From Kiritimatiellia bacterium (GTDB taxonomy: Bacteria; Verrucomicrobiota; Kiritimatiellia; CAIQIC01; Lenti-01): a stretch of DNA of 64,000 nucleotides. Shown here one piece after another: positions 1-64,000 of the stretch. The notes beneath the pieces were generated by a model, which saw only the letters and a program-made list of their open reading frames with translations, did no database searches and had not been told where the DNA came from. The position numbers were made by a program, and so were the translations under genes. The stretch is from contig JBFXHR010000004.1 of NCBI GenBank assembly GCA_050176815.1, positions 19,927 through 83,926 of the forward strand, written 5' to 3'. Numbering within the stretch: the first letter of the stretch is position 1; every line of letters starts with the position of its first letter.

Positions 1-693
1 CCCGTCTTTCTTCACGGCTTGCAGCGCCTGCGGGAATTGACCGGCGCGTCGATCCAGGGCAAGAAGATGTTGGACGTCGGATGCGGGATGGGGCTGTTTC
101 TGGAGATCGTCCAGGAACAGGGCGGCGTTCCCTACGGCCTCGATCTCACGCCGGAGGCCGTCCAGTTCACCCGCGAACTGTGCAAAATCGATACCGTTGC
201 GCAAGGCTACTTCGAGACCTGCGATTATCCGCCGGGGTCTTTCGACGTCATCGCCGGGTGGGGGATTCTCCATCATACCCGGAGCCCCAGCCAGTGGTTT
301 GCGCAAGCGTACCGGTTGCTGGCCGATGGGGGGACCCTGCTGGTGAAAATGCCCAACGTCTCCTTCACGTCCGCGGCCTATCGCTTGACCCCCTTGCTGC
401 GGGCGCTGGGCCTGCCTGCGACCCACTATTTGGCTTCGAGGCCGCCGCTGAACCTCTACGGATTCACGCGCGAAACGCTGGCGGCGCTGCTGGAGAAAGC
501 GTCGTTCGAGGTGCTGTCGGTCGAAAGCGCCCGCATCCGGGGGAACGCGGGATTCCTGGGCGGACTCACGTCGGCGGCAACGGCCCTCGCGACCGGCTTG
601 ACGGGCGGCAAGGTCAATTTCCATCCCGGCATTTTGGCCATCGCGAGAAAACCCGGGACGCCAACCGGCGTTCAACCCCCGCAGGCGCCATGA
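1..693 (+). CDS. class I SAM-dependent methyltransferase (5' end may lie upstream of window)
   Basis: ORF 19..693 has the SAM-binding motif LDVGCGMGLF and acidic loop GLDL. The TTG at 19 could be internal because the frame is open to the window edge. Confidence 0.65.
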   Translation, partial: PVFLHGLQRLRELTGASIQGKKMLDVGCGMGLFLEIVQEQGGVPYGLDLTPEAVQFTRELCKIDTVAQGYFETCDYPPGSFDVIAGWGILHHTRSPSQWFAQAYRLLADGGTLLVKMPNVSFTSAAYRLTPLLRALGLPATHYLASRPPLNLYGFTRETLAALLEKASFEVLSVESARIRGNAGFLGGLTSAATALATGLTGGKVNFHPGILAIARKPGTPTGVQPPQAP

Positions 694-2546
694 CCGACAC
701 CCTGTCCACTTGTGCCGTTGCCTTTGCCGTTGCCGGACTGGCCGGCATTTTCGTCTGGAGCAAGTGCTTTTTCCTGGCGCCCGGCCGCGCCGGATGGCCG
801 ATGCTGCTGGCGAACGTGTTCTACGAAACGGTGGAGATCAAGCTCCGCCTGCGCCGGACCTGGATGGATTTCCTGCTGCTGGCCCTGACGGGGCTGGGCG
901 CCGGATTCCTGTGGGGCGGCACGGTGGCGGCGGCCTTGGCGCTGGCGATGGGCGCCGTCTGGGCGGGAGCGCTGCGGGTGGAATTGCGGTGGCGTTCGGA
1001 TGCCCCGGCCCGGCAATTGTCGGCATCCGACGGGCGCGTTCCGCTGCCGGTTCCGCGCCTGATCGTGACCTTGCGTGGCCCCGTGCTGCGGCGGGGCCGG
1101 CGCGTTTACCGCGCCGGCGTTCTGCCCGAAGATTGGAAACAACCGTTTGAATTGATGGTGCTCAATCCGGGATCGGTCCGGCCCCAGTTGCCGCTCCGCA
1201 TCGAGATTTCGACTTCCAGCACCCACGTGGGCGTCGATGCGGAGAGTCTGGGCGACGTTTCCTGTCCGGAGCCGGGGCAAATCGCGGGAATTCCGTTTGC
1301 CGTGCGCGCGGTGCGCGCAGGGCGGGGCGGCGACGTGCGCCTGCGGGTTTCCCACGGCGATTGGACTTGGGAGCGCCTCTTGCGCGTGGATGCGGTGCCG
1401 GCCCGCGGATCGCTCCGCATCCGGAACGCGGCCATCCGGCGCTGGAAATACGGGGCGCGCGCCGGATTCGTTTGGCGGGGCGACAACGATCTCTACGATC
1501 CGGCTACCTTCCAATCGGCCGCAGGCCTCCGCATTGCGCTGGGTTTGGCGGCGCGGTTCCGCATGCCGACCACCGTCATGCTGTCGGCGCGCCTGAGCTT
1601 GTATCCCGAGGAGCACAAGGCCTTCTGCAAGCAATTCGGCTGGAACCGGCACAGCGAGGAAATCCCCGGCTTTGTCCGCTTTTGGCGCGAGGAAGTGGAT
1701 ATGGAGGTCGACCAGGAATTTCCGACCCGGACGGACCGCGCGTGGTCGGCGGAAGTCGGCAACCACGCCTATCTGCACTATGGAACGCACGCGGCGGCCG
1801 ATCCCGGCAACGGATGGACGTCGCATGCGCGCGTGGGCCAAGGGCGCTATCCTTGGCTGAAGGACTATCCCTGCGATTCCTTTGCGGAGCAGCGCGACAA
1901 CATCGCCGCATGCACGCGGTCGATCGAAGAGACGCTGGGCGTGCGCACGGCGTCCTACACGCCGCCCAGCGACATGTTCGATGCCCAGACTGCGCGGGCC
2001 GTCGAGGCGGCAGGCATCGAAGTGGGCAACGAAACCGATGCCACGAAGTGGCAGAAGTTGCTCACTTTTCCGGTTGAACACCATCCCAAAGGCTGCGCCC
2101 GCCTGGTTGAACTGACGCGCATGTTGCCGCGCGATCCCGTGAACGCGCCGCAGATCGCCATGCTGAAGTTCTGGCTTGGCGTTGCGCGCCGCCGCGGCCG
2201 GGCGCTCGTGTTTTTGGCGCACCACCATTTGCTGATGTACAAATCCAACGCCTGCCATGCGCTAACCGCCGAATTGCTGCGGCATGTCTTGGCCGATGCC
2301 GAGGGCGACGTCTATCCGGCGACCTTGACCGGGATGGGGCGCTACTGGCGCGACGTCTTGAGCGAGCGGACGCGCACGGTCCAGATCCGGATCGCCGGGA
2401 ACGCCGTGGAAATCCAGAACGTCGGCGACCGCGCGCTGGCGGGCCTGCCGCTGGAGATCGAATTCGGCGGGGGCCGCCGCTGCATGCGCTTGGTCGACGT
2501 GCCGGCGCATGCTTCCGTATCCATCGAGGGGGGAGCCGCCGGGTGA
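690..2546 (+). CDS. membrane-anchored polysaccharide deacetylase-like (CE4/NodB-like) protein, paralog A
   Basis: ATG at 690 overlaps the upstream stop (ATGA). N-terminal TM helices; C-terminal region with WRGDNDLYD, GNHAYLHYGTH and R.W.P motifs resembling CE4 Asp/His metal-binding motifs. Paralogous to 4879..6669. Confidence 0.5.
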   Translation: MTDTLSTCAVAFAVAGLAGIFVWSKCFFLAPGRAGWPMLLANVFYETVEIKLRLRRTWMDFLLLALTGLGAGFLWGGTVAAALALAMGAVWAGALRVELRWRSDAPARQLSASDGRVPLPVPRLIVTLRGPVLRRGRRVYRAGVLPEDWKQPFELMVLNPGSVRPQLPLRIEISTSSTHVGVDAESLGDVSCPEPGQIAGIPFAVRAVRAGRGGDVRLRVSHGDWTWERLLRVDAVPARGSLRIRNAAIRRWKYGARAGFVWRGDNDLYDPATFQSAAGLRIALGLAARFRMPTTVMLSARLSLYPEEHKAFCKQFGWNRHSEEIPGFVRFWREEVDMEVDQEFPTRTDRAWSAEVGNHAYLHYGTHAAADPGNGWTSHARVGQGRYPWLKDYPCDSFAEQRDNIAACTRSIEETLGVRTASYTPPSDMFDAQTARAVEAAGIEVGNETDATKWQKLLTFPVEHHPKGCARLVELTRMLPRDPVNAPQIAMLKFWLGVARRRGRALVFLAHHHLLMYKSNACHALTAELLRHVLADAEGDVYPATLTGMGRYWRDVLSERTRTVQIRIAGNAVEIQNVGDRALAGLPLEIEFGGGRRCMRLVDVPAHASVSIEGGAAG

Positions 2547-3568
2547 ACGTGCAGGTCTACTCGCCTGGACGGGAGGCGGCTTGGAACGAATATGCGTCCC
2601 GGCATCCGGAAGCGACCGTGTTCCATCTCGCGGGCTGGAAGCGGGCCATCGAGCGCTCGACGGGCCATGCCGGCCATTATTTGATGGCGTTGGACCAGGG
2701 CCGGGTCGTCGGGATCTATCCGCTCTTCATCGTCTCCACGCGGCTGTTCGGCGCGATGGGCGTCAGCCTCCCGTTCGTCAGCTACGGCGGCATCGTGGCC
2801 GACCGCCTGGAGGCGGAACGGGCGCTGGGGGATGAGGCGGCGAAGATCGCGCGCGCCGCCGGTTGCGACCATATCGAGCTTCGCCAGCTGCATCCGCTGA
2901 AGTCCGCGTGGCCGACGACGGATCGCAAGGTGGTCACCGAAATTCCGACGGAGGGCGGCGCCAGCGCGGTGTTCGCTCGGCTGCATCCGAACGTGCGGAA
3001 CAAGATCCGGAAAGCGGAGAAAAACGGCGTCGCCGTCCAGCAAGGCGCGGAATTCCTGCCGGAATTCTACGGCATCTATTCCCGGAATCTCCGCGACCTC
3101 GGCACGCCGGTCCTCGCGCTCCGTTTTTTCGAAGCCGCGCTGGACGCGTTTCCAAACCACGTCCGGGTATATCGCGCCTTGCGGCAGGGGAAGACCCTTG
3201 CGGCGAAAATGGTGGTCCAGGATCCAGATACCTGCCATTTCGTTTGGTCCGCTTCCCTCCGGGAAGAACTATGCCATGCGCCGGTGCATGCGATGAACTG
3301 GCGGGCGATCGAGGAGGCTTGCCAGGCGGGCTGCCGGCGCATCGACCTGGGACGAAGCACGGCGGAGTCCAGCCATCTCGATTTCAAGAAATACTGGGGC
3401 GGGGAATCCCGCGTTTTGCCGTGGGCCTACCAGCTGCTGGATCGCTCGGACCTGCCGGGCCTGAACAAGGAAAACCGGAAATATTCGCTGACCATTGCGA
3501 TGTGGAAACGGCTGCCGTTGGGCCTCAGCCGGATCCTGGGTCCGCCCATCGCGCGCGGTCTTCCCTGA
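2543..3568 (+). CDS. FemAB-family (GNAT-fold) protein, EPS/PEP-CTERM-locus-associated type
   Basis: GTG start overlaps the upstream stop (GTGA). Sequence is typical of FemAB-related EPS-locus proteins (HLAGWKRAIE ... DFKKYWGG). Confidence 0.7.
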   Translation: MNVQVYSPGREAAWNEYASRHPEATVFHLAGWKRAIERSTGHAGHYLMALDQGRVVGIYPLFIVSTRLFGAMGVSLPFVSYGGIVADRLEAERALGDEAAKIARAAGCDHIELRQLHPLKSAWPTTDRKVVTEIPTEGGASAVFARLHPNVRNKIRKAEKNGVAVQQGAEFLPEFYGIYSRNLRDLGTPVLALRFFEAALDAFPNHVRVYRALRQGKTLAAKMVVQDPDTCHFVWSASLREELCHAPVHAMNWRAIEEACQAGCRRIDLGRSTAESSHLDFKKYWGGESRVLPWAYQLLDRSDLPGLNKENRKYSLTIAMWKRLPLGLSRILGPPIARGLP

Positions 3569-3589
3569 TTTCCATGATATAATTTCGCC

Positions 3590-4882
3590 ATGCGCATTTT
3601 GTATTTCCACCAGTTTTTCGCCGGTCCGCAGGCCCCGGGTCCCGCGCAGCCGCGCGACCTGGTTCGGCTGCTGGCCGAGCGGGGGCATATCGTGGACGTG
3701 GTGGCGTGCGACCTGAACGCCTACAACGAGCAGACCGAACCCGAGGAGTCTGTTTCGACGGCGGCGGGAGGAAGCGTCCGAGTGCATCGTTTGCCGGTGC
3801 CGCGCAATTTGCGCGCAAGCCTGGCCCATCGCCTCAAGACCTATGGCCAGTTTGCCTGGTCGGCCTACCGGTTTGGCCGCGGGCGGGACGCGCCCGACGT
3901 CGTGATGGCCACTATCCAGCCATTGTTCGGCGGGATGGCGGCGTTCCGGCTGGCTCGGCGCTGGCGAAAACCGTTTCTGCTGGAAATCCGCGATCTGTGG
4001 CCGGATGCGCTCGTGGTCAAGAAAGCCATTTCCAAGTGGCAGGCCGTGCCGCTGCACGCGATGGCGCGATCGTTGTACTTCGGCGCGGATCGCGTGGCGA
4101 GCCTCACGCCCGGCATCAAGATCGAACTGCTGAAAAAGGGGATTCCGGCGGATCGGCTGGACGTGTTGCCGAACGGCTTCAACGAGGCGTTTTTCCGGTT
4201 GGAGCCCGGAATCCGCGAGAAGATGCGGGACCGACTCGGTTGGGGCAAACAGTTCGCGGCGGTCTACGCCGGATCGCTGACCGAAGTGACCTCCGTCGAG
4301 ACCATCGTCCGGGCGGGCGCATTTCTGCGGTCTCGTCCGGACATCCGCATCGACCTGTTCGGCTACGGGCAAAGCAAATCCAAGGCGATGGCGCTGGCGG
4401 AGGAACTCGGGCTGGACAACGTCCATTTCCACGATCCGGTGCCCCGAACGCAGGTTCCCGCGATCTTGGCGGCGGCCGATGCGGCGCTGATGTCGCTGTT
4501 CCGCAGCCCGCTGATCCACATCTATTTTGAAAACAAGTTCATCGACTACATGGGCTCGCGCCTGCCGATCCTCGCGTCCTTGGAGGGCGTGCAGGCGGAC
4601 TTGATCCGGCGCACCGGCGCGGGGCAGGTCGTGCCCACGTTCGATTCCGAGGCCCTGGCGAGGGCCATTGCCGACGCGGCGGACCATCCGGAGCGCTGCC
4701 GGGAAATGGGCGGGGCCGGGCATCGGTTCCTCGCGACCCACCTGCGGCAGCAGGACATCCTCAACCGCTACGCCGATGTGCTGGAGGCCGTGGCGAGGGG
4801 CGAAGGCGCCCGCGTGCCGGCCTGGGATCCGTTCCTGGAGACGGAAGTCAGAGGCCAGAAGTCAGAGGGCGGGGAAGCGTGA
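3590..4882 (+). CDS. glycosyltransferase family 4
   Basis: 430 aa. GT-B N-terminal sugar-acceptor domain and C-terminal GT4 domain (EX7E-like region GLPILASLEG). Confidence 0.75.
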   Translation: MRILYFHQFFAGPQAPGPAQPRDLVRLLAERGHIVDVVACDLNAYNEQTEPEESVSTAAGGSVRVHRLPVPRNLRASLAHRLKTYGQFAWSAYRFGRGRDAPDVVMATIQPLFGGMAAFRLARRWRKPFLLEIRDLWPDALVVKKAISKWQAVPLHAMARSLYFGADRVASLTPGIKIELLKKGIPADRLDVLPNGFNEAFFRLEPGIREKMRDRLGWGKQFAAVYAGSLTEVTSVETIVRAGAFLRSRPDIRIDLFGYGQSKSKAMALAEELGLDNVHFHDPVPRTQVPAILAAADAALMSLFRSPLIHIYFENKFIDYMGSRLPILASLEGVQADLIRRTGAGQVVPTFDSEALARAIADAADHPERCREMGGAGHRFLATHLRQQDILNRYADVLEAVARGEGARVPAWDPFLETEVRGQKSEGGEA

Positions 4883-6669
4883 ACTCAATGCTCCTCATGA
4901 TCGGCGGGGCGTTGGTGGCGTCGGTGGCGCTGGCCCGGGCATTCTTTCTAGCGCGGTTTCGCGGGGGGTGGCTGTTCTATCTGGCCAACGTAATGTGGGA
5001 GATCTTTCCCAAGAAGTTGGGTATCCGGCGCGGGGCGATGGAAGCGTTGGCGGCGGCGGCGGGTTTGGGGTGCCTAAAGCTGGGCGGCGGCACTTGGGCC
5101 GGGGTGGGCGGCGTGGCTGTGGTCCTGGGCGTCTTGCAGTTCGCCCTGTGGGGAATGGAGCGCCTGCTGTTTGCCGAGTTGCGGATTCCGCGGTTGTTTT
5201 TCAATCTGGAAGGGCCTTTTGTTGCGCGCATGCCGCGGTATCGGCTCGGTACGCTGTGGACGGGAATGCCGTTCGAGCTCGAACTGGCGGCAGTCAATTC
5301 ATCGCCTCAGCCGTGGCCGGCGCCGCTGCGCATCCGATTGGATGCGCCGCCGGACTGGCTGGAAAACGACTCGGCGGAACGGGCCATCGCGCCGCTGCCT
5401 GCGGGCGGCGTGGGGAGGATTCGCTGGATCCTCCGCCCAAAGGGAGTCGCTGCCCGCGGTACGCTGAACGTGCGCATCGAAGGCTGCAAGGATTGCCGGA
5501 ACATCGAAATTCATTTTGACGGATGCCGGCGCGCGGCGGATTTCCGGATTGAGAAGGCCGCGATTTCCCGCTATCCGGGCGGCCGGCGCAGCGCGTTCGT
5601 CTGGCGCGGGGACATGGATCTGTACGACGTGCGGACGTTCCAGTCGATCGCCGGGCTGGAAACGACGCTGGGCTTGTCGGCGCGGCTTGCGTTTCCGCAG
5701 ACGATGTGCCTCTCCACGCGGCTGTCGTTCGACGAAACGGCGGCGCGCGAGTTTGCGGCGCACGAAGGCGCGGAAACGGGATGGGAGGACATCCCGCGCT
5801 TCATCCAATGGCTGCGCGAAAAGGTGGACGTGCGGCATTCCTGCGCGTTCCCGGCCAAGTCGGCCACCAAGCCGTATCTGATGGAACTGGGCAACCACGG
5901 ACATCTGCACTACGACACGGCGGCGGCCGCGGCGCCCGAGAACGGCTGGAAATCCCATGCCAAAACGGGCGCGGGGCGCTATCCGTGGGTGGGGGACGAC
6001 GGCTCGTCGTACGGCGAACAGCGCGACAACATTCTGGAGGCCGCGCGCTGGTTCCAGCGGTTGCTGGGGTTCACGCCGCGGTCGTGGGCCAAGCCGGGGC
6101 GCTGCAACGACGCCGATACCGCGCGGGCTGCCGAGGCGGCCGGCTGCGAGGTGCTCAGCGGGTCCGACATCCGCGCCCGCGACAACGTGCTGTTCCAGCC
6201 GCCGCCGCACCATCCGGGCGGGACGGACGCCGTGGAACTGACCTCGCGCTATCCGCCCGATCCGCAGCACGCCTTCCATTTCTTCATGCTCGTTTTCTGG
6301 TTGAACCGCTCGCGCCGGCTGGGCCGGCCGATGGTGTTCATGTGCCACCAGCACATGCGCCAGTGGGAAGGACCGGCCTGCGCGCTTTTCTCTGAAGCGC
6401 TGATCCGGTCCGTGCTGCGCGGATTCCACGGCGAATTCCACGTCGATACGCTGTTCGGCGTCGGAAAATACTGGCGCGAAGTGCTGAGTCCCCGGACGCG
6501 CCGCGTGGCGGTTGCGCTGGACGGCACGCGCCTCCGGGTCGAGAATCGCAGCGATATGGATTTCGAGCGTGTGCCGGTGGACCTGGAACTGGCCGACGGC
6601 GGGCGCTCCACCGTGCTGGTTTCGGTGCGCAGCGGCCAGACCGTCGAAGTGGATTTGATGGAGAGATAG
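4879..6669 (+). CDS. membrane-anchored polysaccharide deacetylase-like (CE4-like) protein, paralog B
   Basis: GTGA overlap with the upstream gene. N-terminal TM segment; WRGDMDLYD, GNHGHLHYDT and RDNI motifs collinear with 690..2546. Confidence 0.5.
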   Translation: MNSMLLMIGGALVASVALARAFFLARFRGGWLFYLANVMWEIFPKKLGIRRGAMEALAAAAGLGCLKLGGGTWAGVGGVAVVLGVLQFALWGMERLLFAELRIPRLFFNLEGPFVARMPRYRLGTLWTGMPFELELAAVNSSPQPWPAPLRIRLDAPPDWLENDSAERAIAPLPAGGVGRIRWILRPKGVAARGTLNVRIEGCKDCRNIEIHFDGCRRAADFRIEKAAISRYPGGRRSAFVWRGDMDLYDVRTFQSIAGLETTLGLSARLAFPQTMCLSTRLSFDETAAREFAAHEGAETGWEDIPRFIQWLREKVDVRHSCAFPAKSATKPYLMELGNHGHLHYDTAAAAAPENGWKSHAKTGAGRYPWVGDDGSSYGEQRDNILEAARWFQRLLGFTPRSWAKPGRCNDADTARAAEAAGCEVLSGSDIRARDNVLFQPPPHHPGGTDAVELTSRYPPDPQHAFHFFMLVFWLNRSRRLGRPMVFMCHQHMRQWEGPACALFSEALIRSVLRGFHGEFHVDTLFGVGKYWREVLSPRTRRVAVALDGTRLRVENRSDMDFERVPVDLELADGGRSTVLVSVRSGQTVEVDLMER

Positions 6670-7515
6670 ATGCCGTTGGTTTGCACAGTGGACGTCGAGG
6701 ACTGGGCGCAGTCCACCCTCGATACGGAAATGCCGATTTCGGATCGCGCGGGGCCCAACATGGAGCATTTGCTCGACGTGCTGGCGGAAGAAAAGACCAA
6801 AGCCACCTGTTTCGTTCTGGGGAAATTCGCCGAGAAGTTCCCGGCCTGCGTGAAGCGGATCGCCGCGGAAGGGCACGAAGTGGCCTCGCACGGCTACGGG
6901 CACGTGGACGTCTTCCGGCTTTCGCCGACGCAGTTCCGGGAGGACGTCCGCCGGTCCAAGGGGCAGTTGGAGGCGTTGACGGGCGCGGCGGTGATGGGCT
7001 ATCGCGCGCCGGATTTCTCGATCGTGAAGGAATCGCTGTGGGCGTTGGACGTGCTGGCGGAGGAGGGGTTCGCCTACGACGCGAGCATCAATCCGGCGGT
7101 GCTGGCGCGCTTCGGCGTGCCCGATTTTCCGGCGCAGCCGGTGCGCCTGGCGCTGGCGGGCGGCTTGAGCCTGGTGGAATTGCCGGTGGCGACGCTGCCG
7201 GTATTGGGGCGGAAATTCCCCGTGGCGGGCGGGGGCTACCATCGGTTGCTGCCGTTCCCGGCCATCCGCTGGGTGGTCGAACGGGTGGTGCTGGCGGGCG
7301 AGGTCTTCATGGCCTACTGCCATCCGTACGAGTTCGATCCGGACGAGTTCGCCCATCTGGGCTATCCGTTGCCGCTGAAGACCCGCCTGCACCAGGGGCT
7401 GGGGCGGCGGGGATTCGAGGGCAAGTTCCGGCGGATGCTGCGGGAATTCGAGACCACCTTGGCCGGGCAAGTCGCCGAGACAGCAACGAATGAGGCCCCG
7501 GTCTACGAAGCGTGA
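6670..7515 (+). CDS. polysaccharide deacetylase (CE4), PEP-CTERM/EPS-locus subfamily
   Basis: NodB-homology motifs VDVEDW, HGYGH and RAPDF; 281 aa, as in EPS-locus deacetylases. Confidence 0.8.
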   Translation: MPLVCTVDVEDWAQSTLDTEMPISDRAGPNMEHLLDVLAEEKTKATCFVLGKFAEKFPACVKRIAAEGHEVASHGYGHVDVFRLSPTQFREDVRRSKGQLEALTGAAVMGYRAPDFSIVKESLWALDVLAEEGFAYDASINPAVLARFGVPDFPAQPVRLALAGGLSLVELPVATLPVLGRKFPVAGGGYHRLLPFPAIRWVVERVVLAGEVFMAYCHPYEFDPDEFAHLGYPLPLKTRLHQGLGRRGFEGKFRRMLREFETTLAGQVAETATNEAPVYEA

Positions 7516-7529
7516 ACCCAGAACAGCCG

Positions 7530-7600
7530 GCTACGGATTTCGCAGATGGCGCGGATTCGATCCCGAAACCCTTGGATTATCGATCCGCGCAATCCGTAGC
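7530..7600. repeat. palindromic hairpin repeat, copy 1 (GCTACGGATT...GCGCGGAT / ATCCGCGC...AATCCGTAGC)
   Basis: Internal inverted repeat with two stem modules; a second copy lies at 8020..8100 in the same orientation. Confidence 0.8.
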
Positions 7601-7623
7601 TTGATTCAGAAAGGCATGCGGAT

Positions 7624-8007
7624 ATGGAACTGTTGTACAAAGAGATCACGGAACAGATCATCGGCGCGGCCTATGAGGTCTATCGTGTTTTGGGGTATGG
7701 ATTTCTTGAAAAAATCTACCAGCGGGCGATGGTGGTGGAATTGGAATTGCGCGGACTCATGGCTCAGCCCGAAGCCTCGGCCAAAGTGTTTTTCAAAGAC
7801 GTGTGCGTAGGCGACTATTCAGCGGACCTCTTTGTCGGGGAGAAGGTCGTTGTAGAGCTGAAAGTCGCGCGAGAACTGAATCCGGCGGATGAAGCGCAGT
7901 TGATCAACGAACTGCTGTCGACGAGACAGGAAGTGGGTATGCTCATCAACTTCGGACGCGCAGGTGTCCAATTCAAACGCGCAGTCAATCAACAGAACAA
8001 CGGATGA
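7624..8007 (+). CDS. GxxExxY protein (PD-(D/E)XK-fold, PDDEXK_3-like)
   Basis: 127 aa containing GAAYEVY (GxxExxY) and the conserved D/ELK motif. Local GC is lower than in flanking genes. Confidence 0.8.
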   Translation: MELLYKEITEQIIGAAYEVYRVLGYGFLEKIYQRAMVVELELRGLMAQPEASAKVFFKDVCVGDYSADLFVGEKVVVELKVARELNPADEAQLINELLSTRQEVGMLINFGRAGVQFKRAVNQQNNG

Positions 8008-8019
8008 TGATCGGGACAA

Positions 8020-8100
8020 GCTACGGATTTCGCGAATGGCGCGGATCGGAAATCTATTCAGGCCTTTAGATTGATCCGCGAAATCCGCGCAATCCGTAGC
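8020..8100. repeat. palindromic hairpin repeat, copy 2
   Basis: Shares the GCTACGGATTTCGC..ATGGCGCGGAT and ATCCGCGCAATCCGTAGC modules with copy 1. Confidence 0.8.
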
Positions 8101-8124
8101 TCAATGTATCCGAATGCCTAGTCT

Positions 8125-8811
8125 ATGACAAAGGGTCAAGCCATCCTCAAGCGGGTTTTCGACTTTTCCGCAGCTCTGGTCGGTCTTGTCGTGCTGTCGC
8201 CGGCGATGCTGGCCATCGCCGTTCTCGTGCGGGCGACGTCGTCCGGACCGGCACTGTTCATCCAGGAGCGGGTGGGGCGGCACGGCCGGAAGTTCCGCTG
8301 CGCGAAATTCCGAACGATGAGCATGGGCGCGCAGGCGCAGGGCACCGTCACGACGGCGACGGACGCGCGGGTGACGCCGCTCGGGCGCTGGCTGCGCCGG
8401 TGGAAGCTGGACGAGCTGCCGCAGTTGGGAAACGTGCTGGCGGGGCGGATGTCGTTCGTGGGGCCGCGTCCCGACGTGCCCGGCTATGCGGACCGGCTGC
8501 AGGGCGACGACCGTCGGATTCTCGAATTGCGGCCAGGCATCACGGGCCCGGCCACGCTGCTGTTCCGCGACGAAGAGCGGTTGCTGGCGCTGGCGCGCAA
8601 TCCGCAGGCCTTCAACGACGCGGTGGTCTTTCCCGAAAAGGTGCGCCTCAACCGCGAATATCTGGAGAACGGCGGCTTTTGGCGCGACCTGGGCTATGTT
8701 CTCGCGACGGTTTGGCCGGGTCTGACGCGGCGGCTGGGTTGGAATCGGCGGCTTGGTTTGGATTTCGAATCTTTTTCCGCCCGCATGGAGCGGGAAGCCC
8801 GTTGTTTTTGA
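8125..8811 (+). CDS. polyprenyl-phosphate sugar-1-phosphate transferase (bacterial sugar transferase, EpsL/WbaP C-terminal-domain type)
   Basis: 228 aa with a single N-terminal TM segment. Has the conserved KFRTM, DELPQL and SFVGPRP motifs of the Bac_transf family. Confidence 0.85.
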   Translation: MTKGQAILKRVFDFSAALVGLVVLSPAMLAIAVLVRATSSGPALFIQERVGRHGRKFRCAKFRTMSMGAQAQGTVTTATDARVTPLGRWLRRWKLDELPQLGNVLAGRMSFVGPRPDVPGYADRLQGDDRRILELRPGITGPATLLFRDEERLLALARNPQAFNDAVVFPEKVRLNREYLENGGFWRDLGYVLATVWPGLTRRLGWNRRLGLDFESFSARMEREARCF

Positions 8812-8835
8812 GCGAAAAATTCCATTGTTATTTTC

Positions 8836-8864
8836 GTGACAATTGGCAGGGGGGGGGGTATCTA
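8836..8864 (+). promoter_or_regulatory. candidate sigma70-like promoter (GTGACA-17 nt-TATCTA) with a G10 tract in the spacer
   Basis: -35-like GTGACA at 8836-8841 and -10-like TATCTA at 8859-8864, 17 nt apart. The spacer contains GGGGGGGGGG at 8849-8858. It lies about 75 nt upstream of the 8940 gene. Confidence 0.3.
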
Positions 8865-8939
8865 CATGCTTGGTTCGAATGGTCTCGGGGCGGCGCGGAC
8901 GTCGCTTGCCGCGATTTTGAAAATAACAGGAGAAACGGG

Positions 8940-9527
8940 ATGAAGAAGTTGTGCATGGCGATGGCCGCAATGGCGCTGTTCGTTGCGGGTTCCGTTCAAG
9001 CGGCGGACGAGGCGGGAGAACTGGTCAGTCTCAAGTCGGGCGAAATCTCCTTTACGCTGCTGCAAAGCGACGGCGTGACGCCGATGAGCGCGGCTCCGAT
9101 CAAGATGTTGGCCACCGACGACGGCCGAGTGCTGGTGGAAGCGGTCTCGGACCATCTGGGACAGGCCGCCGTGGCGTTGTCCGAAGGCCGGTATTTGCTG
9201 AACGTGTCTGGGCGCACGCTGGCCGTGCTGGAAGCGACCGCCGCCGCCGCGACGACTTCTTGCCGCGTGGTGATTCCCGATGCCGCCCTGATGGTGGCGG
9301 GCGAGGAAGGCGAAGAGGGCGATGAAGTTGCCGGCGCACCGGTTTGGCTGAAGCCCGTGCTGATTGGCGGAGTGGTGGTGCTGGTGGCCGGCGGCGCCTA
9401 TGCCATCTACGACAACAACGACGACGATGACGACGGCGACGGAGACGACGGCGAAGACGAAGGTCTCGGCGGGGCTCCGACGAGCGACGACGACATCGAC
9501 GACCGCGAGCCGCCCAGTCGTCTGTAG
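8940..9527 (+). CDS. hypothetical secreted/membrane protein with C-terminal TM helix and poly-Asp/Glu tail
   Basis: AGGAGAAACGGG precedes the ATG. Signal peptide MKKLCMAMAAMALFVAGSVQA, a TM helix VLIGGVVVLVAGGAYAIY, then the DNNDDDDDGDGDDGEDEG tail. Confidence 0.5.
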   Translation: MKKLCMAMAAMALFVAGSVQAADEAGELVSLKSGEISFTLLQSDGVTPMSAAPIKMLATDDGRVLVEAVSDHLGQAAVALSEGRYLLNVSGRTLAVLEATAAAATTSCRVVIPDAALMVAGEEGEEGDEVAGAPVWLKPVLIGGVVVLVAGGAYAIYDNNDDDDDGDGDDGEDEGLGGAPTSDDDIDDREPPSRL

Positions 9528-9652
9528 GCGATCGTTTCCCGAGAATGGGGCGCTTGGTGGAATCAATTCCTCCGGGCGCCCTTTTTCAGTCGGGGGTTGG
9601 ATGGGGAAACGAGATGGCGGGGGATAAGAGACGGCTGCGAGGGAAAGGATGG

Positions 9653-10714
9653 ATGCTCATGAAATGGATTCTGGAACGGAAAAAACGGTGTGCGACGGCG
9701 GCGCTACTCGGCCTGATGGCCGCCGGCGGATGTTCGAGCTATCCGCGGGACTATTCTGAATCGTCGGCATTGTCGGCGAATCTGCTGGGCGAGGGGGGGG
9801 GCGAACCGGCGTTTTTCAGCGATGAATCCAGCATGAAGCAGGTGATGGCGACCAAGGAGCTGCTCTCGCTGCAGAAAGAGGAATACCGGGTGGGTCCGGA
9901 CGACGTGCTGGAAGTGAGCGTTTTCGAGTGGGAGGCGAACGACCAAACCAAGACGCTGCAACTGCGCGTGTCGGAAACGGGCGTCATCTCGCTGCCGACC
10001 GTGGGCGCCCTGGCGGTGGCCGGCAAGTCGGTGCAGGACATCCAGCGGACGATTGAAGAAGCGCTCATCCGGCAGAACGTGCTGCAGACGCCGCGGGTCG
10101 GCGTGTGGGTGAGCGAGTTCCGCAGCCGGCAGATTTCGGTGATCGGCGCCGTGAACCAGCCGGGGACCTACGCCATCCACCAGAACGTCTCCACGCTGCT
10201 GGACATGCTGACGCTGGCGGGCGGGCCTCAGGAATCGGCGGGCGGCGCGGCCTACGTGATCCGCCGCTCGGCGGGCAAGGCGGAATCGCGGATCCAGATC
10301 GATTTGGACGAGCTGCTGGAAAAGGGCGAGGCGGACTTGAATCCCGTGTTGAGCGCGGGAGACGTGGTCTACGTGCCGAAAGCCCCGTTGATCTACGTCT
10401 ATGGCGAAGTCAAGCAGGCGGGGGCGTTTACCTTCCGCAAGCGACTGCGCGTGCTGGAATCCATTGCGTTGGCCGGCGGGTTGAGCGACCTGGCGGACCG
10501 CCGGTCCGTCTCGCTCATCCGGCGTTCCGAAGCGGGCGAGGAGCGCTTGCACCAATTGGACCTGGGACGCATCGAGCGGGGCGCGGCCCCCAACATCTAT
10601 TTGCGCGACGGCGACGTGCTGCACGTGCGGGCCTCGGCGCCCAAGATGGTCTGGACGGAAGTGCTGTCGTTCGTCCGGGGCATCTTCACCTTCTCGTATT
10701 CGCTCAACAAGTGA
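9653..10714 (+). CDS. wza: polysaccharide export outer-membrane lipoprotein (Wza/EpsA family)
   Basis: Lipobox AAGGC; Poly_export and SLBB-type sequence (PDDVLEVSVF, GDVVYVPK). The start could be 9653 or 9659. Confidence 0.8.
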   Translation: MLMKWILERKKRCATAALLGLMAAGGCSSYPRDYSESSALSANLLGEGGGEPAFFSDESSMKQVMATKELLSLQKEEYRVGPDDVLEVSVFEWEANDQTKTLQLRVSETGVISLPTVGALAVAGKSVQDIQRTIEEALIRQNVLQTPRVGVWVSEFRSRQISVIGAVNQPGTYAIHQNVSTLLDMLTLAGGPQESAGGAAYVIRRSAGKAESRIQIDLDELLEKGEADLNPVLSAGDVVYVPKAPLIYVYGEVKQAGAFTFRKRLRVLESIALAGGLSDLADRRSVSLIRRSEAGEERLHQLDLGRIERGAAPNIYLRDGDVLHVRASAPKMVWTEVLSFVRGIFTFSYSLNK

Positions 10715-10762
10715 GGGGCCGGCCATCCGGCACGCCTCCCGGCGGGAGGAGATGGGATACAA

Positions 10763-12931
10763 ATGGACGAATGGGAAAACGACGAAAACAAAGGGCTCCA
10801 TCTGCGGGACTATCTGGCGGTGGTGCGGCAGCGGTTGCCGGTTGCGGCGGGGACGTTCCTGCTGGTGCTTCTGGTGACGGTCCTGTACGCCTGGACGCGC
10901 ACGCCGCGCTACACGGCCACGTCCCGCCTGCTGGTCGAAAGCCGCGGCGTGAACCTGACGGCGATGCAGGACGCCTATGATCCGACCCGGACCAGCCTGA
11001 CCCAGCGGGACGTCATCCAGACGCAGGTGCAGCTCATCAAGTCCACCCCCGTGATGGAGGCGGTCTTGCAGCAGGGGTTCCTTGCGCAAAGCAAGGATTT
11101 CCGGGAATGCAAGGATCCCGTGCAAACCCTGGCCGAGATGATCCAGGTGACGCCCGCGCGCAGCGGCTACGTGCTGGACGTGAGCGTGGAGCGGGAAAAT
11201 CCAAAGGAAGCGGCCCAGATCGCGAACGCGGTCGTATCCGCGTATCTGGCGCAAAGCCGGCTCCGCCGCATGGGGGTTTCGGACGACGGCATCTCGGAAT
11301 TGAAAAAGAAGTCCGAGGAATTGCGGGCCCGGCTCGACCAGGCGACGGCGGATCTCCATGCCTTCATGGTGACGAACCGGATGGTGTCGTTCGAGGAGGC
11401 GCAGAACATCGTCGTGGAGCGGCTGAAGGGGCTGAACAACAACCTGATGAAGGCGGAACCGGCGCGGATGCAGGCGGAGGCCCATTTCCGGACGGCCGAG
11501 GCGGCCATGAAGGCCGGACAGACCGAAAGCATTCCCGGCGTTTTGGAGTCCACGCTGATCGGCGGGTTGAAGATGGACCTGTCGCGGCTCGAACAGCAAT
11601 TTTCGGAAATGCAGGCCCGGCTGGGCGCGAACCATCCGCAGTTGCAGAGCGTCGTCGCGCAGATCGATGCGTTGAGGACGAAGCTGGCCATGGAAGCGTC
11701 CCATATCGTCGATGCGTTGCGGGGGCGCTACGAACAGGCCCTGAACGAGGAAAAAATGCTTCGCGCGGAACTGTCGAAGCAAGAAGAGGCCGTGCTGGAA
11801 TTCAACGAGCTGGCCGCCAAATACAACCTGTTTCGGCAAAGCCGCGATTCCGTCCAGGAAGCCTACTCGGCCATCATTCGCCGCATCGACGAACTGAGCG
11901 TCGGCCAATTGAGCGGACAGGGCGACAACGTGTTCGTCGTGTCGCGCGCGGAAGTGCCCCAGATCAAGTCGTGGCCCTCCCGGGGGCGGATGCTGCTGAT
12001 GGGCGTTTTCTTCGGCGGGCTTTTGGCCGTTGGATTCTGCTTCTTCCTCGACTACATGGATACGACGATCAAGGGCGAGGCCGACGTCCGCAATTTGCTC
12101 GGCAGTCCCGTCATCGGCGGCGTGCCTTCCGCCGAAAAAGAGGCCGGCGCGGAGGCGTTCGACGATTTGTTCGCCTTGAAAGCGCCGCGCAGCCATTTCG
12201 CCGAAGCGTTCCGATCGGCGCGGACGTCGCTGGCCTTCAGTTCCACGGACAAGCCCCTGCGTTCGCTGGTCGTCACCAGCACGATGCCGGCGGAGGGCAA
12301 GACGCTGTGCGCCGTCAATCTCGCCATTGCCCATGCCCAGGCGGGAAAGCGGACCTTGCTGGTGGATACGGACATGCGGAAGCCCCGGCTCGACAAGGTC
12401 TTCAAGTTCCGGAGCGACGTGGGCCTCTCCAACCTTCTCGCTTCGGGTTCGATGGATCCGGAATCGGTGATCGGGAAAACGGACGTGGAAAACCTGTTTT
12501 ATCTGCCGACGGGCCCCGTTCCGCCCAATCCCGTGGAAATGCTGGATTCCGAGCGGTTCGGCAAGCTCATCGAAGTCTTGCTGAAGACGTACGAATTGCT
12601 CATCTTCGATTCGCCGCCCTCGTTGAATCTGGTGGATGCGCTGGTCATCGGCAAGCGCGTGGACGGACTGGTGCTGGTGGCGCGCACGTTCGTGACGAAC
12701 AAGTTCGCGGCGCAGCAGGTGGCCCGGCAGATTGCCGCGTCCAAGGTGAAGATGCTGGGCGTGGTGCTCAACAACGTGGACATGCCGGCGGGAACCTATT
12801 ATTCCTCCTATTATTACGGGCGCTACGGGAGCTACTACGTGGCGGAGGGGCCGTCGGCGAAACCGGGGCGCCTCGGGCCGTTGGCGGCGTGGGCGGCCCG
12901 CTGGTCCGGAGGGCGGAAGCGGAGGTCATGA
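10763..12931 (+). CDS. wzc: chain-length determinant / BY-kinase tyrosine autokinase (Wzc/EpsB family)
   Basis: Two TM segments with periplasmic coiled-coil; Walker A AEGKTL; C-terminal tyrosine cluster YYSSYYYGRYGSYY. Confidence 0.85.
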   Translation: MDEWENDENKGLHLRDYLAVVRQRLPVAAGTFLLVLLVTVLYAWTRTPRYTATSRLLVESRGVNLTAMQDAYDPTRTSLTQRDVIQTQVQLIKSTPVMEAVLQQGFLAQSKDFRECKDPVQTLAEMIQVTPARSGYVLDVSVERENPKEAAQIANAVVSAYLAQSRLRRMGVSDDGISELKKKSEELRARLDQATADLHAFMVTNRMVSFEEAQNIVVERLKGLNNNLMKAEPARMQAEAHFRTAEAAMKAGQTESIPGVLESTLIGGLKMDLSRLEQQFSEMQARLGANHPQLQSVVAQIDALRTKLAMEASHIVDALRGRYEQALNEEKMLRAELSKQEEAVLEFNELAAKYNLFRQSRDSVQEAYSAIIRRIDELSVGQLSGQGDNVFVVSRAEVPQIKSWPSRGRMLLMGVFFGGLLAVGFCFFLDYMDTTIKGEADVRNLLGSPVIGGVPSAEKEAGAEAFDDLFALKAPRSHFAEAFRSARTSLAFSSTDKPLRSLVVTSTMPAEGKTLCAVNLAIAHAQAGKRTLLVDTDMRKPRLDKVFKFRSDVGLSNLLASGSMDPESVIGKTDVENLFYLPTGPVPPNPVEMLDSERFGKLIEVLLKTYELLIFDSPPSLNLVDALVIGKRVDGLVLVARTFVTNKFAAQQVARQIAASKVKMLGVVLNNVDMPAGTYYSSYYYGRYGSYYVAEGPSAKPGRLGPLAAWAARWSGGRKRRS

Positions 12932-13644
12932 TTGATCTCCATTCCCATGTCTTGCCAGGACTGGACGATGGGGCCGCAGACGAATCCGCGGCAGTGGCCA
13001 TGTGCCGGATGGCGGCGCAGGACGGCATCTCCGTCCTGGTGGCCACGCCCCACCTCTATGGCGGCATCGGCATCGCCCATCCGGGCGTGATTTCCGCCGC
13101 CGCCGAACGCCTGCGGCGGCGGTTGGCCGAAGAAGGAATCGGACTGGACCTCCGTTGCGCAGCGGAAATGCCGCTGATGGAGAATGCCGTGGAACTGTAT
13201 CGTTCCGGCGCATGGCCGGCCTACGACGCGGGTCGGCGATACGTTTTGCTGGAAATGCCCCCGATCCGGAACGGATTGGGCATTCTGCGCGACACGGTTT
13301 TCCGGCTGCGGCTTGAAGGCGCAACGCCGATCCTGGCCCATCCAGAACGCCTGGATCTTCTCGACGACCCGGCAACGGTGGAAGGCTTGCGAATCCAGGG
13401 GGCGTTGATCCAGATCACCGCGGCGTGCCTGTTTGCCCCGGAATCCCGGGCGCACGGCCGCGCCTTGGAATGGATCCGGCGTGGCTGGGTTCACGCGGTG
13501 GCTTCGGATGCCCACGACGTGGAATTCCGCCCGCCGCGGCTGTCGGCCGCCCGCCGCTGGCTGGCGGACCGTTTCGGTTCGCCGCTGGCCGACGATTTGA
13601 CCTGCGGAAATCCACGGAAAATTCTCTGCGGAGAACCGCTGTAG
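12928..13644 (+). CDS. PHP-family protein-tyrosine phosphatase (CpsB/YwqE-like)
   Basis: ATGA overlap with wzc. N-terminal HSHVLPGLDDG and other metal-binding His motifs of CpsB. Confidence 0.8.
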   Translation: MIDLHSHVLPGLDDGAADESAAVAMCRMAAQDGISVLVATPHLYGGIGIAHPGVISAAAERLRRRLAEEGIGLDLRCAAEMPLMENAVELYRSGAWPAYDAGRRYVLLEMPPIRNGLGILRDTVFRLRLEGATPILAHPERLDLLDDPATVEGLRIQGALIQITAACLFAPESRAHGRALEWIRRGWVHAVASDAHDVEFRPPRLSAARRWLADRFGSPLADDLTCGNPRKILCGEPL

Positions 13645-13649
13645 GCGCC

Positions 13650-16600
13650 ATGCATCGTTTTCGCCATTCCCGTTCATCCGTCCGGCCTCGCCGGCGCGGC
13701 CAGGGCTTTGCCCTGGGCGTGGTGGCCTTGGCCTTTGCCACCACGATTCCGTGGGGAGGGGTGGGCTTTTTCGAATCGCGCCTGGTCGCGGCCGCCGCCT
13801 GGTTGGCGGGGATGGTCGGCATCGCATGGGCCCGCCCCGGCGGCGAAAACGACCGTTCCGCCGCGTCGCGGGCGGCCGTCGCGGCCGTCGCGCTGCTGGC
13901 GGCTTGGTGCGGATTCCAACGGCTCCCGTTGCCTGTTGGCTGGGCAGTCCATTTCTGGCGGGGCGATGCCGCGCTGTTGTCGGAGATCATGGGCGATGCG
14001 GACGGATGGCCGATCGCGCTGGACCGATTCGTCTCATTGCACGCCGCGTTGCTCTGGGCGGGGTTTGGGGTTTTGGCTTGGGCCTGTGCGAGGAGGTTGC
14101 GCGGTTGCCGGGCGCGGCAAACGGCTCTGTACGGATTCGCGTCGCTCGGCGTCTTCCAGTCCCTTTTTGGACTATTTGTCCTGAGGGACACCGCAGGACG
14201 CGTTTGCGGCACTTTTGGCAGCCCCAATGCCTTGGGCGGCTTGCTGGCGATGACGCTTCCCGTAACGCTGGGCTTGGTTCTGTTCCACGCCCGACACCGG
14301 ATCTTGCGCGGTCGCACGGGATTTTGGTGGTGGTTCCATCGGTTGGGCGACAGTTGGCAGGCGTGGCTCCGGCCCATCCTGTGGACGGCCTGGGGAATCC
14401 AGTGGGTGGCGTTGTATTTCACGGGATCCATCGGCGCGACGATTTCCGCCGCCGCGGCCTGCGGCATTCTGTTGGCATGGCAGGGGAAGGAACGTCCCGA
14501 ATCCCGCCTCTTTATTGTGGTGCTGGGGGCCTCGCTGGCGGTGTTGGTATTGGCATTCAGCCTCCATGCCCGTCGGCAGAACGTGCTGGATCGGGCGATG
14601 GGGGATGCCGGGGCATTCCAGAGCTCGAAAATGTCGCGGGTCGAAATATGGCGCGCGGCCTGGCAATTGTGCCGGGCATTCCCTTTCGGCACCGGCCCGG
14701 GCGGATCCGCCTTGGCTTTGCCCATGTACCAAACCGCCTTCCACGGGCGCTTCCGTCTGGATTATGCCCACAATGACACGCTCCAGTTTCTGGGCGATCT
14801 GGGCCTGCCGGGATTCGTTCCTCTGGCATTTCTGCTGGGGCTGGTTCTTTGGCGCGGAGCCAAGGCGAGTCGGCATCCTTCCGGCCAAGAAGGGGATCCC
14901 GTCTGGTTGATCCGCGGGGCATGGCTGGCGGTGATCGCGGCCTTGATGCATGCGCAGGTGGAATTCAATTTGAGCGCCCGCCCGGGGAATCAAATGATCT
15001 TTGCCATCTTGTGCGGGATTCTGTGGGGATTTCCGGCAACCCCGGACCCGGAATCCGGCGCGCCTGATCGAAAAAGTTTGCACGTCGGACTGTTCCGGAG
15101 CGCAATCATCGCGTTGGGCGCCGCCGTCCTTTGGCTGTCCCTGTCGGCGGCATGGGCTTGGCGTCTCCATGAAGGGGTCGTTGCCGCCGTTGGACTTCCC
15201 CGCGACGAGCACCTGTGGTTCCGTCGGCCCTTTGTCGCGCCGGAGGGGATACCGGCCGCAATGCGGCAGGCGTGTCGGCTGGCCCCCGGATCGTCGCGCC
15301 TGCGCCAAACGGCCGCGGAAGCGCGAACCGCTTTGCATCAGCGCCGGATTCAGGAACTGGCGCAGACCTTGATTTCCGCCGAGGGGGCCGACCTCGCCGC
15401 CGGGGCGCCGCTCGATCCGGCGAATCCCGTCCACGAAAAGGCGTTGGAATTGGCTGCGCTGGCTTTGCGTTTAGAGGAGACGGACATGCTGCGGACGGCT
15501 TGGGCCGATGCGGATGCCGCCGTTCGTCTCGCCCCCTGGAACGCATCGGCAAGATGGCTTCGGGGGAGGATCCTTTTGCGCGGCGCTTCGCTGAAACAGC
15601 TCGGACCGGATGCCGAAACGCGCGGCCGCCGCGATTTGGAACTGGCGGTGGCCCTTTATCCCATGGACGCAGGAGTGCTGGCGGAGGCGTGTTCCTCCTT
15701 GTCGCGCGGAGCGAATTCCGATCGGGACAGGGAAACCTTGCTCGACTGGGGTTCGCGCGCCTTGGCGTTGGATGCTTCGCTGGCTTGGACGGTGTTGGAT
15801 GCGTGGTGGACGGGCCGCGTGCGGGTTGCCCGCGTGTTGGAATTGCCCCGATTGCCCGAGGCGGTCCTGTGGAATTTGTATGTCCGTCTCGATCGGTTGA
15901 ACCGGGCCCAAGAGGCCCGCCAATGTCTGGTTGCGCTGGAACGCAGGCTGGAAACCGACCCGCCGCCGGACGCCTCTGCGATGTGGATCCCTTACAGATG
16001 GAAAAAGTGGAATATTCGACAATCGCAGCATCGGATCCGGTTGGCCGGCGCATGGCTGAAGCGGAATCTGCGGGAGGGAAACTGGAAAGAAATCGAAGCG
16101 TCCGCCGCGCTTCGCGCCAAGGCCCGTCACGACCGTTTTCAGTTGGAGCTGGACACAATGGAGTTGTCCGGAACCGCGTCCCGCGTTTTGCGGCGGCTCC
16201 GGTTGCGCGAATGGGCGGCAACGGGCAGCCTGTCGCCGGAATGGACCCTGGAGTGGGTGCTGCTGGAATTGGAAGCGTCAACGCCCCTCCGGCCAATCCA
16301 GGATCCTCTCGCCGAACTTATTCTGATGGATGGACTCGATGCCGCGGACTTGGACCGGTTGCAGGCTTGCCGTTCTGCATGGGCCGAATCTCCCTTCCTG
16401 ACGGCGTTGCTGGCTGCGCAAGAGGCCGAATCTTCCGGTCGTCCCGAAAAAGCCGTTGCGACGTTGGCTTCTCTGTCGGGGAGCGGACAGGTTCCCGATC
16501 GGCTTGCCCATCGGGTTTGGCTTTGGCGGTCGCGCCTGTTGCGTCGGCTCGGCGATGTGCAAGCGGCGTCGGACGCCTTGGACGAGGCGGCCCGAACGTG

Positions 16601-17099
16601 TCCATCGGATCCCGACGTCCAGGCGGCTCAGGTGGAATCCCCGGATGGAACGGGCGTGGTCCGGCCGGTTGGAATGCCCGAGCTGGACTTGGGTTTTGCG
16701 GGTGGCCGGTTGACGTTGAAACGCGTCGGCCTTGAGCCGATAGACGGGGCGTCGAAGGGAACGCTCCTGCATCTGCTCTGGCGCTTCCGGGGAGAGCTGC
16801 CGCCCGACCTGCGGATGGATGTTTGCGTCCGGGACGAGGATGGCCACCTGCGGACCCGCAAGGCCGTTATGCTGGATCAGGAGGAGACCGCGAAATTCAA
16901 CCGCGGCCGTCCGCCGATCGGTTCCACGTGGACATGGACGGTCCCGCTTTCGTCCTTTGCGGCCAAGGGCCGGATGGTCGAGGTGCGCTTGCGGTCTGCC
17001 GGGAAGATTCTGCCGTCGGACGACGGCTTGTCCGCGATCGAACTGAACCTGGAGAAATTGCCTCGGGCAAAGTGGGTGGACGGACCGCCCGCGAGATGA
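13650..17099 (+). CDS. O-antigen ligase-like (Wzy_C) polytopic membrane protein fused to a large C-terminal TPR-like domain
   Basis: About 12 TM helices with YAHNDTLQFLGDLGLPG (Wzy_C motif), then about 600 aa of helical repeats. Confidence 0.6.
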   Translation: MHRFRHSRSSVRPRRRGQGFALGVVALAFATTIPWGGVGFFESRLVAAAAWLAGMVGIAWARPGGENDRSAASRAAVAAVALLAAWCGFQRLPLPVGWAVHFWRGDAALLSEIMGDADGWPIALDRFVSLHAALLWAGFGVLAWACARRLRGCRARQTALYGFASLGVFQSLFGLFVLRDTAGRVCGTFGSPNALGGLLAMTLPVTLGLVLFHARHRILRGRTGFWWWFHRLGDSWQAWLRPILWTAWGIQWVALYFTGSIGATISAAAACGILLAWQGKERPESRLFIVVLGASLAVLVLAFSLHARRQNVLDRAMGDAGAFQSSKMSRVEIWRAAWQLCRAFPFGTGPGGSALALPMYQTAFHGRFRLDYAHNDTLQFLGDLGLPGFVPLAFLLGLVLWRGAKASRHPSGQEGDPVWLIRGAWLAVIAALMHAQVEFNLSARPGNQMIFAILCGILWGFPATPDPESGAPDRKSLHVGLFRSAIIALGAAVLWLSLSAAWAWRLHEGVVAAVGLPRDEHLWFRRPFVAPEGIPAAMRQACRLAPGSSRLRQTAAEARTALHQRRIQELAQTLISAEGADLAAGAPLDPANPVHEKALELAALALRLEETDMLRTAWADADAAVRLAPWNASARWLRGRILLRGASLKQLGPDAETRGRRDLELAVALYPMDAGVLAEACSSLSRGANSDRDRETLLDWGSRALALDASLAWTVLDAWWTGRVRVARVLELPRLPEAVLWNLYVRLDRLNRAQEARQCLVALERRLETDPPPDASAMWIPYRWKKWNIRQSQHRIRLAGAWLKRNLREGNWKEIEASAALRAKARHDRFQLELDTMELSGTASRVLRRLRLREWAATGSLSPEWTLEWVLLELEASTPLRPIQDPLAELILMDGLDAADLDRLQACRSAWAESPFLTALLAAQEAESSGRPEKAVATLASLSGSGQVPDRLAHRVWLWRSRLLRRLGDVQAASDALDEAARTCPSDPDVQAAQVESPDGTGVVRPVGMPELDLGFAGGRLTLKRVGLEPIDGASKGTLLHLLWRFRGELPPDLRMDVCVRDEDGHLRTRKAVMLDQEETAKFNRGRPPIGSTWTWTVPLSSFAAKGRMVEVRLRSAGKILPSDDGLSAIELNLEKLPRAKWVDGPPAR

Positions 17100-17184
17100 A
17101 GCCGTTCCGCAGGCGGGCACGTCCGGCGCTTGATTTCGGACGCCGGTCGCGCTAAATGGATTCAACGTTCGTACTGGAGAAAAG

Positions 17185-19311
17185 ATGAACCAATCAGTTT
17201 CAGCGTGGAGTGCGGCCACCTGGCTTGCCGTTGCGGCGGCGTGGGGACAGGTCGATGCGACGGCATCCGATCCCATGCGGGTGCGCCTCAATACCGGCAA
17301 GATTCTGGAGGTTCCGTTCGTTCGAAACCCGCTTTCCTTGCGGACCGCGGGGGGGCGGGTGTCGTTCTTTCCCGGGGAATTGGAAGGCATCGTGTTTTCC
17401 GCGTCTGGGCAGTGCGCCGTGGATACGGTCTACGAAGACCGCTGGATTCTGGAGGCTGGTCCCGAGATTCTCCGTCCGCTCGTTTCCGATATCCTGATGG
17501 CTCCCGTTTTGGATCATGCCAAGGCCGTTTCCTTTCCGCTTTCGGCTCCGACCCCGGCGCCGGCCGGTTCCGTTTGGAACGTGGAACTGAACGATGGCTC
17601 GTTGGCTCATTTGAGTCCCGAACAGGATGCGCTGCGGGTGGAGACCGCCGACGGCAAGATCGACGTTCCGTGGGAATTGGTGGAAAGCTTGAGGCGCCCC
17701 CCCGGCGACATCCAGGCCGCGGTCGAAATTTCGCCCGGAGGCTATGTCCTTCGCGGATGGATCTCCGGGTCCTCTTTTCGCGCGGCGGATCTGGGAGGCC
17801 GGCGCTATGCATTGCCGTGGAATTCGCTGGTGAGCCTGTCGCGGATGGCCCGGAAGCCCTCTCCGGCTTCCTCCTTGCTGTCGGAGCAGGAGGTCGTTTG
17901 CCAGATGATCGACCAACAACCGGCGAAATTGAGAGTGCCGGTTTCCATCCTGACCGTGAATGGACGGGGCGGCACTTGGACCTTGCCCACCACGCGAATT
18001 CTCCGAATGATGCAAAATCCGGACGGATCGTTTTCGGTCCAGACGACGGCGGGCGAATGGCTTACGGGTTCGGTGAAGCCGAAGGACCTTTCCTTGGCCA
18101 ACGTCGCCGAAGGAATGCGCCTTTCCTTCGCCTCCTGCCGGTCGTTGACTTGGGCCCATCTGCCCGTGGACCTGCCGGCGAACCATTTGGTTTGGCGCTT
18201 GAGGACCGGCGATCTGCTGGTCGGCGAATGGCTGGCCGATCCCGTGGCCGATCCCGAAGGGACGGTCGCGCCTTTGCGGGTGAGAAGCCCCGTCGTGGCC
18301 GCCGCCACCCGCCTCCCGTTGCAGATCGACGGGAAATGGCCGGTCTCCCGATTCAACGTCCGGCACTGGGCGGATGGCTCGACGTTGCGGCTTTCGGCGT
18401 CCGCCGTGGAAGCGGTTCGCGCAGGCCCTGCGAGCCAGATGCCGCCCGCGCTCTTGTCGTCCGGGCCTTCGGCCGTTTGGAGCGATGAAGTTTTCGTGCC
18501 GGGCGGCGCTTACCGCATGGGCCGCATCCGGGGCAAGGGGGGCGACGACGAAATTCCGCCGGTGGATCTCTCCGTGGGATCCTTTTGGCTGGCCAACACG
18601 CCGGTGACGGTGGCGCAATTCGAGGCGTTCGCGGCGGATACCGGGCACGTGACGGACCCCGAACGCACGCCGGCCGCTCCCTCTTGGCGCGCCCCCGGTT
18701 TTGCGCAGCGAGCGGATGCGCCGGTGGTTTGCGTGTCCTGGCGGGACGCCGTCCGCTACTGCAACTGGCGCAGCGCCCAGGCCGGCCTCACCCCCTGCTA
18801 CGACGTCTCCCGGGATGGGCAAGAGGTGGTTTTCCGCCCCGAACGCAATGGGTATCGGCTGCCGCTCGAGGCCGAATGGGAATACGCGGCCCGCTCCGGC
18901 GGCCAAGACGTCGTCTATCCGTGGGGCGACGAGTCGGACGAGGAAACCGTGGCCGATCTGGCCAATTTCCGTTCTTCCGATTCGGAATCGGATCCGTGGC
19001 CGTGGACCAATCCCGTCAAGGCGTTTCCCCCCTCGGCGGCGGGATTCCACGACATGGGCGGCAACGTGTGGGAATGGTGCCAGGACGTCTATCGTGCGGA
19101 TGCCTATGCCGCCGCGCTGCGCGGGGAGGGGATGGAGGGATTGCTCAATGCCGCTCCGGGGCGCGATCGGCGCCGCGTCATGCGCGGAGGCTCCTATCAC
19201 AACGGGGTGGATTACCTGCGCTGCGCCGCGCGCGGGTTTGGCCTCGAACGCATGAATGCCCCCCGCGTAGGGTTCCGGGTGGCGCGCAATGCAGAGGCCG
19301 GCGAGCTGTGA
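17185..19311 (+). CDS. secreted protein with C-terminal FGE-sulfatase (SUMF1-like) domain
   Basis: Signal peptide. C-terminal WLANTPVTVAQFEAF, GYRLPLEAEWEYAAR, GNVWEWCQD and RVMRGGSY. Only one Cys lies where FGE has its catalytic Cys pair, so it is probably non-catalytic. Confidence 0.7.
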   Translation: MNQSVSAWSAATWLAVAAAWGQVDATASDPMRVRLNTGKILEVPFVRNPLSLRTAGGRVSFFPGELEGIVFSASGQCAVDTVYEDRWILEAGPEILRPLVSDILMAPVLDHAKAVSFPLSAPTPAPAGSVWNVELNDGSLAHLSPEQDALRVETADGKIDVPWELVESLRRPPGDIQAAVEISPGGYVLRGWISGSSFRAADLGGRRYALPWNSLVSLSRMARKPSPASSLLSEQEVVCQMIDQQPAKLRVPVSILTVNGRGGTWTLPTTRILRMMQNPDGSFSVQTTAGEWLTGSVKPKDLSLANVAEGMRLSFASCRSLTWAHLPVDLPANHLVWRLRTGDLLVGEWLADPVADPEGTVAPLRVRSPVVAAATRLPLQIDGKWPVSRFNVRHWADGSTLRLSASAVEAVRAGPASQMPPALLSSGPSAVWSDEVFVPGGAYRMGRIRGKGGDDEIPPVDLSVGSFWLANTPVTVAQFEAFAADTGHVTDPERTPAAPSWRAPGFAQRADAPVVCVSWRDAVRYCNWRSAQAGLTPCYDVSRDGQEVVFRPERNGYRLPLEAEWEYAARSGGQDVVYPWGDESDEETVADLANFRSSDSESDPWPWTNPVKAFPPSAAGFHDMGGNVWEWCQDVYRADAYAAALRGEGMEGLLNAAPGRDRRRVMRGGSYHNGVDYLRCAARGFGLERMNAPRVGFRVARNAEAGEL

Positions 19312-19312
19312 G

Positions 19313-19835
19313 ATGGTTCCCCCCCGGGATTCCGGTCTCGCTCGCGCTCGGTGGGCTGCTGGTATCCTGCATTTCTCCGGAACGGGGCGCTCACCTGCTG
19401 GAGGTTCCCTTTCTGGAACAGCCGCCCGACCGGTGCGGCCCCTTTGCCGTCGCCATGGTGGCCCGCTATTACGGGCTCTCGCCGGATCTGGACGCCTTGG
19501 ACCGCGACATCCACATTCCCGCCTTGGCCGGCAGCATCCCGGCCCTGCTGGCCGAGGGGGCTCGGCGGCAGGGCCTCGCCGCCGAAGTTCGCCGTTGTTC
19601 CGAGCCGGAAATCCATGCGCTGATCGCCGAAGGGTTTCCCCTGATCGTCCTGCTGGCGCCCGTCGGCCAGGAACTCCGCGGGCATTTTGTCGTCGCCACG
19701 GGCTCCAACCCCCAAACCGGGGCCTTGCGGATCCACAGCGGAGCCCGGCAGGACCGATGGATTTCCCCTCGGCATTGGCGGAAACGCTGGGAAAACGCCG
19801 GTGGCCAGGTCGTGCTGATTCGCCGTCCGGCTTGA
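19313..19835 (+). CDS. peptidase C39-like (papain-fold) lipoprotein; reading frame interrupted at a C7 tract (possible phase-variable site or pseudogene)
   Basis: ORF-track frame 18585..19835 encodes PVSLALGGLLVSC (lipobox) followed by LEVPFLEQPPDRCGPFAVAMVARYYG (C39-type Q...C motif). No in-frame ATG exists upstream of that. ATG 19313 joins this frame only if the C7 run at 19319-19325 loses one C. Confidence 0.45.
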
Positions 19836-19881
19836 CTTGCCTGCGAGGCTTTGACAGCGTTTCCGGAAAGGGACGGCGAAC

Positions 19882-20211
19882 ATGAAGCGTATGGGTATAT
19901 TCGGCCTGGCGATCGTTCTTTCTGCGGCATGCGCATTGGCCCAGCAGGGGGTGGGAACCCCCATTCTGGTGGATGCCGGCGCCACCCGCCTTTCGGACGA
20001 GAAGCAAGACGGGCGGATCGATCAACGGCCTCTTGCGCAAGAGGACCAATCCCTTCGGACCGGCCGCGAACTGAAGCAGGGCGAAGCCGTGGCCGCCATC
20101 CGCCCCCCTCCGCAGCAGCAAGCGGACCCGTCCAGCCCTCGCGTCCGGGCCCGGGCCTTGCTCGAAGAAGACCGTTCCCGCGTCAAGCGCGAAGCGGCCT
20201 TGATGGAATAG
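19882..20211 (+). CDS. small secreted hypothetical protein
   Basis: 109 aa; signal peptide MKRMGIFGLAIVLSAACALA; Gln/Arg-rich. Confidence 0.4.
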   Translation: MKRMGIFGLAIVLSAACALAQQGVGTPILVDAGATRLSDEKQDGRIDQRPLAQEDQSLRTGRELKQGEAVAAIRPPPQQQADPSSPRVRARALLEEDRSRVKREAALME

Positions 20212-20438
20212 TCTTTCTCGCGTGTCGACTTGGTTGTAAGGAATCTGTCGTGGCTAGGTTTCCTTGAACATATCCCGAACCATCCAACAGATGAAACAAA
20301 TCACCGCCCAGCAAAAGCATCCGTCGCCTCCGGCATGGAAATGCGCGGCGGCTCACCCGTTATGAATGTCTTTCCCCATCCCCTTGAATCTTAGGACGGG
20401 TTCCTTCCCCCGTATCCTTTTCCACCCTCCTCTGAAAC

Positions 20439-21740
20439 ATGGGCCTTTCCCTGCGACGAAATTTTGCCTGCAATTTGGTGGGCAACGTCGTCTATGCGGC
20501 CTGCCAATGGGGAATGTTTGTTGCGCTAGCCCGCACCACCTCGGCGGAATCGGTGGGCCAATTTGCCCTTGGCTTGGCCGTTGCGGCACCTATTTTTCTG
20601 TTCAGCCAGTTCCAATTAAGGGGGATACAGGCAACGGACGCGCGGAAAGAGTTTACGTTCCAAGACTACTTCGGACTTCGTTTGACCACCTCGACGCTGG
20701 CCTTGGCCGCGGCCGCCGTGGCGGGGGCGCTGGGATATGAAGGGACCACGGCGTGGATTGTCTTGGCCGTGGCTATTGCCAAGGCCATAGAAAGCTTGGG
20801 CGACGTATTCTATGGCTTAATGCAACGGCACGAGCGGATGGACATCATCGCCGTATCCCGGACGTTAAAGGGTCTGCTGTCGTTGGGCGCCATGTGGGCT
20901 GTTTTATGGGCAACGGGCGACGTGCTTTTCGGGGTCTTGGCGATGGCCGCCGCCTGGGGCGTTGCGTGGCTGGCATTCGATGGGCCTAAGGCCATGTCGC
21001 TGCTTGCCGGAGAGTCGGGCGGCGGCGGATGGCTTCCCCGTCCCTCGTTCTGCTTTCGAAAGATGGCCAAACTTTTCAAGCTGGCGCTTCCTCTGGGATT
21101 GGCATCCGTCTTGATTTCGCTGCAAACAAACGTACCACGCTATTTTGTGGAGCATTACGGCGGAACCAGTGAACTGGGGATCTACGCGGCATTGGCCTAT
21201 TTGGTGCTCGCGGGCGGGATGGTAGTGATGGCCATGGGGCAATCGGCAACCCCGCGCCTGGCGCAACTGCATGCACAAGGGAACCGGCGCGCCTATTTCA
21301 GGCTATTGCGGCAGCTTCTCGGCTTGGGTGCCGGACTGGCGGTAGCCGGGATGTTCGTAGCCGTATTTTTCGGCGAATACTTGTTGGGCTTGCTCTATGG
21401 CGAAGAATACGCGCGGAAACCGGACGTGCTGGTGTGGCTGATGGCGGGAGGCGGATTTGCCTATTTGGTGTCTTTCAGTTCATGCGGAATTCTTGCGGCC
21501 CGCCGGTTTTTCGTCCAGCTGCCCATCATGGCGGCTTCGGTTGGGGCGACGGCCTTGTCGGCGGCGCTGCTGGTTCCGAGCCGCGGCATGATGGGCGGGG
21601 CCATGGCCTTTCTGGTTGGCAACGTCACGGCCCTTTTGCTGCATGCAGGGGTGCTCGTTTGGATCTATTTCGGTACCAGCCGGATGTCGGCCGAACCGGA
21701 ATGCCGCGCCGCAAATCTTGGGCGCGAGGAGAACGAATGA
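20439..21740 (+). CDS. wzx: oligosaccharide flippase (Wzx, MOP superfamily)
   Basis: 433 aa with about 12 TM helices; polysaccharide-biosynthesis-protein-type sequence. Confidence 0.75.
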   Translation: MGLSLRRNFACNLVGNVVYAACQWGMFVALARTTSAESVGQFALGLAVAAPIFLFSQFQLRGIQATDARKEFTFQDYFGLRLTTSTLALAAAAVAGALGYEGTTAWIVLAVAIAKAIESLGDVFYGLMQRHERMDIIAVSRTLKGLLSLGAMWAVLWATGDVLFGVLAMAAAWGVAWLAFDGPKAMSLLAGESGGGGWLPRPSFCFRKMAKLFKLALPLGLASVLISLQTNVPRYFVEHYGGTSELGIYAALAYLVLAGGMVVMAMGQSATPRLAQLHAQGNRRAYFRLLRQLLGLGAGLAVAGMFVAVFFGEYLLGLLYGEEYARKPDVLVWLMAGGGFAYLVSFSSCGILAARRFFVQLPIMAASVGATALSAALLVPSRGMMGGAMAFLVGNVTALLLHAGVLVWIYFGTSRMSAEPECRAANLGREENE

Positions 21741-23074
21741 CGGCGGAACGTTCATCCGAAATTGCGCCGGACGCCGGACGGCTTCCCAGCCCTTTGAACG
21801 TTCGGGGGCTGTGGGTGTCTGCCTTTGGCGCGTTGGGTCTGTTGGCCGGTTGGCATGCCGGATCCGTCGCGGTTTCCTTGGCCTTGTTTTCCGTCTTTTC
21901 GGTGGCCACGATTGCGGCCGCCAATCGCCTCAAAAACTTTCTGCATCCGTTGGTCGCCTTCCCGCTGTTTTACTACCCCTACTCGACGTGGCATGCCTAC
22001 TATTCGCTGATCAACGGGACTGGGGAATTGAATTACCTTTCCGACTCCATTCTCTACGCGTATTTCGGATTGCTTGTGTTCCAGGTGGTGGGAACCTTGT
22101 CGCTCGCGTGGGCCCGGGAGATCCGCGTCCGCCCGGCGATTACCCATCGCCGGGAATCTCTCGTCGAAAAAATGCTGATGTGGGTTGGACTTGTGGTGGT
22201 GGCGGTGTCGCTGCGCTCCATCGCCGGAGGGGGGTTTGCGAGCAAGCGGGATATCCTCGACGCCCAGCCAACCTTGCTGCCCGTCATGTCGTTCACGCTG
22301 TGGGTGTTGACGGTGGCGGTGTTGCTGACCGTTGTGCGCTGGCGGTTTGGCGGCGTGCGGCTTGATCGCATGGCCCTGGCGATTGGCGGATTGACGGTGC
22401 TGGTGTACCTGATGGTGGGAGAGCGGGATTTCCTGTTCCGGATGAGCGCATGCTTGCTTTTCCTGTTTGCCGACGAAAAGCGGAAGATGCACGTGCCCGC
22501 CTTGCTGGGCGTTCTTGCGGCGGTGGCCGTGGCGATCCCCTGGGGGCAGCAATTCAAAGCCCTTTTTCTGGCGTCGAGCGGGGGGGGCTCCCCCGGCGGG
22601 TTGGATTTGCTGTTGGGGGAGTTCTATGCCGCGTCCCGAAATCTCTACGTCATGGTATCCCGCGGCTATGAACCTTCCTGGAGTTTCCTCTGGAACGACC
22701 TGCTGCGAGGCGTGCTGCCTTTCAGCAGCGAAATGGGGTTCATGAATTCCGTGGCGTGGTTTCACAACGTCTACCGCTATGAAGAGGGGATCGAAGGCAG
22801 TTCGGGCTGGGGCTTCCACTTGGTTGCAGAGGGGTTGTTGTTCGGCGGGGTAGCGGGTATCCTTGTCGCCATGTCCCTGGTGGCCGTTGTGCTGGTTGGA
22901 TTTTACCGATGGAGAAACCGATCGGAGTATTGGTATGTGTTCTACCTGTTGGCGTTGTCTTCGGCCATCTATTGCATCCGGGCGGATTTGGCGAATCTGC
23001 TCTCGATGACGTTCAAGATCGGCGGTTCGGCCGTTTTGCTGGTCCGATTGCTGTCGGTGTGGAAAAACCGGTAA
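21737..23074 (+). CDS. O-antigen/EPS polymerase-like polytopic membrane protein (Wzy-like)
   Basis: ATGA overlap with wzx; about 11 TM helices with large periplasmic loops. Confidence 0.55.
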   Translation: MTAERSSEIAPDAGRLPSPLNVRGLWVSAFGALGLLAGWHAGSVAVSLALFSVFSVATIAAANRLKNFLHPLVAFPLFYYPYSTWHAYYSLINGTGELNYLSDSILYAYFGLLVFQVVGTLSLAWAREIRVRPAITHRRESLVEKMLMWVGLVVVAVSLRSIAGGGFASKRDILDAQPTLLPVMSFTLWVLTVAVLLTVVRWRFGGVRLDRMALAIGGLTVLVYLMVGERDFLFRMSACLLFLFADEKRKMHVPALLGVLAAVAVAIPWGQQFKALFLASSGGGSPGGLDLLLGEFYAASRNLYVMVSRGYEPSWSFLWNDLLRGVLPFSSEMGFMNSVAWFHNVYRYEEGIEGSSGWGFHLVAEGLLFGGVAGILVAMSLVAVVLVGFYRWRNRSEYWYVFYLLALSSAIYCIRADLANLLSMTFKIGGSAVLLVRLLSVWKNR

Positions 23075-23208
23075 CCCATGCGATTGAACGTCCCCGAGAA
23101 AAATGCCCCGCCGGAGAGCCCGGCGAACGGCTGTCGGCATCGGCCGCCTTGTGCCGGCGCAACCGAACAGGCGGTCGCGGCTGCCCGCAAAACGGGCGAT
23201 GTGGATCC

Positions 23209-24411
23209 ATGAAGGTCTACGTGCCAACCGAAACGCGTTTCCGTTTGGCGGAGAACGGAAAAGATGCCGTTCCCGCGCAGCCCATCCACGTGGCCGCATT
23301 CTGGGCGCGGTACTTGGATGTTTTTGATCGGGTGGTTTTCACGGGGCGCTTGGCAAAGGAAGCGCCGAAGCCCGGAATGCCGTTGGCCACGAACGACCGA
23401 ATCGAATTCATGCCCATCGAGTTGGGTTCGGGAGCCGGGGCGGCGATCCGCTCCATTCGCACGGCATGGCGTACCCTGATGAGAGACGGCGATTCGGCGG
23501 TCTGCCTGCGAATGCCCACTCTGGCGTCCGCTCTGGTCGGGATGGCCTTGCTGGCGTCCGGCAAGCCATTCGGCGTGGAAGTGGTCGGCGATCCCGCGGA
23601 ATCGCTTCGCCGCTCCGTGGCGCGGAAGGTGCCGTTTAGAGCCATTCTCCGGGCATTTCTGGTTTTTGCGCAGAAGCAATTGTGCCGAAAAGCCTGTGCG
23701 GCGGCCTACGTGACGCAACGGCAATTGCAGCGCCGCTATCCTCCGGGCGGCGGCGCCATGCAAACCTACTTTTCATCCATTGAAATGACGGAAGACTTCT
23801 TCCGGCCTCGCGCCGATCCGCGCAAGCGGGTGGCGAGGTTGCTTCACGTCGGATCCATGGGCAAGGGATTCTACAAAGGCCAAGACGTGCTCTTGCGGGC
23901 CTTCAGCCGGTTCGCGGGCCGGAATCCGGGCCTGCATTTGGCGTTGGCGGGCGGAGGGGAATCGTTGCCCATGGTCAAGGAAATGATCAAGGAACTGGGG
24001 CTCGGCGCACGCGCCAGCGCCGTTGGGCACGTCGCTTCGGTTGACGATCTCAGAAGCATGCTGGACGAGGCGGATTTGTTCGTCTTTCCGTCGCTGACCG
24101 AGGGATTGCCCAAGGCGCTGGTCGAAGCCATGGCACGCGGATTGCCGGCCGTGGCCAGCCGCGTTGGCGGTATCGGAGAATTGTTGCCCGACTACGCTCT
24201 GGTGCCGCCGGGAGATCCGGAAGCTTTGGCAGACAAGATCCAGGCCTTCTTGGATTCGCCGGAACTGCGCGAAAGGGCATCCAACGAGAACTACGCCAAA
24301 GCGCGCGAATACCACATCGAGCACATCCGCCCCCGTCGGGCCGACTATTATCGGCGCGTGAGGGATGCCACTCAGCAGTGGATGGAAAGGAACGGAGCAT
24401 GCCCCCAATAG
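23209..24411 (+). CDS. glycosyltransferase family 4
   Basis: GT4 C-terminal motif FVFPSLTEGLPKALVEAMARGLPAV. Confidence 0.8.
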   Translation: MKVYVPTETRFRLAENGKDAVPAQPIHVAAFWARYLDVFDRVVFTGRLAKEAPKPGMPLATNDRIEFMPIELGSGAGAAIRSIRTAWRTLMRDGDSAVCLRMPTLASALVGMALLASGKPFGVEVVGDPAESLRRSVARKVPFRAILRAFLVFAQKQLCRKACAAAYVTQRQLQRRYPPGGGAMQTYFSSIEMTEDFFRPRADPRKRVARLLHVGSMGKGFYKGQDVLLRAFSRFAGRNPGLHLALAGGGESLPMVKEMIKELGLGARASAVGHVASVDDLRSMLDEADLFVFPSLTEGLPKALVEAMARGLPAVASRVGGIGELLPDYALVPPGDPEALADKIQAFLDSPELRERASNENYAKAREYHIEHIRPRRADYYRRVRDATQQWMERNGACPQ

Positions 24412-25286
24412 AGGACAGGGCTTGTCCGATCTGCGGCGGAGAAGAAGCCGTCTTGGCTTTTGAGATTGCGCGGGGCGCAGATGGAATCTCCCAGAATCTG
24501 TGGCGCTGCGTCCAGTGCGGATATCACCGGGCTCGGCCGTTGCCTTCCCCCGGGGACTTGGCGTCGTGCTATGGCTCCGAATACGGGTGCTACGTCGACC
24601 AGGGGCGGCCGGGACAAAGGTCCCTGCTTCGGCGCGTACGGCGCATCGAACGAATCGCGGGGAAAAAAGGCCGGCTGCTGGACGTGGGAGGCGGCACGGG
24701 CGGATTTGCATGGGCGGCGCTGCAGGACGGGTGGGACGCCTATTCCCTGGAGACTTCTCCTTATGCGCATGCCCAGGCCGTGGAGCGACTGGGGTCCCGG
24801 GCCATCGGCGTCGGATTGGAGCAGTTGCCCGCAAGCCTGGACGGGTTCGACGCCATCACGCTTTGGGCCGTGATCGAACACATGCCGGATCCCATGCCCC
24901 TGCTGGCGCATGCGGTGGAACGGCTTTCAAAGGGCGGCTTGTTGTATCTTCAGTCTCCCCATGTCGGGAGCCTGGCGGCCCGCGTCTACAAAGGGGACTG
25001 GCGCTTGTTGAAGCATTCGCCCGACCACGTCGGGTTTTTCACCGCGAAAACCATGCGCCATGCAGCGGTTGGCTTGGGGTTGAAAGTGGTATCGCGCGGG
25101 GTCGGCGGAGTGCCCTTCCCGTTGGGAAAGGGAGGGGCGGTTTCGCCCAACGCGCGTGAATCCAAGCCGGAGCGGGGAGGAGTCCGCCGCATGCTGAAAT
25201 ACGATTTGGCGGGGCCACTGGCCCGCATGGTCTCGGGCTGTTTGCGCTTGGGCGACAACGTCGAGTATGCCCTTCGGAAAGGATGA
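24399..25286 (+). CDS. class I SAM-dependent methyltransferase with N-terminal Zn-ribbon
   Basis: CPICGG...CVQCG zinc ribbon; LLDVGGGTGGFA SAM-binding motif. A GTG at 24378 is an alternative start. Confidence 0.7.
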   Translation: MPPIEDRACPICGGEEAVLAFEIARGADGISQNLWRCVQCGYHRARPLPSPGDLASCYGSEYGCYVDQGRPGQRSLLRRVRRIERIAGKKGRLLDVGGGTGGFAWAALQDGWDAYSLETSPYAHAQAVERLGSRAIGVGLEQLPASLDGFDAITLWAVIEHMPDPMPLLAHAVERLSKGGLLYLQSPHVGSLAARVYKGDWRLLKHSPDHVGFFTAKTMRHAAVGLGLKVVSRGVGGVPFPLGKGGAVSPNARESKPERGGVRRMLKYDLAGPLARMVSGCLRLGDNVEYALRKG

Positions 25287-25290
25287 GCGA

Positions 25291-26436
25291 ATGGCGCCCC
25301 GGGTTGGCATCAACGAGGTGGTTTTGTGCGATCGATCATCGGGAACGCGACAAAGGGAAATCAATCTTTTGCCGGCGTTGCTTCGGGAACTCCGAGAGGC
25401 GGATTGGCAACGCTTCGTATACTTCGCAAGGGATCTGGGGGAAACCACGGCGGCTCGTTTGCTGGGGGGAGAGAGGCCCGAGGTGGTTCGGACTCCCATT
25501 CCGGCCGCGCCGACGGCCATGAGGATTGCAAGAGGCCTCGCCTATTGGAGGAATCGCTGTCGAAAGGATCGGCTGGACGTTTTCCACGTGGCATCCTATC
25601 CCGCGCCTCGGATCGATGCGGCGCTTGTCCTGACCGTGAACGATTTGCGGTTCGTCCACATGCCGGAGACGTATTCCCGGGGGCGCCTCGCGTTTCTGCG
25701 CGCGGTGGTCGGCCGCTCCATCAAGCGAGCGGAACGGGTGATTGCCATTTCCAACGACACGAAAAGCGACGTCGCCAATATTTATGGCGTCGATCCGGAC
25801 CGAATCGACGTCGTCCATATTCCCGCCGATCCGGCGTTTTGCCGGACAACCGACGGGCAGATTCTGGAGTCCGTCCGGCGGCGCCTCCGCTTGCCCCGGA
25901 AGTATATTCTGTTCGTTGGCCATCTCGAGCCCCGGAAGAATCTTGTTCGCTTGGTGCAGGCCTTCGCCCATCTGCATGCGAACGGTGCGATCGACCAGGA
26001 TTTGGTCATTCTAGGGCAACCCTCCCTCCGGTTTCGATCGGTTTTGGAAACTGCCCGGGCGGTTGCCTGTGCAGACCGCATCGTATTTACCGGCTACGTT
26101 GGAGACAGCGACATGCCCGCCGTGTATTCCATGGCTGACCTGCTGGCGTTCCCGTCGTTGCACGAAGGGTTTGGCGTCCCCCTGCTGGAAGCCATGGCTT
26201 GCGGCATCCCGATTGTGGCGTCCGCCGCCGCCGCCCTGCCGGAGGTGTCGGGCGGCGCGGCGCGCCTGGTCGATCCCTGCAGCGTGGAATCCATTGCCGA
26301 TGGGTTGCGGGAAGTGGCGGTGAACGAAAACGTGCGGCGGCAATTGGTGGAAAGGGGTGCGCGGCGATTGCGCGATTTTTCTCCGGAATCCGCCGCGCGC
26401 AAAATCCGGAAAGCATATGAAAGGGCGGCCTCGTGA
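25291..26436 (+). CDS. glycosyltransferase family 4
   Basis: AAAGGA precedes the ATG; motif LAFPSLHEGFGVPLLEAMACGIPIV. Confidence 0.8.
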   Translation: MAPRVGINEVVLCDRSSGTRQREINLLPALLRELREADWQRFVYFARDLGETTAARLLGGERPEVVRTPIPAAPTAMRIARGLAYWRNRCRKDRLDVFHVASYPAPRIDAALVLTVNDLRFVHMPETYSRGRLAFLRAVVGRSIKRAERVIAISNDTKSDVANIYGVDPDRIDVVHIPADPAFCRTTDGQILESVRRRLRLPRKYILFVGHLEPRKNLVRLVQAFAHLHANGAIDQDLVILGQPSLRFRSVLETARAVACADRIVFTGYVGDSDMPAVYSMADLLAFPSLHEGFGVPLLEAMACGIPIVASAAAALPEVSGGAARLVDPCSVESIADGLREVAVNENVRRQLVERGARRLRDFSPESAARKIRKAYERAAS

Positions 26437-26601
26437 CGCGGCGGCCGGAAACGGTGGAACGGCGATGAAGGGCCGCTTCATCCGTTCGTGCTTTTCGCAT
26501 GGGTTTCCGCTCTGCGGGCGGTGGCGGTGCGGGAGGCGGCGGTTTTACCTGCGCAGCGGCGAGGACGCCGCCGGGACGTTCGCGATGGCGGCGAGGACAC
26601 G

Positions 26602-27732
26602 ATGAAGATTGTATTGGCCAGCAATACGGCATGGTATCTGCACAAGTTCCGGCTGTCCCTCGCCTTGGCCCTGAAGGCCGCTGGATGCGAAGTGGTGGCC
26701 GTGGCGCCGCGGGACGGGCATGCCGAACGGATCGAAGCGGCGGGAATCCGCTTCGAAGCCCTTCCGCTGGACAACAAGGGACTGAATCCGTTCCGCGATT
26801 TGGCGTACTTGGTCCGGGTGCATGCGTTGTTGCGGCGGGTGAAGCCGGACGTTTTCCTTGGCTATACCGTCAAACCGAACGTGTATGGCGGGCTGGCTTG
26901 CCGATGGCTGGGGATCGCGTCCATTCACAACGTGTCGGGGCTGGGGACGGCCTTCCTGCGGGAAGGGATCGTGACGAAAATCGTCGGGTTCCTGTACCGG
27001 GCGGGGCTGGGGCGGGCGAGAAAAGTCTTTTTCCAGAACCGGGAGGACCACGACGAATTCGTGCGGCGGCGGCTGGTGCCCGAGGGGCTCGCGGAGGTGC
27101 TGCCGGGGTCCGGGGTGGATCTGGAGCGGTTTGCGCCGGGGGATCGGCCGGCGCCGGGTGTGGGCGGAGGGGTCCGGTTTCTGCTGCTGGCCCGGTTGAT
27201 CTGGGACAAAGGGGTGGGCGAGTACGTCGAAGCGGCCCGCTGGCTCCGGGCGCAGGGCGTGGCGGCGACCTGTCAGTTGGCCGGGTTTTTGGAAGTCAAG
27301 AACCGCACGGCGATTCCGCGCCCAGTCGTGGAGGGATGGGTGCGAGAGGGGGTGGTGGAGTATCTGGGCGAGGCGGACGACGTGCGGCCGTTTATCTCGG
27401 CGGCGGATTGCGTGGTGTTGCCCAGTTACCGGGAGGGAACGCCTCGGTCGTTGCTGGAGGCCGCCAGCATGGCCAAGCCGGTGATCGCCACAAATACGCC
27501 GGGGTGCCGGGATGTGGTCGCAGATGGCGTGAGCGGTTTCCTTTGCCGGGTTCGGGATGCGCGCGATCTGGCGGACAAGATGCGCCGGATCGCGGAGATG
27601 ACGGGGAAAGAGAGGGAGGCGATGGGGCGCGCGGGGCGCGAAAAAATGGAGCGGGAGTACGACGAGCGGATCGTGATCGGAAAGTATCTGGAGGAGATCG
27701 CCCGTCTGGAGGAAGGGGGCGGGAGACGGTAG
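26602..27732 (+). CDS. glycosyltransferase family 4 (WbuB-like)
   Basis: Motif VVLPSYREGTPRSLLEAASMAKPVIAT. Confidence 0.8.
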   Translation: MKIVLASNTAWYLHKFRLSLALALKAAGCEVVAVAPRDGHAERIEAAGIRFEALPLDNKGLNPFRDLAYLVRVHALLRRVKPDVFLGYTVKPNVYGGLACRWLGIASIHNVSGLGTAFLREGIVTKIVGFLYRAGLGRARKVFFQNREDHDEFVRRRLVPEGLAEVLPGSGVDLERFAPGDRPAPGVGGGVRFLLLARLIWDKGVGEYVEAARWLRAQGVAATCQLAGFLEVKNRTAIPRPVVEGWVREGVVEYLGEADDVRPFISAADCVVLPSYREGTPRSLLEAASMAKPVIATNTPGCRDVVADGVSGFLCRVRDARDLADKMRRIAEMTGKEREAMGRAGREKMEREYDERIVIGKYLEEIARLEEGGGRR

Positions 27733-27808
27733 TCGGCGGCCGATAGTCAAAGGAAACGGTTGCATCGGAGGGCGGGCAAATTGATAATGCCCAAAGCGAC
27801 GTAGGCCT

Positions 27809-29698
27809 ATGTTCGAGTTCTTCTCCAGGTTCCTCAAGTATCCCGCCGTGTTTTTCGCGGCGGGGGCGTTGTGTTTCGTGGCGCTGAAGCTGTTGGGGCG
27901 GTGCGCGGCCCGTTGCGGACTGCTGGATCGTCCGCGGGAGCGGCATATCCATGTGGTCCCGGTGCCCAAGATCGGGGGATTGGCCATTTTTGCGGGATTC
28001 ATCGGGGCCTGCGCGTTGGCGTATCTGGGGCCGCGGGGATCGCTTCCCGGCAGTCTGGGCTGGCGCTGGGGCTGCGATTTTATGGCCATCGGTGGATTAT
28101 ATTTGCTGCTGGGGGTGGCGGACGACCGATTGGAACTGAAACCGCTCCAGAAACTGGCGGGGCAAATCCTCATTGCGGGAATCGCCTATTTGCTGGGAAT
28201 TCGGTTTGGCAAGATGCTGAACGTCCCGGTGCCCTTTGGCTTGGACGTATTGGCCACGGTGGTTTGGTTCGTGGCGTTCGTCAATGCCTTCAACCTGATC
28301 GACGGGATGGACGGGGTGGCCACGGGCTTGGCCCTGGTTGGCGGGATCGGGTTGATGATTTTGTTCGTGTTCTATCGGCAGCCCGTCAGTGTCTTGGTGA
28401 TGTTGGCGATGCTGGGGGCCTGCTCCGTTTTCCTGCGCTATAATTTCCATCCGGCCCGGCTTTATCTCGGCGATGCCGGGAGCATGCTGCTGGGCGCGTT
28501 TTTCGCGGCGGTCTCGCTGGGGTCGGGCACCAAGAGCACGACCCTGGCTTCGCTGGGATTTCCGTTGCTGGTGGCCGGCGTGCCGCTGATGGATTCGGGG
28601 CTGGCCATCTGGCGCCGGACGCTGAAACGGATCCTTTCCAAAAACGGCGCCGCCGCCGGAGACGCCTTCGGCAACCCGGTCATGGCCGGCGATCTGGAGC
28701 ATTTGCACCACCGGTTGGCGGCCCAGGGCTATTCGCCGCGGAAGGTGGCGATCTTCCTGTATGGCGTAAGCGCGCTGCTGGTCGGCATGGGCTTGGTGAT
28801 CATCGTGCGAAATTCGCTGGCGGTGGGCGTGGCGTTCATTAGTTTCGTCATTCTGGTCTATCTGGTGGTCAACCATTTGGCCACGGTCGAACTGACCTTG
28901 AGCGGGGATGCATTCGTGGCGGGGCTGCATCGGCCGGAGATGCGGACGCTGTCGATGGTGCTGTATCCCGCATTCGACGTCGTGGCCCTGTTGCTGGGGT
29001 CCGCCTTGGCGTTGGCGTTGGTGCGGCCGCTCCTGGAAACGGATTTGCCGTTGCGCTTGACCTGGCTGCATCGCGCCCCGGTACTGGTCTCGGTGCCCAT
29101 GCTCTTGATGTTCTTTTCGGGTGTCTATGGGCGGCTTTGGAGCCGTGCGCGCATTTCGGAATACGTTATGGCTTTCGCGGCGGCGGGCGCGGGTTGCGTG
29201 GCGGGAATGGGCGTGTTGCTTCTGAGCCGGGGCGGTTCGCTGCGCGTGGCGGTGCTGACAACCTGTTTACTGGTGTTTTTCGATGGAACACTGGTTGTCG
29301 GCGCTCGGGCGATGCCCCGGGTCATCGTGGATCTGTTGGGCTGGAATCGCCGTCGCCACCGGCAGAAAGGCGCCCCGCGCGCGCTGATCTACGGCGCAGG
29401 AAACCGCGCGACGCTGTTGCTGCGCGAGATGACCTACCTACGGCTGGGCGATCAGCGGCCTTTGCATTTGCTGGGGTTGATCGACGACAATCCAGCGGCT
29501 TGGGGGCGCATCATGCACGGATATAAGATATTGGGCGGGTTGGATGAATTGTGCCGGCGGATGGAACGCGGCGAAGTGGACGAGGTGACCATCGCCTGCA
29601 ATTTGCCGGAATCGGCCACGCAACGCGTCGTCGCGATGGCCCATCAAACGGGAACCAAGGTTGAGCGGTGGGGCTGCGCGAAAGTGCCGCTGGCCTGA
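27809..29698 (+). CDS. WecA/MraY-family polyprenyl-phosphate HexNAc-1-phosphate transferase with C-terminal Rossmann-like extension
   Basis: Motifs DRPRERHIHVVPVPKIGGLAIF and VNAFNLIDGMDGVATG. An extra C-terminal region of about 250 aa with ALIYGAGNRATLL resembles the N-terminal region of WbaP/CapD-type proteins. Confidence 0.75.
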   Translation: MFEFFSRFLKYPAVFFAAGALCFVALKLLGRCAARCGLLDRPRERHIHVVPVPKIGGLAIFAGFIGACALAYLGPRGSLPGSLGWRWGCDFMAIGGLYLLLGVADDRLELKPLQKLAGQILIAGIAYLLGIRFGKMLNVPVPFGLDVLATVVWFVAFVNAFNLIDGMDGVATGLALVGGIGLMILFVFYRQPVSVLVMLAMLGACSVFLRYNFHPARLYLGDAGSMLLGAFFAAVSLGSGTKSTTLASLGFPLLVAGVPLMDSGLAIWRRTLKRILSKNGAAAGDAFGNPVMAGDLEHLHHRLAAQGYSPRKVAIFLYGVSALLVGMGLVIIVRNSLAVGVAFISFVILVYLVVNHLATVELTLSGDAFVAGLHRPEMRTLSMVLYPAFDVVALLLGSALALALVRPLLETDLPLRLTWLHRAPVLVSVPMLLMFFSGVYGRLWSRARISEYVMAFAAAGAGCVAGMGVLLLSRGGSLRVAVLTTCLLVFFDGTLVVGARAMPRVIVDLLGWNRRRHRQKGAPRALIYGAGNRATLLLREMTYLRLGDQRPLHLLGLIDDNPAAWGRIMHGYKILGGLDELCRRMERGEVDEVTIACNLPESATQRVVAMAHQTGTKVERWGCAKVPLA

Positions 29699-29969
29699 CG
29701 CGGCTTTGGAACCGCCGCGCAGGATCAAAAAATACACCAGCCGCTTCCTTTTTCGTTTCCAGATGATATACTCCACGAACTGGCCGCATAGAGACGGCCC
29801 GTGACGACCGAATGTCCCCGCAACTGAAAAACCGAAATTCCTACGCGATCCCGGCCGGGGATCTGGGACGGGTTGCCGCCTCGCGGGCGATGGCGCACGG
29901 ACTGCGGTTTTCGCTGGAAGCGCCGGAGAAGGTGGCCTGCCGGCGCGCGCCGAAGCAAGGACCGGCACC

Positions 29970-31109
29970 GTGAGCCGTCCCCCCCGGATTTTTCTTTCCC
30001 CGCCGCACATGGGCGGGCGCGAACAGGAGTTCGTTCGTCAGGCGTTCGAGTCGAACTACATCGCGCCGCTGGGGCCGATGGTGGATGCGTTCGAAAAGGA
30101 ATTTTCCGCCTATACCGGCATTCCCCATTGCGTGGCGCTGTCGAGCGGAACCGCGGCGATGCATCTGGCGCTGCGGCACCTCGGGCTCAAGCCCGGGGAC
30201 GAGGTGATGGCTTCGACCCTGACTTTCATCGGCAGCGTCACGCCGGTGGCCTTCGAAGGGGCTTCCCCGGTTTTCATCGATTGCGGCGAGTCGGACTGGA
30301 ACATGGATCCCGCGTTGCTGGAGAAAGCCTTGGAAGACGCCGCGCGGCGCGGCCAACTTCCCAAGGCCGTCATCCCGACGGACCTGTACGGCCACCCCTG
30401 CGATTTGCCTCGGATCCAGGCCATCTGCGATCGCCGCGGCGTGCCGGTCGTGTGCGATTCCGCGGAATCCGCCGGCGCGAAATGCCAGGGGCGCCATGCG
30501 GGATTCGATGCTTGGGCGGCGACGTTCTCGTTCAACGGAAACAAGATCATCACGACGTCGGGCGGCGGAATGCTGGCCTCGCGCGACAAGGGGTTGATCG
30601 AGCATGCGCGCAAGCTGTCCCAGCAGGCGCGGGATCCGGCGCCTTGGTACGAACACACGGAAATCGGCTTCAACTACCGCATGAGCAATATCCTGGCGGC
30701 CATCGGCCGCGGCCAGCTCGGCGAACTGGACGCGCGCGTTGGCCGTCGCCGGGAGATTTTCGACGGCTATCGTCGACGGCTGGGGGATTTGCCCGGGATT
30801 TCCTTCATGCCGGAGGCGGCGGACCGCCGAAGCAATCGGTGGCTGACGGTGATCCTGATCGATCCGGCGGCGTTCGGGGCCGACACGCATGCGGTGCGCG
30901 AAGCGCTCGAGGCCGAAAACGTCGAGGCGCGGCCCTTGTGGAAGCCAATGCATCTGCAGCCGGTATTCCAAGGCAAGGCGTTTTGGGGAGGGCCGGAACC
31001 CGTCAGTGAACGGCTGTTTGCCCGGGGGTTGTGCCTGCCGTCGGGAACCGCCATGTCGGATGGGGATTTGGACCGGGTGTGCGAAATCGTCCGGCGGATG
31101 AAGACGTGA
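29970..31109 (+). CDS. DegT/DnrJ/EryC1/StrS-family PLP-dependent sugar aminotransferase
   Basis: GTG start. Sequence SPPHMGGREQEFVRQAFESNYIAPLGPMVDAFE...FSFNGNKIITTSGGG, including the conserved PLP-binding Lys region. Confidence 0.85.
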   Translation: MSRPPRIFLSPPHMGGREQEFVRQAFESNYIAPLGPMVDAFEKEFSAYTGIPHCVALSSGTAAMHLALRHLGLKPGDEVMASTLTFIGSVTPVAFEGASPVFIDCGESDWNMDPALLEKALEDAARRGQLPKAVIPTDLYGHPCDLPRIQAICDRRGVPVVCDSAESAGAKCQGRHAGFDAWAATFSFNGNKIITTSGGGMLASRDKGLIEHARKLSQQARDPAPWYEHTEIGFNYRMSNILAAIGRGQLGELDARVGRRREIFDGYRRRLGDLPGISFMPEAADRRSNRWLTVILIDPAAFGADTHAVREALEAENVEARPLWKPMHLQPVFQGKAFWGGPEPVSERLFARGLCLPSGTAMSDGDLDRVCEIVRRMKT

Positions 31110-31147
31110 CCTCGGCCAAGGCTGACGGCACCGGGGGCGGGAGGCAT

Positions 31148-31546
31148 ATGGCTTCGCTGACGGCGGTTTCGTTCGTCGTACGCCGATGGCTATGCGCGGC
31201 GCATCTGGCGCTGATCGCGGCGCTTTCCCTGCTGCCGGCGTGGATGTTTCCCCCGTCGGCTTCCGGCTTTCCGGGCATCGACAAGGTTGTCCACGCGGCG
31301 ATGTACGGCCTGCTGGGGGCATTGCTGCGCTGGGCGGCGGGGAGGGAATCGATTCCGCCCGCGGCCCGTTGGCTCCCGGCGGCGGGCGTGGGCTATGGCT
31401 TGTTGATGGAAGTCCTGCAAAGGGGCATCGGCGGCACGGGGCGGGCGTTCAGCTGGGGGGATGTCTTGGCGGATTTGGCGGGGGTGGCGGCAGGCTGGAT
31501 CGCTGCGGAGCGACTGGCGGGGCACGGGCGACGGGAAAGCGCATGA
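31148..31546 (+). CDS. VanZ-like family membrane protein
   Basis: GGGAGG SD; 132 aa with 3-4 TM helices and KVVHAAMYGLLGALL, as in VanZ-like proteins found in EPS loci. Confidence 0.55.
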   Translation: MASLTAVSFVVRRWLCAAHLALIAALSLLPAWMFPPSASGFPGIDKVVHAAMYGLLGALLRWAAGRESIPPAARWLPAAGVGYGLLMEVLQRGIGGTGRAFSWGDVLADLAGVAAGWIAAERLAGHGRRESA

Positions 31547-31637
31547 CCCAAGCCGGATGATTTTCTCCGTTTCCTTTGCCGGATTAAGCGATATAGTATC
31601 CGAAATGGCTTTCCCGCAAGGGGGAGGGCCCTATCCC

Positions 31638-33536
31638 ATGCTTCACCAGTTTAAAAACCGGAATTTCTATGTCATTCTCGGCGCGGATATGCTGTTTTTT
31701 GCGGCGTCGCTGGTCCTTTCCTACGGCCTGCGGTTTTCGTTTGCCGTTCCCGACCGGATTTGGGCGGACATCTTCTTCCTCCTGCCGTTTCTCGTGCCGG
31801 TCAAGGCGGTCGTGTTCTTCCTGATGGGCGTCTACCGCGGCATGTGGCGGTATACCAGCATTCCCGACGCCATCCGTCTCGCCAAAGCCTCGGCGCTGGC
31901 AACCCTGACGTTGATGACGGGGCTGACCATCGCGCAAAGTTTCGAGGGGTATTCGCGGGCCGTTTTCGTGGCCGACTGCATTTTCACCCTCTTTTTCTGC
32001 GGCGGATTCCGGATTGCCATCCGCATGCTCGCCACGGACAAGCATTCCCTGCTGAAGTTCTGGGACCGGGGGGACGACGGCTTGCCCGTCCGGCACGTCC
32101 GGCTGCTGATCATCGGGGCGGGGGATGCGGCGGCCAGCATCCTCCGGGAAATCCGCGGAAATCCGCGCTCGCAGTACGACGTGGTGGCCTGCATCGACGA
32201 CGATGAATACAAAGATGGGCAAACCCTTCTGGAAGTGCCGGTGCGCGGGCCGATCAGCAAGTTGCTGTATCTCGTCAACCGCTTCCAGGCGGACGAAATC
32301 CTGATCGCCATGCCCTCGGTGGTCGGAGAAGACATGCGGCGGATCGTCGGGGCCTGCAAGGCGTCCGGGCTGCCCTTCAAGACCTTGCCCATGCTGGGAT
32401 CGCTCGTCGACGGCAAAGTCACGGTGAACGACGTCCGGGAAGTGAAGTACGAAGACATTCTGGGCCGTCCGCCGGTGCAGATGGATTCCGAAGGAATCGG
32501 GAAATATTTGACGGACAAGACCGTGGCGGTGACCGGCGCGGGAGGGTCCATCGGATCGGAATTGTGCCGGCAGATCCTGCGGTTCAGGCCGGCTTCGCTG
32601 GTGCTGATCGAGGCCAACGAGTACAATCTGTACCAGATCGAAAAAGAGTTGATCGTGGAAAACCGGTTCAAGGCGCTCAAGCCCATCTTGGGGCGGGTGC
32701 AGGACCGGGCGCTCATGATGAACGTGTTCGACCGCTACCGTCCGCACGTGGTGTTCCATGCCGCGGCCTGCAAGCACGTGCCGATGGTCGAGCTGAATCC
32801 GTGGGAAGGCATCGTCAACAATGCCCTCGGCAGCATGGTGATCATGGACGTCGCGGAAGAGTGCGGCGTCGAGCGCTTCGTGCAGGTCTCGACGGACAAG
32901 GCGGTTCGCCCGACGAACGTGATGGGCGCGAGCAAACGGGTGGCCGAAATCGCGCTCCAGGCGCGCCCGCCGGGCGAGACCCGGTTCATGGCCGTCCGGT
33001 TCGGCAACGTGCTCGGCTCTTCGGGTTCGGTGATCCCGCTGTTCCGGCAGCAGATCCAGGTCGGCGGACCGGTGACGGTGACGGACCCTGAAATGACGCG
33101 CTATTTCATGATGATCCCCGAAGCCTGCCAGTTGATTCTGCAGGCGGGCGCGATGGGCGAGGGGGGGGAAATCTTCATTCTGGAAATGGGCACGCCGGTG
33201 AAGATCGCGGACATGGCGCGGGACATGATCCGGCTGTCCGGCAAGGTGCCCGACCAGGACATCCAGATTGTCTATACCGGGATGCGTCCGGGCGAAAAGC
33301 TCTATGAGGAGCTCATCACGCACGGCGAGGGCATCGAGCCCACGCGGCACGAAAAGATCATGGTGCTCAAGCGAAACGGAACAGCCGAGGATTCCCGGGT
33401 CCTCGATCGCCGCATCCGCAACCAGATGGCGAAATTGGTGGGGGCGGCCGAGACCTTCGACCCCCTTCGCATCCAGGCCGTGCTGAAGGAAATCGTGCCG
33501 GAGTATTCTCCGTCCGGCGTCGCCGCTCCGGCATGA
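31638..33536 (+). CDS. membrane-bound UDP-HexNAc 4,6-dehydratase (CapD/WbpM/PglF family)
   Basis: N-terminal TM helices, a Rossmann motif LIIGAGDAA, an SDR catalytic domain VTGAGGSIG and motif VSTDKAV. The start could lie between 31558 and 31638. Confidence 0.85.
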   Translation: MLHQFKNRNFYVILGADMLFFAASLVLSYGLRFSFAVPDRIWADIFFLLPFLVPVKAVVFFLMGVYRGMWRYTSIPDAIRLAKASALATLTLMTGLTIAQSFEGYSRAVFVADCIFTLFFCGGFRIAIRMLATDKHSLLKFWDRGDDGLPVRHVRLLIIGAGDAAASILREIRGNPRSQYDVVACIDDDEYKDGQTLLEVPVRGPISKLLYLVNRFQADEILIAMPSVVGEDMRRIVGACKASGLPFKTLPMLGSLVDGKVTVNDVREVKYEDILGRPPVQMDSEGIGKYLTDKTVAVTGAGGSIGSELCRQILRFRPASLVLIEANEYNLYQIEKELIVENRFKALKPILGRVQDRALMMNVFDRYRPHVVFHAAACKHVPMVELNPWEGIVNNALGSMVIMDVAEECGVERFVQVSTDKAVRPTNVMGASKRVAEIALQARPPGETRFMAVRFGNVLGSSGSVIPLFRQQIQVGGPVTVTDPEMTRYFMMIPEACQLILQAGAMGEGGEIFILEMGTPVKIADMARDMIRLSGKVPDQDIQIVYTGMRPGEKLYEELITHGEGIEPTRHEKIMVLKRNGTAEDSRVLDRRIRNQMAKLVGAAETFDPLRIQAVLKEIVPEYSPSGVAAPA

Positions 33537-34954
33537 GTTCATCCGGTCCCACGCTTTTTTGGTCGCGGCTTCCATCGGTTTCCGCCTGCCGCGAAGGCGG
33601 CAATCTCATCCTGTTCGACCCGGACCAAAGCCGGGAAAAGGTCGTCAATTCCACGGGGTTTGCGATCTGGAACGCCATGGATGGGGCGGCGCGGACGGAG
33701 GAACTGGCCGCGTCGCTGGCCCGCCAATGCGGAATTCCCCTTTCGGGGGACCTCCGCGCCGACGTCGCCGCGTTCGCGGAAGAGCTGCGGCGCGATGGCT
33801 TTGCCCTCGCATCCCCCGCGCCGGCGGCCCGGGTGGCTCCGGCGGAGAACTATTCCTGGATCCACGAAGCGCCGCGGAGCATGGATCTCTCCCTGACCGG
33901 CCGGTGCAATCTCCATTGCGACTACTGTTTCTACGCCGACGAAATGGCGGGACGGCGCGATCTCCCGGCCGAGAGATGGCTGGCCTTTTTCAGGGAATTG
34001 GAAGGGTTGGCCGTGCGAAGCTTGACGCTGAGCGGCGGCGAGCTTTTCATGCGGCCGGACCTGTGGCGGCTGATCGACGGCGTCGTGGACGCCCGCATGC
34101 GCTATTCGATCCTGACGAACGGGACGCTGATCGCGGATCAAACGATCGGCGAGTTCATGCGGGGAAGTCGCCGATCGAGGCTGGATTCAATCCAGGTCTC
34201 GATCGACGGATCCTGCGCGGAAATCCACGACGCTTCGCGCGGAAAAGGGAGTTTCGAAAAGGCCATCCGCGGGTTGCGCCGGCTGAAAGGCGCCGGTTTT
34301 CCAGCGACGGCCCGCGTGACGGTGAACCGGCACAACGTGGGCGATCTGGAAAACGCGGCGCGGTTGCTGCTGGACGACGTGGGACTGGCTCGGATCGGCA
34401 CCAACGACGCCATGCCCATGGGAACGGGCTGTTCGCGCCGGGAAGATATCGTGCTGGCGCCGGAACAACGGGTGCTCGCGATGAAAACGCTCGTGAACCT
34501 CGAACGGAAATATCCCGGGCGCATCCAGGCCTCGGCGGGGTCTCTCGCCCTTTGGCACATGTTCCGGGAAATGGAGGAGGCCAAGGCCGGGGGACGTAAA
34601 ACCCGGCGCTGGAAAATGGGGTGCCTGTCGTCGTGCGGGTGCATGTTCGCCAAGCTGGCGGTGCATCACGACGGCATGATCGTGCCGTGCAACATGCTGG
34701 CCGCGGCATCGCTGGGGACCATCGGCGAGACGCCGATCCGCGCCATTTGGCAGGATCATCCGCTGTTGAAGGAAATGCGCGGCCGGGGAAAGATTCCGAT
34801 GGAGCAAGTGCCCGGGTGCGCGGGATGCGAATGGGCGCCGTACTGCAGCGGCGGCTGCCCGGCGGCCGAATATGCCCGGACCGGCGACCTGTACCTGGCC
34901 AATCCGGAGTGCTGCTACCGGCGCTTCCTCGACGAATGCGGGGAATTGCCGTGA
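33533..34954 (+). CDS. radical SAM/SPASM-domain enzyme with N-terminal PqqD-like (RRE) domain
   Basis: ATGA overlap with the dehydratase gene. PqqD-like N-terminus (GNLILFDPD...NSTGFAIWNAMDG); CNLHCDYC radical SAM motif; C-terminal Cys-rich SPASM region (CGCMF...CAGCEWAPYCSGGCP). Confidence 0.8.
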   Translation: MSSSGPTLFWSRLPSVSACREGGNLILFDPDQSREKVVNSTGFAIWNAMDGAARTEELAASLARQCGIPLSGDLRADVAAFAEELRRDGFALASPAPAARVAPAENYSWIHEAPRSMDLSLTGRCNLHCDYCFYADEMAGRRDLPAERWLAFFRELEGLAVRSLTLSGGELFMRPDLWRLIDGVVDARMRYSILTNGTLIADQTIGEFMRGSRRSRLDSIQVSIDGSCAEIHDASRGKGSFEKAIRGLRRLKGAGFPATARVTVNRHNVGDLENAARLLLDDVGLARIGTNDAMPMGTGCSRREDIVLAPEQRVLAMKTLVNLERKYPGRIQASAGSLALWHMFREMEEAKAGGRKTRRWKMGCLSSCGCMFAKLAVHHDGMIVPCNMLAAASLGTIGETPIRAIWQDHPLLKEMRGRGKIPMEQVPGCAGCEWAPYCSGGCPAAEYARTGDLYLANPECCYRRFLDECGELP

Positions 34955-35568
34955 ACGAGCAACGGAATTCGAATATCCAACATCCAATATCCAATATCCC
35001 ATCTTCACGGGGAGACCTGCGGTATGCGCTGCGCGCGGACGTCGCGATCGAAGATTTCGGAGAGCGATCGCTCGTGCTGCGATGCGATGCGCTGGAGATG
35101 AGCGCGGTCAACGCGGGTGGACGGAAAATCCTGGCGCTGGTTGACGGGGGGCGGACGGTGGGGGATATTGCCGGGTCGGCAGGCCTGGCGATCGAAGACG
35201 TGCGGGCGGCGTTGCTGGAGATGGAGCGGCAAGGGATCGTGCGGCGAGTGGTGGATTTGAAGAAAGAAAGGCCGGAAAACATGGGCGAGGCGAAATATCT
35301 GGCGGATCCCGGCGTTTCCTTCCGGCCGGAGGATGGCGACGGCGCCATTCTGTACCACGCGGATACGGATTCGCTGGAGGTCGTCAATCCGGTGGCGGCG
35401 GAAATCTGGACGTATTTGGCCGCGCCGCGCACGCAGGCCGAGGTTGTCGCGCACTTGTGCGCGACGTGCGAGGGCGCCGTTCGGGACCAGGTCGAGAAAG
35501 ACGTGGCGGAGTTTGTCGAATCGCTCCTGGAAAAAGGCTTCATCGGCGTGGTGGAGGACCCCGCGTGA
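34951..35568 (+). CDS. tandem double PqqD-like (RRE) domain protein
   Basis: GTGA overlap. Two PqqD-like units (AIEDFGERSLVL...ILALVDGGRTVGDIA and DGDGAILYH...VNPVAAEIWTYLAAPRT). The N-terminus is encoded by an AAyATCC heptamer repeat. Confidence 0.6.
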   Translation: MNEQRNSNIQHPISNIPSSRGDLRYALRADVAIEDFGERSLVLRCDALEMSAVNAGGRKILALVDGGRTVGDIAGSAGLAIEDVRAALLEMERQGIVRRVVDLKKERPENMGEAKYLADPGVSFRPEDGDGAILYHADTDSLEVVNPVAAEIWTYLAAPRTQAEVVAHLCATCEGAVRDQVEKDVAEFVESLLEKGFIGVVEDPA

Positions 35569-36755
35569 CGGTGGCCGCCGATGCCTGCGACGGGCTGGAC
35601 GATCTCGCGCCCATCCCGACTCCCGTAACCATGCCGCCGGACGTTCCGGCCCTGAAGGTTTTCTATCTCTATTTGTCCGCCGGCTGCAATCTGCATTGCC
35701 GCCATTGCTGGATCACGCCGACTTTCGTGCACGGGAAGCCGGTTCCGGCGGAGTGCCTGGACTTCGATCTGCTGAAAAGCGCGGTGGCCGAGGCCAAGCC
35801 AATGGGCTTGTCGGCGGCGAAACTCACGGGAGGCGAGCCGACGTTGCATCCGGAGTTTCGGAAGATCGTCGATTTCCTGACCGCCGAGGGGCTGGACATC
35901 TCCATGGAGACCAATGCCACGCTGATCGACCGCGGGTTGGCGGTCCATCTGCGCGAAAAGACCCGTTTGAAGCGGATTGCCGCGAGTCTGGACAGTCCGA
36001 TCGCGTCGGAGCACGATCGATTCCGCGGCGTGATGGGGGCTTACGACGATGCGGTGCGGGGCATCGGCCATCTGGTTGCCGCCGGAATTCGTCCGCAGAT
36101 CATCATGTCCGTGTATCGCGGAAACCTCGGTCGGATCGAAGCCCTGATCGAACTGGCGATTCGACTTGGCGCCAGTTCGGTGAAGTTCAATCCGGTCACG
36201 CATTCGGGGCGCGGGGCGGAAATGCATCGGCAGGGGCAGGGATTGGATTTCAACGAGCAGATCGCGTTCGTCCGTCGCGTGCGCGGAACGCTTCAAGATC
36301 GATATCCCATTCATTTGGGCATCATGGTTCCGCCGGCGATGTCGACGGTGAAGGAATTGCTGCGCTACGGCGGCGACGGCGCGGGCTGCCACGTGCGGCA
36401 CATCCTGGGCATACTGGGCACGGGCGAGATGGCGTTGTGCGGCATCGGCCGGAACGTTCCGGAGCTGTGCTTCGGGGCATTGGGAAAGGATCGCCTGCGC
36501 GAGGTTTGGATGAACCATCCCGTCCTGCGGAAAATGCGGAAGGATTTGGCCGGTCCATTCCCCGGCATCTGCGGCGACTGTCTGCACGCGGGCCGCTGCA
36601 TGACGCATTGCCTGGCGCAGAATTTCGAGGCCAACGGCAAGCTGGTGTCGCCGTCGCCGCTGTGCGCGGAGGCCGTGCGGCGCGGGGCGTTCCCCGCGTC
36701 GCGCCGGGTATCGTGGAACCCGCCGCGTCCGAGTTCCGAGATCCAAGGCCGGTGA
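35565..36755 (+). CDS. radical SAM/SPASM-domain enzyme (no PqqD domain)
   Basis: GTGA overlap (alternative ATG at 35631). CNLHCRHC motif and a C-terminal SPASM-like Cys cluster (CGDCLHAGRCMTHC). Confidence 0.8.
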   Translation: MTVAADACDGLDDLAPIPTPVTMPPDVPALKVFYLYLSAGCNLHCRHCWITPTFVHGKPVPAECLDFDLLKSAVAEAKPMGLSAAKLTGGEPTLHPEFRKIVDFLTAEGLDISMETNATLIDRGLAVHLREKTRLKRIAASLDSPIASEHDRFRGVMGAYDDAVRGIGHLVAAGIRPQIIMSVYRGNLGRIEALIELAIRLGASSVKFNPVTHSGRGAEMHRQGQGLDFNEQIAFVRRVRGTLQDRYPIHLGIMVPPAMSTVKELLRYGGDGAGCHVRHILGILGTGEMALCGIGRNVPELCFGALGKDRLREVWMNHPVLRKMRKDLAGPFPGICGDCLHAGRCMTHCLAQNFEANGKLVSPSPLCAEAVRRGAFPASRRVSWNPPRPSSEIQGR

Positions 36756-36758
36756 TTT

Positions 36759-37412
36759 ATGGCGGGGCCGTTTGATTCGCGTTCGGCTTCCAATGTCCGC
36801 CGTCCGGTCAAGGACCCCGGACCCCGGATCTCCGGCCTTTTCCTCCATGCCTCCGCAGTGGTCGTGGGCGGCGGGGCGGTCCTGTTTCTGGGGCATTCCA
36901 CGGCGGGGAAGAGCACGATCGCGCGGTTGCTGGGGACGACGTTCCCCGTTTTGGCCGACGATGCCGTGTTCGCCTCGAAGGGCGCGGATGGCGCATGGCG
37001 GGTGGTGGATGGCGGGTTCCGGTTCGGGAAGGGCTGGAACTTGGCCGGTTGGCAGGAATTCGTGCGGAAACGCTCCGCGGCCGGGGAGGGGATTCCGCTG
37101 CGGGGCTGCCTGCGCATATACAAGGCGGAAACGGCGAGAATCGACCCTCTGGAACCGTTGGAACTGGCCCGTTGCCTGATGGATGCGGCCATGGAAATCG
37201 ACTTGCAGCGCAAGGTGGGCCGATCGATAAAGGGGATGCCGCCGGGCCCGCAAGCCTTGGAACCCGTCCGCCGGAAGCGTCGGCAATGGTTCGGCTGGGT
37301 TGCGGAGATTGCGCGGGGTTGCCCGGGTTGGAATCTTTGGTTTTCCAAGGATTTTCCGGAAACCCAATTGGCCCGGATAATCCGGACGGCAATAGAAGGC
37401 GGGATGGTCTGA
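36759..37412 (+). CDS. HPr-kinase-C-terminal-domain-like P-loop kinase
   Basis: GHSTAGKST Walker A in an HprK-C-like context (LFLGHSTAGKSTIA), 217 aa. Confidence 0.55.
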   Translation: MAGPFDSRSASNVRRPVKDPGPRISGLFLHASAVVVGGGAVLFLGHSTAGKSTIARLLGTTFPVLADDAVFASKGADGAWRVVDGGFRFGKGWNLAGWQEFVRKRSAAGEGIPLRGCLRIYKAETARIDPLEPLELARCLMDAAMEIDLQRKVGRSIKGMPPGPQALEPVRRKRRQWFGWVAEIARGCPGWNLWFSKDFPETQLARIIRTAIEGGMV

Positions 37413-37474
37413 ACCGGTCGACCGGATATCGGATCGACTGCGCCGCGGGGGGGCATGGATCGTGGAAAGAAAAA

Positions 37475-37506
37475 CCGGCAGCGGGTGCTGCCGGTTGCTT
37501 TTCAGG
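37475..37506. terminator. bidirectional rho-independent terminator
   Basis: CCGGCAGC-GGGT-GCTGCCGG stem-loop followed by TTGCTTTT on + and preceded by the equivalent TTTTTCTTT on -. It sits between convergent genes ending at 37412 and 37536. Confidence 0.55.
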
Positions 37507-37535
37507 GGCGCGTGACCGCGCCGGAAGCGATGGGT

Positions 37536-37928
37536 TTATTCCACCACGGCGATCGTTTTGACGGTGAACAAGCGGTTGGCATCCACGCCGACGGCTTCGA
37601 CGGTCTTGCCGTCTTTGTCGGCCAGGGTTTTGCCTTCGCCGTTCACGATATCTATCTTGTATCCGTGGCCTTCCGTCGGATTGACGTAGATGGCGAGCAA
37701 CGCGCCGTCGGCGCCGTTGACGACGCTGACTTCGCCCTTGACGGTGATTTCCACGGCCGCAGCAACCACGGGTGCTGCCGCTTCCGCAACCGGCGCCGCG
37801 ATGGCCTCCACCGCGGCCTCGACCGGCGCGGCCACCGATTCTTCCGCCGGAGCGAGATCCTGGGCGCTGGCCGATGCCACCGCAAAACCGAGCGCGAACA
37901 GCGCAACCATTCCAATCAACTTCTTCAT
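37536..37928 (-). CDS. secreted hypothetical protein with Ala/Val/Pro/Glu-rich linker
   Basis: Signal peptide MKKLIGMVALFALGFAVASASA; low-complexity APVEAAVEAIAAP linker; about 70-aa beta-rich C-terminal domain. Confidence 0.5.
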   Translation of the reverse strand: MKKLIGMVALFALGFAVASASAQDLAPAEESVAAPVEAAVEAIAAPVAEAAAPVVAAAVEITVKGEVSVVNGADGALLAIYVNPTEGHGYKIDIVNGEGKTLADKDGKTVEAVGVDANRLFTVKTIAVVE

Positions 37929-38170
37929 GCGACCTCTTTCTTTCTGCCTTCCATCGAAAGGCAGGGAATACCGTGCTCCCGCAGACCGGAAAGCTCAATC
38001 AAAATGGAGACGGAGCGGTAGAACGCGATACGATGAAAGAAATAGCGGCGGGGCGGCGACCGGGGATATCCATCGAAGCAGAATCCGGCTTATCGTTTGC
38101 CGTTGGGAGGCCGCGCGGATTGACGGGCGGGCCCCATTGGGTTTCAATCCCGGCAGATGGAAGCGATGCG

Positions 38171-38653
38171 ATGAACCGAAGGATTTGGATATGGGGTATT
38201 TTCCTTCTGGGGGCCGGGTGCGTACGGATCGACATGCCGGGACCCGCGGCGGTCCCCGGGCATGCCGTGCCGGCCGGCGTGGTGCAGGTGGACGGGACGT
38301 GCGTCCTTCCGGCCGAGGGTCCCGCCGTGGAGCGGGGCGTGCTGGTGGCGCGGTTGCATGAATACGATCCGCGCCTTGTTGATTCCCAGGCGCGCGAAGT
38401 CGGCCGGACGACGGTGCCGGGCCTCTCCCATCGGCCGGGGGAAAAGACTTCGGTGCGCTTCGCCGTCGCCGGGCGGACCACGGACGCCATGGCGCACTAC
38501 CTGACGGTCGCCGTCTATCCGGAAGGCGCGCCGGCCGGACAGGCGGGATTGTACTTCCTCGATGGTTTCCGGCAGGTGCTGGCGGATGGCAACCGGGAGG
38601 CCTTGCGCATTACGCTGACCCCCGTCCCCGAAGAGGGCGGACCCTCAAACTAG
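38171..38653 (+). CDS. hypothetical lipoprotein
   Basis: MNRRIWIWGIFLLGAGC lipoprotein signal; the ORF-track frame is open further upstream. Confidence 0.45.
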   Translation: MNRRIWIWGIFLLGAGCVRIDMPGPAAVPGHAVPAGVVQVDGTCVLPAEGPAVERGVLVARLHEYDPRLVDSQAREVGRTTVPGLSHRPGEKTSVRFAVAGRTTDAMAHYLTVAVYPEGAPAGQAGLYFLDGFRQVLADGNREALRITLTPVPEEGGPSN

Positions 38654-38725
38654 GCCGGGCGGCGCCTTTCCCGCTTGCGTCCGAGGGGCGGCGCGGAGCA
38701 CACTTCCATCTCAAGTACAGGAGAC

Positions 38726-40228
38726 ATGAGCTTCATGAAAACCCGTCGGATCGTCGGTGTTTTTTTTGCTTGGGGTTTGGTTGTCATTTCTTTTTCATCC
38801 GCGACAACGCGCTACGTGGACGTGTCGAATGCGACGCCGGCGGCGCCGTTCACCAACTGGGGAACGGCCGCCACGGCCATCCAGCCGGCGATTGATGAAG
38901 CGGCCAACGGCGACGAGATCCTCGTGGCGCCGGGAACATATCTGCTGGGCGGCAGCGCCGTGACGCTGCCCGTCGAAAAAACGCTGGCGCTGCGGAGCAC
39001 CCAACGCCGCGCGGCCACCATCGATGCGCAGGGGCAGAGCGCAGGGCTTTTGGCGTACGGCACCAATTGTCTCGTCGAGGGTTTTACCGTCCGCAACGGG
39101 GCGAACAGCGGCTATGGCGGCGGGATCGTGGTGGCACGGGGCTCGACGGTGCGGGACTGCCTCGTCGTCGGCAATCGCTCCGACGCCGGCGGGGGGGGCA
39201 TTGAGCTTTACGAGTATGCCACGGTCGCGGACTGCACGATTCAAAGCAACGCCGCCAATCATATCGGCGGAGGCGTCGTGTTGTACAGCGGCACCACGGG
39301 GGTGTTGCGAAACTGCACGATCGCCGACAACGTCGTGACCGGCAGCTACGGCAGCGGCGGGGGCGTGTATGTCCAGTTCGGCGGGATGGTCTCCAACTGC
39401 TGGATCGCCCACAACCGCGTCACCTCCCCGGACGGAGAAGGTGGCGGCGTCTACATGTACACCCAGGGCACCGGCCAGACGGGAACCCTCGTCAATGCCG
39501 TCGTGTACGGCAACTGGGCGGAGATCCGCGGTGGCGGAGTATATTCCATCGGGCCGGCCGGCACGCTGCAGCCCGTGATCAACTGTACGATCGTCTCCAA
39601 CGCCGCCGGTGCGGACGGAGGCGGGGTCTATGCCCAAACGACGCGCTTCATCAACGACATCATCTATTTCAATTCGGCGCCGAGCAATGCCAACCTGAAC
39701 GCAGAAGATGCGAAGCATTCCTGCGTCATCAGCAACTGCTGCACGACCTCCAACTACTTCGGCTCGAACATCACGAACGCCCCGGCCTTCGTGGATGCGG
39801 GCGCGGGGGATTTCCGGCTGGCGACGGCATCGTTCTGCATCGACGCCGGCATGACCAACGGCGCGCCGCGGACGGACGTCGAAGGCCATCCGAGGCCCTG
39901 CGTCGGCAAACCGGGCGGGCCGGCTTTGCCGGATATCGGCGCGTACGAATACGGTTTCCATTTCAATCGGATTCAAATGGTCTCCACCAACGGAGCGCAA
40001 TTCGAGTGGGACGTCCAGGACCGGGGCATCTACCGTCTGGATTTGGCGACGAATTCGGCGACGGATCCGGGGCACGTGGTTTGGCAATCCGTTGGAGGAG
40101 GAGGGTATACCAATCTTGGCATGGCGCTGGGGCAGTTCCTTGTGCACACGCAAACGGTGACGGGTTCGGGACCGATTCCGGCCGGCGCCATGTTTCGCCT
40201 GCGCATCAGCCACACCTTGGGCAAATGA
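38726..40228 (+). CDS. secreted right-handed parallel beta-helix repeat protein
   Basis: AGGAG SD; signal peptide; repeated G/N/T-rich beta-helix coils (GGGIVVARGSTVRDC, GGGVVLYSG, NCTIADN). Confidence 0.7.
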   Translation: MSFMKTRRIVGVFFAWGLVVISFSSATTRYVDVSNATPAAPFTNWGTAATAIQPAIDEAANGDEILVAPGTYLLGGSAVTLPVEKTLALRSTQRRAATIDAQGQSAGLLAYGTNCLVEGFTVRNGANSGYGGGIVVARGSTVRDCLVVGNRSDAGGGGIELYEYATVADCTIQSNAANHIGGGVVLYSGTTGVLRNCTIADNVVTGSYGSGGGVYVQFGGMVSNCWIAHNRVTSPDGEGGGVYMYTQGTGQTGTLVNAVVYGNWAEIRGGGVYSIGPAGTLQPVINCTIVSNAAGADGGGVYAQTTRFINDIIYFNSAPSNANLNAEDAKHSCVISNCCTTSNYFGSNITNAPAFVDAGAGDFRLATASFCIDAGMTNGAPRTDVEGHPRPCVGKPGGPALPDIGAYEYGFHFNRIQMVSTNGAQFEWDVQDRGIYRLDLATNSATDPGHVVWQSVGGGGYTNLGMALGQFLVHTQTVTGSGPIPAGAMFRLRISHTLGK

Positions 40229-41052
40229 TGGGATCGGGTTCGATGGCCGAAGACTTGGGTCCGGAGCAGGCGGTGCATGGGTCCCCTTGGGGCCAGATGC
40301 ACGGCGGATATTTTTCGGATCCTGCGGTCGCGCAGCCGTTGGTCGATGCGGTGCGCGACGTCTGGAGGCGAATGCGGCCGGACCGGATCGTGGATTTGGG
40401 CGGGGGCACGGGTTTCCTGCTTTCGCGGCTGCGGGTGGCCGGCTTTGGCGCGGATGCCGTCCTGGTGAATCTCGACGGCTCGGTGCCGCAGCTTTCCGAA
40501 GCCGAAAAGGCCGGGTTTGCATGCATCCGCGGCTCGGTGGATGCTTTCCGCCGCTCCGAAGCGGCGCCGCCCGGCCAGCCAACGCTGTGGGTCATGCGGT
40601 CGGTGCTGCATTACGCGGGCGAAGGCGGCCTGGACGCGGTGCTGCGGCATCTGCGGGCGCAGGCCGAGCCGGGCGAAGGCTGGGTGCACCAGACCGCGTG
40701 CTTCGAGCGGGAGGAAGACGCCGACTGCTTGAATGCGCTGTATCGAAAAATGCGCACGGGCAAATGGTATCCGACCGTCGCCGATCTGCGGGCGCGGATG
40801 GCGGCGGCCGGGTGGCGGACGGAAACCGTGCGGCCCGCGCCGCCGCTGCATCTGGAATCCGGCGATCTGGGGATCCGCTACGGATTAAACAAAGAAGACT
40901 TGGCGGCCATCCGCTCCGAAATGGAGACGGAATTCGGGGGGCGAAGTTCTACTTTTCAGACGACGTCGGCCGGATTCCATGCCGATCTGCACTACCGCAT
41001 TTTCGTCTGCCGGGCGGCGGTTCAACCCTTGCACCCGGCGGGAATTCGGTAG
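40225..41052 (+). CDS. class I SAM-dependent methyltransferase
   Basis: ATGA overlap with the beta-helix gene; VDLGGGTGFL SAM motif. Confidence 0.65.
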   Translation: MMGSGSMAEDLGPEQAVHGSPWGQMHGGYFSDPAVAQPLVDAVRDVWRRMRPDRIVDLGGGTGFLLSRLRVAGFGADAVLVNLDGSVPQLSEAEKAGFACIRGSVDAFRRSEAAPPGQPTLWVMRSVLHYAGEGGLDAVLRHLRAQAEPGEGWVHQTACFEREEDADCLNALYRKMRTGKWYPTVADLRARMAAAGWRTETVRPAPPLHLESGDLGIRYGLNKEDLAAIRSEMETEFGGRSSTFQTTSAGFHADLHYRIFVCRAAVQPLHPAGIR

Positions 41053-42650
41053 AGTCCCCCGGAAATCCGAACCAGATCGTCCAGCGAATGCGCGGACAGG
41101 AGATCCGTCGTGGCCGCGGCGGGACCGATCCCGAGATCGGCCACCGTCTTCACGATGCCGGCGGAACGCAGGGTTTCTTTCGCGGCGGCGCCGATCGACA
41201 GCCCGACGGGCGTGTCGCCCGCGACGGCCGCGACGGCCTTCTGGCGCGTAGCGCTGTCCGGGCATTTGTCGAGATAGGCGATGCCGATTTCCGTCACGAC
41301 GTGCGTGACCTGGTCGCCCGCGATCATGACCGGCGGCTCGGGGAAGATGCCGTCCTTGTGCAGTTGCTGGGCGTCGAGCTCCTCGACGAACACGGGAATG
41401 TTCTTCTTTTCGGAACGCGTGGGCGTGAGCTGGACCACCAGCTTTCGGCCGCGGAAGACCTGTTCGCGGGTGCCGCCGGCGGCGGTGGTGGCCGCCGTGT
41501 TGTGGCGGCGTCCCGGAGGCGTGCCGCCAAGGTTGGGCGCGCCGCCAAAGCCGGCAATCATGCCCTTGATGGCCGTCGACGAATTGCCGAAGCGATCGAT
41601 CTGGAGCGTCGCGCCGATGAACAGGTCGATGGCGTAAAGTCCCGCGATATGCGCGCAGCAGCGGTTGGAACGCATGGAACCGTCGGGACCGACGGCGAAG
41701 ATGTCCGGCCGCGCCTGCACGTAGTCGTCCATGCCCGGCTCGCCTCCGAACGCGTAGACGTGTTCGACGAAGCCCGCCTCGATGGCCGGGATGAGCGTGG
41801 GATGGGGGTTGAGCACCCACCGCGTCGCCACCTTGCCCTTGAGGCCGAGCTGCGCGCCGTAGGTCGGCAGCAGCAGCTCGATGGCGGCGGTGGCGTAGCC
41901 GAGGCCGTGGTTGAGCGCCTGCACGCCGTAGGGCGCGTAGATGCCCTTCAGCGCCATCATCGCCATCAGGATCTGCTGGTTCGTGATCTTGCCCGGATCG
42001 CGCGTGAAGAGCGGCTGCAAGTGGTAGCCTTCGTTCGTCACGACGATGAAATCGACCCACGACGCGGGGACGTCCACGCGCGGCAGTTGCGCCAGTTTTT
42101 TCTTCGCCTGCACGATCACGACGCCCATCTTGAAGCGCGTGGCTTCGGCGATCAACGGGGTGTCCTCGGTGTTGTTGCCGGTGTAGATGTTGCCGGCCTC
42201 GTCGCAGGCCTCGGCGACGAGGATGGCGACCTGCGGATAGAGATCCACGAAATACCGGCCGTAGAGTTCGAGATAGGTGTGGATTGCGCCGATCTTCACC
42301 TTCTTTTCGGCGGCGAGCTGGTAGAGCGCCTTGGACTGCGGGCCCGAATAGGCGAAATCGAGGCGCTCGGCGATGCCGAGGCGGAACAAATCGAGGTGTT
42401 CGTTCAGCACGAGCGTGGACTGCGTCATGTGCAGGTGGTTCACCTGCGCGGGGTCCAGCTTGACCATCTCGCGCGCAAAGAAATCGGCCTGCTTCTGGTT
42501 GTCGCCCTCGATGCAGACGCGGTCGCCGCTGCGCACGACGGCCTGCAGCAGCGCCAAGGCGTTTTCCTTGGCGACGAATTTGCCATGGGCGACGGGGGCG
42601 GCCGCGCGGACGCGGGAGAGGTAGCTGTCGCGAAGACGATCGAATTTCAT
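41022..42650 (-). CDS. malonate decarboxylase alpha-subunit-like CoA/ACP-transferase (MdcA/CitF superfamily), stand-alone
   Basis: 542 aa containing IEGDNQKQADFF, which resembles the MdcA N-terminal motif. Confidence 0.65.
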   Translation of the reverse strand: MKFDRLRDSYLSRVRAAAPVAHGKFVAKENALALLQAVVRSGDRVCIEGDNQKQADFFAREMVKLDPAQVNHLHMTQSTLVLNEHLDLFRLGIAERLDFAYSGPQSKALYQLAAEKKVKIGAIHTYLELYGRYFVDLYPQVAILVAEACDEAGNIYTGNNTEDTPLIAEATRFKMGVVIVQAKKKLAQLPRVDVPASWVDFIVVTNEGYHLQPLFTRDPGKITNQQILMAMMALKGIYAPYGVQALNHGLGYATAAIELLLPTYGAQLGLKGKVATRWVLNPHPTLIPAIEAGFVEHVYAFGGEPGMDDYVQARPDIFAVGPDGSMRSNRCCAHIAGLYAIDLFIGATLQIDRFGNSSTAIKGMIAGFGGAPNLGGTPPGRRHNTAATTAAGGTREQVFRGRKLVVQLTPTRSEKKNIPVFVEELDAQQLHKDGIFPEPPVMIAGDQVTHVVTEIGIAYLDKCPDSATRQKAVAAVAGDTPVGLSIGAAAKETLRSAGIVKTVADLGIGPAAATTDLLSAHSLDDLVRISGGLYRIPAGCKG

Positions 42651-42736
42651 GGCGCATCCTTTCGCATGGGGAGCTCGTTTTTAGCTGAAAAGGCAGTGGA
42701 AACCAACGATGAACTTGTTTCTGGGGGAGGCATGGA

Positions 42737-43300
42737 TCAGAGGAGCTTGAGCAGAGCCGCCTGCACGGGGTGGGAGGCGGGGCGAAGAACGAACGTCTTT
42801 CCCTCTTTGGCCACCCAACCGGATTCCCGAAGGATACGAAGATGTTTTTTCAGGTTGTCGGGGCCGGTCCGGACGAGGTTCGCCAATTGGTCGGCGTCCC
42901 CAGGTTGCTGCAACAGGGCGCGGACGAGAGCGACGCGTCGCTCGCAGGCCAGGCCCTTGGCCAGCCGGGCGACCTCATCGATCCCGTTGCAGTTTCCGTT
43001 CCAGGCGGCCTGCAGCGCCTTGAGCAGGGGGGCGGCCGAAGGAACCTGTGGGTCGGGAATGGGCAGATAGACCACGGATGTGCCTGGACAGGAACGTTTG
43101 AAGAAACCGCGCGATTGCAGGCGGCGGAGCTCCTGGCTGGCATCGGAAATCCCGGTTCCCAGCCGTTCCGCCAGCTGGGAGACGTTGAGACCGGGCTGTT
43201 CGAGGACGTGGCGGAGCAGACCCAATCGCGTGCGGCCGGTCAAGACGCGGCAGGTTCGCCACAGGGTGGGGTTCAGTTGCTTCATGGCGGGTCCTTTCAT
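42737..43300 (-). CDS. ArsR/SmtB-like winged-helix transcriptional regulator
   Basis: N-terminal LWRTCRVLTGRTRLGLLRHVLEQPGLNVSQLAERLG HTH; 187 aa. Confidence 0.55.
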   Translation of the reverse strand: MKGPAMKQLNPTLWRTCRVLTGRTRLGLLRHVLEQPGLNVSQLAERLGTGISDASQELRRLQSRGFFKRSCPGTSVVYLPIPDPQVPSAAPLLKALQAAWNGNCNGIDEVARLAKGLACERRVALVRALLQQPGDADQLANLVRTGPDNLKKHLRILRESGWVAKEGKTFVLRPASHPVQAALLKLL

Positions 43301-43306
43301 CGGATT

Positions 43307-43381
43307 CCGGGTATTGTTTTATAAAACAATATCCGGATTGGCAATGGGAAACCGGGTACTGTTTTATAAAACAGTACCTGG
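43307..43381. promoter_or_regulatory. pair of 30-bp near-perfect palindromes (CCGGGTAyTGTTTTA|TAAAACArTAyCyGG), candidate operator sites
   Basis: Two palindromes with centres about 45 bp apart, immediately upstream of the regulator start codon. Coordinates are +/-2. Confidence 0.5.
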
Positions 43382-43418
43382 ACGAACGGGGCGAGGGGGG
43401 GCACTGAATCCGGGAAGG

Positions 43419-46097
<2,679 letters not shown>

Positions 46098-46289
46098 GGT
46101 GATCTCCTCGAAGAAAATGTCGTTGAAAAGTACCCGCTGGCGCCGTTCGCCGCAATCAAAAGAATCGGTCTCGCGCCGCCGCAAAGGCCAGGGCATTTTC
46201 ATATATTGAACAGCCGCCGATTTCGCTGTAGGCCGAGTACCCCCACCCGGCGGATGCCCGCCCGGTCAGGGACCGGGCGGGGGCGATCG

Positions 46290-46817
46290 TCAGACATCGA
46301 ACAAGGACCAGCACTTTTTGTTGCGGCGTTTCTGGTCGTCGAGGACGAGGGCACGGATGGCGGCGGGCAGGCGGGCGCGCTGCCAGCGGCATTCGCGGCG
46401 GCCGGCGGCGTCGCGCTTGGCTTCGGGCGTTGCCGCGCGGACGGCGCGGATTGCATAGGCCGCCGCGCCCAGCTCGTGGTCGGCCATGTGCGCCACGGCG
46501 ACGGCGTGGCCGGCGGCGCGGGCGGCTTCCTTCGCGGCGCCGGGGGCCGCGCGGGCCGCGGCGTGCGCGGCATAGGCGGCCTCGCGGGCCTGCGTCATCG
46601 TGATTTTTTCCCGCGCCCAGGCGCGGGCCGCTTCGATCGCGCGCCGCGGCCGGGCGTCGCCGGGACGCGCCTGCTCGAACAGCGGCAGCACGCGCTCCGC
46701 GCACGCCGCCGCCCACGTCGCCAGCCGGCGGTGATCGGCGTCCACCAGCGTGCCGCCGCGCCGGAGGGTGATGAACCGCGGATCGCGCTTCGAAGCGAAG
46801 AGGATTTGGTTTTTCAT
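46290..46817 (-). CDS. hypothetical Ala-rich helical protein
   Basis: 175 aa; 4-nt overlap with the upstream GNAT gene. Confidence 0.4.
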   Translation of the reverse strand: MKNQILFASKRDPRFITLRRGGTLVDADHRRLATWAAACAERVLPLFEQARPGDARPRRAIEAARAWAREKITMTQAREAAYAAHAAARAAPGAAKEAARAAGHAVAVAHMADHELGAAAYAIRAVRAATPEAKRDAAGRRECRWQRARLPAAIRALVLDDQKRRNKKCWSLFDV

Positions 46818-47347
46818 CGTGCTCGGAGAACTTCAGGGTTTTGAGGCCGGGCGTCGGACTGGAGCAGGGCCATGCAGAGGGAATCTTCGGGGACGCCGTC
46901 GAGGCAGCGGGCTTGGCGTTTGCGGCCTTCTTCGACGAAGCCGAATTTGCGGTAGAGCGCGATGGCGCGGGCGTTGGCGGCGAAGACTTCCAGTTCGATC
47001 CGGGTCAGGCCTTTTTGGAAGGCGTCGGCGACGGTGGCTGCCAACAGGCGCGCGCCGATTTTTTGGCCGCGGTATTCGGGCAGGAGGCCGAGCCCGAGCC
47101 GGCCGACGTGCGTCAGGCCGGGGCGTTCGTCGCGGACGACGTCGCACCAGCCGACGACTTGGCCGTCGCGGACGGCATAGAACTGGCTCCAGCCCTTGGC
47201 GAGGACTTGGGCGATGAAGTTCCGGACGGATTCGAGCGGCGGGGCTTCCCGGAAGATCAGGTAGCGGTGCTCGCGGGCGACGACGTCCAGCGCCTGCCGG
47301 AAGCTATCGGCCAGGTCGCGGGTCGCGGGCTGGATGAGGATGTCCAT
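46814..47347 (-). CDS. GNAT-family N-acetyltransferase
   Basis: RGQKIGARLL acetyl-CoA-binding motif; 177 aa. Confidence 0.8.
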   Translation of the reverse strand: MDILIQPATRDLADSFRQALDVVAREHRYLIFREAPPLESVRNFIAQVLAKGWSQFYAVRDGQVVGWCDVVRDERPGLTHVGRLGLGLLPEYRGQKIGARLLAATVADAFQKGLTRIELEVFAANARAIALYRKFGFVEEGRKRQARCLDGVPEDSLCMALLQSDARPQNPEVLRAR

Positions 47348-47839
47348 GGGGCGGGGGGGCTTAGCATGTGAAAATCATAATCCGGCTAAAACTAAAAAAA
47401 GGGACCACAATATCCAATAACCAATATCCAAGGGGACTGCGAAACACGCGAAAAACGAGAAAAACGGCTTAAAACAGGCCAAAAACATCGAAATATGGCC
47501 TAAACACGGTCCCAAAAACGCAAAACGGACAAAATACATCGATTTTCGGCTGGAAAACACGAAAAAATTAGAAAAACAGGGTGGATTTAAGACTTTTCCT
47601 GCGCATTTCCTGTTTTCCTGCATATTTTCGGGTTTTGGACTGTGTTGGGCCGAAAAATGCCGAGTGGACGCTCGTCGATCCCCGGGGAGGGGGAGAGGAG
47701 GACGGAACATCCAACATCCAATGGCCAAAGTCCATTTTCCGGGGGAAGAGGCGGGGGGGCGGCATGAAAAAATTGGAATGAAGTGGACGGCGGAGCGTGG
47801 TAGGGTCGCGCATTCATTTTTTTGCAAAGGCGGCAGGCG
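47348..47839. promoter_or_regulatory. AT-rich intergenic island with phased A-tracts, heptamer repeats and a long imperfect inverted repeat
   Basis: Local GC is far below the window average. AAAAC tracts recur every 10-12 bp across 47440-47580, and their complement (TTTTCC) across 47590-47660. (AAyATCC)n repeats at 47408-47431 and 47706-47730. Confidence 0.5.
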
Positions 47840-50728
47840 ATGGCGGACAATTTCATCTTGGTGGAGGGGGCGCGGGAGCACAACCTCAAGAACATCACCG
47901 TGCGGATTCCGCGCGGCAGCCTGTGCGTGGTGACGGGGCTCAGCGGCAGCGGGAAGTCGTCGCTGGCGTTCGACACGCTCTACGCCGAGGGCCAGCGGAA
48001 GTACGTCGAGAGCCTGTCGTCCTTCGCGCGGATGTTCCTCGAACAGCTGCAGAAGCCGGACGTGGACCGCATCGAGGGGCTGTCGCCCGCGATCGCGATC
48101 GAGCAGCGGTCGGCGGGGTCGAATCCGCGGTCGATCGTGGCGACGACGACGGAGATCCACGACTACCTGCGCCTGCTCTATGCCAGCGTGGGGCACCAGC
48201 ACTGCCATAAATGCGGCAAGCCCATCGCGCGGCAGAGCGCGGAGGAGATCGTCAACCGGATCCTGAAGAAGCCCGAAGGCGCGAAGGTGCAGCTCTTGGC
48301 GCCGCTGGTGGAGGGGCGCAAGGGCGAGCACGCGGAGATCTTCGATTCGGCGCGGCGGCTGGGGTTCACGCGCGTGCAGATCGACGGGGAGATGTTCGAT
48401 CTGGAAAAGCCGCCGAAGCTGGACAAGCAGAAGAAGCATTCCATCGCGGTGGTGGTGGACCGGTTGGTCATCAACGACAAGGTACGGGGGCGGCTGACGG
48501 ATTCGGTGGAGCTGGCGCTGAAGCAGGGCGAGGGGGTGCTGAACGCGCTGTTCCAGGAGCCGGGCGCGGGCGAGGCGTGGACGCCGCAGATGTTTTCCGA
48601 GAAGAACGCGTGCGCGGATTGCGGGATCAGCTTCGATGCGCTCCTGGCGCGGAATTTTTCGTTCAACAGCCCGTACGGGGCGTGCCCGACGTGCGACGGC
48701 TTGGGGCAGATGCTGGTGTTCGACGAGGATCTGGTGGTGCCGGACCCGACGAAGTCCATCGATTCGGGCGCGATCGCGGCCTGGCGCCCGGCGGGGCGGC
48801 GGGAGGCGATTTACCGCAAGGGGCTGCTGCGGGCGCTGGCGAAGCACCTCGGGTTCGATCTCGGCACGCCGTGGGAAGAACTGCCGGAAAAGGTCCGCCA
48901 GGTCATCCTGCACGGCTCGGGCGAGGAGGACGTCGAGCTGGGCTTCTGGATGCGCGGGGCGTGGCGGAAGTACAGCAAGCCGTTCGAGGGCGTGATTCCG
49001 AACCTGCAGCGGCGCTATACGGAGTCGGACAGCGACTACATCAAGCAGAAACTGGCGGGCTTCATGAGCCGCCTGCCGTGCACGGGCTGCGGCGGGAAGC
49101 GCCTGCGCCCGGAGAGCCTCGCCTGCCGCGTGGCGGGCAAGGGCATCATGGACGTGATGGAATTCTCGGCGCGCGACGCGGCGGCGTTTTTCGCGGACCT
49201 GCCGCTGTCCGAGCAGGAAAACAAGATTGCGGCGGAGGTGCTGAAGGAAATCCGCAAGCGGCTGCGGTTCCTGTGCGACGTGGGGCTGGGCTACCTGAAT
49301 TTGAACCGCGAGAGCGGGACGCTCTCCGGCGGCGAGGCGCAGCGCATCCGGCTGGCGACGCAGGTGGGCGCGGGGCTGGTGGGCGTGCTGTACGTGCTGG
49401 ACGAGCCAAGCATCGGTTTGCACCAGCGCGACAACGAAAAGCTGCTGCGGACGCTGAAGGGCCTGCGCGACCTGGGCAACACGGTGGTCGTGGTCGAGCA
49501 CGACGAGCAGACGATCCGCGAGGCGGACTACGTCATCGACCTCGGGCCGGCGGCGGGCGTGCACGGCGGGGAAGTCGTCTTTGCCGGCACGGTGCCGGAC
49601 CTGCTGAAGTCGACAGCATCGCTGACCGCGCAGTTCCTGAACGGCGAAAAGAAGATCGACGTCCCGCACGATCGCCAGGCGCCGGGCGAGGCGTGGCTGG
49701 AGATCTTCGGCGCGGCGGAAAACAACTTGAAGAATATCGACGTGCGCTTTCCGCTGGGGCGGATCTCGTGCGTGACGGGCGTGTCGGGCAGCGGCAAGAG
49801 CACGCTGGTGGACGACATCCTGCGGCGGGCGCTGTTCCGGAAATTCTACGGGTCGAAAGACAAACCTGGCAAGCACAAGAAGATCGCCGGGATGCAGCAT
49901 CTCGACAAGGTGATCGTGATCGACCAGTCGCCCATCGGGCGGACGCCGCGGTCGAATCCGGCGACGTACACGGGCGCGTTCAACGCGATCCGCGACCTGT
50001 TCACGCAGCTGCCGGGCTCGAAAATGCGCGGCTACAAGCCGGGGCGGTTCAGCTTCAACGTCAAGGGCGGCCGCTGCGAGAAGTGCAAGGGCGACGGCAT
50101 CCTGAAGATCGAGATGAACTTCCTGCCGGACGTCTACGTGACCTGCGAGCAGTGCCGCGGGCGGCGCTACAACCAGGAAACGCTGGAAGTGAAGTGGCGC
50201 GGCAAGAGCATCGCCGACGTGCTGGACATGACGATCGCCGAGGCGCTGGAGTTTTTCGCGCCGGTGCCGACGATCGCGCGCAAGTTCCAGACGATGAGCG
50301 AGGTCGGGCTGGGTTACCTGAAGGTGGGCCAGCCGGCGACGACGCTCTCCGGCGGCGAGGCGCAGCGCATGAAGCTGAGCGCGGAACTGGCGCGGCGCGA
50401 CACGGGCCAGACCTTGTATCTGCTCGACGAGCCGACGACGGGGCTGCATTTCGCGGACGTGGACCGGCTGCTGAAGGTGCTGCTGCGGCTGCGGGACGCG
50501 GGCAACAGCCTGATCGTGATCGAACACAATCTCGACGTGGTCAAGACGGCCGACTACATTGTGGATCTGGGACCGGAAGGCGGCGACGAAGGCGGCCGCG
50601 TGGTGGCCTGCGGCTCGCCGGAGGAAATCGCGGCGAACCCGGCCTCGCACACGGGCGAGTATTTGCGGCCGATGCTGGCGCCGCCGGCCCCGAAACCGGC
50701 CAAGGCGAAGCGGACAAAGAAAAAATGA
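47840..50728 (+). CDS. uvrA: excinuclease ABC subunit A
   Basis: [19 protein letters not shown]; two ABC ATPase modules with Walker [10 protein letters not shown] and GVSGSGKST; zinc-finger Cys motifs. Confidence 0.95.
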
Positions 50729-53277
50729 AGCCATTTGGATTCATCTGGATTTTGGGGATCCTGGCAGTGGCCGTTGCGCTGGCTTCGGCGCAGGAGCCGG
50801 GCGGGGCCGGGGAAAGCCCGGCCTCCGGCAAGCTGACGATCGAACAGGCGGGCCGATTGCTGAAAACGGGGCGGGCGGCCTACGAGGACGGGCTTTATCC
50901 GCTGGCGCAGCGCCGGCTGGAAGAGCTGGTGGCGGGCGCGCCGGACAAGCGACGGAAGGCTGAAGGGGCGTTGTGGCTGGCGCGGGTGCAGCTGGCCGCC
51001 CGGAATCCCAGCGGCGCTTTGGCGATGCTGGAGGCCCATGGCGGCCTGACCCAGGCCGCGTCGTTGTCGGCGGAGTACGCGCTGGCCCGGTCCCAGGCTT
51101 TCTTCGAATTGGGCCGGACGGCGCAGGCGGCGGAGGAATTGGCGGTGTTCCGGTCGCAATACGCCGATCAGGAATCGGCGCCCGTGGCCTTGCGCCTGCT
51201 GGCGCGGGCGGATGCGGCGCGGGGAGAGTGGGATGCCGCGCGCGCGACCTGCGCGTTGATCGAATCGAACCACGTCGGTTCTGCGGAGGCGCCGGCGGCC
51301 TGGCTGGACGTGGCGTCGGCTCTGGCCGAAGCCGGACGGATGGCGGAGGCGCAGGCGGCGCTGGAACACGTGGAAACCGGCTATGCCGGCCAGGCGTGGG
51401 CCGAACGGGCGGCGCTGAAGAACGCCGAACTGGCCTTGGCGCAAGGATCGCGCCCGCAGGCCATGAAGAAGCTCCAGGCGCTGGCGGCGAACACGAATTT
51501 GCAGGCGGAGACCCGCGCGCAAGGCTATCGGATCGTCGCGCAGGCGCTGGGCGCGGAGTCCAATTATCCGGCCGCGCTGGAGACGATCGACCTCGGCATC
51601 GCGGCATCGGCGGATCCGGCCCAACGGATGGAAAGCTCGGTGGTCAAGGCCCGCATGCTGCTGTCGGCCGGGCGGCTGGACGAAGGCGCGGCGTTGATGC
51701 GGACGGTGGCGGCGCAAATGCCGGACGAGACGCAGGCGGCGCGCTTGCAGCTGGATTTGGCCGACGGGCTGTATCGGCTGGGCCGCTGGAACGAGGCTGC
51801 GGCGGAATACCAGGCCTGGCTGGACGCGTTCGACGGGGCCGCGGGAACGTCGGCCGTCCTGGCGGGCCGCGGATGGGCGCTTTGGGAAGCCCAGCGCTAC
51901 GAAGAAGCCGCGCCGGTTTTCCGCCGCGCCGCCGAGGCGGAACCGGATGCGGAAAAACGCCTGGCGCTCCTGCAGAAGCTGGCGGACGCGCAGTTCGCCG
52001 CCGGCCAATATTCCAAGGCCAAGGAGTCCTATGCCGCGGTGCTGGCCGCCGCGCCGGCCGGCGGGGAATGGGCGGATCGCGCCCAGTTGCAGATGGCCGA
52101 GACGGAACTGGCGCTGGGCGAGACCGAGGCCGGCGAAATCCGTCTGCTGGACGTGAGCCGCGCCCACAAGGAATCCGCCTTGTCCCGCGCGGCGATTTTG
52201 CGCTTGGGCGCGATCTACGAAGACCGCGGCGCGCTCGAAACCGCCATGGAGCAATATGGCCGGATCATCGAGCCCTGCGCCGAAGCGTCGTCCTGCGCGA
52301 CGGCGCTGCTGGCGCGCGGGTTGATCCGCTACCGGATGGGCGCGTTCCAGGGCGCGTTGGACGATTTCGGGCGCCTGTGCGACGAATTGTCCCAGACGCC
52401 GCCGGTGGCGCAGGCCACGTTCATGCGCGGCTGGTGCTACTACATGCTGGGAAAAGACGCCAAAGCCCTGCAGGCCTGCGAACAATTCCTGGCCGATTAT
52501 CCGCAGTCGGAATTTGCGCCCGACGTCCGCTTCTGGCTGGGCGAATACGCGTTCAACCGAGGCGACTACGAGACGGCGGAGGCGTGGTTCGCCAGCGTGG
52601 CGGCCGACCATCCGGACAGTTCCCGCGCCGGCGAGGCGCTGTATTGGGCCGGCCGCGCCGCGACCGCACGCCGGGCCTATTTGGCGGCCAACGAGCACTT
52701 CAACGCGCTGATGGCGCGCTATCCGGACAGTCCGAAGCTGGCCGAGACGCTCTTGGCGCAGGGCGACGTGCTGAGCGAACTGGGGCAATTCCCGGCGGCC
52801 ATCCTGGCGTTCAACGAGGTGATCGTGAAATTTCCGCAGCGCCCCGAAGCGATGATGGCGTGGGGGCGGAAAGGCGATTGCCAGTACACGCTCGGGCAGG
52901 AAAACAAGGCGCGCTACGAAGAGGCCCTGCTGTCCTACCGCACCCTGATGGATTTCGCGGGCGCGCCGGTGGATTTGCGCCTGCAGGCCGGCTTCAAGGT
53001 CGGGCGCTGCCTGGAGAAGATGGAACGCTCGGCGGCCGCCCTCGACCGCTACATGGAAGTCGTCTATTCCTATCTGCAGGAAACCCAGCCGCCGGCGGAG
53101 GCCACGGTGTGGTTCACGCGCGCGGCGTTCGGCGCCGCAGCCCTTCAGGAACGGGCCGGCAAATGGAAGGAAGCGTTCGGAATCTACAACCGGGTGGCCG
53201 ATTCCGGAGTGTCTTCCGCCGCCGAGGCCCGCGATCGCATGGAGCGCATCAAAACGGAACACTGGGCGCTGTTCTAG
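50725..53277 (+). CDS. secreted tetratricopeptide-repeat protein
   Basis: ATGA overlap with uvrA; signal peptide; about 20 TPR-like helical repeats; 850 aa. Confidence 0.7.
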   Translation: MKPFGFIWILGILAVAVALASAQEPGGAGESPASGKLTIEQAGRLLKTGRAAYEDGLYPLAQRRLEELVAGAPDKRRKAEGALWLARVQLAARNPSGALAMLEAHGGLTQAASLSAEYALARSQAFFELGRTAQAAEELAVFRSQYADQESAPVALRLLARADAARGEWDAARATCALIESNHVGSAEAPAAWLDVASALAEAGRMAEAQAALEHVETGYAGQAWAERAALKNAELALAQGSRPQAMKKLQALAANTNLQAETRAQGYRIVAQALGAESNYPAALETIDLGIAASADPAQRMESSVVKARMLLSAGRLDEGAALMRTVAAQMPDETQAARLQLDLADGLYRLGRWNEAAAEYQAWLDAFDGAAGTSAVLAGRGWALWEAQRYEEAAPVFRRAAEAEPDAEKRLALLQKLADAQFAAGQYSKAKESYAAVLAAAPAGGEWADRAQLQMAETELALGETEAGEIRLLDVSRAHKESALSRAAILRLGAIYEDRGALETAMEQYGRIIEPCAEASSCATALLARGLIRYRMGAFQGALDDFGRLCDELSQTPPVAQATFMRGWCYYMLGKDAKALQACEQFLADYPQSEFAPDVRFWLGEYAFNRGDYETAEAWFASVAADHPDSSRAGEALYWAGRAATARRAYLAANEHFNALMARYPDSPKLAETLLAQGDVLSELGQFPAAILAFNEVIVKFPQRPEAMMAWGRKGDCQYTLGQENKARYEEALLSYRTLMDFAGAPVDLRLQAGFKVGRCLEKMERSAAALDRYMEVVYSYLQETQPPAEATVWFTRAAFGAAALQERAGKWKEAFGIYNRVADSGVSSAAEARDRMERIKTEHWALF

Positions 53278-53786
53278 CGGCTTCCGGAGGGTTCTTTGCC
53301 GTTGGATCCGTAAACCGGGCGGGATTCGGCGACCTTCGGCAACGGCGACGCCGGGGGGCGGGCATGGAAGCGCGGCGCCGGCCGCAAGGCCTTTTCGATG
53401 CGGGCCCGCACGCGTTCGGGACGCTTGAGCTGGCAGGCCCAGACCGTGACCACCTTCCACCCCCGGCGCCGCAGCTGCCGGAGATGCTTCCGGTCGTTGG
53501 CGACGTTGCGCGCGAATTTGTCTGCCCAGAACTTCCGATGGCTTTTGGGCGTGGTGGCGATTTTGCAGTTCTTGTGGCGGTGCCAGAAGCAGCCGTGGAC
53601 GAAGACGACGGTTTTGTATTTCGGCAGGACGACGTCGGGCTTGCCGGGCAGATCCGGGACGTGCTTGCGGAACCGGTAGCCGGCGCGGTGGAGCAGGGAG
53701 CGGACGGCCCGCTCGGGTCCGGTATCCTTGCCCTTGATCTTGGCCATGAGCCGGCTGCGTTCCTCGATGGTGAGGGTGTCCGTCAT
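53274..53786 (-). CDS. vsr: very-short-patch-repair endonuclease
   Basis: Hallmark FVHGCFWHRH motif and DxxK region; 170 aa with a short C-terminal extension. Confidence 0.85.
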   Translation of the reverse strand: MTDTLTIEERSRLMAKIKGKDTGPERAVRSLLHRAGYRFRKHVPDLPGKPDVVLPKYKTVVFVHGCFWHRHKNCKIATTPKSHRKFWADKFARNVANDRKHLRQLRRRGWKVVTVWACQLKRPERVRARIEKALRPAPRFHARPPASPLPKVAESRPVYGSNGKEPSGSR

Positions 53787-53895
53787 GGAACCAGCCTAGC
53801 GCAAGCCAATCCCCGCGGCCAGTCGGATGCGGGCTTTTCTTCGGACGGCATTCGGGCTAGAATCGGTCGTTGAATTCAGGACAAGGAGGCCGAAC

Positions 53896-54729
53896 GTGAA
53901 TCGTTGGAAGCAAATCGCGGGGCTGGGGCTTTGCCTGTGGGGAGCGGGCTGCGCCGGTCCAAGGGGAAACACGGTGTACCAGGCGTCGACCATCGGCGCG
54001 CTGCTGGCGGGCACGTACGATGGCGACTTGACGCTGGCCGAGCTGCGCCGGCACGGGGATTTCGGCATCGGCACCTACGACAACCTCGACGGCGAGATGG
54101 TTCTGCTGGACGGCGAATTCCACCAGGTGAAGGCGGACGGAAAGATTTACTCGCCCGATCTCCGGTGCGAGACGCCGTTTGCGGCGGTCTGCGCGTTTCG
54201 GCCCGAGAAGACGTTCGGGGTGCCCCTGGACGCGGACATGGCCGCCGTGGAGGCGTTGATCGACCGCGAGGCGCCGAACCCAAACCAGTTTTGCGCGATC
54301 CGCATCGAGGGTTTCTTCAAGGCGATGCGCACCCGCAGCGTTCCGCCGCAGCAGCGGCCGTTCCCGCCCCTGAAGGAAATCGCCGCGGCGCAGCCGACGT
54401 TCGACGTGGCGCACGTCGAGGGCACCGTGCTGGGCTTCCGCTGTCCGCCGTTCGTGGCGGGCGTGAACGTGCCGGGCTACCATTTGCATTTCCTCAGCAA
54501 GGACCGATCGTGCGGCGGGCACGTCCTCGCGTTCGAGATGGTGACGGGAACCGCGCAGGTCGACGTGCTCGACCGGCTGGTAATGCAGTTGCCCGCCACG
54601 GAGGATTTCGCGACGGTGAATCTGGCGAAGGACCGCCAGCAGGAGATGGAAAGCGTGGAGAAGGAAAGGAAAAAACAAGGGGGGCGGAATCAGCCGAGCA
54701 GGATGCGGACGACGTCGGCGGCGGAATAA
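53896..54729 (+). CDS. budA: alpha-acetolactate decarboxylase (with N-terminal signal sequence)
   Basis: AGGAGG SD followed by GTG. TVYQASTIGALLAGTYDGDLTLAELRRHGDFGIGTYDNLDGEMVLLDG is the canonical ALDC N-terminal region. Confidence 0.8.
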   Translation: MNRWKQIAGLGLCLWGAGCAGPRGNTVYQASTIGALLAGTYDGDLTLAELRRHGDFGIGTYDNLDGEMVLLDGEFHQVKADGKIYSPDLRCETPFAAVCAFRPEKTFGVPLDADMAAVEALIDREAPNPNQFCAIRIEGFFKAMRTRSVPPQQRPFPPLKEIAAAQPTFDVAHVEGTVLGFRCPPFVAGVNVPGYHLHFLSKDRSCGGHVLAFEMVTGTAQVDVLDRLVMQLPATEDFATVNLAKDRQQEMESVEKERKKQGGRNQPSRMRTTSAAE

Positions 54730-56114
54730 TCGGGATTTCCGTTGGCGCAAAAGCGGCCGACGTTTTCAAAGTCGTCGCCGAGAGTGACGAGAGGAAGTTC
54801 CGCGGAGCCGTCGGCCAGGCGCCGGGACATGCCGATATTGGCGACGAGGGCGTTGCAGAGGCACTTGCGGCCGGCCAGGTCTTCCGGGCTGCCGCCCTTG
54901 GCGAGATAGGCCTTTTCAGGTTCGGCCGCGCAGCGATAGCCAATGGACCCGTCCGGTTTCCGATAGGCTTCGCGCAGGAAACCGAGGTCGCAGACCCGCT
55001 GCCGCCGGGCGTACAAATCCGGATCGGAAAGCGTTCCTTCCAGCTCGGCCACCTTGAACGGGAATCCCGTGGGCGAGGCTTTGGCATCGGTGAAGACCTT
55101 GGCCTTTCCGGCGAGGGCCTTGGCCAGGAGCGCCTGGCGGAGGTTCGGCGCCAAGCCGGATTCCCTGCACAGCGCGAACGGCGTGCCCACCTGGATGCCG
55201 GCGGCGCCCAGGCCGAGGGCTTCCTTCCGTTTTTCCGGCGAACCATAGGCGCCAGCCAGCCAAAACGGGAGGCCGAGCTTGCGGAAAATCTCCAGGTCGA
55301 CGGCGTCGCGCGAGCCGTAGATGGGCTGGCCGTCGGCGGTGAACTGCATCTGGCCCCGCGGGGGGGCATTGTGTCCGCCGGCCAGAGGGCCTTCGATGAC
55401 GAAGCCCGCCATGTCGCCCTTGATTCGCCGGACCAGCATGGTGGCCAGGGTGCTGGAGGAGACGATGGGCAGGAAGGCCGGGCGCGCCAGGGCCGGCAGG
55501 GATTGGCCGGGCTCCCAGAAGGCGCGGGGATCCAGCGTCGTGCGGACGGGTTCGCCCGACTGGTTGCCGGCGACGTTGATGGAGTAGGACGCGGGTTGGT
55601 GTTCGGCCAGCGCGGCGATGGCGGCCGGGAATTCCATGGGGATGCCCGCGCCGACGATCACGACGGCCACGCCGGCGAGCATGGCGCCGTAGAGCGACGG
55701 CAGATGGGGCAACTGGATCTTCTCGAGATAATTGATGCCGACGGGATTCGCATGGCCTTCGCGGGCCAGGAAGACTTCGACGAAATTCGCCGCGATGCAC
55801 AGTTCCTGCGCCGGGACGTTGCTTTCGACGGTGTTCATGCGGGTCAGCGCGTAGGGTTTGGCGGGGTCGCGCCCGCCGGGAATGAAATAGGCGTCGAGGA
55901 TCCGTTGCGCGATCTTGGGGAAGGGGAAATGGTCGAGGGCCCGCCGGACGTGGCCTTCCACGTCGCCGTCCTGCAAGCGCCGCGAAAGGATCTGGTCCAG
56001 CGCGGTGCCGGCCACGACGCCCAACTGGCCCAGCCAGGACACGGCCTTGGCCAGCCTCCAGTTCGAAACGCCGGCGCCCATGCCCCCTTGAATGATTTGC
56101 GGAATGGAATGCAT
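54690..56114 (-). CDS. nitronate monooxygenase / 2-nitropropane dioxygenase-family FMN enzyme
   Basis: IIQGGMGAGVS N-terminus and TIM-barrel FMN-binding motifs (GAGIPMEF, GPLAGGH). Confidence 0.75.
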   Translation of the reverse strand: MHSIPQIIQGGMGAGVSNWRLAKAVSWLGQLGVVAGTALDQILSRRLQDGDVEGHVRRALDHFPFPKIAQRILDAYFIPGGRDPAKPYALTRMNTVESNVPAQELCIAANFVEVFLAREGHANPVGINYLEKIQLPHLPSLYGAMLAGVAVVIVGAGIPMEFPAAIAALAEHQPASYSINVAGNQSGEPVRTTLDPRAFWEPGQSLPALARPAFLPIVSSSTLATMLVRRIKGDMAGFVIEGPLAGGHNAPPRGQMQFTADGQPIYGSRDAVDLEIFRKLGLPFWLAGAYGSPEKRKEALGLGAAGIQVGTPFALCRESGLAPNLRQALLAKALAGKAKVFTDAKASPTGFPFKVAELEGTLSDPDLYARRQRVCDLGFLREAYRKPDGSIGYRCAAEPEKAYLAKGGSPEDLAGRKCLCNALVANIGMSRRLADGSAELPLVTLGDDFENVGRFCANGNPDYSAADVVRILLG

Positions 56115-56260
56115 GGAAAAACAATATACGGCCTTGCCGGGCGGAAAGCGAGAATTGATTCCGGGCCGGTGGCGGACGGGGTATTTTCCTTGACCCCCCC
56201 GGAGAACGGAGTAGAAGTCGGAATTCGTTTTTTCCCGAACCAGCGGAACCGACGCGAGTT

Positions 56261-56932
56261 ATGCCATTGACCATCCCAGAAGCCGCCCGGATGCTGAATT
56301 TTACCGAGCGCGCGGTGCAGGAGCGCATCGAGAAGGGCGACCTCCCTTCCCGATGCGTGAATGGCCGCCATCTCCTGAACCGGGACGAGTTGATCGAATG
56401 GGCCACGGAACACGGCGTGCCCGTCGCGCTTGCGGCCGGCAAAGGCGCGGAACGCATGCCGGCGTTGAGCGAGGCCTTGGAAGCCGGCGGCATTGTCCAC
56501 GGAAATCCGGGCCGGGACAAGGATGCGGTGCTGCGGCACCTGGTCGAGAGCATGCCCTTGCCGGCGGACGTCGATCCGGATTTTCTCCACAGCGTATTGT
56601 TGGCGCGGGAAGCGCTCGGCTCGACGGCGGTGGGCGAGGGGGTGGCCGTCCCGCATCCGCGCAGCCCGATTCTGCTGCGCGTGCCGACGGCCTTGGTTAC
56701 GCTGTGTTTTCTGGAGGAGCCCATCGATTTCGGCGCGCTCGACGGCCAGCCCGTGCACGCGCTGTTTTCCATGATCAGTCCGACGACGCGGATCCATTTG
56801 CATCTGCTTTCCCGGCTGGCCTTCGCGCTGCGCGATCCGGGCTTCCAGGATGGCATTGCCCGCCGCGCACCGGCGGCGGAAATCCTGGAGGCGGCGCGCC
56901 GCATCGAAGCCGGCTCGGTTCCGGGCCCCTAG
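56261..56932 (+). CDS. HTH domain fused to PTS EIIA type-2 (PtsN-like) regulatory domain
   Basis: N-terminal excisionase/MerR-like HTH (MLNFTERAVQERI); C-terminal EIIA-2-like region with VAVPHPR. Confidence 0.6.
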   Translation: MPLTIPEAARMLNFTERAVQERIEKGDLPSRCVNGRHLLNRDELIEWATEHGVPVALAAGKGAERMPALSEALEAGGIVHGNPGRDKDAVLRHLVESMPLPADVDPDFLHSVLLAREALGSTAVGEGVAVPHPRSPILLRVPTALVTLCFLEEPIDFGALDGQPVHALFSMISPTTRIHLHLLSRLAFALRDPGFQDGIARRAPAAEILEAARRIEAGSVPGP

Positions 56933-56942
56933 GCGTTTACCC

Positions 56943-58931
56943 ATGCCGGCCGAACCTTCCAGTTTTCTTTTCCTTTTGCTTTGGGCCGGCGGCCTTCTGG
57001 CGCTGACGGGCGCGGCATCGGTCTGGGCCGGGCGCTGGTCGGAGCGCACCGCCGTGGCGATCGGCGCGGCCGGGGCGGTGGCCGCGTGCGGCGCGGGGCT
57101 GGTGGCCGCGATCGCGGCGCTGGCCGGGGGAACGTCTTGCGCGCTGGCGCTGCCGTGGAGCCTGCCCTACGGGGAATTCCGGATCGGGCTCGATCCCCTG
57201 AGCGCGTTTTTCCTGATCCCGACCTTCCTGCTGTCGGGCTTGGCGGCCATCTACTCCATCGGATATTTCCAGCCTTGGAACGGGCGCAATCCGGGACGAT
57301 TCTGGTTTTTCTACAATGCGCTGGTCGCCAGCATGGCGCTCGTGCTGCTGGCGCGCAACGGCGTGCTGTTCCTGGTGGCGTGGGAGGCGATGTCGCTGGC
57401 TTCGTTCTTCCTCGTGATTTTCGACGACGCGGAACCGGGCGTAACCGACGCGGGATGGACCTATCTGGTGGCGGCGCACGTCGGGACGGCGTTCCTGATG
57501 GCGCTGTTCATGTTGTTGGGTCGTGCAGGCGGTTCGCAGGATTTTGCCGCGTACGCCGCGCCGGCGGGATCGGCGGGCCTGTTGTTCGTTCTGGCGCTGG
57601 TTGGATTCGGCACGAAGGCGGGCCTGTTTCCGCTGCACGTGTGGCTGCCCGAGGCGCACCCGGCGGCGCCCAGTCCCGTGTCGGCGGTGATGTCGGGCGT
57701 GATGATCAAGACGGGCATCTACGGGATCGTCCGCACGCTGGTTCTCCTGGGCGCCGTTCCCGGCTGGTGCGCGTGGCTGGTTCTGGGCCTTGGCGCGGTT
57801 TCGGGCGTCCTCGGCGTGCTGTTCGCGCTGGCGCAGCACGATCTCAAGCGCCTGCTGGCCTATCACAGCGTCGAGAACGTCGGCATCATCGCGCTTGGAA
57901 TCGGCATGGGCATGCTGGGCGTTCACTGCCGTTCCCCCGCCGTCGCGGTTCTCGGTTTTGCCGGCGGATTGCTGCACGTGCTGAATCACGCGACGTTCAA
58001 GGGGCTGCTCTTCCTCGGGGCCGGTGCGGTGGCGCATGCCGCCGGCACGCGCGACGTCGAAAAACTGGGCGGCCTGCTCCGGCGCATGCCGTGGACGGGC
58101 GCGGCCTTTCTGGCGGGTTCCGCCGCGATTTGCGGCCTTCCGCCGTTCAACGGTTTCGCCAGCGAATTCCTGATCTACGTCGGCGCGTTCAAGACGATTC
58201 TGGCTGGGGGGGGGATCGCCTTGGGCGGCGCGGTCGCCCTGGTCGCCCTGGCGCTGATCGGCGGTCTGGCGGCGGCGTGTTTCGCCAAGGCGTTTGGAAT
58301 CGTTTTCCTCGGCGAGCCGCGCTCGCCGGCGGCGGCCAACGCCCGCGAAACGGGAGGATCGATGCGGTGGCCCATGGCGTTGCTGGCGGCGCTGTGCCTG
58401 GCGATTGGCCTCGCCGTGGGTTTCGCGGTGCGCTTCCTGGAACCCGCCGTTGCCATGCTGGTGGATTCCGCCGCGGCGGCGGAAGCCGCCCGCTGGGCGG
58501 ATCCCGTTTCGGTCGGCGCGCTTTGGCTGGCGCTGCTGGCGCTGGTAGCGGGACTGGTCTTGGTTCGCCGCGGGTTGCTGGCCAAGCGTTCCGTTCGGGA
58601 AACGGCCACGTGGGATTGCGGCTACGCGGCGCCTTCGGCCCGCATGCAATACACGGCGACGGGCTTCGCCCAGCCGTTGACGCACGGCGCGCAGGCCCTC
58701 CTGCGTTCCCATCTGGAATTCCATCCGCCGCGCGGGGTTTTTCCGGATTCCGCCTCGTTCCATTCCGAGACGCGGGACCTCGCGCGGGCCAACCTCTTCG
58801 AGCCGTTGTTCCGGACGACGGCGGATCTGCTGGGACGGTTGCGCTGGCTGCAGCAGGGCCGGGTCCATTTCTACGTCCTGTACATCGTCGTGGTCTTGAT
58901 GGTTCTGCTGGCCTGGGCGCTTCGGCCATGA
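56943..58931 (+). CDS. group-4 hydrogenase-like membrane subunit B (NuoL/HyfB-like antiporter subunit)
   Basis: 662 aa with about 16 TM helices; WLPEAHPAAPSPVSA motif. Confidence 0.85.
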   Translation: MPAEPSSFLFLLLWAGGLLALTGAASVWAGRWSERTAVAIGAAGAVAACGAGLVAAIAALAGGTSCALALPWSLPYGEFRIGLDPLSAFFLIPTFLLSGLAAIYSIGYFQPWNGRNPGRFWFFYNALVASMALVLLARNGVLFLVAWEAMSLASFFLVIFDDAEPGVTDAGWTYLVAAHVGTAFLMALFMLLGRAGGSQDFAAYAAPAGSAGLLFVLALVGFGTKAGLFPLHVWLPEAHPAAPSPVSAVMSGVMIKTGIYGIVRTLVLLGAVPGWCAWLVLGLGAVSGVLGVLFALAQHDLKRLLAYHSVENVGIIALGIGMGMLGVHCRSPAVAVLGFAGGLLHVLNHATFKGLLFLGAGAVAHAAGTRDVEKLGGLLRRMPWTGAAFLAGSAAICGLPPFNGFASEFLIYVGAFKTILAGGGIALGGAVALVALALIGGLAAACFAKAFGIVFLGEPRSPAAANARETGGSMRWPMALLAALCLAIGLAVGFAVRFLEPAVAMLVDSAAAAEAARWADPVSVGALWLALLALVAGLVLVRRGLLAKRSVRETATWDCGYAAPSARMQYTATGFAQPLTHGAQALLRSHLEFHPPRGVFPDSASFHSETRDLARANLFEPLFRTTADLLGRLRWLQQGRVHFYVLYIVVVLMVLLAWALRP

Positions 58932-59839
58932 ACGCGGCATCCCTTCTCCATCCCGTTCTCGCGATTCTGCTGTCGCCGCTGCTGCCGGGCGTGATCAATC
59001 GGATCAAGGCGCTTTTCGCCGGCCGCAAGGGGCCGCCGCTGCTGCAGGCCTATCTCGATTTATGGAAATTGCTGCGGAAAGGGGCGGCCTACAGCCGAAC
59101 CGCGACGTGGGTCTTCCGCGCGGGGCCCCTCGTGAATTTCGCCTGCCTGCTGGCCGCGCTGGCCGTGCTTCCGCTGGGGCGCGTGCCGGCGCCGTTTTCC
59201 TTCGCGGGCGATTGGATCGTTTTGGCCTATCTGCTGGGCCTGGGGCGGTTCGCCACGGTGGTGGCCGCGCTGGACGTCGGCTCGAGCTTCGAAGGCATGG
59301 GCGCCAGCCGCGAGGTGCAGTTCGCGGTCGTCGCGGAGCCGGCGCTGCTGGTCGGGCTGGCCGCGCTGGCGCGCAGCGCGCAGGCGCTTTCGCTGTCGGG
59401 CATGTATTCGAGCCCGGTGGCTTCGGCGTCGATCCCCGCCTTGCCGTTTTTCGTTTTGCTGTGCGCGGGCTTCTTCATCCTGTTCCTGGCGGAGAACTGC
59501 CGGATTCCGGTGGACGATCCGAATACGCATCTGGAACTGACGATGATCCACGAAGTGATGGTGCTCGATCACGGCGGCGTGGATTTTGGATTCGTGGAGT
59601 GGGCCTCGGCCCTGAAGCTGTGGGTGCTGGGGGCCCTGCTGGTCGGGATCGCGCTGCCGATCGCCACGGGGCATCCGCTGGCGGACGTGGCGCTGGGGGT
59701 GGCGGGCTTGCTGGCGCTGGCGGCCGTTACGGGCATCGTGGAATCCATTACGGCGCGCGTGCGCCTGCTGCGCGTGCCGCAGCTGTTGGTCGGCGCGGGC
59801 GTTCTGTGCGCCTTGAGCCTGTTGCTGACCATCCGGTGA
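58928..59839 (+). CDS. membrane subunit C (NuoH/HycD-like)
   Basis: ATGA overlap; 303 aa; NuoH-like helices. Confidence 0.8.
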   Translation: MNAASLLHPVLAILLSPLLPGVINRIKALFAGRKGPPLLQAYLDLWKLLRKGAAYSRTATWVFRAGPLVNFACLLAALAVLPLGRVPAPFSFAGDWIVLAYLLGLGRFATVVAALDVGSSFEGMGASREVQFAVVAEPALLVGLAALARSAQALSLSGMYSSPVASASIPALPFFVLLCAGFFILFLAENCRIPVDDPNTHLELTMIHEVMVLDHGGVDFGFVEWASALKLWVLGALLVGIALPIATGHPLADVALGVAGLLALAAVTGIVESITARVRLLRVPQLLVGAGVLCALSLLLTIR

Positions 59840-59843
59840 ACGC

Positions 59844-60494
59844 ATGAACGGCGCCGTTGAAATCATTTTGATGTTCCTGATCCTGACGGATCTGGTCCTG
59901 CTGGGCTCGAGCCGGTTGCGGAACGCCATCCGCATCGCCGCGGCGCAGGGGCTGGCGCTCGGGCTGCTGCCGCTGCTGGCGCATAGCCACGTGGCCTGGC
60001 CGGCGGTCTTGCTGGGGGTGGGCAGCGCGGGGCTCAAGGGCTTCGTGTTTCCGGCCCTGCTGAACCGGGCCTTGCGGGAAACCAACGCCCGGCGCGAAAT
60101 CGAGCCCTTCGTCGGCTACATCCTTTCGCTGCTCCTGGGCGTGGGGGGGCTGGCGGTTTCCTTCTGGGTCGGCGCGCAACTGCCGCTGCCGTGGGAAGTT
60201 TCCTCTTCGCTGCTGGTGCCGTCGGGGCTCTTTACGCTCTGGACGGGGCTGTTCCTGATCATGGCGCGGAAAAAGGCCATCACGCAGGTGCTGGGCTACG
60301 TCGTGATGGAAAACGGCATTTTCGCGCTGGGCATGGTGCTGGTGGAGGCGATGCCCCTGCTGGTGGAACTGGGCGTGCTGCTGGACGTGTTCGTGGCCGT
60401 GTTCGTCATGGGCATCATCGTGTTCAACATCAACCGCGAGTTCGACCACATCGATTCCGACCAGCTCGCGGCGCTGAAGGAGGATGCGCCATGA
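59844..60494 (+). CDS. membrane subunit E (HyfE/NuoK-like)
   Basis: 216 aa polytopic; GYVVMENGIFALG. Confidence 0.65.
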   Translation: MNGAVEIILMFLILTDLVLLGSSRLRNAIRIAAAQGLALGLLPLLAHSHVAWPAVLLGVGSAGLKGFVFPALLNRALRETNARREIEPFVGYILSLLLGVGGLAVSFWVGAQLPLPWEVSSSLLVPSGLFTLWTGLFLIMARKKAITQVLGYVVMENGIFALGMVLVEAMPLLVELGVLLDVFVAVFVMGIIVFNINREFDHIDSDQLAALKEDAP

Positions 60495-61966
60495 CGCTTG
60501 CGCTGATCTTCCTGCCGTTGGCGGCGGCGGTGGCCGCCATGCTGATCCGCCCGGACCGTCCGCGCCGGGCATTGCTGGTGGGGACCGCGGCGGTCCACGC
60601 GGCGCTGGCGGCGGGATGCTGCCTGGCGCCACCGGCCTATGCGCCGGAGGCCTGGGTGGGTTTCGATGCGGCCGGGCGGCTGTTTCTGGGCATTGCGAGC
60701 TTCCTGTTTCTGGCGGTGTCGGTCTACGCGGCGCACGTTTTGGGGCAGGAGGCGCATGGCCGCCAGACCGAAGAGGACACCGGTTCGGCGTTCGTCAATG
60801 CGCCGGAAGCGGTCTACGTCGCTTGCCTGCTGGTCTTCCTTTCGATGATGACGCTGGTGGCCGCGAGCCGGCATTTGGGCCTGCTCTGGGTGGCCGTGGA
60901 AGCGACGACGCTGGCCACGGCGCCGCTGATCTACTTCCACCGGCAGCCGCGTTCGCTGGAGGCGACGTGGAAATATTTGCTGGTGTGTTCGGTCGGCATT
61001 GCGCTGGCGTTGCTGGGCAACTTCCTGCTGGTGATCGCGTCGGCGGGTCCCGGCGGAACGGATGGATCGCTGCAGGTGGCCGAGCTGGTTGCGCGGGGCG
61101 GGCGGATGCACGGACCGTGGCTGAAGGCGGCGTTCGTCTTCTTGCTGGTCGGCTACGGCACGAAGATGGGGCTCGTGCCGATGCACACCTGGCTGCCCGA
61201 CGCGCACAGCGAGGCGCCGTCGCCGGTTTCCGCGCTGCTCTCCGGCGCGCTGCTGAACTGCGCGTTTCTGGGCATTCTGCGCGCGCATGCGATCTGCGCG
61301 GCGGCCGGCCTGGGCGATTTCAGCGGGCAACTGCTGGTGGGGTTCGGCCTGCTGTCGATGGGCGTGGCGGCGGCGTTTCTGGTTCACCAACCCGACTACA
61401 AGCGGATGCTGGCCTATTCGAGCGTGGAAAACATGGGGCTGCTGGCGCTGGGCGCGGGACTGGGCGGCGCCGCGACCTACGGCGCGCTGCTCCACGCGGT
61501 GAACCATTCCGCGGTGAAGGCCGCGCTTTTCATGGTGGCCGGCAATTTCCTGTTCGCGTACCGGACGAAAGCCATCGCGCGCATCGGCGGGGCCCTCCAT
61601 CGGATTCCCGCCAGCGGCGCGTTGTGGCTGGCGGGGCTTTTCGCCATCGCCGGTTCGCCGCCGTTCGGGACGTTCGCCAGCGAATTCACGATGTTCCGCG
61701 CGGCGTTTGCGCAGGGCCGCGCCTGGGTGGCGGCGGTGGCCCTGGTCGCGCTGACCATTGCGTTCGTCGGCATGTCGCGGGCGTTTTTGGGGATGTCCTT
61801 GGGCCGCGCGCCGGAAGGGGAGGCGCCGGTGCGCGAACGCGCGGCGGCTTTTGCGCCCGCGCTGGTTTTGCTGGCGGTTTCGCTGGTGCTGGGGCTGTGG
61901 ATCCCGGCCGGCCTGGATGAAATGCTGGTCCATGCTTCCCGCCTGCTGGGGGGAGGGGCGCCATGA
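60491..61966 (+). CDS. membrane subunit F (NuoN/M-like antiporter subunit, HyfF-like)
   Basis: ATGA overlap; WLPDAHSEAPSPVSALLSG; 491 aa. Confidence 0.85.
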   Translation: MTLALIFLPLAAAVAAMLIRPDRPRRALLVGTAAVHAALAAGCCLAPPAYAPEAWVGFDAAGRLFLGIASFLFLAVSVYAAHVLGQEAHGRQTEEDTGSAFVNAPEAVYVACLLVFLSMMTLVAASRHLGLLWVAVEATTLATAPLIYFHRQPRSLEATWKYLLVCSVGIALALLGNFLLVIASAGPGGTDGSLQVAELVARGGRMHGPWLKAAFVFLLVGYGTKMGLVPMHTWLPDAHSEAPSPVSALLSGALLNCAFLGILRAHAICAAAGLGDFSGQLLVGFGLLSMGVAAAFLVHQPDYKRMLAYSSVENMGLLALGAGLGGAATYGALLHAVNHSAVKAALFMVAGNFLFAYRTKAIARIGGALHRIPASGALWLAGLFAIAGSPPFGTFASEFTMFRAAFAQGRAWVAAVALVALTIAFVGMSRAFLGMSLGRAPEGEAPVRERAAAFAPALVLLAVSLVLGLWIPAGLDEMLVHASRLLGGGAP

Positions 61967-63483
61967 GTGGAACGCCCGCGATTTTCCGGAATCTGGAGAG
62001 GATTCCCGCCGCGCGGATTCCGGCGATGGCCGTCGCCGATTTCCGCCGCGCAACGTTGGACGCCGTGGCGGAGGGCTGCCGCATCGCGGCTTTTTATGGC
62101 GCGCCGCTGGCGGATGGCGGCGTGCGGCTGACGGCTATTTTGGCCGACGACCGCGCGGGCGAGCTGCGCGCCGTCGCGACCGATCCCGGCGAAGCCTATC
62201 CGGCGCTGGCGCCCGAGTGCCCGCAGGCGGGCGGATTCGAGCGGGAGATCGCGGAGCAATGGGCAGTGGCGCCGCTTGGGCATCCGTGGCTCAAGCCCTT
62301 GCGGTTCCATCGATCGTACCGGCCGGGGCGCGACGCCTGGGGCCGTGCGGGCGAACGTCCGCCGGCGCCGTCGGTGATGGATTTCTTCCGCGTGGAGGGC
62401 GAAGGCATCCACGAGGTCGCGGTGGGCCCGGTGCATGCGGGCATCATCGAGCCCGGCCATTTCCGGTTCCAGTGCCATGGCGAACAGGTGCTGCATCTCG
62501 AAATATCGCTGGGCTACCAGCACCGCGGCGTCGAGCGCGCGCTGGCCGGCGGCCCGCATCCGCGCACGATGTTCCAGATGGAAACGCTGGCCGGCGACAC
62601 GACGATTGGCCACGCGCTGGCCTACTGCCAAGCGGTGGAAGCGCTGGCCGGCTGCCGCGTGCCGGCGCGCGCCCAGGCCCTGCGGGCCGTGGCGCTCGAA
62701 CTGGAGCGGTTGGCGAACCATACCGGCGATCTCGGCGCGCTGGCGGGCGACGTGGGCTATCTGCCGACGTCGTCTTTCTGCGGTCGGCTGCGCGGGGATT
62801 TCCTGAACCAGACGGCGCTGTTGTGCGGCAGCCGGTTCGGGCGCGGATTCGTGCGCCCCGGCGGAACCGCCTTCGACGTGGATGCCGCCATCGTCGGCGA
62901 TTTGCGCCAACGGTTGGATTCGACGTTCCGCGACGTCTCCGGCGCGGCGAATCTGCTGTGGGAGACCGCGTCGGTGATGGCCCGGTTCGAAAACACGGGC
63001 GTCGTCGCGCCGGAAACCGCGGTGGAGTTGGGGCTGGTCGGTCCCGCGGCGCGCGCCAGCGGGCGGGAAATCGACGCGCGGCGGGATTTCCCGTCGGGCA
63101 TCTACCGTTTCGCGCAAATGCCGGTGTCGACGTTCGACAGCGGCGACGTCTTCGCGCGCGCCTACGTGCGCTGGCTGGAAATCCAGCGTTCGGTCCAGTT
63201 CATCCGGGACCAGCTCGCGGCGCTGCCGGCCGGGGCGGTGCGCGCGGCGTGCGGGCCGCTGGCGCCGGACTCGACGGTCGTGTCGATCCACGAGGGTTGG
63301 CGCGGCGAAATCGTCCACGTGGCGGCGACGGACGCGGCCGGGCGGTTCGCGCGCTACAAGGTGGTCGATCCTTCCTTCCACAACTGGCTGGGCCTGGCGC
63401 TGGCGCTGCGCGGCCAGGAAATCTCGGATTTCCCGCTCTGCAACAAGAGCTTCAACCTTTCCTACTGCGGGCACGACCTATGA
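61963..63483 (+). CDS. NuoC-NuoD-like fused large subunit (HycE/HyfG homolog) apparently lacking the NiFe-binding CxxC motifs
   Basis: VGPVHAGIIEPGHFRF...YQHRGVE matches the HycE/NuoD core. Where HycE has RVCGICGFAH this protein has TTIGHALAY. The C-terminus ends SYCGHDL instead of DPCxxCxxR. Confidence 0.8.
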   Translation: MSGTPAIFRNLERIPAARIPAMAVADFRRATLDAVAEGCRIAAFYGAPLADGGVRLTAILADDRAGELRAVATDPGEAYPALAPECPQAGGFEREIAEQWAVAPLGHPWLKPLRFHRSYRPGRDAWGRAGERPPAPSVMDFFRVEGEGIHEVAVGPVHAGIIEPGHFRFQCHGEQVLHLEISLGYQHRGVERALAGGPHPRTMFQMETLAGDTTIGHALAYCQAVEALAGCRVPARAQALRAVALELERLANHTGDLGALAGDVGYLPTSSFCGRLRGDFLNQTALLCGSRFGRGFVRPGGTAFDVDAAIVGDLRQRLDSTFRDVSGAANLLWETASVMARFENTGVVAPETAVELGLVGPAARASGREIDARRDFPSGIYRFAQMPVSTFDSGDVFARAYVRWLEIQRSVQFIRDQLAALPAGAVRAACGPLAPDSTVVSIHEGWRGEIVHVAATDAAGRFARYKVVDPSFHNWLGLALALRGQEISDFPLCNKSFNLSYCGHDL

Positions 63484-64000
63484 TCCGGGCCCTCCTCGAA
63501 CGTCTGCGCCAGAAGCACCGCACGGTGGCCTATCCCGCGAAGCCGCCGACGCTTCCCGACCGTTTCCGCGGGGCGCCGGCGCTGTCGCCGGAAAAATGCC
63601 CCGCCGGCTGCGCGGCATGCGCCGCGGCGTGTCCCGTCGGCGCGATTTCGCGCGACGGCGGCGCGCTGCGGATCGATCTGGGGAAATGCCTGTTCTGCGG
63701 CGACTGCGCGGCGGCGTGTCCGCACGGCGCGATTCGGTTCACGCGCGACCACCGGCTAGCGGCGCGGCGGCGCGGCGATCTCGCGCTCGGCGCGGGGGAA
63801 CGCCAACTGGCCGAAGCCCTCGACGCGAAGATGAAGAGTTTGTTCGGCCGTTCGCTGAAATTGCGGCAGGTGTGCGCGGGCGGCTGCGGCGCGTGCGAGG
63901 CGGATACGAACGTGCTGGGCACCGTCGTGTTCGACCTCGGCCGCTTCGGCATCCAGTTCGTGGCCTCGCCGCGGCACGCCGACGGCTTGCTCGTCACGGG
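63480..64000 (+). CDS. fused 2x[4Fe-4S] ferredoxin (HycF/HyfH-like) and NuoB/HycG-like small subunit, 3' truncated by the window
   Basis: ATGA overlap. CPAGCAACAAACP and CLFCGDCAAACP ferredoxin motifs, then VCAGGCGACE (NuoB/HycG-type cluster ligands). Open to the window end. Confidence 0.7.
   Translation, partial: MIRALLERLRQKHRTVAYPAKPPTLPDRFRGAPALSPEKCPAGCAACAAACPVGAISRDGGALRIDLGKCLFCGDCAAACPHGAIRFTRDHRLAARRRGDLALGAGERQLAEALDAKMKSLFGRSLKLRQVCAGGCGACEADTNVLGTVVFDLGRFGIQFVASPRHADGLLVT

Follow-up and report, generated by a model that had tools for sequence, protein, structure and literature searches.

Gene content and composition of the locus

The window, i.e., the whole 64-kb stretch of DNA that was analyzed, contains a gene for a protein of 127 amino acids (7624 to 8007, + strand) within an EPS operon, between the genes of an XrtA-type polysaccharide deacetylase (6670 to 7515) and a priming sugar transferase (8125 to 8811). 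The upstream product contains Polysacc_deac_1 and DUF3473 domains (Pfam), and its top NCBIfam model is TIGR03006 (XrtA system deacetylase), but the score was under the cutoff of that model. The downstream product was assigned to Bac_transf in a profile search. The 127-amino-acid protein matches PF13366 (PDDEXK_3) in Pfam with an E value of 6e-35 (120.5 bits versus a cutoff of 22) and TIGR04256 (GxxExxY) in NCBIfam with an E value of 4e-35 (120.8 bits versus a cutoff of 35), which bears out the original prediction of a GxxExxY gene between a deacetylase and a priming sugar transferase. The name-giving motif is present as G26-F-L-E29-K-I-Y32 (G26-x-x-E29-x-x-Y32), and D68 and E78-x-K80 are invariant among 20 relatives. 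In agreement with the Pfam, NCBIfam, and alignment results, the AlphaFold2 model, which is confident (pLDDT of 93.5), has a PD-(D/E)XK nuclease fold. The closest folds in the PDB are those of Cas4 SSO0001, lambda exonuclease, and LHK-Exo (E values of 1e-4 to 3e-3), all of which are distant, generic PD-(D/E)XK matches, and a PDB sequence search with the protein gave no match at an E value of ≤1. The profile scores, the motif, and the fold all place the gene in the GxxExxY protein family. No second GxxExxY ORF was found in the 64-kb window.

The G+C content across 7500 to 8200 is 0.49 to 0.54 versus 0.65 to 0.73 in the adjoining genes, and the gene is therefore poorer in G+C than its neighbors, as had been predicted. 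PADLOC and PHROGs searches gave no significant match, which leaves assignment to a known defense system without support. Neither the GxxExxY protein nor the hairpin pattern described below was found in the viral contigs searched, and a phage origin was dropped for this reason.

A search of the cassette flanks revealed neither a sigma-70-like promoter nor an intrinsic terminator on the + strand. In annotated replicons, both neighbors were co-oriented with the GxxExxY gene in all six cases and were separated from it by tiny spacers, as in the order fabD-(GxxExxY gene)-fabG-acpP-fabF. The upstream neighbor was also co-oriented at 38 of 51 metagenome loci according to crude ORF calls. The lack of signals of its own, together with the co-oriented operon setting, suggests that the cassette relies on its host for expression and is transcribed by operon read-through.

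Hairpin repeats flanking the gene

The gene is bracketed by two copies of a repeat, at 7530 to 7600 (71 nt) and 8020 to 8100 (81 nt). The 27-nt left arms of the two copies are 93% identical, and the final 19 nt at the right are 100% identical. Both copies contain an outer stem, GCTACGGATT/AATCCGTAGC, and an inner stem, GCGCGGAT/ATCCGCGC. The predicted folding energies are -36.7 kcal/mol (z score of -4.2) for 7530 to 7600 and -44.8 kcal/mol (z score of -6.9) for 8020 to 8100, and none of 200 shuffled sequences matched either hairpin. The same internally palindromic element on both sides of the gene, as originally proposed, is thus present. The arms are not simple palindromes and consist of about three tandem units of 9 to 11 nt, each holding CGGAT; the units of the window hairpins are 9 nt long. 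Among the elements, the unit spacing varies between 7 and 11 nt, a variation that is awkward for phased binding on duplex DNA.

The left hairpin is preceded by a conserved outer spacer, ACCCAGAACAGCCG (7516 to 7529, + strand), which also precedes left arms in orthologous loci and separates tandem hairpins. Its left arm (7530 to 7556) reads GCTACGGAT T TCGCAGAT GG CGCGGAT and comprises three units with CGGAT or CAGAT. A loop with a small inner stem (7557 to 7582, from folding) and a right arm of two units, ATCCGCGC AATCCGTAGC (7583 to 7600), follow. The leader of the GxxExxY gene, TTGATTCAGAAAGGCATGCGGAT (7601 to 7623, + strand), contains no recognizable sigma-70-like promoter on the + strand. 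The right hairpin is composed of the left arm GCTACGGAT T TCGCGAAT GG CGCGGAT (8020 to 8046), a loop and inner stem (8047 to 8073, from folding), and a right arm of three units, ATCCGCGAA ATCCGCGC AATCCGTAGC (8074 to 8100). The outermost arms (7530 to 7556 and 8074 to 8100) are 85% complementary to each other, yet two local hairpins are predicted.

No further copy of the repeat occurs in the 64-kb window, and dispersed gene-less copies, of which there are none here, are numerous in other genomes. An Rfam search over the whole window gave no match at the gathering thresholds and no rRNA, and a search of 7450 to 8180 at an E value of ≤10 gave only chance matches to miRNA-like hairpins.

Arm architecture of GxxExxY loci

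A metagenome scan with the family alignment retrieved 80 GxxExxY loci with G+C contents of 35% to 68% (loci retrieved for comparison are labeled with L-numbers). Of 72 loci with enough flanking sequence, 53 had both the left motif, GCYACRGAT, in the 250 nt upstream of the gene and the right motif, ATCYGTRGC, in the 300 nt downstream of it. The left motif alone was found at 11 loci, the right motif alone at 3, and neither at 5. The background frequency of the motifs was 24 in 269 kb (about 1 per 11 kb). The usual pattern at the metagenome loci is a left arm only, (TTTA)GCCACGGAT-GAAACACGGAT-GAAACACGGAT, followed by the ribosome-binding region and the gene, and then the complementary right arm only, ATCCGTGTTTC-ATCCGTGTTTC-ATCCGTGGC(TAAA). 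Such simple elements therefore carry half a hairpin per flank. In 33 of them, the arms are complementary at 26 to 35 of about 29 to 36 aligned positions, and the complete simple element L085 is predicted to form a single stem of ~50 bp around the ORF (z score of -9.3). Mismatches between the arms of simple elements show no strand bias (37 of the G.T type versus 38 of the A.C type), a symmetry that lends no support to selected pairing in the sense RNA and, as a test, does not discriminate.

The sequence of the units differs among members of the family. CACAGAT units are used by the GxxExxY elements L083, L087, L096, and L111. In distant members, which show 30 to 43% identity and lie on annotated plasmids and secondary replicons, the arm design is the same but the units differ, namely, CACAGAGGA in Bacteroides finegoldii, CACAGAGA in Bernardetia, and CTTCAGTCCTT in Gemmatirosa, and a Prevotella GxxExxY gene has a complete hairpin on each side. 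A plasmid BLAST search with the consensus arm gave nothing relevant. In the sequences compared, inverted arms of tandem units, the left one before the gene and the right one after it, are thus a family-wide trait of GxxExxY genes, and the unit sequence follows the clade of the protein. Two further candidates were discarded. A left-arm/right-arm pair 400 nt apart at L013 consists of chance motifs within rpoC, and CsrA-binding sites (ACA-GGA-UG-like units) were rejected since the opposite arm is the complement of such units and the units of other clades lack GGA.

The flanks of orthologous EPS loci vary in extent, with half a hairpin at L063 and L064 and as many as three or four tandem hairpins at L065 to L068. 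The two complete hairpins in the window are accordingly a local variant, and the inverted CGGAT-unit arms are the invariant. In this lineage, both arms have been made up into local hairpins, each of which amounts to a gene-less left arm plus right arm, and this arrangement is typical of the Kiritimatiellia clade. The direct-repeat and hairpin flanks that had been emphasized originally are therefore real in the window, but they do not characterize the family, in which the arms are inverted and the number of hairpins per flank varies from half to four.

Insertion, age, and selection

Relatives without the cassette reveal how the host genes are arranged at the same place. In the empty allele L144/L145, the deacetylase is 89% identical to that of the window, and 9 nt separate its stop codon from the transferase ATG; in L147/L148 (77% identity) the gap is 3 nt; and in L149 (71% identity) the deacetylase gene abuts the transferase gene. 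Homology with L144 and L147 stops after GTCGCCGAG (7471 to 7479) and resumes at AAGCGGGTTTT (8149 onward), so that the differing segment is 669 nt long in the window (7480 to 8148, + strand) versus 81 nt in L144. The replaced 81 nt included the last 11 codons of the deacetylase gene and the first codons of the transferase gene. On the left, a replacement C-terminal tail of the deacetylase ending in TATNEAPVYEA (7480 to 7515, + strand) is common to the occupied alleles, and the empty ones end in RPDWPAHEPAF. On the right, the occupied alleles likewise have a new transferase start, and the trailing spacer and replacement start of the window (8101 to 8148, + strand; ATG at 8125, MTKGQAIL..) are also present in the closest occupied allele, L059.

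No target-site duplication was seen in simple elements or at the junctions with empty alleles, and the element flanks often extend the palindrome (TA and TTTA..TAAA). The comparison with insertion-free EPS loci that had been suggested for defining a target-site duplication thus yielded empty alleles and junctions, but the duplication itself could not be defined, 81 nt having been replaced. The view that a compact cassette landed in the EPS operon without disrupting it is upheld by the empty alleles, in which only 0 to 9 nt lie between the host genes, and an ancestral architecture is refuted by the relatives that have a 71 to 89% identical deacetylase and no cassette.

Genes 83 to 91% identical to the window gene occupy the same place in the orthologous EPS loci L019, L059/60, and L063 to L068. 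A GxxExxY gene with 84% identity was found at a second, unrelated locus (L061/L062), between GH42/DUF4832 and Laminin_G_3 genes, with hairpins of the same type as those of the window, one upstream and two downstream of the gene. The repeat is thus not confined to a single site, which is also evident from its gene-less copies elsewhere. The dN/dS ratio of the window gene against seven copies (six orthologous genes at the EPS site and the second-locus gene L061) was 0.02 to 0.06, with dS values of 0.8 to over 3, and the arm cores are kept across orthologues despite saturated synonymous sites. The low dN/dS, the high dS, and the invariant catalytic residues indicate that the insertion is old and that the protein has been kept functional. 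As judged from these alignments, the ancestor in which the cassette entered the then tight junction of the deacetylase and transferase genes belonged to a Kiritimatiellia subclade. The cassette replaced about 81 nt there and was inherited vertically in at least eight related lineages under strong purifying selection.

In a neighbor-joining tree of the deacetylases, the empty allele L144 falls inside the occupied clade, which means that loss or recombinational allele replacement must also occur. No near-identical GxxExxY genes were found in different contexts; every such pair in the sample has common flanks, and there is thus no sign of recent movement. The idea of a mobile cassette is therefore sustained as far as insertion is concerned but not as regards recent movement.

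Gene-less hairpins in other genomes

A scan of one genome per species (596 Gb) with the pattern GCTACGGATT-N35-65-AATCCGTAGC retrieved 57 loci, versus about 17 scattered matches expected by chance according to our own estimate. The 57 hairpins were clustered in a few MAGs, belonging to Promineifilum, Caldilinea, Ardenticatenia, two Saprospiraceae, Fimbriimonadaceae, Kiritimatiellia, and Akkermansia, and at least 16 gene-less loci were found in one Promineifilum MAG. Most of the hairpins have inner arms composed of more CGGAT units, though the search pattern did not demand them. They are surrounded by ordinary genes that belong to over 100 Pfam families, and the roughly 350 kb around them yielded no GxxExxY gene. 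Located between ordinary genes with no GxxExxY gene nearby, the gene-less hairpins represent a dispersed intergenic repeat of several phyla. Hairpins with the same arm design but without a gene were observed in Chloroflexota, Saprospiraceae, Kiritimatiellia, and Akkermansia. Whether the repeat always flanks GxxExxY genes had been raised originally as a point to be checked, and it does not, since most of the 57 hairpins lie between housekeeping genes.

PF05635 genes and 23S rRNA intervening sequences

The intervening sequence (IVS) of the Coxiella 23S rRNA gene is 428 nt long and has a G+C content below that of the genome (PMC4990558). The inverted repeats at its ends make up a 28-bp stem that is cut by RNase III, and it contains, in sense orientation, an ORF for the four-helix-bundle protein S23p, with three tandem GACAGAT heptamers before the ATG, the number of which differs among strains (PMC4990558). 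The origin and movement of this IVS are reported as unknown (PMC4990558). The retrieved loci were searched for PF05635 genes with two four-helix-bundle sequences as probes, and the matches were confirmed by Pfam. At L095, a PF05635 gene between pyrH and frr is flanked by four GTGGCTA units upstream and four TAGCCAC units downstream. At L019, an EPS locus from a Kiritimatiellia MAG, a PF05635 gene is followed by four ACATTCA units, and at L161 a PF05635 homologue with GTGGCTA arms lies between DUF4159 and MoxR genes. Three PF05635 copies inside BrxC/PglY operons have GGGGCGAG units upstream. At the level of sequence, two unrelated small-ORF families, PF13366 and PF05635, thus have one cassette design.

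Interpretation of the cassette

Since PF05635 genes and the Coxiella IVS have the same design, the window segment is read as an IVS-type cassette in an mRNA operon. On balance, we consider it probable that the segment is a small-ORF cassette of the IVS type that lives in a protein-coding operon and consists of a GxxExxY nuclease gene bracketed by inverted CGGAT-unit arms. At the RNA level, the arms would form duplexes of about 30 bp, as two local hairpins in the window and as one long stem enclosing the ORF in most relatives. By analogy with 23S rRNA IVSs, RNase III may cut these duplexes. Such cutting would release the mRNA of the nuclease without damage to either host cistron, and the insertion would thus be harmless to the operon.

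At the DNA level, the arms may be the ends of the element and carry sequence-specific sites. The covariation of the arms with the protein clade suggests that they are probably recognized by the nuclease or a host factor. Taken together with the strand-symmetric mismatches, this covariation points to sequence-specific recognition of the arms at the nucleic acid level, plausibly by the nuclease. The occurrence of the same arms around a non-nuclease ORF family weakens this argument, because the encoded nuclease need not be the mobilizing enzyme. Recognition of the arms could explain how the element has, over evolutionary time, spread to new sites and how the gene-less hairpin derivatives have arisen.

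A broader proposal, which we put forward tentatively and regard as possible, is that GxxExxY genes and four-helix-bundle S23p/Avd-like genes are two cargoes of one widespread, unrecognized class of small-ORF cassettes, that the rRNA IVSs are its rRNA-resident minority, and that the arms serve as both RNase III sites and protein recognition sites. If so, the class, with inverted arrays of short tandem units as its defining trait, settles in sense orientation in operons and at times in rRNA genes, and it yields REP-like gene-less hairpins.

PF13366 is a very large family, with 24,682 cluster representatives at an E value of ≤1e-3 (roughly 25,000 clusters, formed at 50% identity), and a survey of PD-(D/E)XK proteins enters its function as "Unknown." No description of the gene flanks was found in the literature searched on GxxExxY, PDDEXK_3, and PF13366. 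The origin and mobility of rRNA IVSs have been standing questions since about 1990 (PMC4990558). The analysis shows a fixed arm architecture of GxxExxY genes, which is common to PF05635 genes and the Coxiella IVS, and the general architecture is of more interest than this single cassette. It explains gene-less hairpin repeats in several phyla, the "interloper" genes in operons such as fabD-fabG, and frequent misannotated N- or C-terminal extensions, e.g., "IREIR" and "NPRNP." As the arms and the empty sites are defined and the protein is small and soluble, the architecture also offers a concrete substrate for studies of PF13366 function and IVS origin.

Alternative explanations

A system acting on DNA only is the first alternative to be weighed, and we judge it rather unlikely. 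REP/REPIN elements are reportedly associated with a RAYT gene that encodes a Y1 transposase, and a domesticated GxxExxY nuclease could likewise cut or copy its cognate hairpins, which would then have no RNA role. The resemblance is considerable, as the gene lies between inverted copies of its palindromic repeat, tandem hairpin arrays adjoin it at L065 to L068, and gene-less intergenic copies are numerous in some genomes, such as the Promineifilum MAG with its 16 or more loci. The vertical inheritance of the gene under strong purifying selection, the conserved catalytic residues, and the strand-symmetric arm mismatches are also in line with this explanation. It is opposed by the non-nuclease PF05635 four-helix-bundle genes, which have the same arm design, and by the 350 kb around the 57 genome-collection hairpins, in which no GxxExxY gene was detected. 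In addition, GxxExxY genes are often multicopy and RAYTs typically single copy, the arms are tandem-unit arrays, and the protein is a PD-(D/E)XK nuclease, in contrast to the HUH Y1 transposase of RAYT, which is absent. The 5' GTAG is not in the canonical position, being at the end opposite to that of REPs.

It is improbable that the segment is a module serving its host, in which the hairpins act as mRNA stabilizers, attenuators, or processing sites that tune the transferase and GxxExxY is an ordinary polysaccharide-related gene. Such a role would fit the retention of the cassette at the EPS site in at least eight lineages under strong purifying selection and the position of another GxxExxY gene (L072) directly upstream of a different Bac_transf gene. 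However, unrelated operons (fabD/fabG, radA, ade, and GH42/Laminin_G) contain cassettes of the same design, close relatives have the same operon without the cassette, the segment is poor in G+C, and no intrinsic terminator was detected.

The gene and the hairpins might also have come together by coincidence, a generic intergenic repeat having filled the two new spacers that arose when the gene was inserted independently, so that gene and repeat would be functionally unconnected. Gene-less hairpins beside many unrelated genes are what this would predict, but it is strongly disfavored and most improbable in view of the left-upstream/right-downstream polarity, which is seen at 53 of 72 loci when the background is about one motif per 11 kb, the covariation of the arm units with the protein clade, and the half-hairpins on each side of simple elements. 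Least credible of all is an integron-type gene cassette, the hairpins of which would serve an integrase as attC sites. Although the small ORF has no promoter and an imperfect palindrome of 70 to 80 nt comes after it, the arms GCTACGGATT...AATCCGTAGC lack RYYYAAC/GTTRRRY core sites, half-arms take the place of one 3' palindrome in most elements, the cassettes are single and located in housekeeping or EPS operons rather than in integrase-linked arrays, and no intI with attI was seen beside cassette arrays; this reading was rejected on account of the core-site sequence and the EPS operon context conserved in relatives.

Comparison with known systems

The IVS-type cassette favored here shares some features with other known elements. 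Homing endonuclease genes are free-standing or intron-borne, and I-Ssp6803I is a PD-(D/E)XK enzyme. Like them, the cassette is a small inserted nuclease ORF with empty alleles in relatives and a gene central in a palindromic site. However, it has no intron or intein and shows no evidence of empty-site cleavage, and its long-term purifying selection differs from their usual decay cycle. MITEs and small insertion sequences are similar in their terminal inverted repeats of ~30 nt, gene-less hairpin derivatives, intergenic location, and presence/absence polymorphism. In contrast to them, the cassette encodes no DDE or other known transposase, has no detected target-site duplication, and is sense oriented within operons, with spacers of a few nucleotides.

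The closest parallel is with the IVSs of Coxiella and Leptospira, which contain PF05635 ORFs. Both kinds of element have a sense ORF of ~120 amino acids, enclosing terminal inverted repeats of ~30 nt, and tandem arm units of variable number (GACAGAT three times in Coxiella and CACGGAT/CACAGAT three times in GxxExxY cassettes). Both also have a G+C content below that of the host and a sporadic distribution and leave the function of the host transcript undisturbed, and the single enclosing stem of L085 corresponds to the IVS topology. They differ in the host site, which is here an mRNA operon between protein-coding genes and not an rRNA helix, and in the ORF, which encodes a PD-(D/E)XK nuclease (PF13366) instead of a four-helix bundle. 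The arms in the window form two local hairpins in place of one stem around the ORF, excision by RNase III has been proven for IVSs whereas the duplexes here are predicted, and the ORF is under strong purifying selection whereas that of Coxiella is decaying. Being located outside rRNA and carrying no S23p ORF, the cassette is classed as a variant of the IVS kind and not as an IVS proper.

Other features of the window

The exopolysaccharide (EPS) operon that contains the GxxExxY gene also includes a 596-amino-acid (aa) ORF (positions 4879 to 6669) that had no Pfam match. This ORF is kept in all orthologous loci, with identities of 63 to 72%, and a paralogue with 37% identity lies at positions 433 to 1920 of L019, a related EPS locus. 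Elsewhere in the window, a divergent, AT-rich intergenic region of 460 nucleotides (nt) (positions 47370 to 47830; GC content, 0.42) is bordered by a GNAT-like ORF on the minus strand (46814 to 47347) and a uvrA-like ORF on the plus strand (47822 to 50728), and it contains runs rich in A-tracts as well as the short repeats CAATATCCAA and ACATCCAACATCCAA.

Variation among GxxExxY genes and hairpins

Two GxxExxY domains are present in many cluster representatives of about 260 aa (e.g., P0241, P0242, and P0244). Among the called proteins, several (P0036, P0038, and P0043) have C-terminal extensions ("IREIR," "NPRNP") that represent read-through into the right arm. Upstream of GxxExxY, the left arm plus leader is multiplied in tandem at some loci, with three copies each in the upstream regions of loci L139 and L072, and 5' fragments of the gene, each preceded by its own left arm, are found in L019 (7547 to 7830) and in the upstream region of L088. 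In the related EPS loci L064 to L068, a small GC-rich hairpin, GCCACGCGGGCYGGCGTGG, is nested within some of the left arms that belong to Kiritimatiellia-type hairpins (for example, at about 2925 to 2975 in L064).

Among the gene-less loci, some in a Saprospiraceae metagenome-assembled genome (MAG) are giant versions of the hairpin, in which tandem TACGGATT units extend over hundreds of nucleotides and are followed by the inverse array (L003, 2117 to 2680; L017, 2343 to 3067; L052, 3838 to 4411). The Caldilinea and Fimbriimonadaceae MAGs contain other repeat families, with only the outer 10-mer GCTACGGATT in common: arrays of a 25-nt palindrome, GGCTACGGATTTGCAATCCGTAGCC, in the former (L021, L022, L025, and L048) and 65-nt hairpins with unrelated interiors in the latter (L004, L008, L012, L013, L027, and L038).

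PF05635 genes with tandem-unit flanks

L019, which comes from a related Kiritimatiellia MAG, has within its EPS region a PF05635 gene (23S rRNA intervening sequence protein/four-helix bundle; 1957 to 2279) that is followed by four ACATTCA units and preceded by a partial inverse array. Two other PF05635 genes, a frameshifted copy inserted between pyrH and frr (L095, 5433 to 5866) and one inserted between DUF4159 and MoxR genes (L161, 1440 to 1895), are flanked by three to four GTGGCTA units upstream and three to four TAGCCAC units downstream. PF05635/bAvd genes are also fused into the BREX-like (BrxC/PglY) operons of L158, L160, and L163 (about 1410 to 1900), where they overlap the neighboring genes on both sides and are preceded by three to six tandem GGGGCGAG units; among these three loci, a complementary unit downstream of the gene, a single one, occurs only in L160.

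Follow-up and report, generated by a model that had tools for sequence, protein, structure and literature searches.

A poly-G tract in the spacer of a probable sigma70-like promoter of an exopolysaccharide export operon in Kiritimatiellia: constant spacing among close relatives

Introduction

Ten consecutive G residues lie between two promoter-like hexamers, ahead of a gene whose product ends in a poly-Asp tail, in a stretch of DNA from a Kiritimatiellia bacterium. Is such a homopolymer a switch, or is it a fixed part of an ordinary promoter? A sequence-only reading of this DNA had proposed phase variation through slipped-strand changes in the tract. In such a phase-variable or rheostat promoter G10 would slip to G9 or G11, the spacing would change to 16 or 18 nt, and the export operon downstream would be switched on and off or tuned in subpopulations. 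The poly-G promoter of porA offers a precedent for such a mechanism (PMC3899988). Here we examine this proposal, together with its rivals, by comparing the whole 64,000-nt stretch that was analysed (the window) with the corresponding loci of relatives, which are labelled L001-L032.

Results

The locus and its export operon

Pfam and NCBIfam domains identify the locus as an exopolysaccharide cluster. Its features are listed below in the coordinates of the window, with the basis of each in brackets.

6670-7515: polysaccharide deacetylase with DUF3473 (domain match)
7624-8007: GxxExxY/PDDEXK_3 gene, between the deacetylase and the priming transferase (domain match)
8125-8811, + strand: polyprenyl glycosylphosphotransferase (Bac_transf), the priming transferase (PF02397, E 2e-53)
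8812-8832, + strand: A/T-rich stretch at a presumed UP-element position, adjoining the -35-like block on its 5' side (sequence)
8833-8841, + strand: conserved -35-like block TTCGTGACA, with the hexamer GTGACA at 8836-8841 (alignment with relatives)
8842-8858, + strand: 17-nt spacer ATTGGCAGGGGGGGGGG, made up of ATTGGCA and G10 (sequence)
8849-8858, + strand: G10 homopolymer, which fills the 3' part of the spacer up to the -10-like hexamer (sequence)
8859-8864, + strand: weak -10-like hexamer TATCTA (sequence)
8865-8939, + strand: putative 5' untranslated leader of about 70 nt (sequence)
8928-8932, + strand: strong Shine-Dalgarno sequence AGGAG, within the leader and ahead of the ATG at 8940 (sequence)
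8940-9527, + strand: first operon gene, encoding a 195-aa protein (translation)
9659-10714, + strand: second gene, Wza-like outer-membrane polysaccharide export protein (Poly_export and SLBB domains)
10763-12931, + strand: third gene, Wzc-like chain-length determinant/tyrosine autokinase (Wzz, GNVR and AAA_31)

The Wzc-like gene matches TIGR01007 above the cut-off (E 1.7e-52), while the matches of the Wza-like gene to EpsE and pepcterm_export, and of the Bac_transf gene to the NCBIfam model EPS_sugtrans, fall below theirs. The XrtA/PEP-CTERM exopolysaccharide models for the deacetylase, export protein, chain-length determinant and kinase (TIGR03006, TIGR03027, TIGR03007 and TIGR03018) also match, each below its curated cut-off. 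All loci long enough to show gene order have the small gene followed by the wza-like and wzc-like genes. The genes downstream of the candidate promoter specify a surface structure, namely Wza-/Wzc-like export plus a secreted or membrane small protein, and a surface polysaccharide export machine is a target that would suit phase variation. The Bac_transf gene (8125-8811) lies outside this conserved unit, and an exact-protein look-up of the transferase returned no record. L018 and L026, syntenic in other respects, lack the GxxExxY/PDDEXK_3 gene and have the deacetylase and transferase genes side by side, so that the gene looks like a lineage-specific insertion.

The 195-aa protein is identical to 'MAG: hypothetical protein AB7V14_02090 [Kiritimatiellia bacterium]'. 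It consists of a signal peptide, a beta-sandwich domain, an acidic linker, a membrane-spanning helix and a poly-Asp tail; the acidic tail reads YAIYDNNDDDD and is often followed by poly-Pro in relatives. It matched no Pfam or NCBIfam family. We found 32 homologues, the named members of which are Kiritimatiellia MAGs, and some of the homologue genome records are labelled Lentisphaerae or Spartobacteria. In the family alignment the beta-sandwich carries the invariant motif GRYLLNVSG. Residues 28-115 form a confident beta-sandwich in the AF2 model (pLDDT about 90), whose structure matches, to transthyretin-like, CnaB-like and carboxypeptidase-regulatory-like folds, are weak. Because the small gene always directly precedes the wza-like and wzc-like genes, its position suggests that the family is an accessory component of the polysaccharide export machine.

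A promoter-like element ahead of the small-protein gene

The sequence-only reading had described GTGACA-17 nt-TATCTA with G10 at 8849-8858 ahead of the poly-Asp-tail gene, and these coordinates are exact. It had also called the intergenic segment AT-richer, as indeed it is, with 52% GC in 8812-8939 (48% without the tract) against about 63-65% in the window. The distance of 17 nt between the hexamers is within the sigma70 spacer range of 17 +/- 1 nt, and it is in favour of phase variation that the tract sits precisely between the -35-like and -10-like elements, where G10 gives the optimal 17 nt. The hexamer pair matches the sigma70 consensus at 8/12 positions, 5/6 in GTGACA and 3/6 in TATCTA, the latter having the A at position 2 and missing the final T at position 6, which is usually critical. 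A promoter/terminator consensus scan of 7400-10000 did not call the pair, and a search of the whole window for TTGACN-16..18-TANNNT returned zero canonical sigma70 sites; because the window holds no such site, it does not reveal the host's own promoter consensus. At the end of the upstream gene, a terminator-like hairpin at 8789-8803 is weak, and terminator-like sites in 7400-10000 are no commoner than in shuffled sequence, so that some read-through from that gene may occur.

The weak -10, the failure of the consensus scan to call the pair and the lack of canonical sites in the window could be taken to mean that the block is not a promoter at all. The operon would then be transcribed from further upstream, and the block would be an operator, a read-through RNA element or a recombination/insertion boundary. 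Nearly all genes from 19 to about 35000 are co-directional, which makes long polycistronic transcripts possible, and the conserved block coincides with a synteny boundary, both of which fit this alternative. An RNA element, however, finds little in the leader to build on. A permissive Rfam scan of 7400-10000 gave sub-threshold miRNA noise alone. In each orthologue the leader forms some hairpin 25-50 nt ahead of the start codon, but the fold of the window leader is no more stable than those of shuffled sequences (z +0.46) and RNAalifold on a MAFFT alignment of the leaders found no consensus pairs; a conserved leader RNA structure was dropped on these two grounds.

Two further readings of the same nucleotides were tried and rejected. 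For a sigma54 promoter (TGGCAC-N5-TTGCW), TGGCAG at 8844-8849 is followed by GGGGG and GGGGT, without the -12 GC, and TGGCA is missing in L004 and L022, so that the motif is not conserved. For reiterative transcription from a start inside the G run, with GACAAT as a putative -10, there is no acceptable -35 at 16-18 nt.

Conservation of the promoter-like block in relatives

Alignment with relatives shows that CGTGACA is invariant in 6/6 sequences from five lineages, with 59-83% identity between their small proteins and that of the window, and that it is the longest invariant intergenic block in those five lineages. The wider motif TYCGTGACA likewise holds in all five. The DNA 5' of the block is also A/T-rich in L026, L004 and L022. 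On the 3' side of the spacer the aligned lineages have a hexamer starting with TA (TATCTA in L026, TATTTA in L002, TAGCAT in L004 and TAAATC in L022), and that of L004, with both key -10 bases (the A at position 2 and the final T), is the better -10. The window, L026-L030 and L022 have a spacer of 17 nt, L004 has one of 18 nt, and the unreliable assemblies L002/L003 have one of 15 nt. Comparison with the sister species (L026) shows how strongly this core is held: 35/37 positions of 8833-8869 are identical and there is no gap, against an identity of 77% for the leader, 76% for the 5' intergenic part, 77% for the upstream coding sequence and 86% for the small-protein coding sequence.

More distant orthologues, at 61-68% identity, have TTGACC-17-TCTAAT (L007), TTGACT-17-TTCATT (L008), TTGACC-17-TTCAAC (L006 group) and TTGACA-16-AATACT preceded by TGG (L023). 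These -35 sites precede the orthologous start codon by roughly comparable distances (about 70-110 nt). The sites of L007 and L023 are good sigma70 matches, which speaks against the view that the block is no promoter. The gene upstream of the block varies, being Bac_transf in the window, L018 and L026, an opposite-strand IS30-like HTH_38 gene in L002, and VanZ in L004, and in the L006 group conservation begins abruptly about 26 nt 5' of the -35, with unrelated sequence beyond. Since the block travels with the operon under differing upstream genes, it behaves as the operon's own promoter would. In L002, moreover, the upstream IS30-like gene is on the opposite strand, so that read-through cannot supply transcription and the promoter must lie in the conserved block. 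With these observations and the lack of an Rfam match or a stable or conserved RNA fold, we regard transcription from further upstream, with some other function for the block, as quite unlikely. The recurrence of the element in relatives is the best evidence that it is not accidental, and the comparison makes a sigma70-like promoter at 8812-8864 probable.

The alignments also brought out repeats near the orthologous promoters. In the L006 lineage, a 15-nt A/T-rich unit, GCGAATAAATAATCW, lies directly 5' of the -35 TTGACC, at the UP-element position, in 1, 2 or about 2.7 tandem copies (L006:2370-2420, L009, L013, L011 and L005). The loci with this unit are otherwise identical from the repeat to the start codon, and the DNA beyond the repeat is unrelated. 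Here the UP-element position of the same operon, in a related lineage, is genuinely polymorphic in copy number. In L002 (2690-2830), 5' of the block and beside the IS30-like gene, there are C-run/G-run palindromes, GCGCCCCCCCTCCCATGGGAGGGGGGGGGG and CGCCCCCTCCCTCCCGGGGAGGGGGCG; L005 and L011 have comparable CCCCCCTCCCCCCGGGGCGAGGGGGG hairpins upstream, and the hairpins of these three loci may belong to a dispersed repeat family.

Tract and spacer length across assemblies

If the tract were a slippage switch, its length would be expected to vary among close relatives. The Logan contig L001 (SRR27751817), from an independent assembly that possibly derives from the MAG's own source sample, is identical to the window, G10 included. 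The sister species, at 78% protein identity, is represented by six assemblies from different samples (L026-L031). Five of the six read CCGTGACA-ATTGGCAT-GGGGGGGGG-TATCTACATGC, with a 17-nt spacer formed by ATTGGCAT and G9 (L031 begins at CAT+G9). The sixth, L029, of low coverage, reads CCGTGACA-CTGGGCAA-GGGGGGGGG-TATCTACATGC, and here too CTGGGCAA and G9 add up to 17 nt; its four differing bases are in or just before the 5' half of the spacer and, at 0.8x coverage, may be errors. The spacer is therefore 7+10 = 17 nt in the window and 8+9 = 17 nt in the sister species, and G10 is separated from G9 by a T<->G substitution at the counterpart of position 8849, with no indel. Among the 8 consensus assemblies of the two species (window, L001 and L026-L031) there is no length variant of the tract. 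That all six sister-species assemblies combine G9 with 17 nt, that the window and L001 both have G10, and that a base substitution with unchanged spacing separates the two states all count against phase variation. The visible pattern is one of purifying selection on spacing, not of variation in spacing.

In more distant lineages tract and spacer lengths do vary, as phase variation would have it. L004 has G8 inside an 18-nt spacer, and L002/L003 have G8 and a 15-nt spacer. L022 keeps TTTCGTGACA and has a 17-nt G-rich spacer, AGAGCAGACGGGTGAGG, without a homopolymer, the 3' half being GACGGGTGAGG. The L002/L003 tract, however, comes from unreliable assemblies: over 3.8 kb, about 13 single-base indels in short homopolymers separate the two, a long-read error signature. 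Because of these mutual 1-nt homopolymer indels their tract length is untrustworthy, and we discounted their G8 as a slippage variant.

Several samples contain short low-coverage contigs that end 2-7 nt from the tract. Both L015 and L032 stop at the identical base, 7 nt 3' of it, L017 stops 2 nt 3' of it, and L031 begins 3 nt 5' of it. Such breaks could come from tract heterogeneity and have been counted in favour of phase variation. More probably, however, they reflect a technical drop in coverage or quality at poly-G, because a de Bruijn break arising from two length alleles should end contigs inside the run, whereas these ends lie outside it, and poly-G dropout at very low coverage fits them better. 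The same breaks could be cited for a more radical view, namely that the poly-G itself is spurious and was created by sequencing or assembly; two-colour Illumina chemistry is known to generate artefactual poly-G. Against this, the tract is internal to a long contig, is identical in the Logan assembly L001, and is found in many samples and in several species, where its position is homologous. An artefact is effectively refuted and we give it hardly any probability.

G-run statistics and strand composition

The sequence-only reading had called the G10 run conspicuous even in GC-rich DNA, which overstates the case on a G-skewed strand. The + strand of the window has 35.9% G and 29.3% C, and it is because of this excess that long G runs, and not C runs, are common here. 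For the 64 kb, 1 run of G>=10 was observed against 1.45 expected under an independent model (iid) or 0.88 under a first-order Markov model, 3 runs of G>=9 against 2.6-4.0, and 6 runs of G>=8 against 7.7-11.3. In the approximately 7.2 kb of intergenic DNA, 0.08-0.10 runs of G>=10 would be expected. G10 is thus mildly unusual for intergenic DNA and not beyond chance window-wide. Cumulative GC skew on the + strand climbs monotonically across 1-64000, a strong and uniform excess of G over C, and nearly all likely genes from 19 to about 35000 are on this strand.

All remaining G>=8 runs of the window are inside coding sequences, including a G8 run within the Polysacc_synt_2 dehydratase gene. The occurrence of G8-G9 runs in ordinary coding genes means that long G runs are not reserved here for switch-like or contingency loci, and the G9 runs in such genes weigh against phase variation. 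One G9, at 58206-58214, is within a Proton_antipo_M gene (NADH:quinone oxidoreductase/Mrp antiporter), which shows that this genome tolerates long G runs even in housekeeping coding sequence. Another, at 9793-9801, is within the wza-like coding sequence (codons GAG GGG GGG GGC, E-G-G-G), about 940 nt 3' of the promoter G10; it is not retained as a run in L003 or L004, and a one-base slip there would frameshift the exporter.

Discussion

The explanation we favour, with moderate confidence, is that 8812-8864 is the sigma70-like core promoter of the export operon and that G10 is part of a spacer of fixed length. The parts would follow one another as an A/T-rich upstream stretch, CGTGACA, a 17-nt spacer, the weak TATCTA, a leader of about 70 nt and a strong ribosome-binding site, and the promoter would drive the genes for the acidic-tail secreted or membrane protein, the Wza-like exporter and the Wzc-like kinase. 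Selection visibly preserves the 17-nt spacer length and the G-rich 3' half, not a variable tract. In principle G10 is prone to slippage, and one-base changes of spacing are known to alter promoter strength, for instance at the porA poly-G spacer (PMC3899988), so that a rheostat is mechanistically conceivable; in the available sequences, however, the run is a stable element of fixed length. Weak -10 elements and GC-rich spacers generally go with low basal activity or a need for an activator, and the combination found here suggests the same for this promoter.

Why at least 8 G residues are retained where other spacer bases have diverged is a further question. Comparison of the window with L004 raises the possibility that the run itself may be selected for something beyond spacing, and two of the rival explanations draw on this. 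Retention of a run would be expected under phase variation, if the run as such were selected. Equally, the G tract may be a selected cis-element of fixed sequence, either a regulator site or rigid or unusual DNA next to the -10, with a structure that would set promoter strength or dependence on supercoiling or an activator; length variation would have no part in it. For such an element it can be said that the window, L026, L002 and L004 all retain at least 8 G residues abutting the -10-like TA, even as the 5' spacer half has diverged (ATTGGCA vs GGCGGGAGGA), that the 3' half of the L022 spacer (GACGGGTGAGG) is still G-rich, and that the length is constant among the sister-species assemblies. 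On the other hand, the more distant orthologous promoters have no G tract. No palindrome was found at the promoter motif in the window, nor is there a second exact copy of TYCGTGACA, and one-mismatch matches are fewer than expected by chance. The + strand is G-rich throughout, so that a G-rich spacer may be compositional, and G10 alone cannot form a canonical four-tract quadruplex. We consider a fixed cis-element of this kind unlikely.

The earlier reading of the locus stands in its first half, since a promoter is supported by the conserved CGTGACA and the constant spacing; its second half, phase variation, did not gain support, given G9 with 17 nt in 6/6 sister assemblies and a G10 that differs from it by a substitution. 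Judged from consensus assemblies, phase variation is unproven and somewhat disfavoured, and its probability in our estimate is low. We also consider it improbable that the poly-G is a selected, slippage-prone rheostat for exopolysaccharide export whose 17-nt state is the majority 'on' state represented in consensus assemblies. We do not file the locus as a phase-variable promoter because length polymorphism among close relatives, a defining feature of that class, was not seen. A full-text literature search found no paper linking Kiritimatiellia/Kiritimatiellota with (simple-repeat) phase variation.

Variation of the tract, if it occurred, would bring to environmental Kiritimatiellia a mechanism familiar chiefly from host-adapted pathogens, and it would link exopolysaccharide export with population heterogeneity, which matters for biofilms, for resistance to phages and for flocculation in sediments and digesters. 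A true rheostat might be the first such case in a free-living anaerobe of the PVC group. Under the fixed-length spacer that we prefer, the interest lies elsewhere. The comparison defines a probable promoter architecture, CGTGACA/TTGACN with a 17-nt spacer and a weak -10 starting with TA, in a phylum whose promoters are essentially uncharacterised, and it recognises a conserved operon headed by an unannotated small-protein family. It also carries a caution, as a long G run on a G-skewed strand is by itself no evidence of a contingency locus.

Several well-known promoters provide a standard against which this element can be placed. In Neisseria meningitidis porA, a poly-G tract lies between the -35 and -10, and its length, which differs both between strains and within them, is correlated with transcript level (PMC3899988). 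As in porA, the G tract here is about 9-11 nt long, is inside the spacer of a cell-surface gene, and one-base changes would shift the 17-nt optimum; unlike porA, it shows no length variant in 8 assemblies of two species, and the difference between the species is a substitution. The poly-T 'rheostat' tract of Helicobacter pylori sabA, for which length polymorphism is documented, is next to the -35. The present tract resembles it as a homopolymer near core promoter elements that could tune rather than switch expression, but it is within the spacer, not beside the -35, and has no documented length polymorphism. Spacer-length switches are also formed by poly-C in Neisseria opc. In Haemophilus influenzae hifA/hifB the switch is a TA repeat (PMC3899988). 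Like the present element, opc and hifA/hifB have a simple repeat within or overlapping the promoter spacer; they belong, however, to host-adapted pathogens with many contingency loci, whereas ours is from an environmental Kiritimatiellia MAG in which other long G runs occur in ordinary coding genes. A closer likeness may be sought among sigma70-type promoters of Wza-Wzc (group 1 capsule/EPS) operons, with which the element shares a TTGACA-like -35, a 17-nt spacer, an A/T-rich upstream stretch, a leader and a Shine-Dalgarno sequence, and from which it differs in a first gene from an unmodelled small-protein family, a weak -10 and a long conserved G run in the spacer. It is thus probably best described as an ordinary sigma70-type promoter with a homopolymer-containing spacer.

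Follow-up and report, generated by a model that had tools for sequence, protein, structure and literature searches.

Two AT-rich near-palindromes that stand directly in front of a regulator gene in a 64,000-nt stretch of DNA from a Kiritimatiellia bacterium (the window, meaning the whole stretch that was analysed) are predicted to be binding sites of the regulator encoded just downstream, a protein with two ArsR-type domains in a single chain, which would repress its own gene together with the MdcA-like gene that follows. The probability of this reading is put at about 80%. An earlier note on the same DNA had described two 30-bp palindromes with one mismatch each, and this was borne out by reading of the sequence, the arms being 94% and 93% complementary. 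The proximal candidate operator, O1 (CCGGGTATTGTTTTATAAAACAATATCCGG, 43307..43336), is a palindrome with one mismatch whose centre is located 36 bp upstream of the regulator ATG, and the distal candidate, O2 (CCGGGTACTGTTTTATAAAACAGTACCTGG, 43352..43381), has its centre 81 bp before the ATG and 45 bp away from that of O1; together they form two 14-0-14 palindromes at -36 and -81. The spacing of about 45 bp that the note had given holds both from start to start and from centre to centre, and the shared core that it had pointed out, TGTTTTATAAAACA, is present in both palindromes. Its placement of the pair 5′ of the regulator start also agrees with the sequence, in which 21 nt separate the pair from the regulator ATG at 43285 on the minus strand, the palindromes being upstream. 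At the same time, the pair lies 38 nt downstream of the acnA stop codon, inside the 133-nt spacer that separates acnA from the regulator gene.

The contrast between AT-rich cores and GC-rich surroundings was equally clear, as no other long AT-rich palindrome exists in the window, whose G+C content is 65%. Nineteen palindromes with arms of at least 10 bp were found in the window, and O1 and O2 were the longest and the sole AT-rich ones among them. The core TGTTTTATAAAACA occurs nowhere else in the 64 kb, even when up to three mismatches are allowed; shuffled sequence would be expected to hold 0.00 matches at two mismatches or fewer and 0.19 at three or fewer. Because no weaker copies of the core are present, no regulon can be defined from the window itself. 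The region was also searched for RNA families (43000-43700, both strands), a candidate that was rejected as Rfam returned only miRNA-precursor models with 23-40 bits against gathering scores of 83-100. The sub-threshold mir-3199 and mir-9243 matches at 43300-43385 are an artefact of the palindromes pairing into a long hairpin.

The three genes of the locus, acnA, the regulator gene and the MdcA-like gene, are all encoded on the minus strand. The upstream neighbour, outside the element itself, is the aconitase gene acnA (43419..46202), whose product matches the Pfam families Aconitase and Aconitase_C. The longest acnA open reading frame starts about 35 codons upstream of the point where the alignment with homologues begins (residues 21-36), and translation probably begins instead at the internal Met of MPPSFSTLKTF. 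Just upstream of acnA there is a gene for an Imm5-like putative immunity protein (46290-47347, minus strand; PF21805, E 9.7e-39), whose start overlaps the stop of the GNAT acetyltransferase gene directly before it. The regulator gene (42737..43285, minus strand) encodes 182 residues, and its ATG at 43285 agrees with the starts of homologues (MKQLNP or MRQLNP). A Shine-Dalgarno-like AAAGGA, read from the sequence at 43292..43297 on the minus strand, precedes this ATG by 6 nt, and GGAGG-type motifs are found at the matching position in orthologues.

The MdcA-like gene (41022..42650, minus strand; 542 aa) begins 86 bp downstream of the regulator gene and is a likely co-transcribed target. The MdcA-like neighbour named in the earlier note was confirmed by a PF16957 match with an E value of 1.5e-229; on TIGR01110 the protein scores 728 bits, under the model cutoff of 789. 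Scanning of the 86-bp spacer between the two genes revealed neither an operator copy nor a terminator-like site, and the shortness of this spacer suggests that the MdcA-like gene is co-transcribed with the regulator gene. The following gene encodes a methyltransferase and is convergent, so the transcription unit most simply consists of the regulator gene and the mdcA-like gene. No other malonate decarboxylase subunit is encoded beside the MdcA-like gene, which is always linked to aconitase, and this orphan protein may be a CoA-transferase. Elsewhere in the window, a 517-aa Gly/Asn-rich repeat protein (38675-40228, plus strand) has a 36%-identical relative in a metagenome contig (L085:3-980, minus strand), where it adjoins an extra copy of the operator, an association that may be a coincidence.

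Conservation of the palindromes was followed by scanning one genome per species for related loci, of which 168 were found and the best 80 of these 168 were kept. All of them come from PVC-group MAGs labelled Verrucomicrobiota, Kiritimatiellia, Lentisphaerae, Opitutia or Spartobacteria. The order acnA-regulator-mdcA is kept in 15 loci (L001-L014 and L018), and in one further locus (L015) only acnA is retained. In relation to the window proteins, AcnA and MdcA are 75-94% identical (85-94% for MdcA), whereas the regulator is merely 50-83% identical. Absence of the palindrome before orthologous regulators had been named in the earlier note as the observation that would speak against an operator; on the contrary, GTTTTATAAAAC-type palindromes were present upstream of the regulator gene in all 15 readable syntenic loci, one locus (L013) being masked with N. 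Most of the readable loci, twelve by one count, carry two copies, L008 and L010 carry two or three, L009 three and L012 one. When 12 orthologous intergenic regions were aligned, both cores were found to be invariant and the flanks to change while staying symmetric, with pairs such as GGGTAT/ATACCC, GGGGAC/GTCCCC and ATGAT/ATCAT. The centres are 42-46 bp apart in most orthologues. In all but one of 16 loci, 32-47 bp separate the proximal centre from the regulator start, the exception being L015 with 79 bp; the distance from this centre to the acnA stop varies among the orthologous loci. The near-constant distance to one and the varying distance to the other indicate that the palindromes follow the start of the regulator gene and not the end of acnA. 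Among the regulator-family loci collected, TGTTTTATAAAACA is confined to the acnA-linked orthologues. Most of the orthologous loci (L001, L004-L006, L012, L013 and L018) share a gene located about 600 bp after mdcA, which is paralogous (33-40% identity) to the gene preceding an smc-linked copy of the operator in other metagenome contigs (L084:2304-3155 and L094); it is absent from this position in the window, where the convergent methyltransferase gene takes its place.

The same alignment provided indications of where the promoter would lie. Between O1 and O2 there is a putative -35-like hexamer, TTGCCA (43339..43344, minus strand), and at the centre of O1 a -10-like hexamer, TATAAA (43318..43323, minus strand), whose role is suggested by its fixed spacing to TTGCCA. 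Positions T57, T58, G59 and C61 of TTGCCA are at least 90% conserved across the 12 aligned orthologous intergenic regions, and in 11 of these 12 loci the hexamer stands 15 bp before the central TATAAA (CATAAA in L011). A scan requiring a spacer of 16-18 bp found no sigma-70 consensus promoter, which is explained by the 15-bp spacer and by a -10-like hexamer that lacks the final T. The candidate promoter is accordingly deduced from the conserved TTGCCA and the fixed 15-bp spacing. With this arrangement, O1 would cover TATAAA and act as the occluding operator, and O2, just upstream of TTGCCA and about four helical turns away, would act as a helper site. Protein bound over the -10-like element at O1 and beside the -35-like element at O2 would block RNA polymerase. 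Such an occlusion of the promoter would repress both the regulator gene and the MdcA-like gene that follows it after 86 bp, until some signal relieved the repression; repression, co-transcription and control by a ligand are all parts of a model read from sequence.

The regulator had been described as ArsR-like, which holds for the type of its domains; the description as a plain ArsR protein does not, as two ArsR-type domains are present in one chain. Two winged-helix domains of the ArsR/SmtB type occupy approximately residues 8-95 and 101-181. The Pfam search assigned a HTH_20/MarR-type winged helix to residues 13-70 and the ArsR family HTH_5 to residues 115-159, with 39.5 bits for PF01022 (HTH_5) against a cutoff of 22 and 33.8 bits for PF12840 against 27. 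The NCBIfam ArsR/SmtB model NF033788 scored 59.9 against a cutoff of 55 and matched in two stretches. When a profile of the family was compared with the PDB, the N-terminal half matched AntR, SmtB, NmtR and CzrA, and the C-terminal half matched HlyU, CmtR and BigR; HlyU (4k2e) gave an E value of 1.5e-08 over profile positions 86-181 and was also ranked first by Foldseek. In a confident AlphaFold2 model built with 104 homologues (pLDDT 93.3, pTM 0.87), each half displays the ArsR succession a1-a2-a3-aR-b1-b2-a5, and about 5 linker residues connect the two. With profile scores above the curated thresholds and a winged-helix fold, the regulator is a member of the ArsR/SmtB family, and with one chain of 182 aa it departs from the build of this family as single-domain homodimers with protomers of about 100-120 aa. 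Compared in register, the halves share 22% identity, and the BLASTP match between them is marginal (E 0.16), so the evidence for a domain duplication comes from profile and fold matches and not from direct similarity. Among the PDB profile and Foldseek matches there was no solved chain spanning both domains, and the literature searched contained nothing relevant on tandem or fused ArsR proteins or on Kiritimatiellota regulators. Inspection by eye of the sequence and alignment found the metal sites of the family (a3 CXC and a5 Asp/His) to be absent: helix a3 has no Cys in either domain and neither a5 helix has a cluster of His, Asp or Glu. Residue C12 is the only near-invariant Cys in the alignment of the regulator family. 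A tblastn search identified no second paralogue of the regulator in the 64-kb window.

A further link between the protein and the palindromes came from the comparison of the recognition helix with the centre of the palindrome. In the N-terminal domain, this helix (residues 47-58, SDASQELRRLQS) is near-invariant except for the two residues preceding ASQ, a constancy that appears inflated and is in part due to the collection of the loci with peptide patterns taken from the N-terminal domain and this very helix. The two variable residues pair with the sequence at the centre of the palindrome. SD before ASQ, the state found in the window (D48), goes with the centre TTTATAAA; PR or AR goes with TTAATTAA, PY with GTTGCAAC and AC with TTTGCAAA; and SA together with QD goes with ATTATAAT. 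The mutual information between residue 48 and the centre reached 1.05 bits, a value attained in none of 20000 permutations; it was calculated on 51 members reduced to 33 clusters at 65% identity, with five residue states only. Shared ancestry partly confounds this covariation, which holds at the level of the clusters and in a later test set. For this later set, proteins were picked by residue state from the list of homologues and their contigs were fetched afterwards. The two PY proteins (P0100 and P0105) had the centres ATTGCAAT and GTTGCAAC, the PR protein (P0111) had TTAATTAA, the SR protein (P0110) had GTTTATAAAG with an additional copy past its stop codon, and the SA..QD protein (P0077) had ATTATAAT. 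All 5 of the later members fit the rule, some of them being probably orthologues of members of the first set.

These observations suggest how the two domains could share the work of recognition. The N-terminal recognition helix would read the centre of each palindrome, D48 going with TTTATAAA. Among the acnA-linked orthologues, neither the N-terminal helix nor the core changes, and the outer flanks vary along with the C-terminal helix (in the window PDNLKKHLRILRE), a comparison that is descriptive. On this descriptive basis, we infer that the second domain may read the outer flank (CCGGGTA in the window). Two chains would bind one palindrome symmetrically, with their N-terminal domains inside and their C-terminal domains outside. 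The number of two chains per palindrome is proposed because a half-site of 14 bp is too long for one winged helix, and because the palindromes are near-perfect though the two domains differ. Both this stoichiometry and the assignment of the domains to the flanks are parts of the proposed model. The claim that the palindromes are an autoregulatory operator pair is thus supported, at the level of sequence, by their conservation in orthologues, by a position that tracks the regulator gene and by the covariation with residue 48. Two properties by which an operator can be recognised, a conserved position at the promoter of the regulator's own gene and covariation with the residues that read the DNA, were both found.

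The relationship between regulator and palindrome extends beyond the acnA-linked loci. The other 64 of the 80 kept loci hold paralogues of the regulator, and at least 8 of them were found in one MAG among the 80. Their neighbours are varied housekeeping genes, for example those for ketopantoate reductase, a DEAD-box helicase, shikimate dehydrogenase and AlaRS, and nearly all of these paralogues, which lack an acnA neighbour, have an AT-rich palindrome of their own at the equivalent position. A palindrome with arms of at least 10 bp was found within 200 bp upstream in 76% of 76 members, compared with 6% of 2520 control windows drawn from the same loci. In 82 sites taken together, the two arms mirror each other out to position 14 from the centre, and dyad symmetry is at background (about 27%) from position 15, which indicates that the operator of the family measures about 28 bp. 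The palindrome differs from paralogue to paralogue, as in TAGTTGCAACTA, TTGTTTATAAACAA, ATGTTTGCAAACAT and TCATTAATTAATGA. The loci L019-L080 and L096-L102 make up this multi-paralogue family, with differing AT-rich upstream palindromes of about 28 bp whose centre is predicted by residue 48. In 11 paralogues (L032, L035, L037, L038, L046, L051, L056, L062, L070, L073 and L077), a second copy of the own palindrome is located just past the stop codon of the regulator gene and before the next gene, at +591 to +637 from the start; L098 displays the same layout, which is unlike that of the twin upstream sites of the window. The family amounts to about 250 clusters at 50% identity, with E values of 1e-30 or better, among 1.84 billion representatives. 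On balance, we lean towards the view that these regulators constitute a lineage-restricted and undescribed family of single-chain double-ArsR proteins, with several paralogues per genome and each with a private operator of about 28 bp, in which residue 48 would set the centre and the second domain is proposed to deal with the flanks.

Copies of the operator were also found away from regulator genes. Scanning of metagenome contigs for exact matches to GTAYTGTTTTATAAAACARTAC, a search that by its nature forces perfect identity of the copies, returned 15 loci. One of them is an orthologous regulator locus, another is a contig of 38% G+C whose match is probably due to chance, and the other 13 are high-GC contigs in which single copies extend to the 26-bp GGGTATTGTTTTATAAAACAATACCC with no regulator gene nearby, some of these contigs being duplicates across samples. 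Genes at the extra sites were called by Pfam matches and by codon-position G+C. One site lies between divergent trpE and thrS, another between a PaaK-like ligase gene and a divergent open reading frame, and another after mnmG. In two contigs, the site is located 77-78 bp upstream of smc, and the SMC proteins of these contigs are 91% identical while the flanks differ. The smc-linked site had suggested ScpB, a protein with tandem winged helices, as a candidate identity for the regulator, which was dropped as there was no such Pfam match. Many of the single copies of GGGTATTGTTTTATAAAACAATACCC (L081, L084, L086/L088, L089 and L094) are bordered by a run of A on one side and a run of T on the other. 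The presence of GGGTATTGTTTTATAAAACAATACCC in other intergenic regions of close relatives points to a small regulon instead of a purely autoregulatory circuit, and the regulator probably controls, as far as its sites can tell, a few genes beyond its own. The extra sites that stand beside A/T runs or gene ends may have a side-role as structural elements or terminators.

Since the palindromes lie 38 nt past the acnA stop codon and on the same strand, they could instead fold into hairpins in the RNA, by which acnA transcription would be terminated or attenuated or the 3′ end of acnA stabilised, and would then stand before the regulator gene only incidentally. The transcript of the region does fold strongly (-40.3 kcal/mol, z -4.97), an outcome of the two palindromes pairing with each other, and TTTCCC follows the distal hairpin, just as TTTT follows several of the extra metagenome copies. 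However, a scan of 42600-43600 found no terminator-like site and no run of at least 5 T, the tails are TTTCCCATT and AATCCGATG and do not provide the GC-rich stem and U tract of a terminator, and the upper half of the stems is AT-rich. A hairpin needs pairing arms, but in the orthologues the 12-bp core sequence is itself invariant, which goes beyond that need. The site tracks the start of the regulator gene rather than the acnA stop, and paralogues without acnA have their own palindromes. Two of the extra copies lie between divergent genes, where there is nothing to terminate, and this location between gene starts further weakens a role in termination. Covariation with a residue of the protein would be left unexplained as well, and a function as hairpins of the acnA transcript is considered very unlikely. 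Even less credit is given to the proposal that the palindromes are a dispersed REP- or MITE-like extragenic repeat whose association with the regulator is a side effect. Identical 26-bp copies do occur at no fewer than 8 distinct intergenic places in related high-GC metagenome contigs, but their identity was forced by the exact-match search, the 64-kb window has just two copies, and no transposase was found beside the sites examined. A mobile repeat is also at odds with orthologous positions kept in genomes that have diverged (at the regulator locus of 15 MAGs and at the smc site of two species) and with palindromes that differ in each paralogue and match the residue of its helix.

A third possibility accepts the sites as operators and concerns the sign of the regulation: the protein would be an activator or a dual regulator, acting for example from O2 and from the single smc sites, and not a simple autorepressor. 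O2 and the smc-linked sites closely precede TTG-type hexamers, as activator sites typically do, and HlyU, the closest fold match, is annotated as a transcriptional activator. In contrast, O1 lies over the -10-like element, 36 bp before the ATG, where repressors typically bind, and most of the ArsR/SmtB proteins that have been characterised are repressors (PMC8790569). Activation is judged unlikely, and O1 and O2 are best read as sites from which the double-ArsR regulator would repress its own transcription unit.

As cis elements, the palindromes are standard, a textbook operator pair of ordinary layout. What adds to them is the protein, a fused two-domain ArsR regulator without a solved counterpart and undescribed in the literature searched, and a rule relating one residue to the operator centre over dozens of operator variants found in nature; this rule can be tested directly and is a potential source of orthogonal parts. 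If the reading of the family is true, it would amount to a collection of naturally occurring repressor-operator pairs that are orthogonal to one another, and to a new build of the ArsR DNA-binding unit, with four reading heads on each palindrome. The analysis also offers an entry point to the control of transcription in Kiritimatiellia-like bacteria, which are uncultivated, and links the highly conserved orphan MdcA-like enzyme beside aconitase to a dedicated regulator, whose sites in relatives also precede smc, thrS/trpE and a PaaK-like gene.

In the ArsR/SmtB family, operators consist of 12-2-12 inverted repeats, single or in pairs, that lie close to the transcription start or over it; these are AT-rich and about 26-30 bp long, and autoregulation is frequent (PMC8790569). 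With SmtB/smtA, CzrA, ZiaR and AztR/AzuR, the regulator has in common the a1-a2-a3-aR-b1-b2-a5 fold and the layout of the candidate operator. Those proteins, however, are homodimers of protomers of 100-120 aa, whereas here two domains are fused in 182 aa. By inspection, the a3 CXC and a5 Asp/His metal sites of the SmtB/CzrA group are missing here, the palindrome is a near-perfect 14-0-14 instead of 12-2-12, and the neighbours are genes of central metabolism and not of metal resistance. The best structural and sequence matches to the C-terminal half of the regulator are HlyU, BigR and NolR, which have no metal site and bind AT-rich palindromes, as is predicted for the regulator, but, unlike it, are single-domain homodimers. 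In BigR and HlyU a pair of Cys residues constitutes a redox or sulfide switch, whereas in the regulator family C12 is the only near-invariant Cys. In their many paralogues per genome, private palindromes, predicted autoregulation and specificity probably set by a few residues of the recognition helix, these regulators resemble the radiations of TetR- and XRE-type proteins, from which they differ in their fold, in their fused two-domain build and in forming a small family of one lineage.

Follow-up and report, generated by a model that had tools for sequence, protein, structure and literature searches.

A long lattice of helically phased A/T-tracts upstream of a GNAT acetyltransferase gene in Kiritimatiellia

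The GNAT-uvrA spacer and its phased tracts

In the window (the whole 64-kb stretch of DNA that was analysed), a non-coding spacer separates a gene for a GNAT-family N-acetyltransferase from the divergently oriented uvrA gene (Table 1). The GNAT protein is identical to P0121 of an NCBI Kiritimatiellia MAG, and no specific NCBIfam equivalog matched it above its cut-off; the UvrA homologues with 82-94% identity carry Kiritimatiellia labels, and an exact look-up found no record of the window's own UvrA. The product of the gene 3' of GNAT (46290-46817) is a putative Imm5-like immunity protein (Pfam E 1e-38), and an 83-aa ORF is found at its position in relatives. A sequence-only reading of the window had described the spacer as an AT-rich island. 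The GC minimum of the window, 0.36 versus a mean of 0.652, does lie here, at 47321-47680, but the right third of the spacer (47660-47839) has a GC content of 56-59% and falls outside the island. The open reading frames inside the island, which had been dismissed as artefacts, can indeed be judged as such, because the region is rearranged between close relatives and no frame is kept.

Table 1. Features of the spacer and its flanking genes, in window coordinates
Feature	Coordinates	Strand	Description and basis
GNAT-family N-acetyltransferase gene	46814-47347	minus	177 aa; Pfam Acetyltransf_1, E 3e-18
GNAT/uvrA spacer	47348-47839		492 bp, non-coding; flanking genes assigned by Pfam
Putative GNAT -10 hexamer	47374-47379	minus	TATGAT, 26 nt upstream of ATG; read from sequence
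Left heptad array	47408-47431	plus	CAATATC CAATAAC CAATATC CAA; TRF period 7, pattern search
A-tract arm	47442-47580	plus	13 A-tracts (A3-A6, mostly followed by C) and one T-tract at 47543
Best inner inverted repeat	47549-47564 / 47606-47621		GCTGGAAAACACGAAA / TTTCCTGTTTTCCTGC, 16 nt, 88%; repeat search
T-tract arm	47586-47657	plus	six T-tracts (47586-47636) in TTTTCCTG-type units and a terminal A5 at 47653
Remnant of 810-aa ORF 3' end (tentative)	47661-47682	minus	~20 aligned bases; gene order in L091 and L083/L093
Right heptad array	47705-47739	plus	GAACATC CAACATC CAATGGC CAAAGTC CATTTTC; TRF period 7, direct repeat, pattern search
uvrA-proximal block	47745-47839	plus	common with relatives; holds extended -10-like TGGTAGGGT
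uvrA	47840-50728	plus	962 aa, ATG at 47840; Pfam UvrA_inter and UvrA_DNA-bind

On the GNAT side, a TAnnAT hexamer (TATGAT, TAATAT or TACTAT) occurs at the same place in all relatives and may be the -10 element of the GNAT promoter. The sigma-70 consensus scan found no promoter at the locus; at this hexamer it was negative because no -35 match exists. On the other side, the extended -10-like sequence at 47798-47806, 33 nt ahead of the uvrA ATG, is a putative -10 element of the uvrA promoter, and CGTGGTAGG(G/T)T and a TTGG(G/A)AT-GAAG block near uvrA are common to three relatives (L082, L083 and L084). The scan for terminator consensus sequences returned one terminator-like site, 47795-47811, which overlaps this uvrA block. 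An SOS box was also considered for uvrA: CTGT-N8-ACAG-like palindromes occur at 43312-43376, and nothing similar lies near uvrA. These are two perfect 20-bp palindromes, TATTGTTTTATAAAACAATA and TACTGTTTTATAAAACAGTA, at 43312-43331 and 43357-43376, 45 bp apart. They stand directly upstream of the minus-strand gene of a 187-aa double winged-helix (ArsR/MarR-like) regulator (42737-43300), which is not lexA, and are probably operators of the regulator itself.

The segment 47442-47657 (~220 bp, non-coding) contains 21 A/T-tracts on a 10.15-10.2-bp lattice, corresponding to ~22 helical turns. In the A-tract arm, the starts of the A-tracts run from 47442 to 47572 and the spacers are GC-rich and 3-9 nt long; the T-tract arm keeps the same 10.2-bp lattice. 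The AA-dinucleotide Fourier spectrum of 47437-47580 peaks at 10.0-10.2 bp, a signal matched by none of 2000 shuffles, and when AA periodicity was scanned over the 64-kb window, the top 23 scanning windows all fell inside the array region. The proposal that GAAAAAC-like A-tracts recur at about helical periodicity over 47440-47580 is borne out, and theirs is the strongest such signal of the window. The 21 tract centres follow the 10.2-bp lattice with a vector strength R of 0.79, which 0.4% of spacing permutations equalled or bettered, and short and long tract spacings offset each other (lag-1 autocorrelation -0.52). When the sequence is folded on the lattice, the A+T fraction falls from 1.00 at the peak to 0.13 at the trough, and the spacers have a genome-like GC content of 67%. 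The A-tract arm contains internal repeats of 51 bp and 102 bp, and TRF finds only weak, short tandem arrays with periods of 9 and 11 (scores 35-42).

Since A/T-runs recur once per helical turn, the array is expected to be sharply bent. In a dinucleotide wedge model, its 140-bp ratio of end-to-end distance to contour length is 0.553, compared with a window mean of 0.973 (sd 0.029) and with 0.831 for the next-best site elsewhere in the window, which places the array ~14 sd from the mean. The model gives a summed bend of ~283 degrees with slight left-handed writhe, and a local bend of 37-53 degrees per 31 bp at 47610-47650; the wedge table was of the Bolshoy type, and absolute angles and handedness depend on the model. 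A single A-tract bends DNA by ~18 degrees. The corresponding model-free estimate, 21 tracts x R 0.79 x ~18 degrees, is ~300 degrees, in agreement with the wedge model. Curvature from helically phased A-tracts had been predicted from the letters of the sequence, and both the curvature calculation and the lattice uphold it. These results show an unusually long array, phased far beyond chance, that is predicted to be textbook intrinsically bent DNA.

The same region had been read as one long imperfect inverted repeat. Inverted-repeat arms do exist (11-20 nt, 75-91% complementary), but they have no common centre, and the fold of 47430-47670 is barely above that of shuffled sequences (z -2.0 as DNA, with 8/200 shuffles as good; z -1.1 as RNA, with 26/200 as good). 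The only stem common with relatives is the 7-bp CAGGAAA/TTTCCTG.

Two heptad arrays accompany the lattice. The left one sits between the GNAT -10 and the A-tract lattice; five to six heptads are present at its position in L093, L095 and L096, and none in L087, L091 and L092. A stretch similar to the right one was found in L084. CAAYATC heptad arrays (3-5 direct repeats) gave 7 pattern matches in the window versus 0.4 expected, and in the related loci they occur only upstream of GNAT. They may be binding sites of a regulator. A third array of this kind, at 34971-35001, lies in a short gap after an ORF ending at 34954, just before the next reading frame.

The array in related loci

An array stands directly upstream of GNAT orthologues with 76-85% amino acid identity in L087-L090, L091, L092, L093, L095 and L096. 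Seven related GNAT loci carry homologous or rebuilt arrays, and the period is 10.1-10.3 bp in every one, whereas the order of the modules and the length vary (142-381 bp, 13-34 tracts). The lattice R of these seven arrays is 0.64-0.85; five are tighter than their own permuted spacings (p 0.004-0.032), and the lattices of L087 and L096 are not distinguishable from them (p 0.27 and 0.10, respectively). The wedge model gives them a minimum end-to-end ratio of 0.26-0.66 and a summed bend of 210-410 degrees. Each of the seven has a negative mean writhe term, meaning a left-handed path; the value is clear for four arrays but close to zero for L095 and L096. Over the 83 kb of sequence from related loci, the periodic signal was confined to the region upstream of GNAT, and the maximum power in ~960 kb of other bacteria was 3.25 versus 6-7.5 in these arrays.

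The part that can be aligned straightforwardly is limited to 47435-47519, which is 88% identical to L091 and L087. Beyond it, the arrays are composed of modules, namely CAAYATC heptads, 9-bp GCAAAAGG units, 10-bp CGAAAAAC-type units, CAGGAAAA units and the complements TTTTCCTG and CTTTTGCG, the order and copy number of which differ among relatives. L093 has a 141-bp duplication, and the homologous TTTTCCTG module is found in L093 (twice), L095 and L096. Four-fold degenerate sites of GNAT are 82-90% identical among relatives, indicating low neutral divergence, so the 88% identity of the array core needs no selection to account for it. In an alignment of four sequences, 9/37 A-tract columns and 17/43 spacer columns were variable, a difference that is not significant (p 0.16). 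The GNAT gene itself diverges unusually fast: between the window and L084, L087 and L091-L096, amino acid identity is 0.76-0.85 while identity at four-fold sites is 0.82-0.90, which amounts to a high dN/dS. The UvrA proteins of these lineages are 91-94% identical.

The array is absent from a 77% GNAT orthologue (L175/L176, 120-bp spacer) and from a 64% orthologue (L177). In L084, a hairpin of ACGGAT units (~2230-2345) stands in its place. Similar hairpin units are present elsewhere in the window, where two ~75-bp hairpin repeats (GCTACGGATTTCGC...GCGCGGAT / ATCCGCGCAATCCGTAGC; 7530-7600 and 8020-8100) bracket an ORF (7624-8007) for a 127-aa PD-(D/E)XK protein (PDDEXK_3, GxxExxY-type, Pfam E 6e-35); the ACGGAT-like hairpins may belong to a dispersed hairpin-repeat family or a small cassette. 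In L094, the array seems to be interrupted by an insertion, and the ORF after it starts with MKTTSLDLRKRILATYDSGKETR, which we take to resemble the N terminus of an IS630-type transposase. Many of the contigs that carry a GNAT orthologue either measure less than 1.5 kb or stop 200-340 bp upstream of the gene (L087-L090, L094 and others), so assemblies tend to break at or beside the array.

The uvrA gene of relatives has other neighbours and an upstream region free of the array in all five loci compared (L082, L083, L084, L085 and L086). A different gene precedes uvrA across a 156-bp spacer in L082 (UvrA 94% identical), the spacer is 324 bp long and has no tracts in L083 (93%), and it measures 87 bp in L085 and L086 (92%). 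The best match in a genome-contig search with UvrA was only 67% identical and had no array, and is uninformative for this comparison. L082, the relative with the 94% identical UvrA, contains at 2290-2410, between a PGI gene and a 134-aa ORF, four TTTTCCAC-N3/4-GTGGAAAA palindromes with ~30-bp spacing, bracketed by GGCTCGA/TCGAGCC. In L091, L092 and L093, an 810-aa ORF runs in the same direction as GNAT, and the array sits in the gap between its stop codon and GNAT; L093 is on the same contig as L083, and the 810-aa ORF there separates GNAT from uvrA. A possible remnant of the 3' end of this ORF follows the array in the window, where CGAGTGGACGC-TCGTCGAT aligns with CGGGCGAGGGCATCGTCGAT of L091, L092 and L093. 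From this comparison, the ancestral place of the array appears to be between the 810-aa ORF and GNAT, with the ORF deleted in the present genome. Because the ORF has apparently been lost (remnant at 47661-47682), the adjacency of the array and uvrA is probably derived. As judged by gene order, the array is a part of the GNAT upstream region in one Kiritimatiellia clade and does not belong to uvrA.

With respect to GNAT, the array starts ~60 bp from the -10-like hexamer and spans about -60 to -285. Across the seven loci, the first tract is 39-79 bp from the centre of the hexamer, and the rotational phase at which the eight proximal tracts face the hexamer is scattered (R 0.17). The lack of a conserved phase argues against a helix-face-specific activator.

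Interpretation of the array

Our tentative reading, to which we assign a probability of about 0.45, is that the array is a bent-DNA module which grew by in-register duplications and acts on local DNA architecture as a preformed loop. Its growth would have involved tandem duplications of 51, 102 and 141 bp, all near whole helical turns, together with inverted duplications of a ~10-bp A4-5-containing unit, and such a history would account both for the raggedness of the inverted repeats and for the change from A- to T-tracts. The array would act as DNA, not as RNA, forming a loop between the end of the upstream gene and the GNAT promoter; in the present genome, a deletion would have put the uvrA promoter region in place of that upstream gene. 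The loop could favour wrapping round a protein or the siting of a supercoil tip, and it could set the local topology or insulate GNAT, making no contact with RNA polymerase on a fixed helix face. This explanation is supported by the period, the lattice and the alternation of AT and GC, which are far beyond chance and unique in the window, as well as by the predicted curvature and the failure of the RNA readings discussed below. It also counts for it that the shape is kept although the seven arrays use different units (GCAAAAGG, CGAAAAAC, CAGGAAAA and their complements). A nucleoid-protein-bound regulatory region, a candidate named from the sequence beforehand, is compatible with the data.

Against a functional loop, slippage between 10-bp units would by itself yield in-phase duplications. 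The array has been lost in the 77% and 64% orthologues, replaced in L084 and probably cut in L094, its A-tracts show no excess conservation (p 0.16), and its phase to the hexamer is not fixed (R 0.17). The serious rival is therefore a functionless, self-propagating array, a ~10-bp A-tract minisatellite that would expand, contract and invert by slippage and hairpin-mediated recombination and persist by descent, with curvature as a by-product; we consider it a real possibility. The losses and replacements, the unconserved tracts and the free phase all agree with it, as do the large rearrangements at very low neutral divergence and the variation in unit and module number among relatives. However, the spacers within each array are randomised in sequence and length (3-9 nt), yet all lattice peaks are A/T and the spacers are 67% GC, a pattern that a uniformly decaying repeat would not leave. 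The same non-integer period (10.1-10.25 bp) is common to different types of unit, the tracts hold the lattice better than permuted spacings do, and the weak and short tandem arrays found by TRF also speak against a minisatellite. If the constancy of shape were due to selection in the Kiritimatiellia clade, the array might be a dedicated wrapping or positioning sequence, with about one left-handed superhelical turn and a nucleosome-like 10.2-bp period, which seats a histone-like or toroidally wrapping protein or pins the tip of a supercoil and serves as a topological insulator between two co-directional genes. Such a role is unlikely, but it would give bacteria an equivalent of the positioning sequences of eukaryotes, one defined through its shape and not its sequence. 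A somewhat less probable proposal is an iteron-like platform, in which a protein would read RAAAAAC-type units, one per turn on one helix face, and oligomerise or wrap, with the heptads as sites of a second factor. In agreement with this proposal, the direct repeats are strand-specific and show a conserved A4-5C core once per turn, and heptad arrays flank the lattice and recur at 34971-35001; however, the unit sequence varies between modules and relatives, no linked gene for a candidate binding protein was found, and the heptads are absent in L087, L091 and L092.

The tracts are strongly strand-asymmetric, and in relatives the array immediately follows the stop codon of a gene with the same orientation; both would suit an element acting as RNA, be it a small RNA, a GNAT leader or the 3' UTR of the gene upstream. 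Such an element, built of A-/U-rich repeats and hairpins, might serve as a protein sponge or a stack of terminators. Significant hairpins form in L092 (z -5.0, with a 45-bp outer stem), L093 (z -3.8) and L095 (z -4.0), but the value is -0.8 in L091 and, for the RNA fold, just -1.1 in the window. The Rfam scan of 47200-48000 with E up to 10 gave only chance hits (best E 1.5, far below the gathering score), RNAalifold found no covariation among the relatives (consensus -6.2 kcal/mol, with a positive covariation term of +0.8), and consensus scans placed no promoter- or terminator-like site inside the array. With no Rfam family matched, no covariation and hairpins inconsistent among relatives, the small RNA suggested by the sequence-only reading was not upheld, and an RNA-level element of any kind is improbable. 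It is even less probable that the array is a mobile insertion, such as a decayed MITE, or that it serves a plasmid or chromosome as origin or partition site. In favour, a 45-bp inverted repeat with the ends TTAACGCAAAAG / CTTTTGCGTTAA encloses the array of L092, contigs often break at the array, and an IS-like ORF abuts it in L094. Nevertheless, the bounding arms do not pair in L087, L091 and L093 and are weak in the window, and the array is confined to a single locus in 147 kb of this lineage (the 64-kb window plus 83 kb of related loci). No match was obtained in viral contigs, plasmids or phages: the pattern scans of viral contigs gave 0 and 2 matches, the two being chance occurrences in unrelated sequence, and blastn against plasmids and phages gave none, although its low-complexity filter may hide weak similarity. 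These results do not support the suggestion of a decayed MITE. An origin is opposed by the absence of DnaA boxes (TTATCCACA-like) from the array region and of a GC-skew switch from the window, where the skew is positive throughout, and no rep or par genes lie nearby. Finally, the array had been proposed to act on the uvrA promoter as a UP-like element or as a curved activator from upstream, and in the present genome it does end ~140 bp upstream of the uvrA -10-like element. The comparison of relatives largely refutes this proposal and leaves it hardly any probability: the 87-324-bp regions upstream of uvrA in relatives with 91-94% identical UvrA contain no array, every array found is upstream of GNAT, and the adjacency to uvrA is probably the product of the deletion. 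Membership among UP elements or curved activators was rejected on two observations, the tracts occupying no fixed helix face (R 0.17) and L082-L086 showing no association with uvrA.

Comparison with known systems

A-tract clusters and curved intergenic DNA have been described in prokaryotes (Tolstorukov et al. 2005, Bolshoy and Nevo 2000, and Kozobay-Avraham et al. 2006, as cited in PMC4761138 and PMC3940949). The clusters are given as ~100 bp long and have been proposed to lie at the apexes of nucleoid loops (PMC4761138), and what helically phased A-tracts do in bacteria has been called unclear (PMC3940949, PMC3431218). The clusters resemble our array in being short A/T runs phased with the helical repeat, non-coding, near the starts or ends of genes and predicted to bend; they differ in being ~100 bp long, statistical and genome-wide, with a period nearer 11 bp. 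The present array, in contrast, is found at a single locus, extends over 220-380 bp with 100% A/T peaks at 10.15-10.25 bp in a genome of 65% GC, belongs with one gene, and is rebuilt from different units in relatives.

The classic curved DNA is the bent helix of kinetoplast minicircles, in which A5-6 runs on one strand recur about every 10 bp over 100-200 bp with GC-containing spacers. It shares the phased A-runs with our array but comes from a eukaryotic organelle and has no sequence relationship to it, and the tracts described here, unlike those of the kinetoplast helix, change from one strand to the other at inverted duplications. UP elements and upstream curved activators of sigma-70 promoters act from -40 to about -100 in a helix-face-dependent manner. 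They are likewise A/T-tract DNA upstream of a promoter without a good -35, whereas our array reaches from about -60 to -285 and keeps no constant phase to the -10-like hexamer. In the PATCs of C. elegans and in nucleosome-positioning sequences, long runs of A/T clusters are phased at ~10 bp, and DNA that follows a left-handed toroidal path is expected to have a 10.2-bp period; the likeness lies in the ~10-bp phasing, and these systems are eukaryotic and histone-based. To our knowledge, no wrapping protein is known for the present lineage. MITEs, REPs and other hairpin repeats are, like the array, AT-rich, intergenic and assembly-breaking, with imperfect inverted repeats, but the array is confined to one locus, has no target-site duplication, consists of 10-bp units, and its inverted repeats are not conserved.

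Most evidence on bacterial phased A-tracts consists of genome-wide statistics, and the present case is single, extreme and fixed to one locus in a high-GC member of a poorly studied phylum. As the units are reshuffled among close relatives while the 10.2-bp lattice persists, the clade offers a natural test of whether DNA shape is selected and of what binds the loop; if the array is a neutral repeat, it is a warning that slippage alone builds near-perfect curved DNA. Tested as a UP element, a structured RNA, a MITE or a replication origin, the array did not qualify. Set beside the known systems, it is an extreme variant of curved A-tract DNA, from which it differs in its length, the fidelity of its lattice, its period, its tie to one locus and the turnover of its modules.
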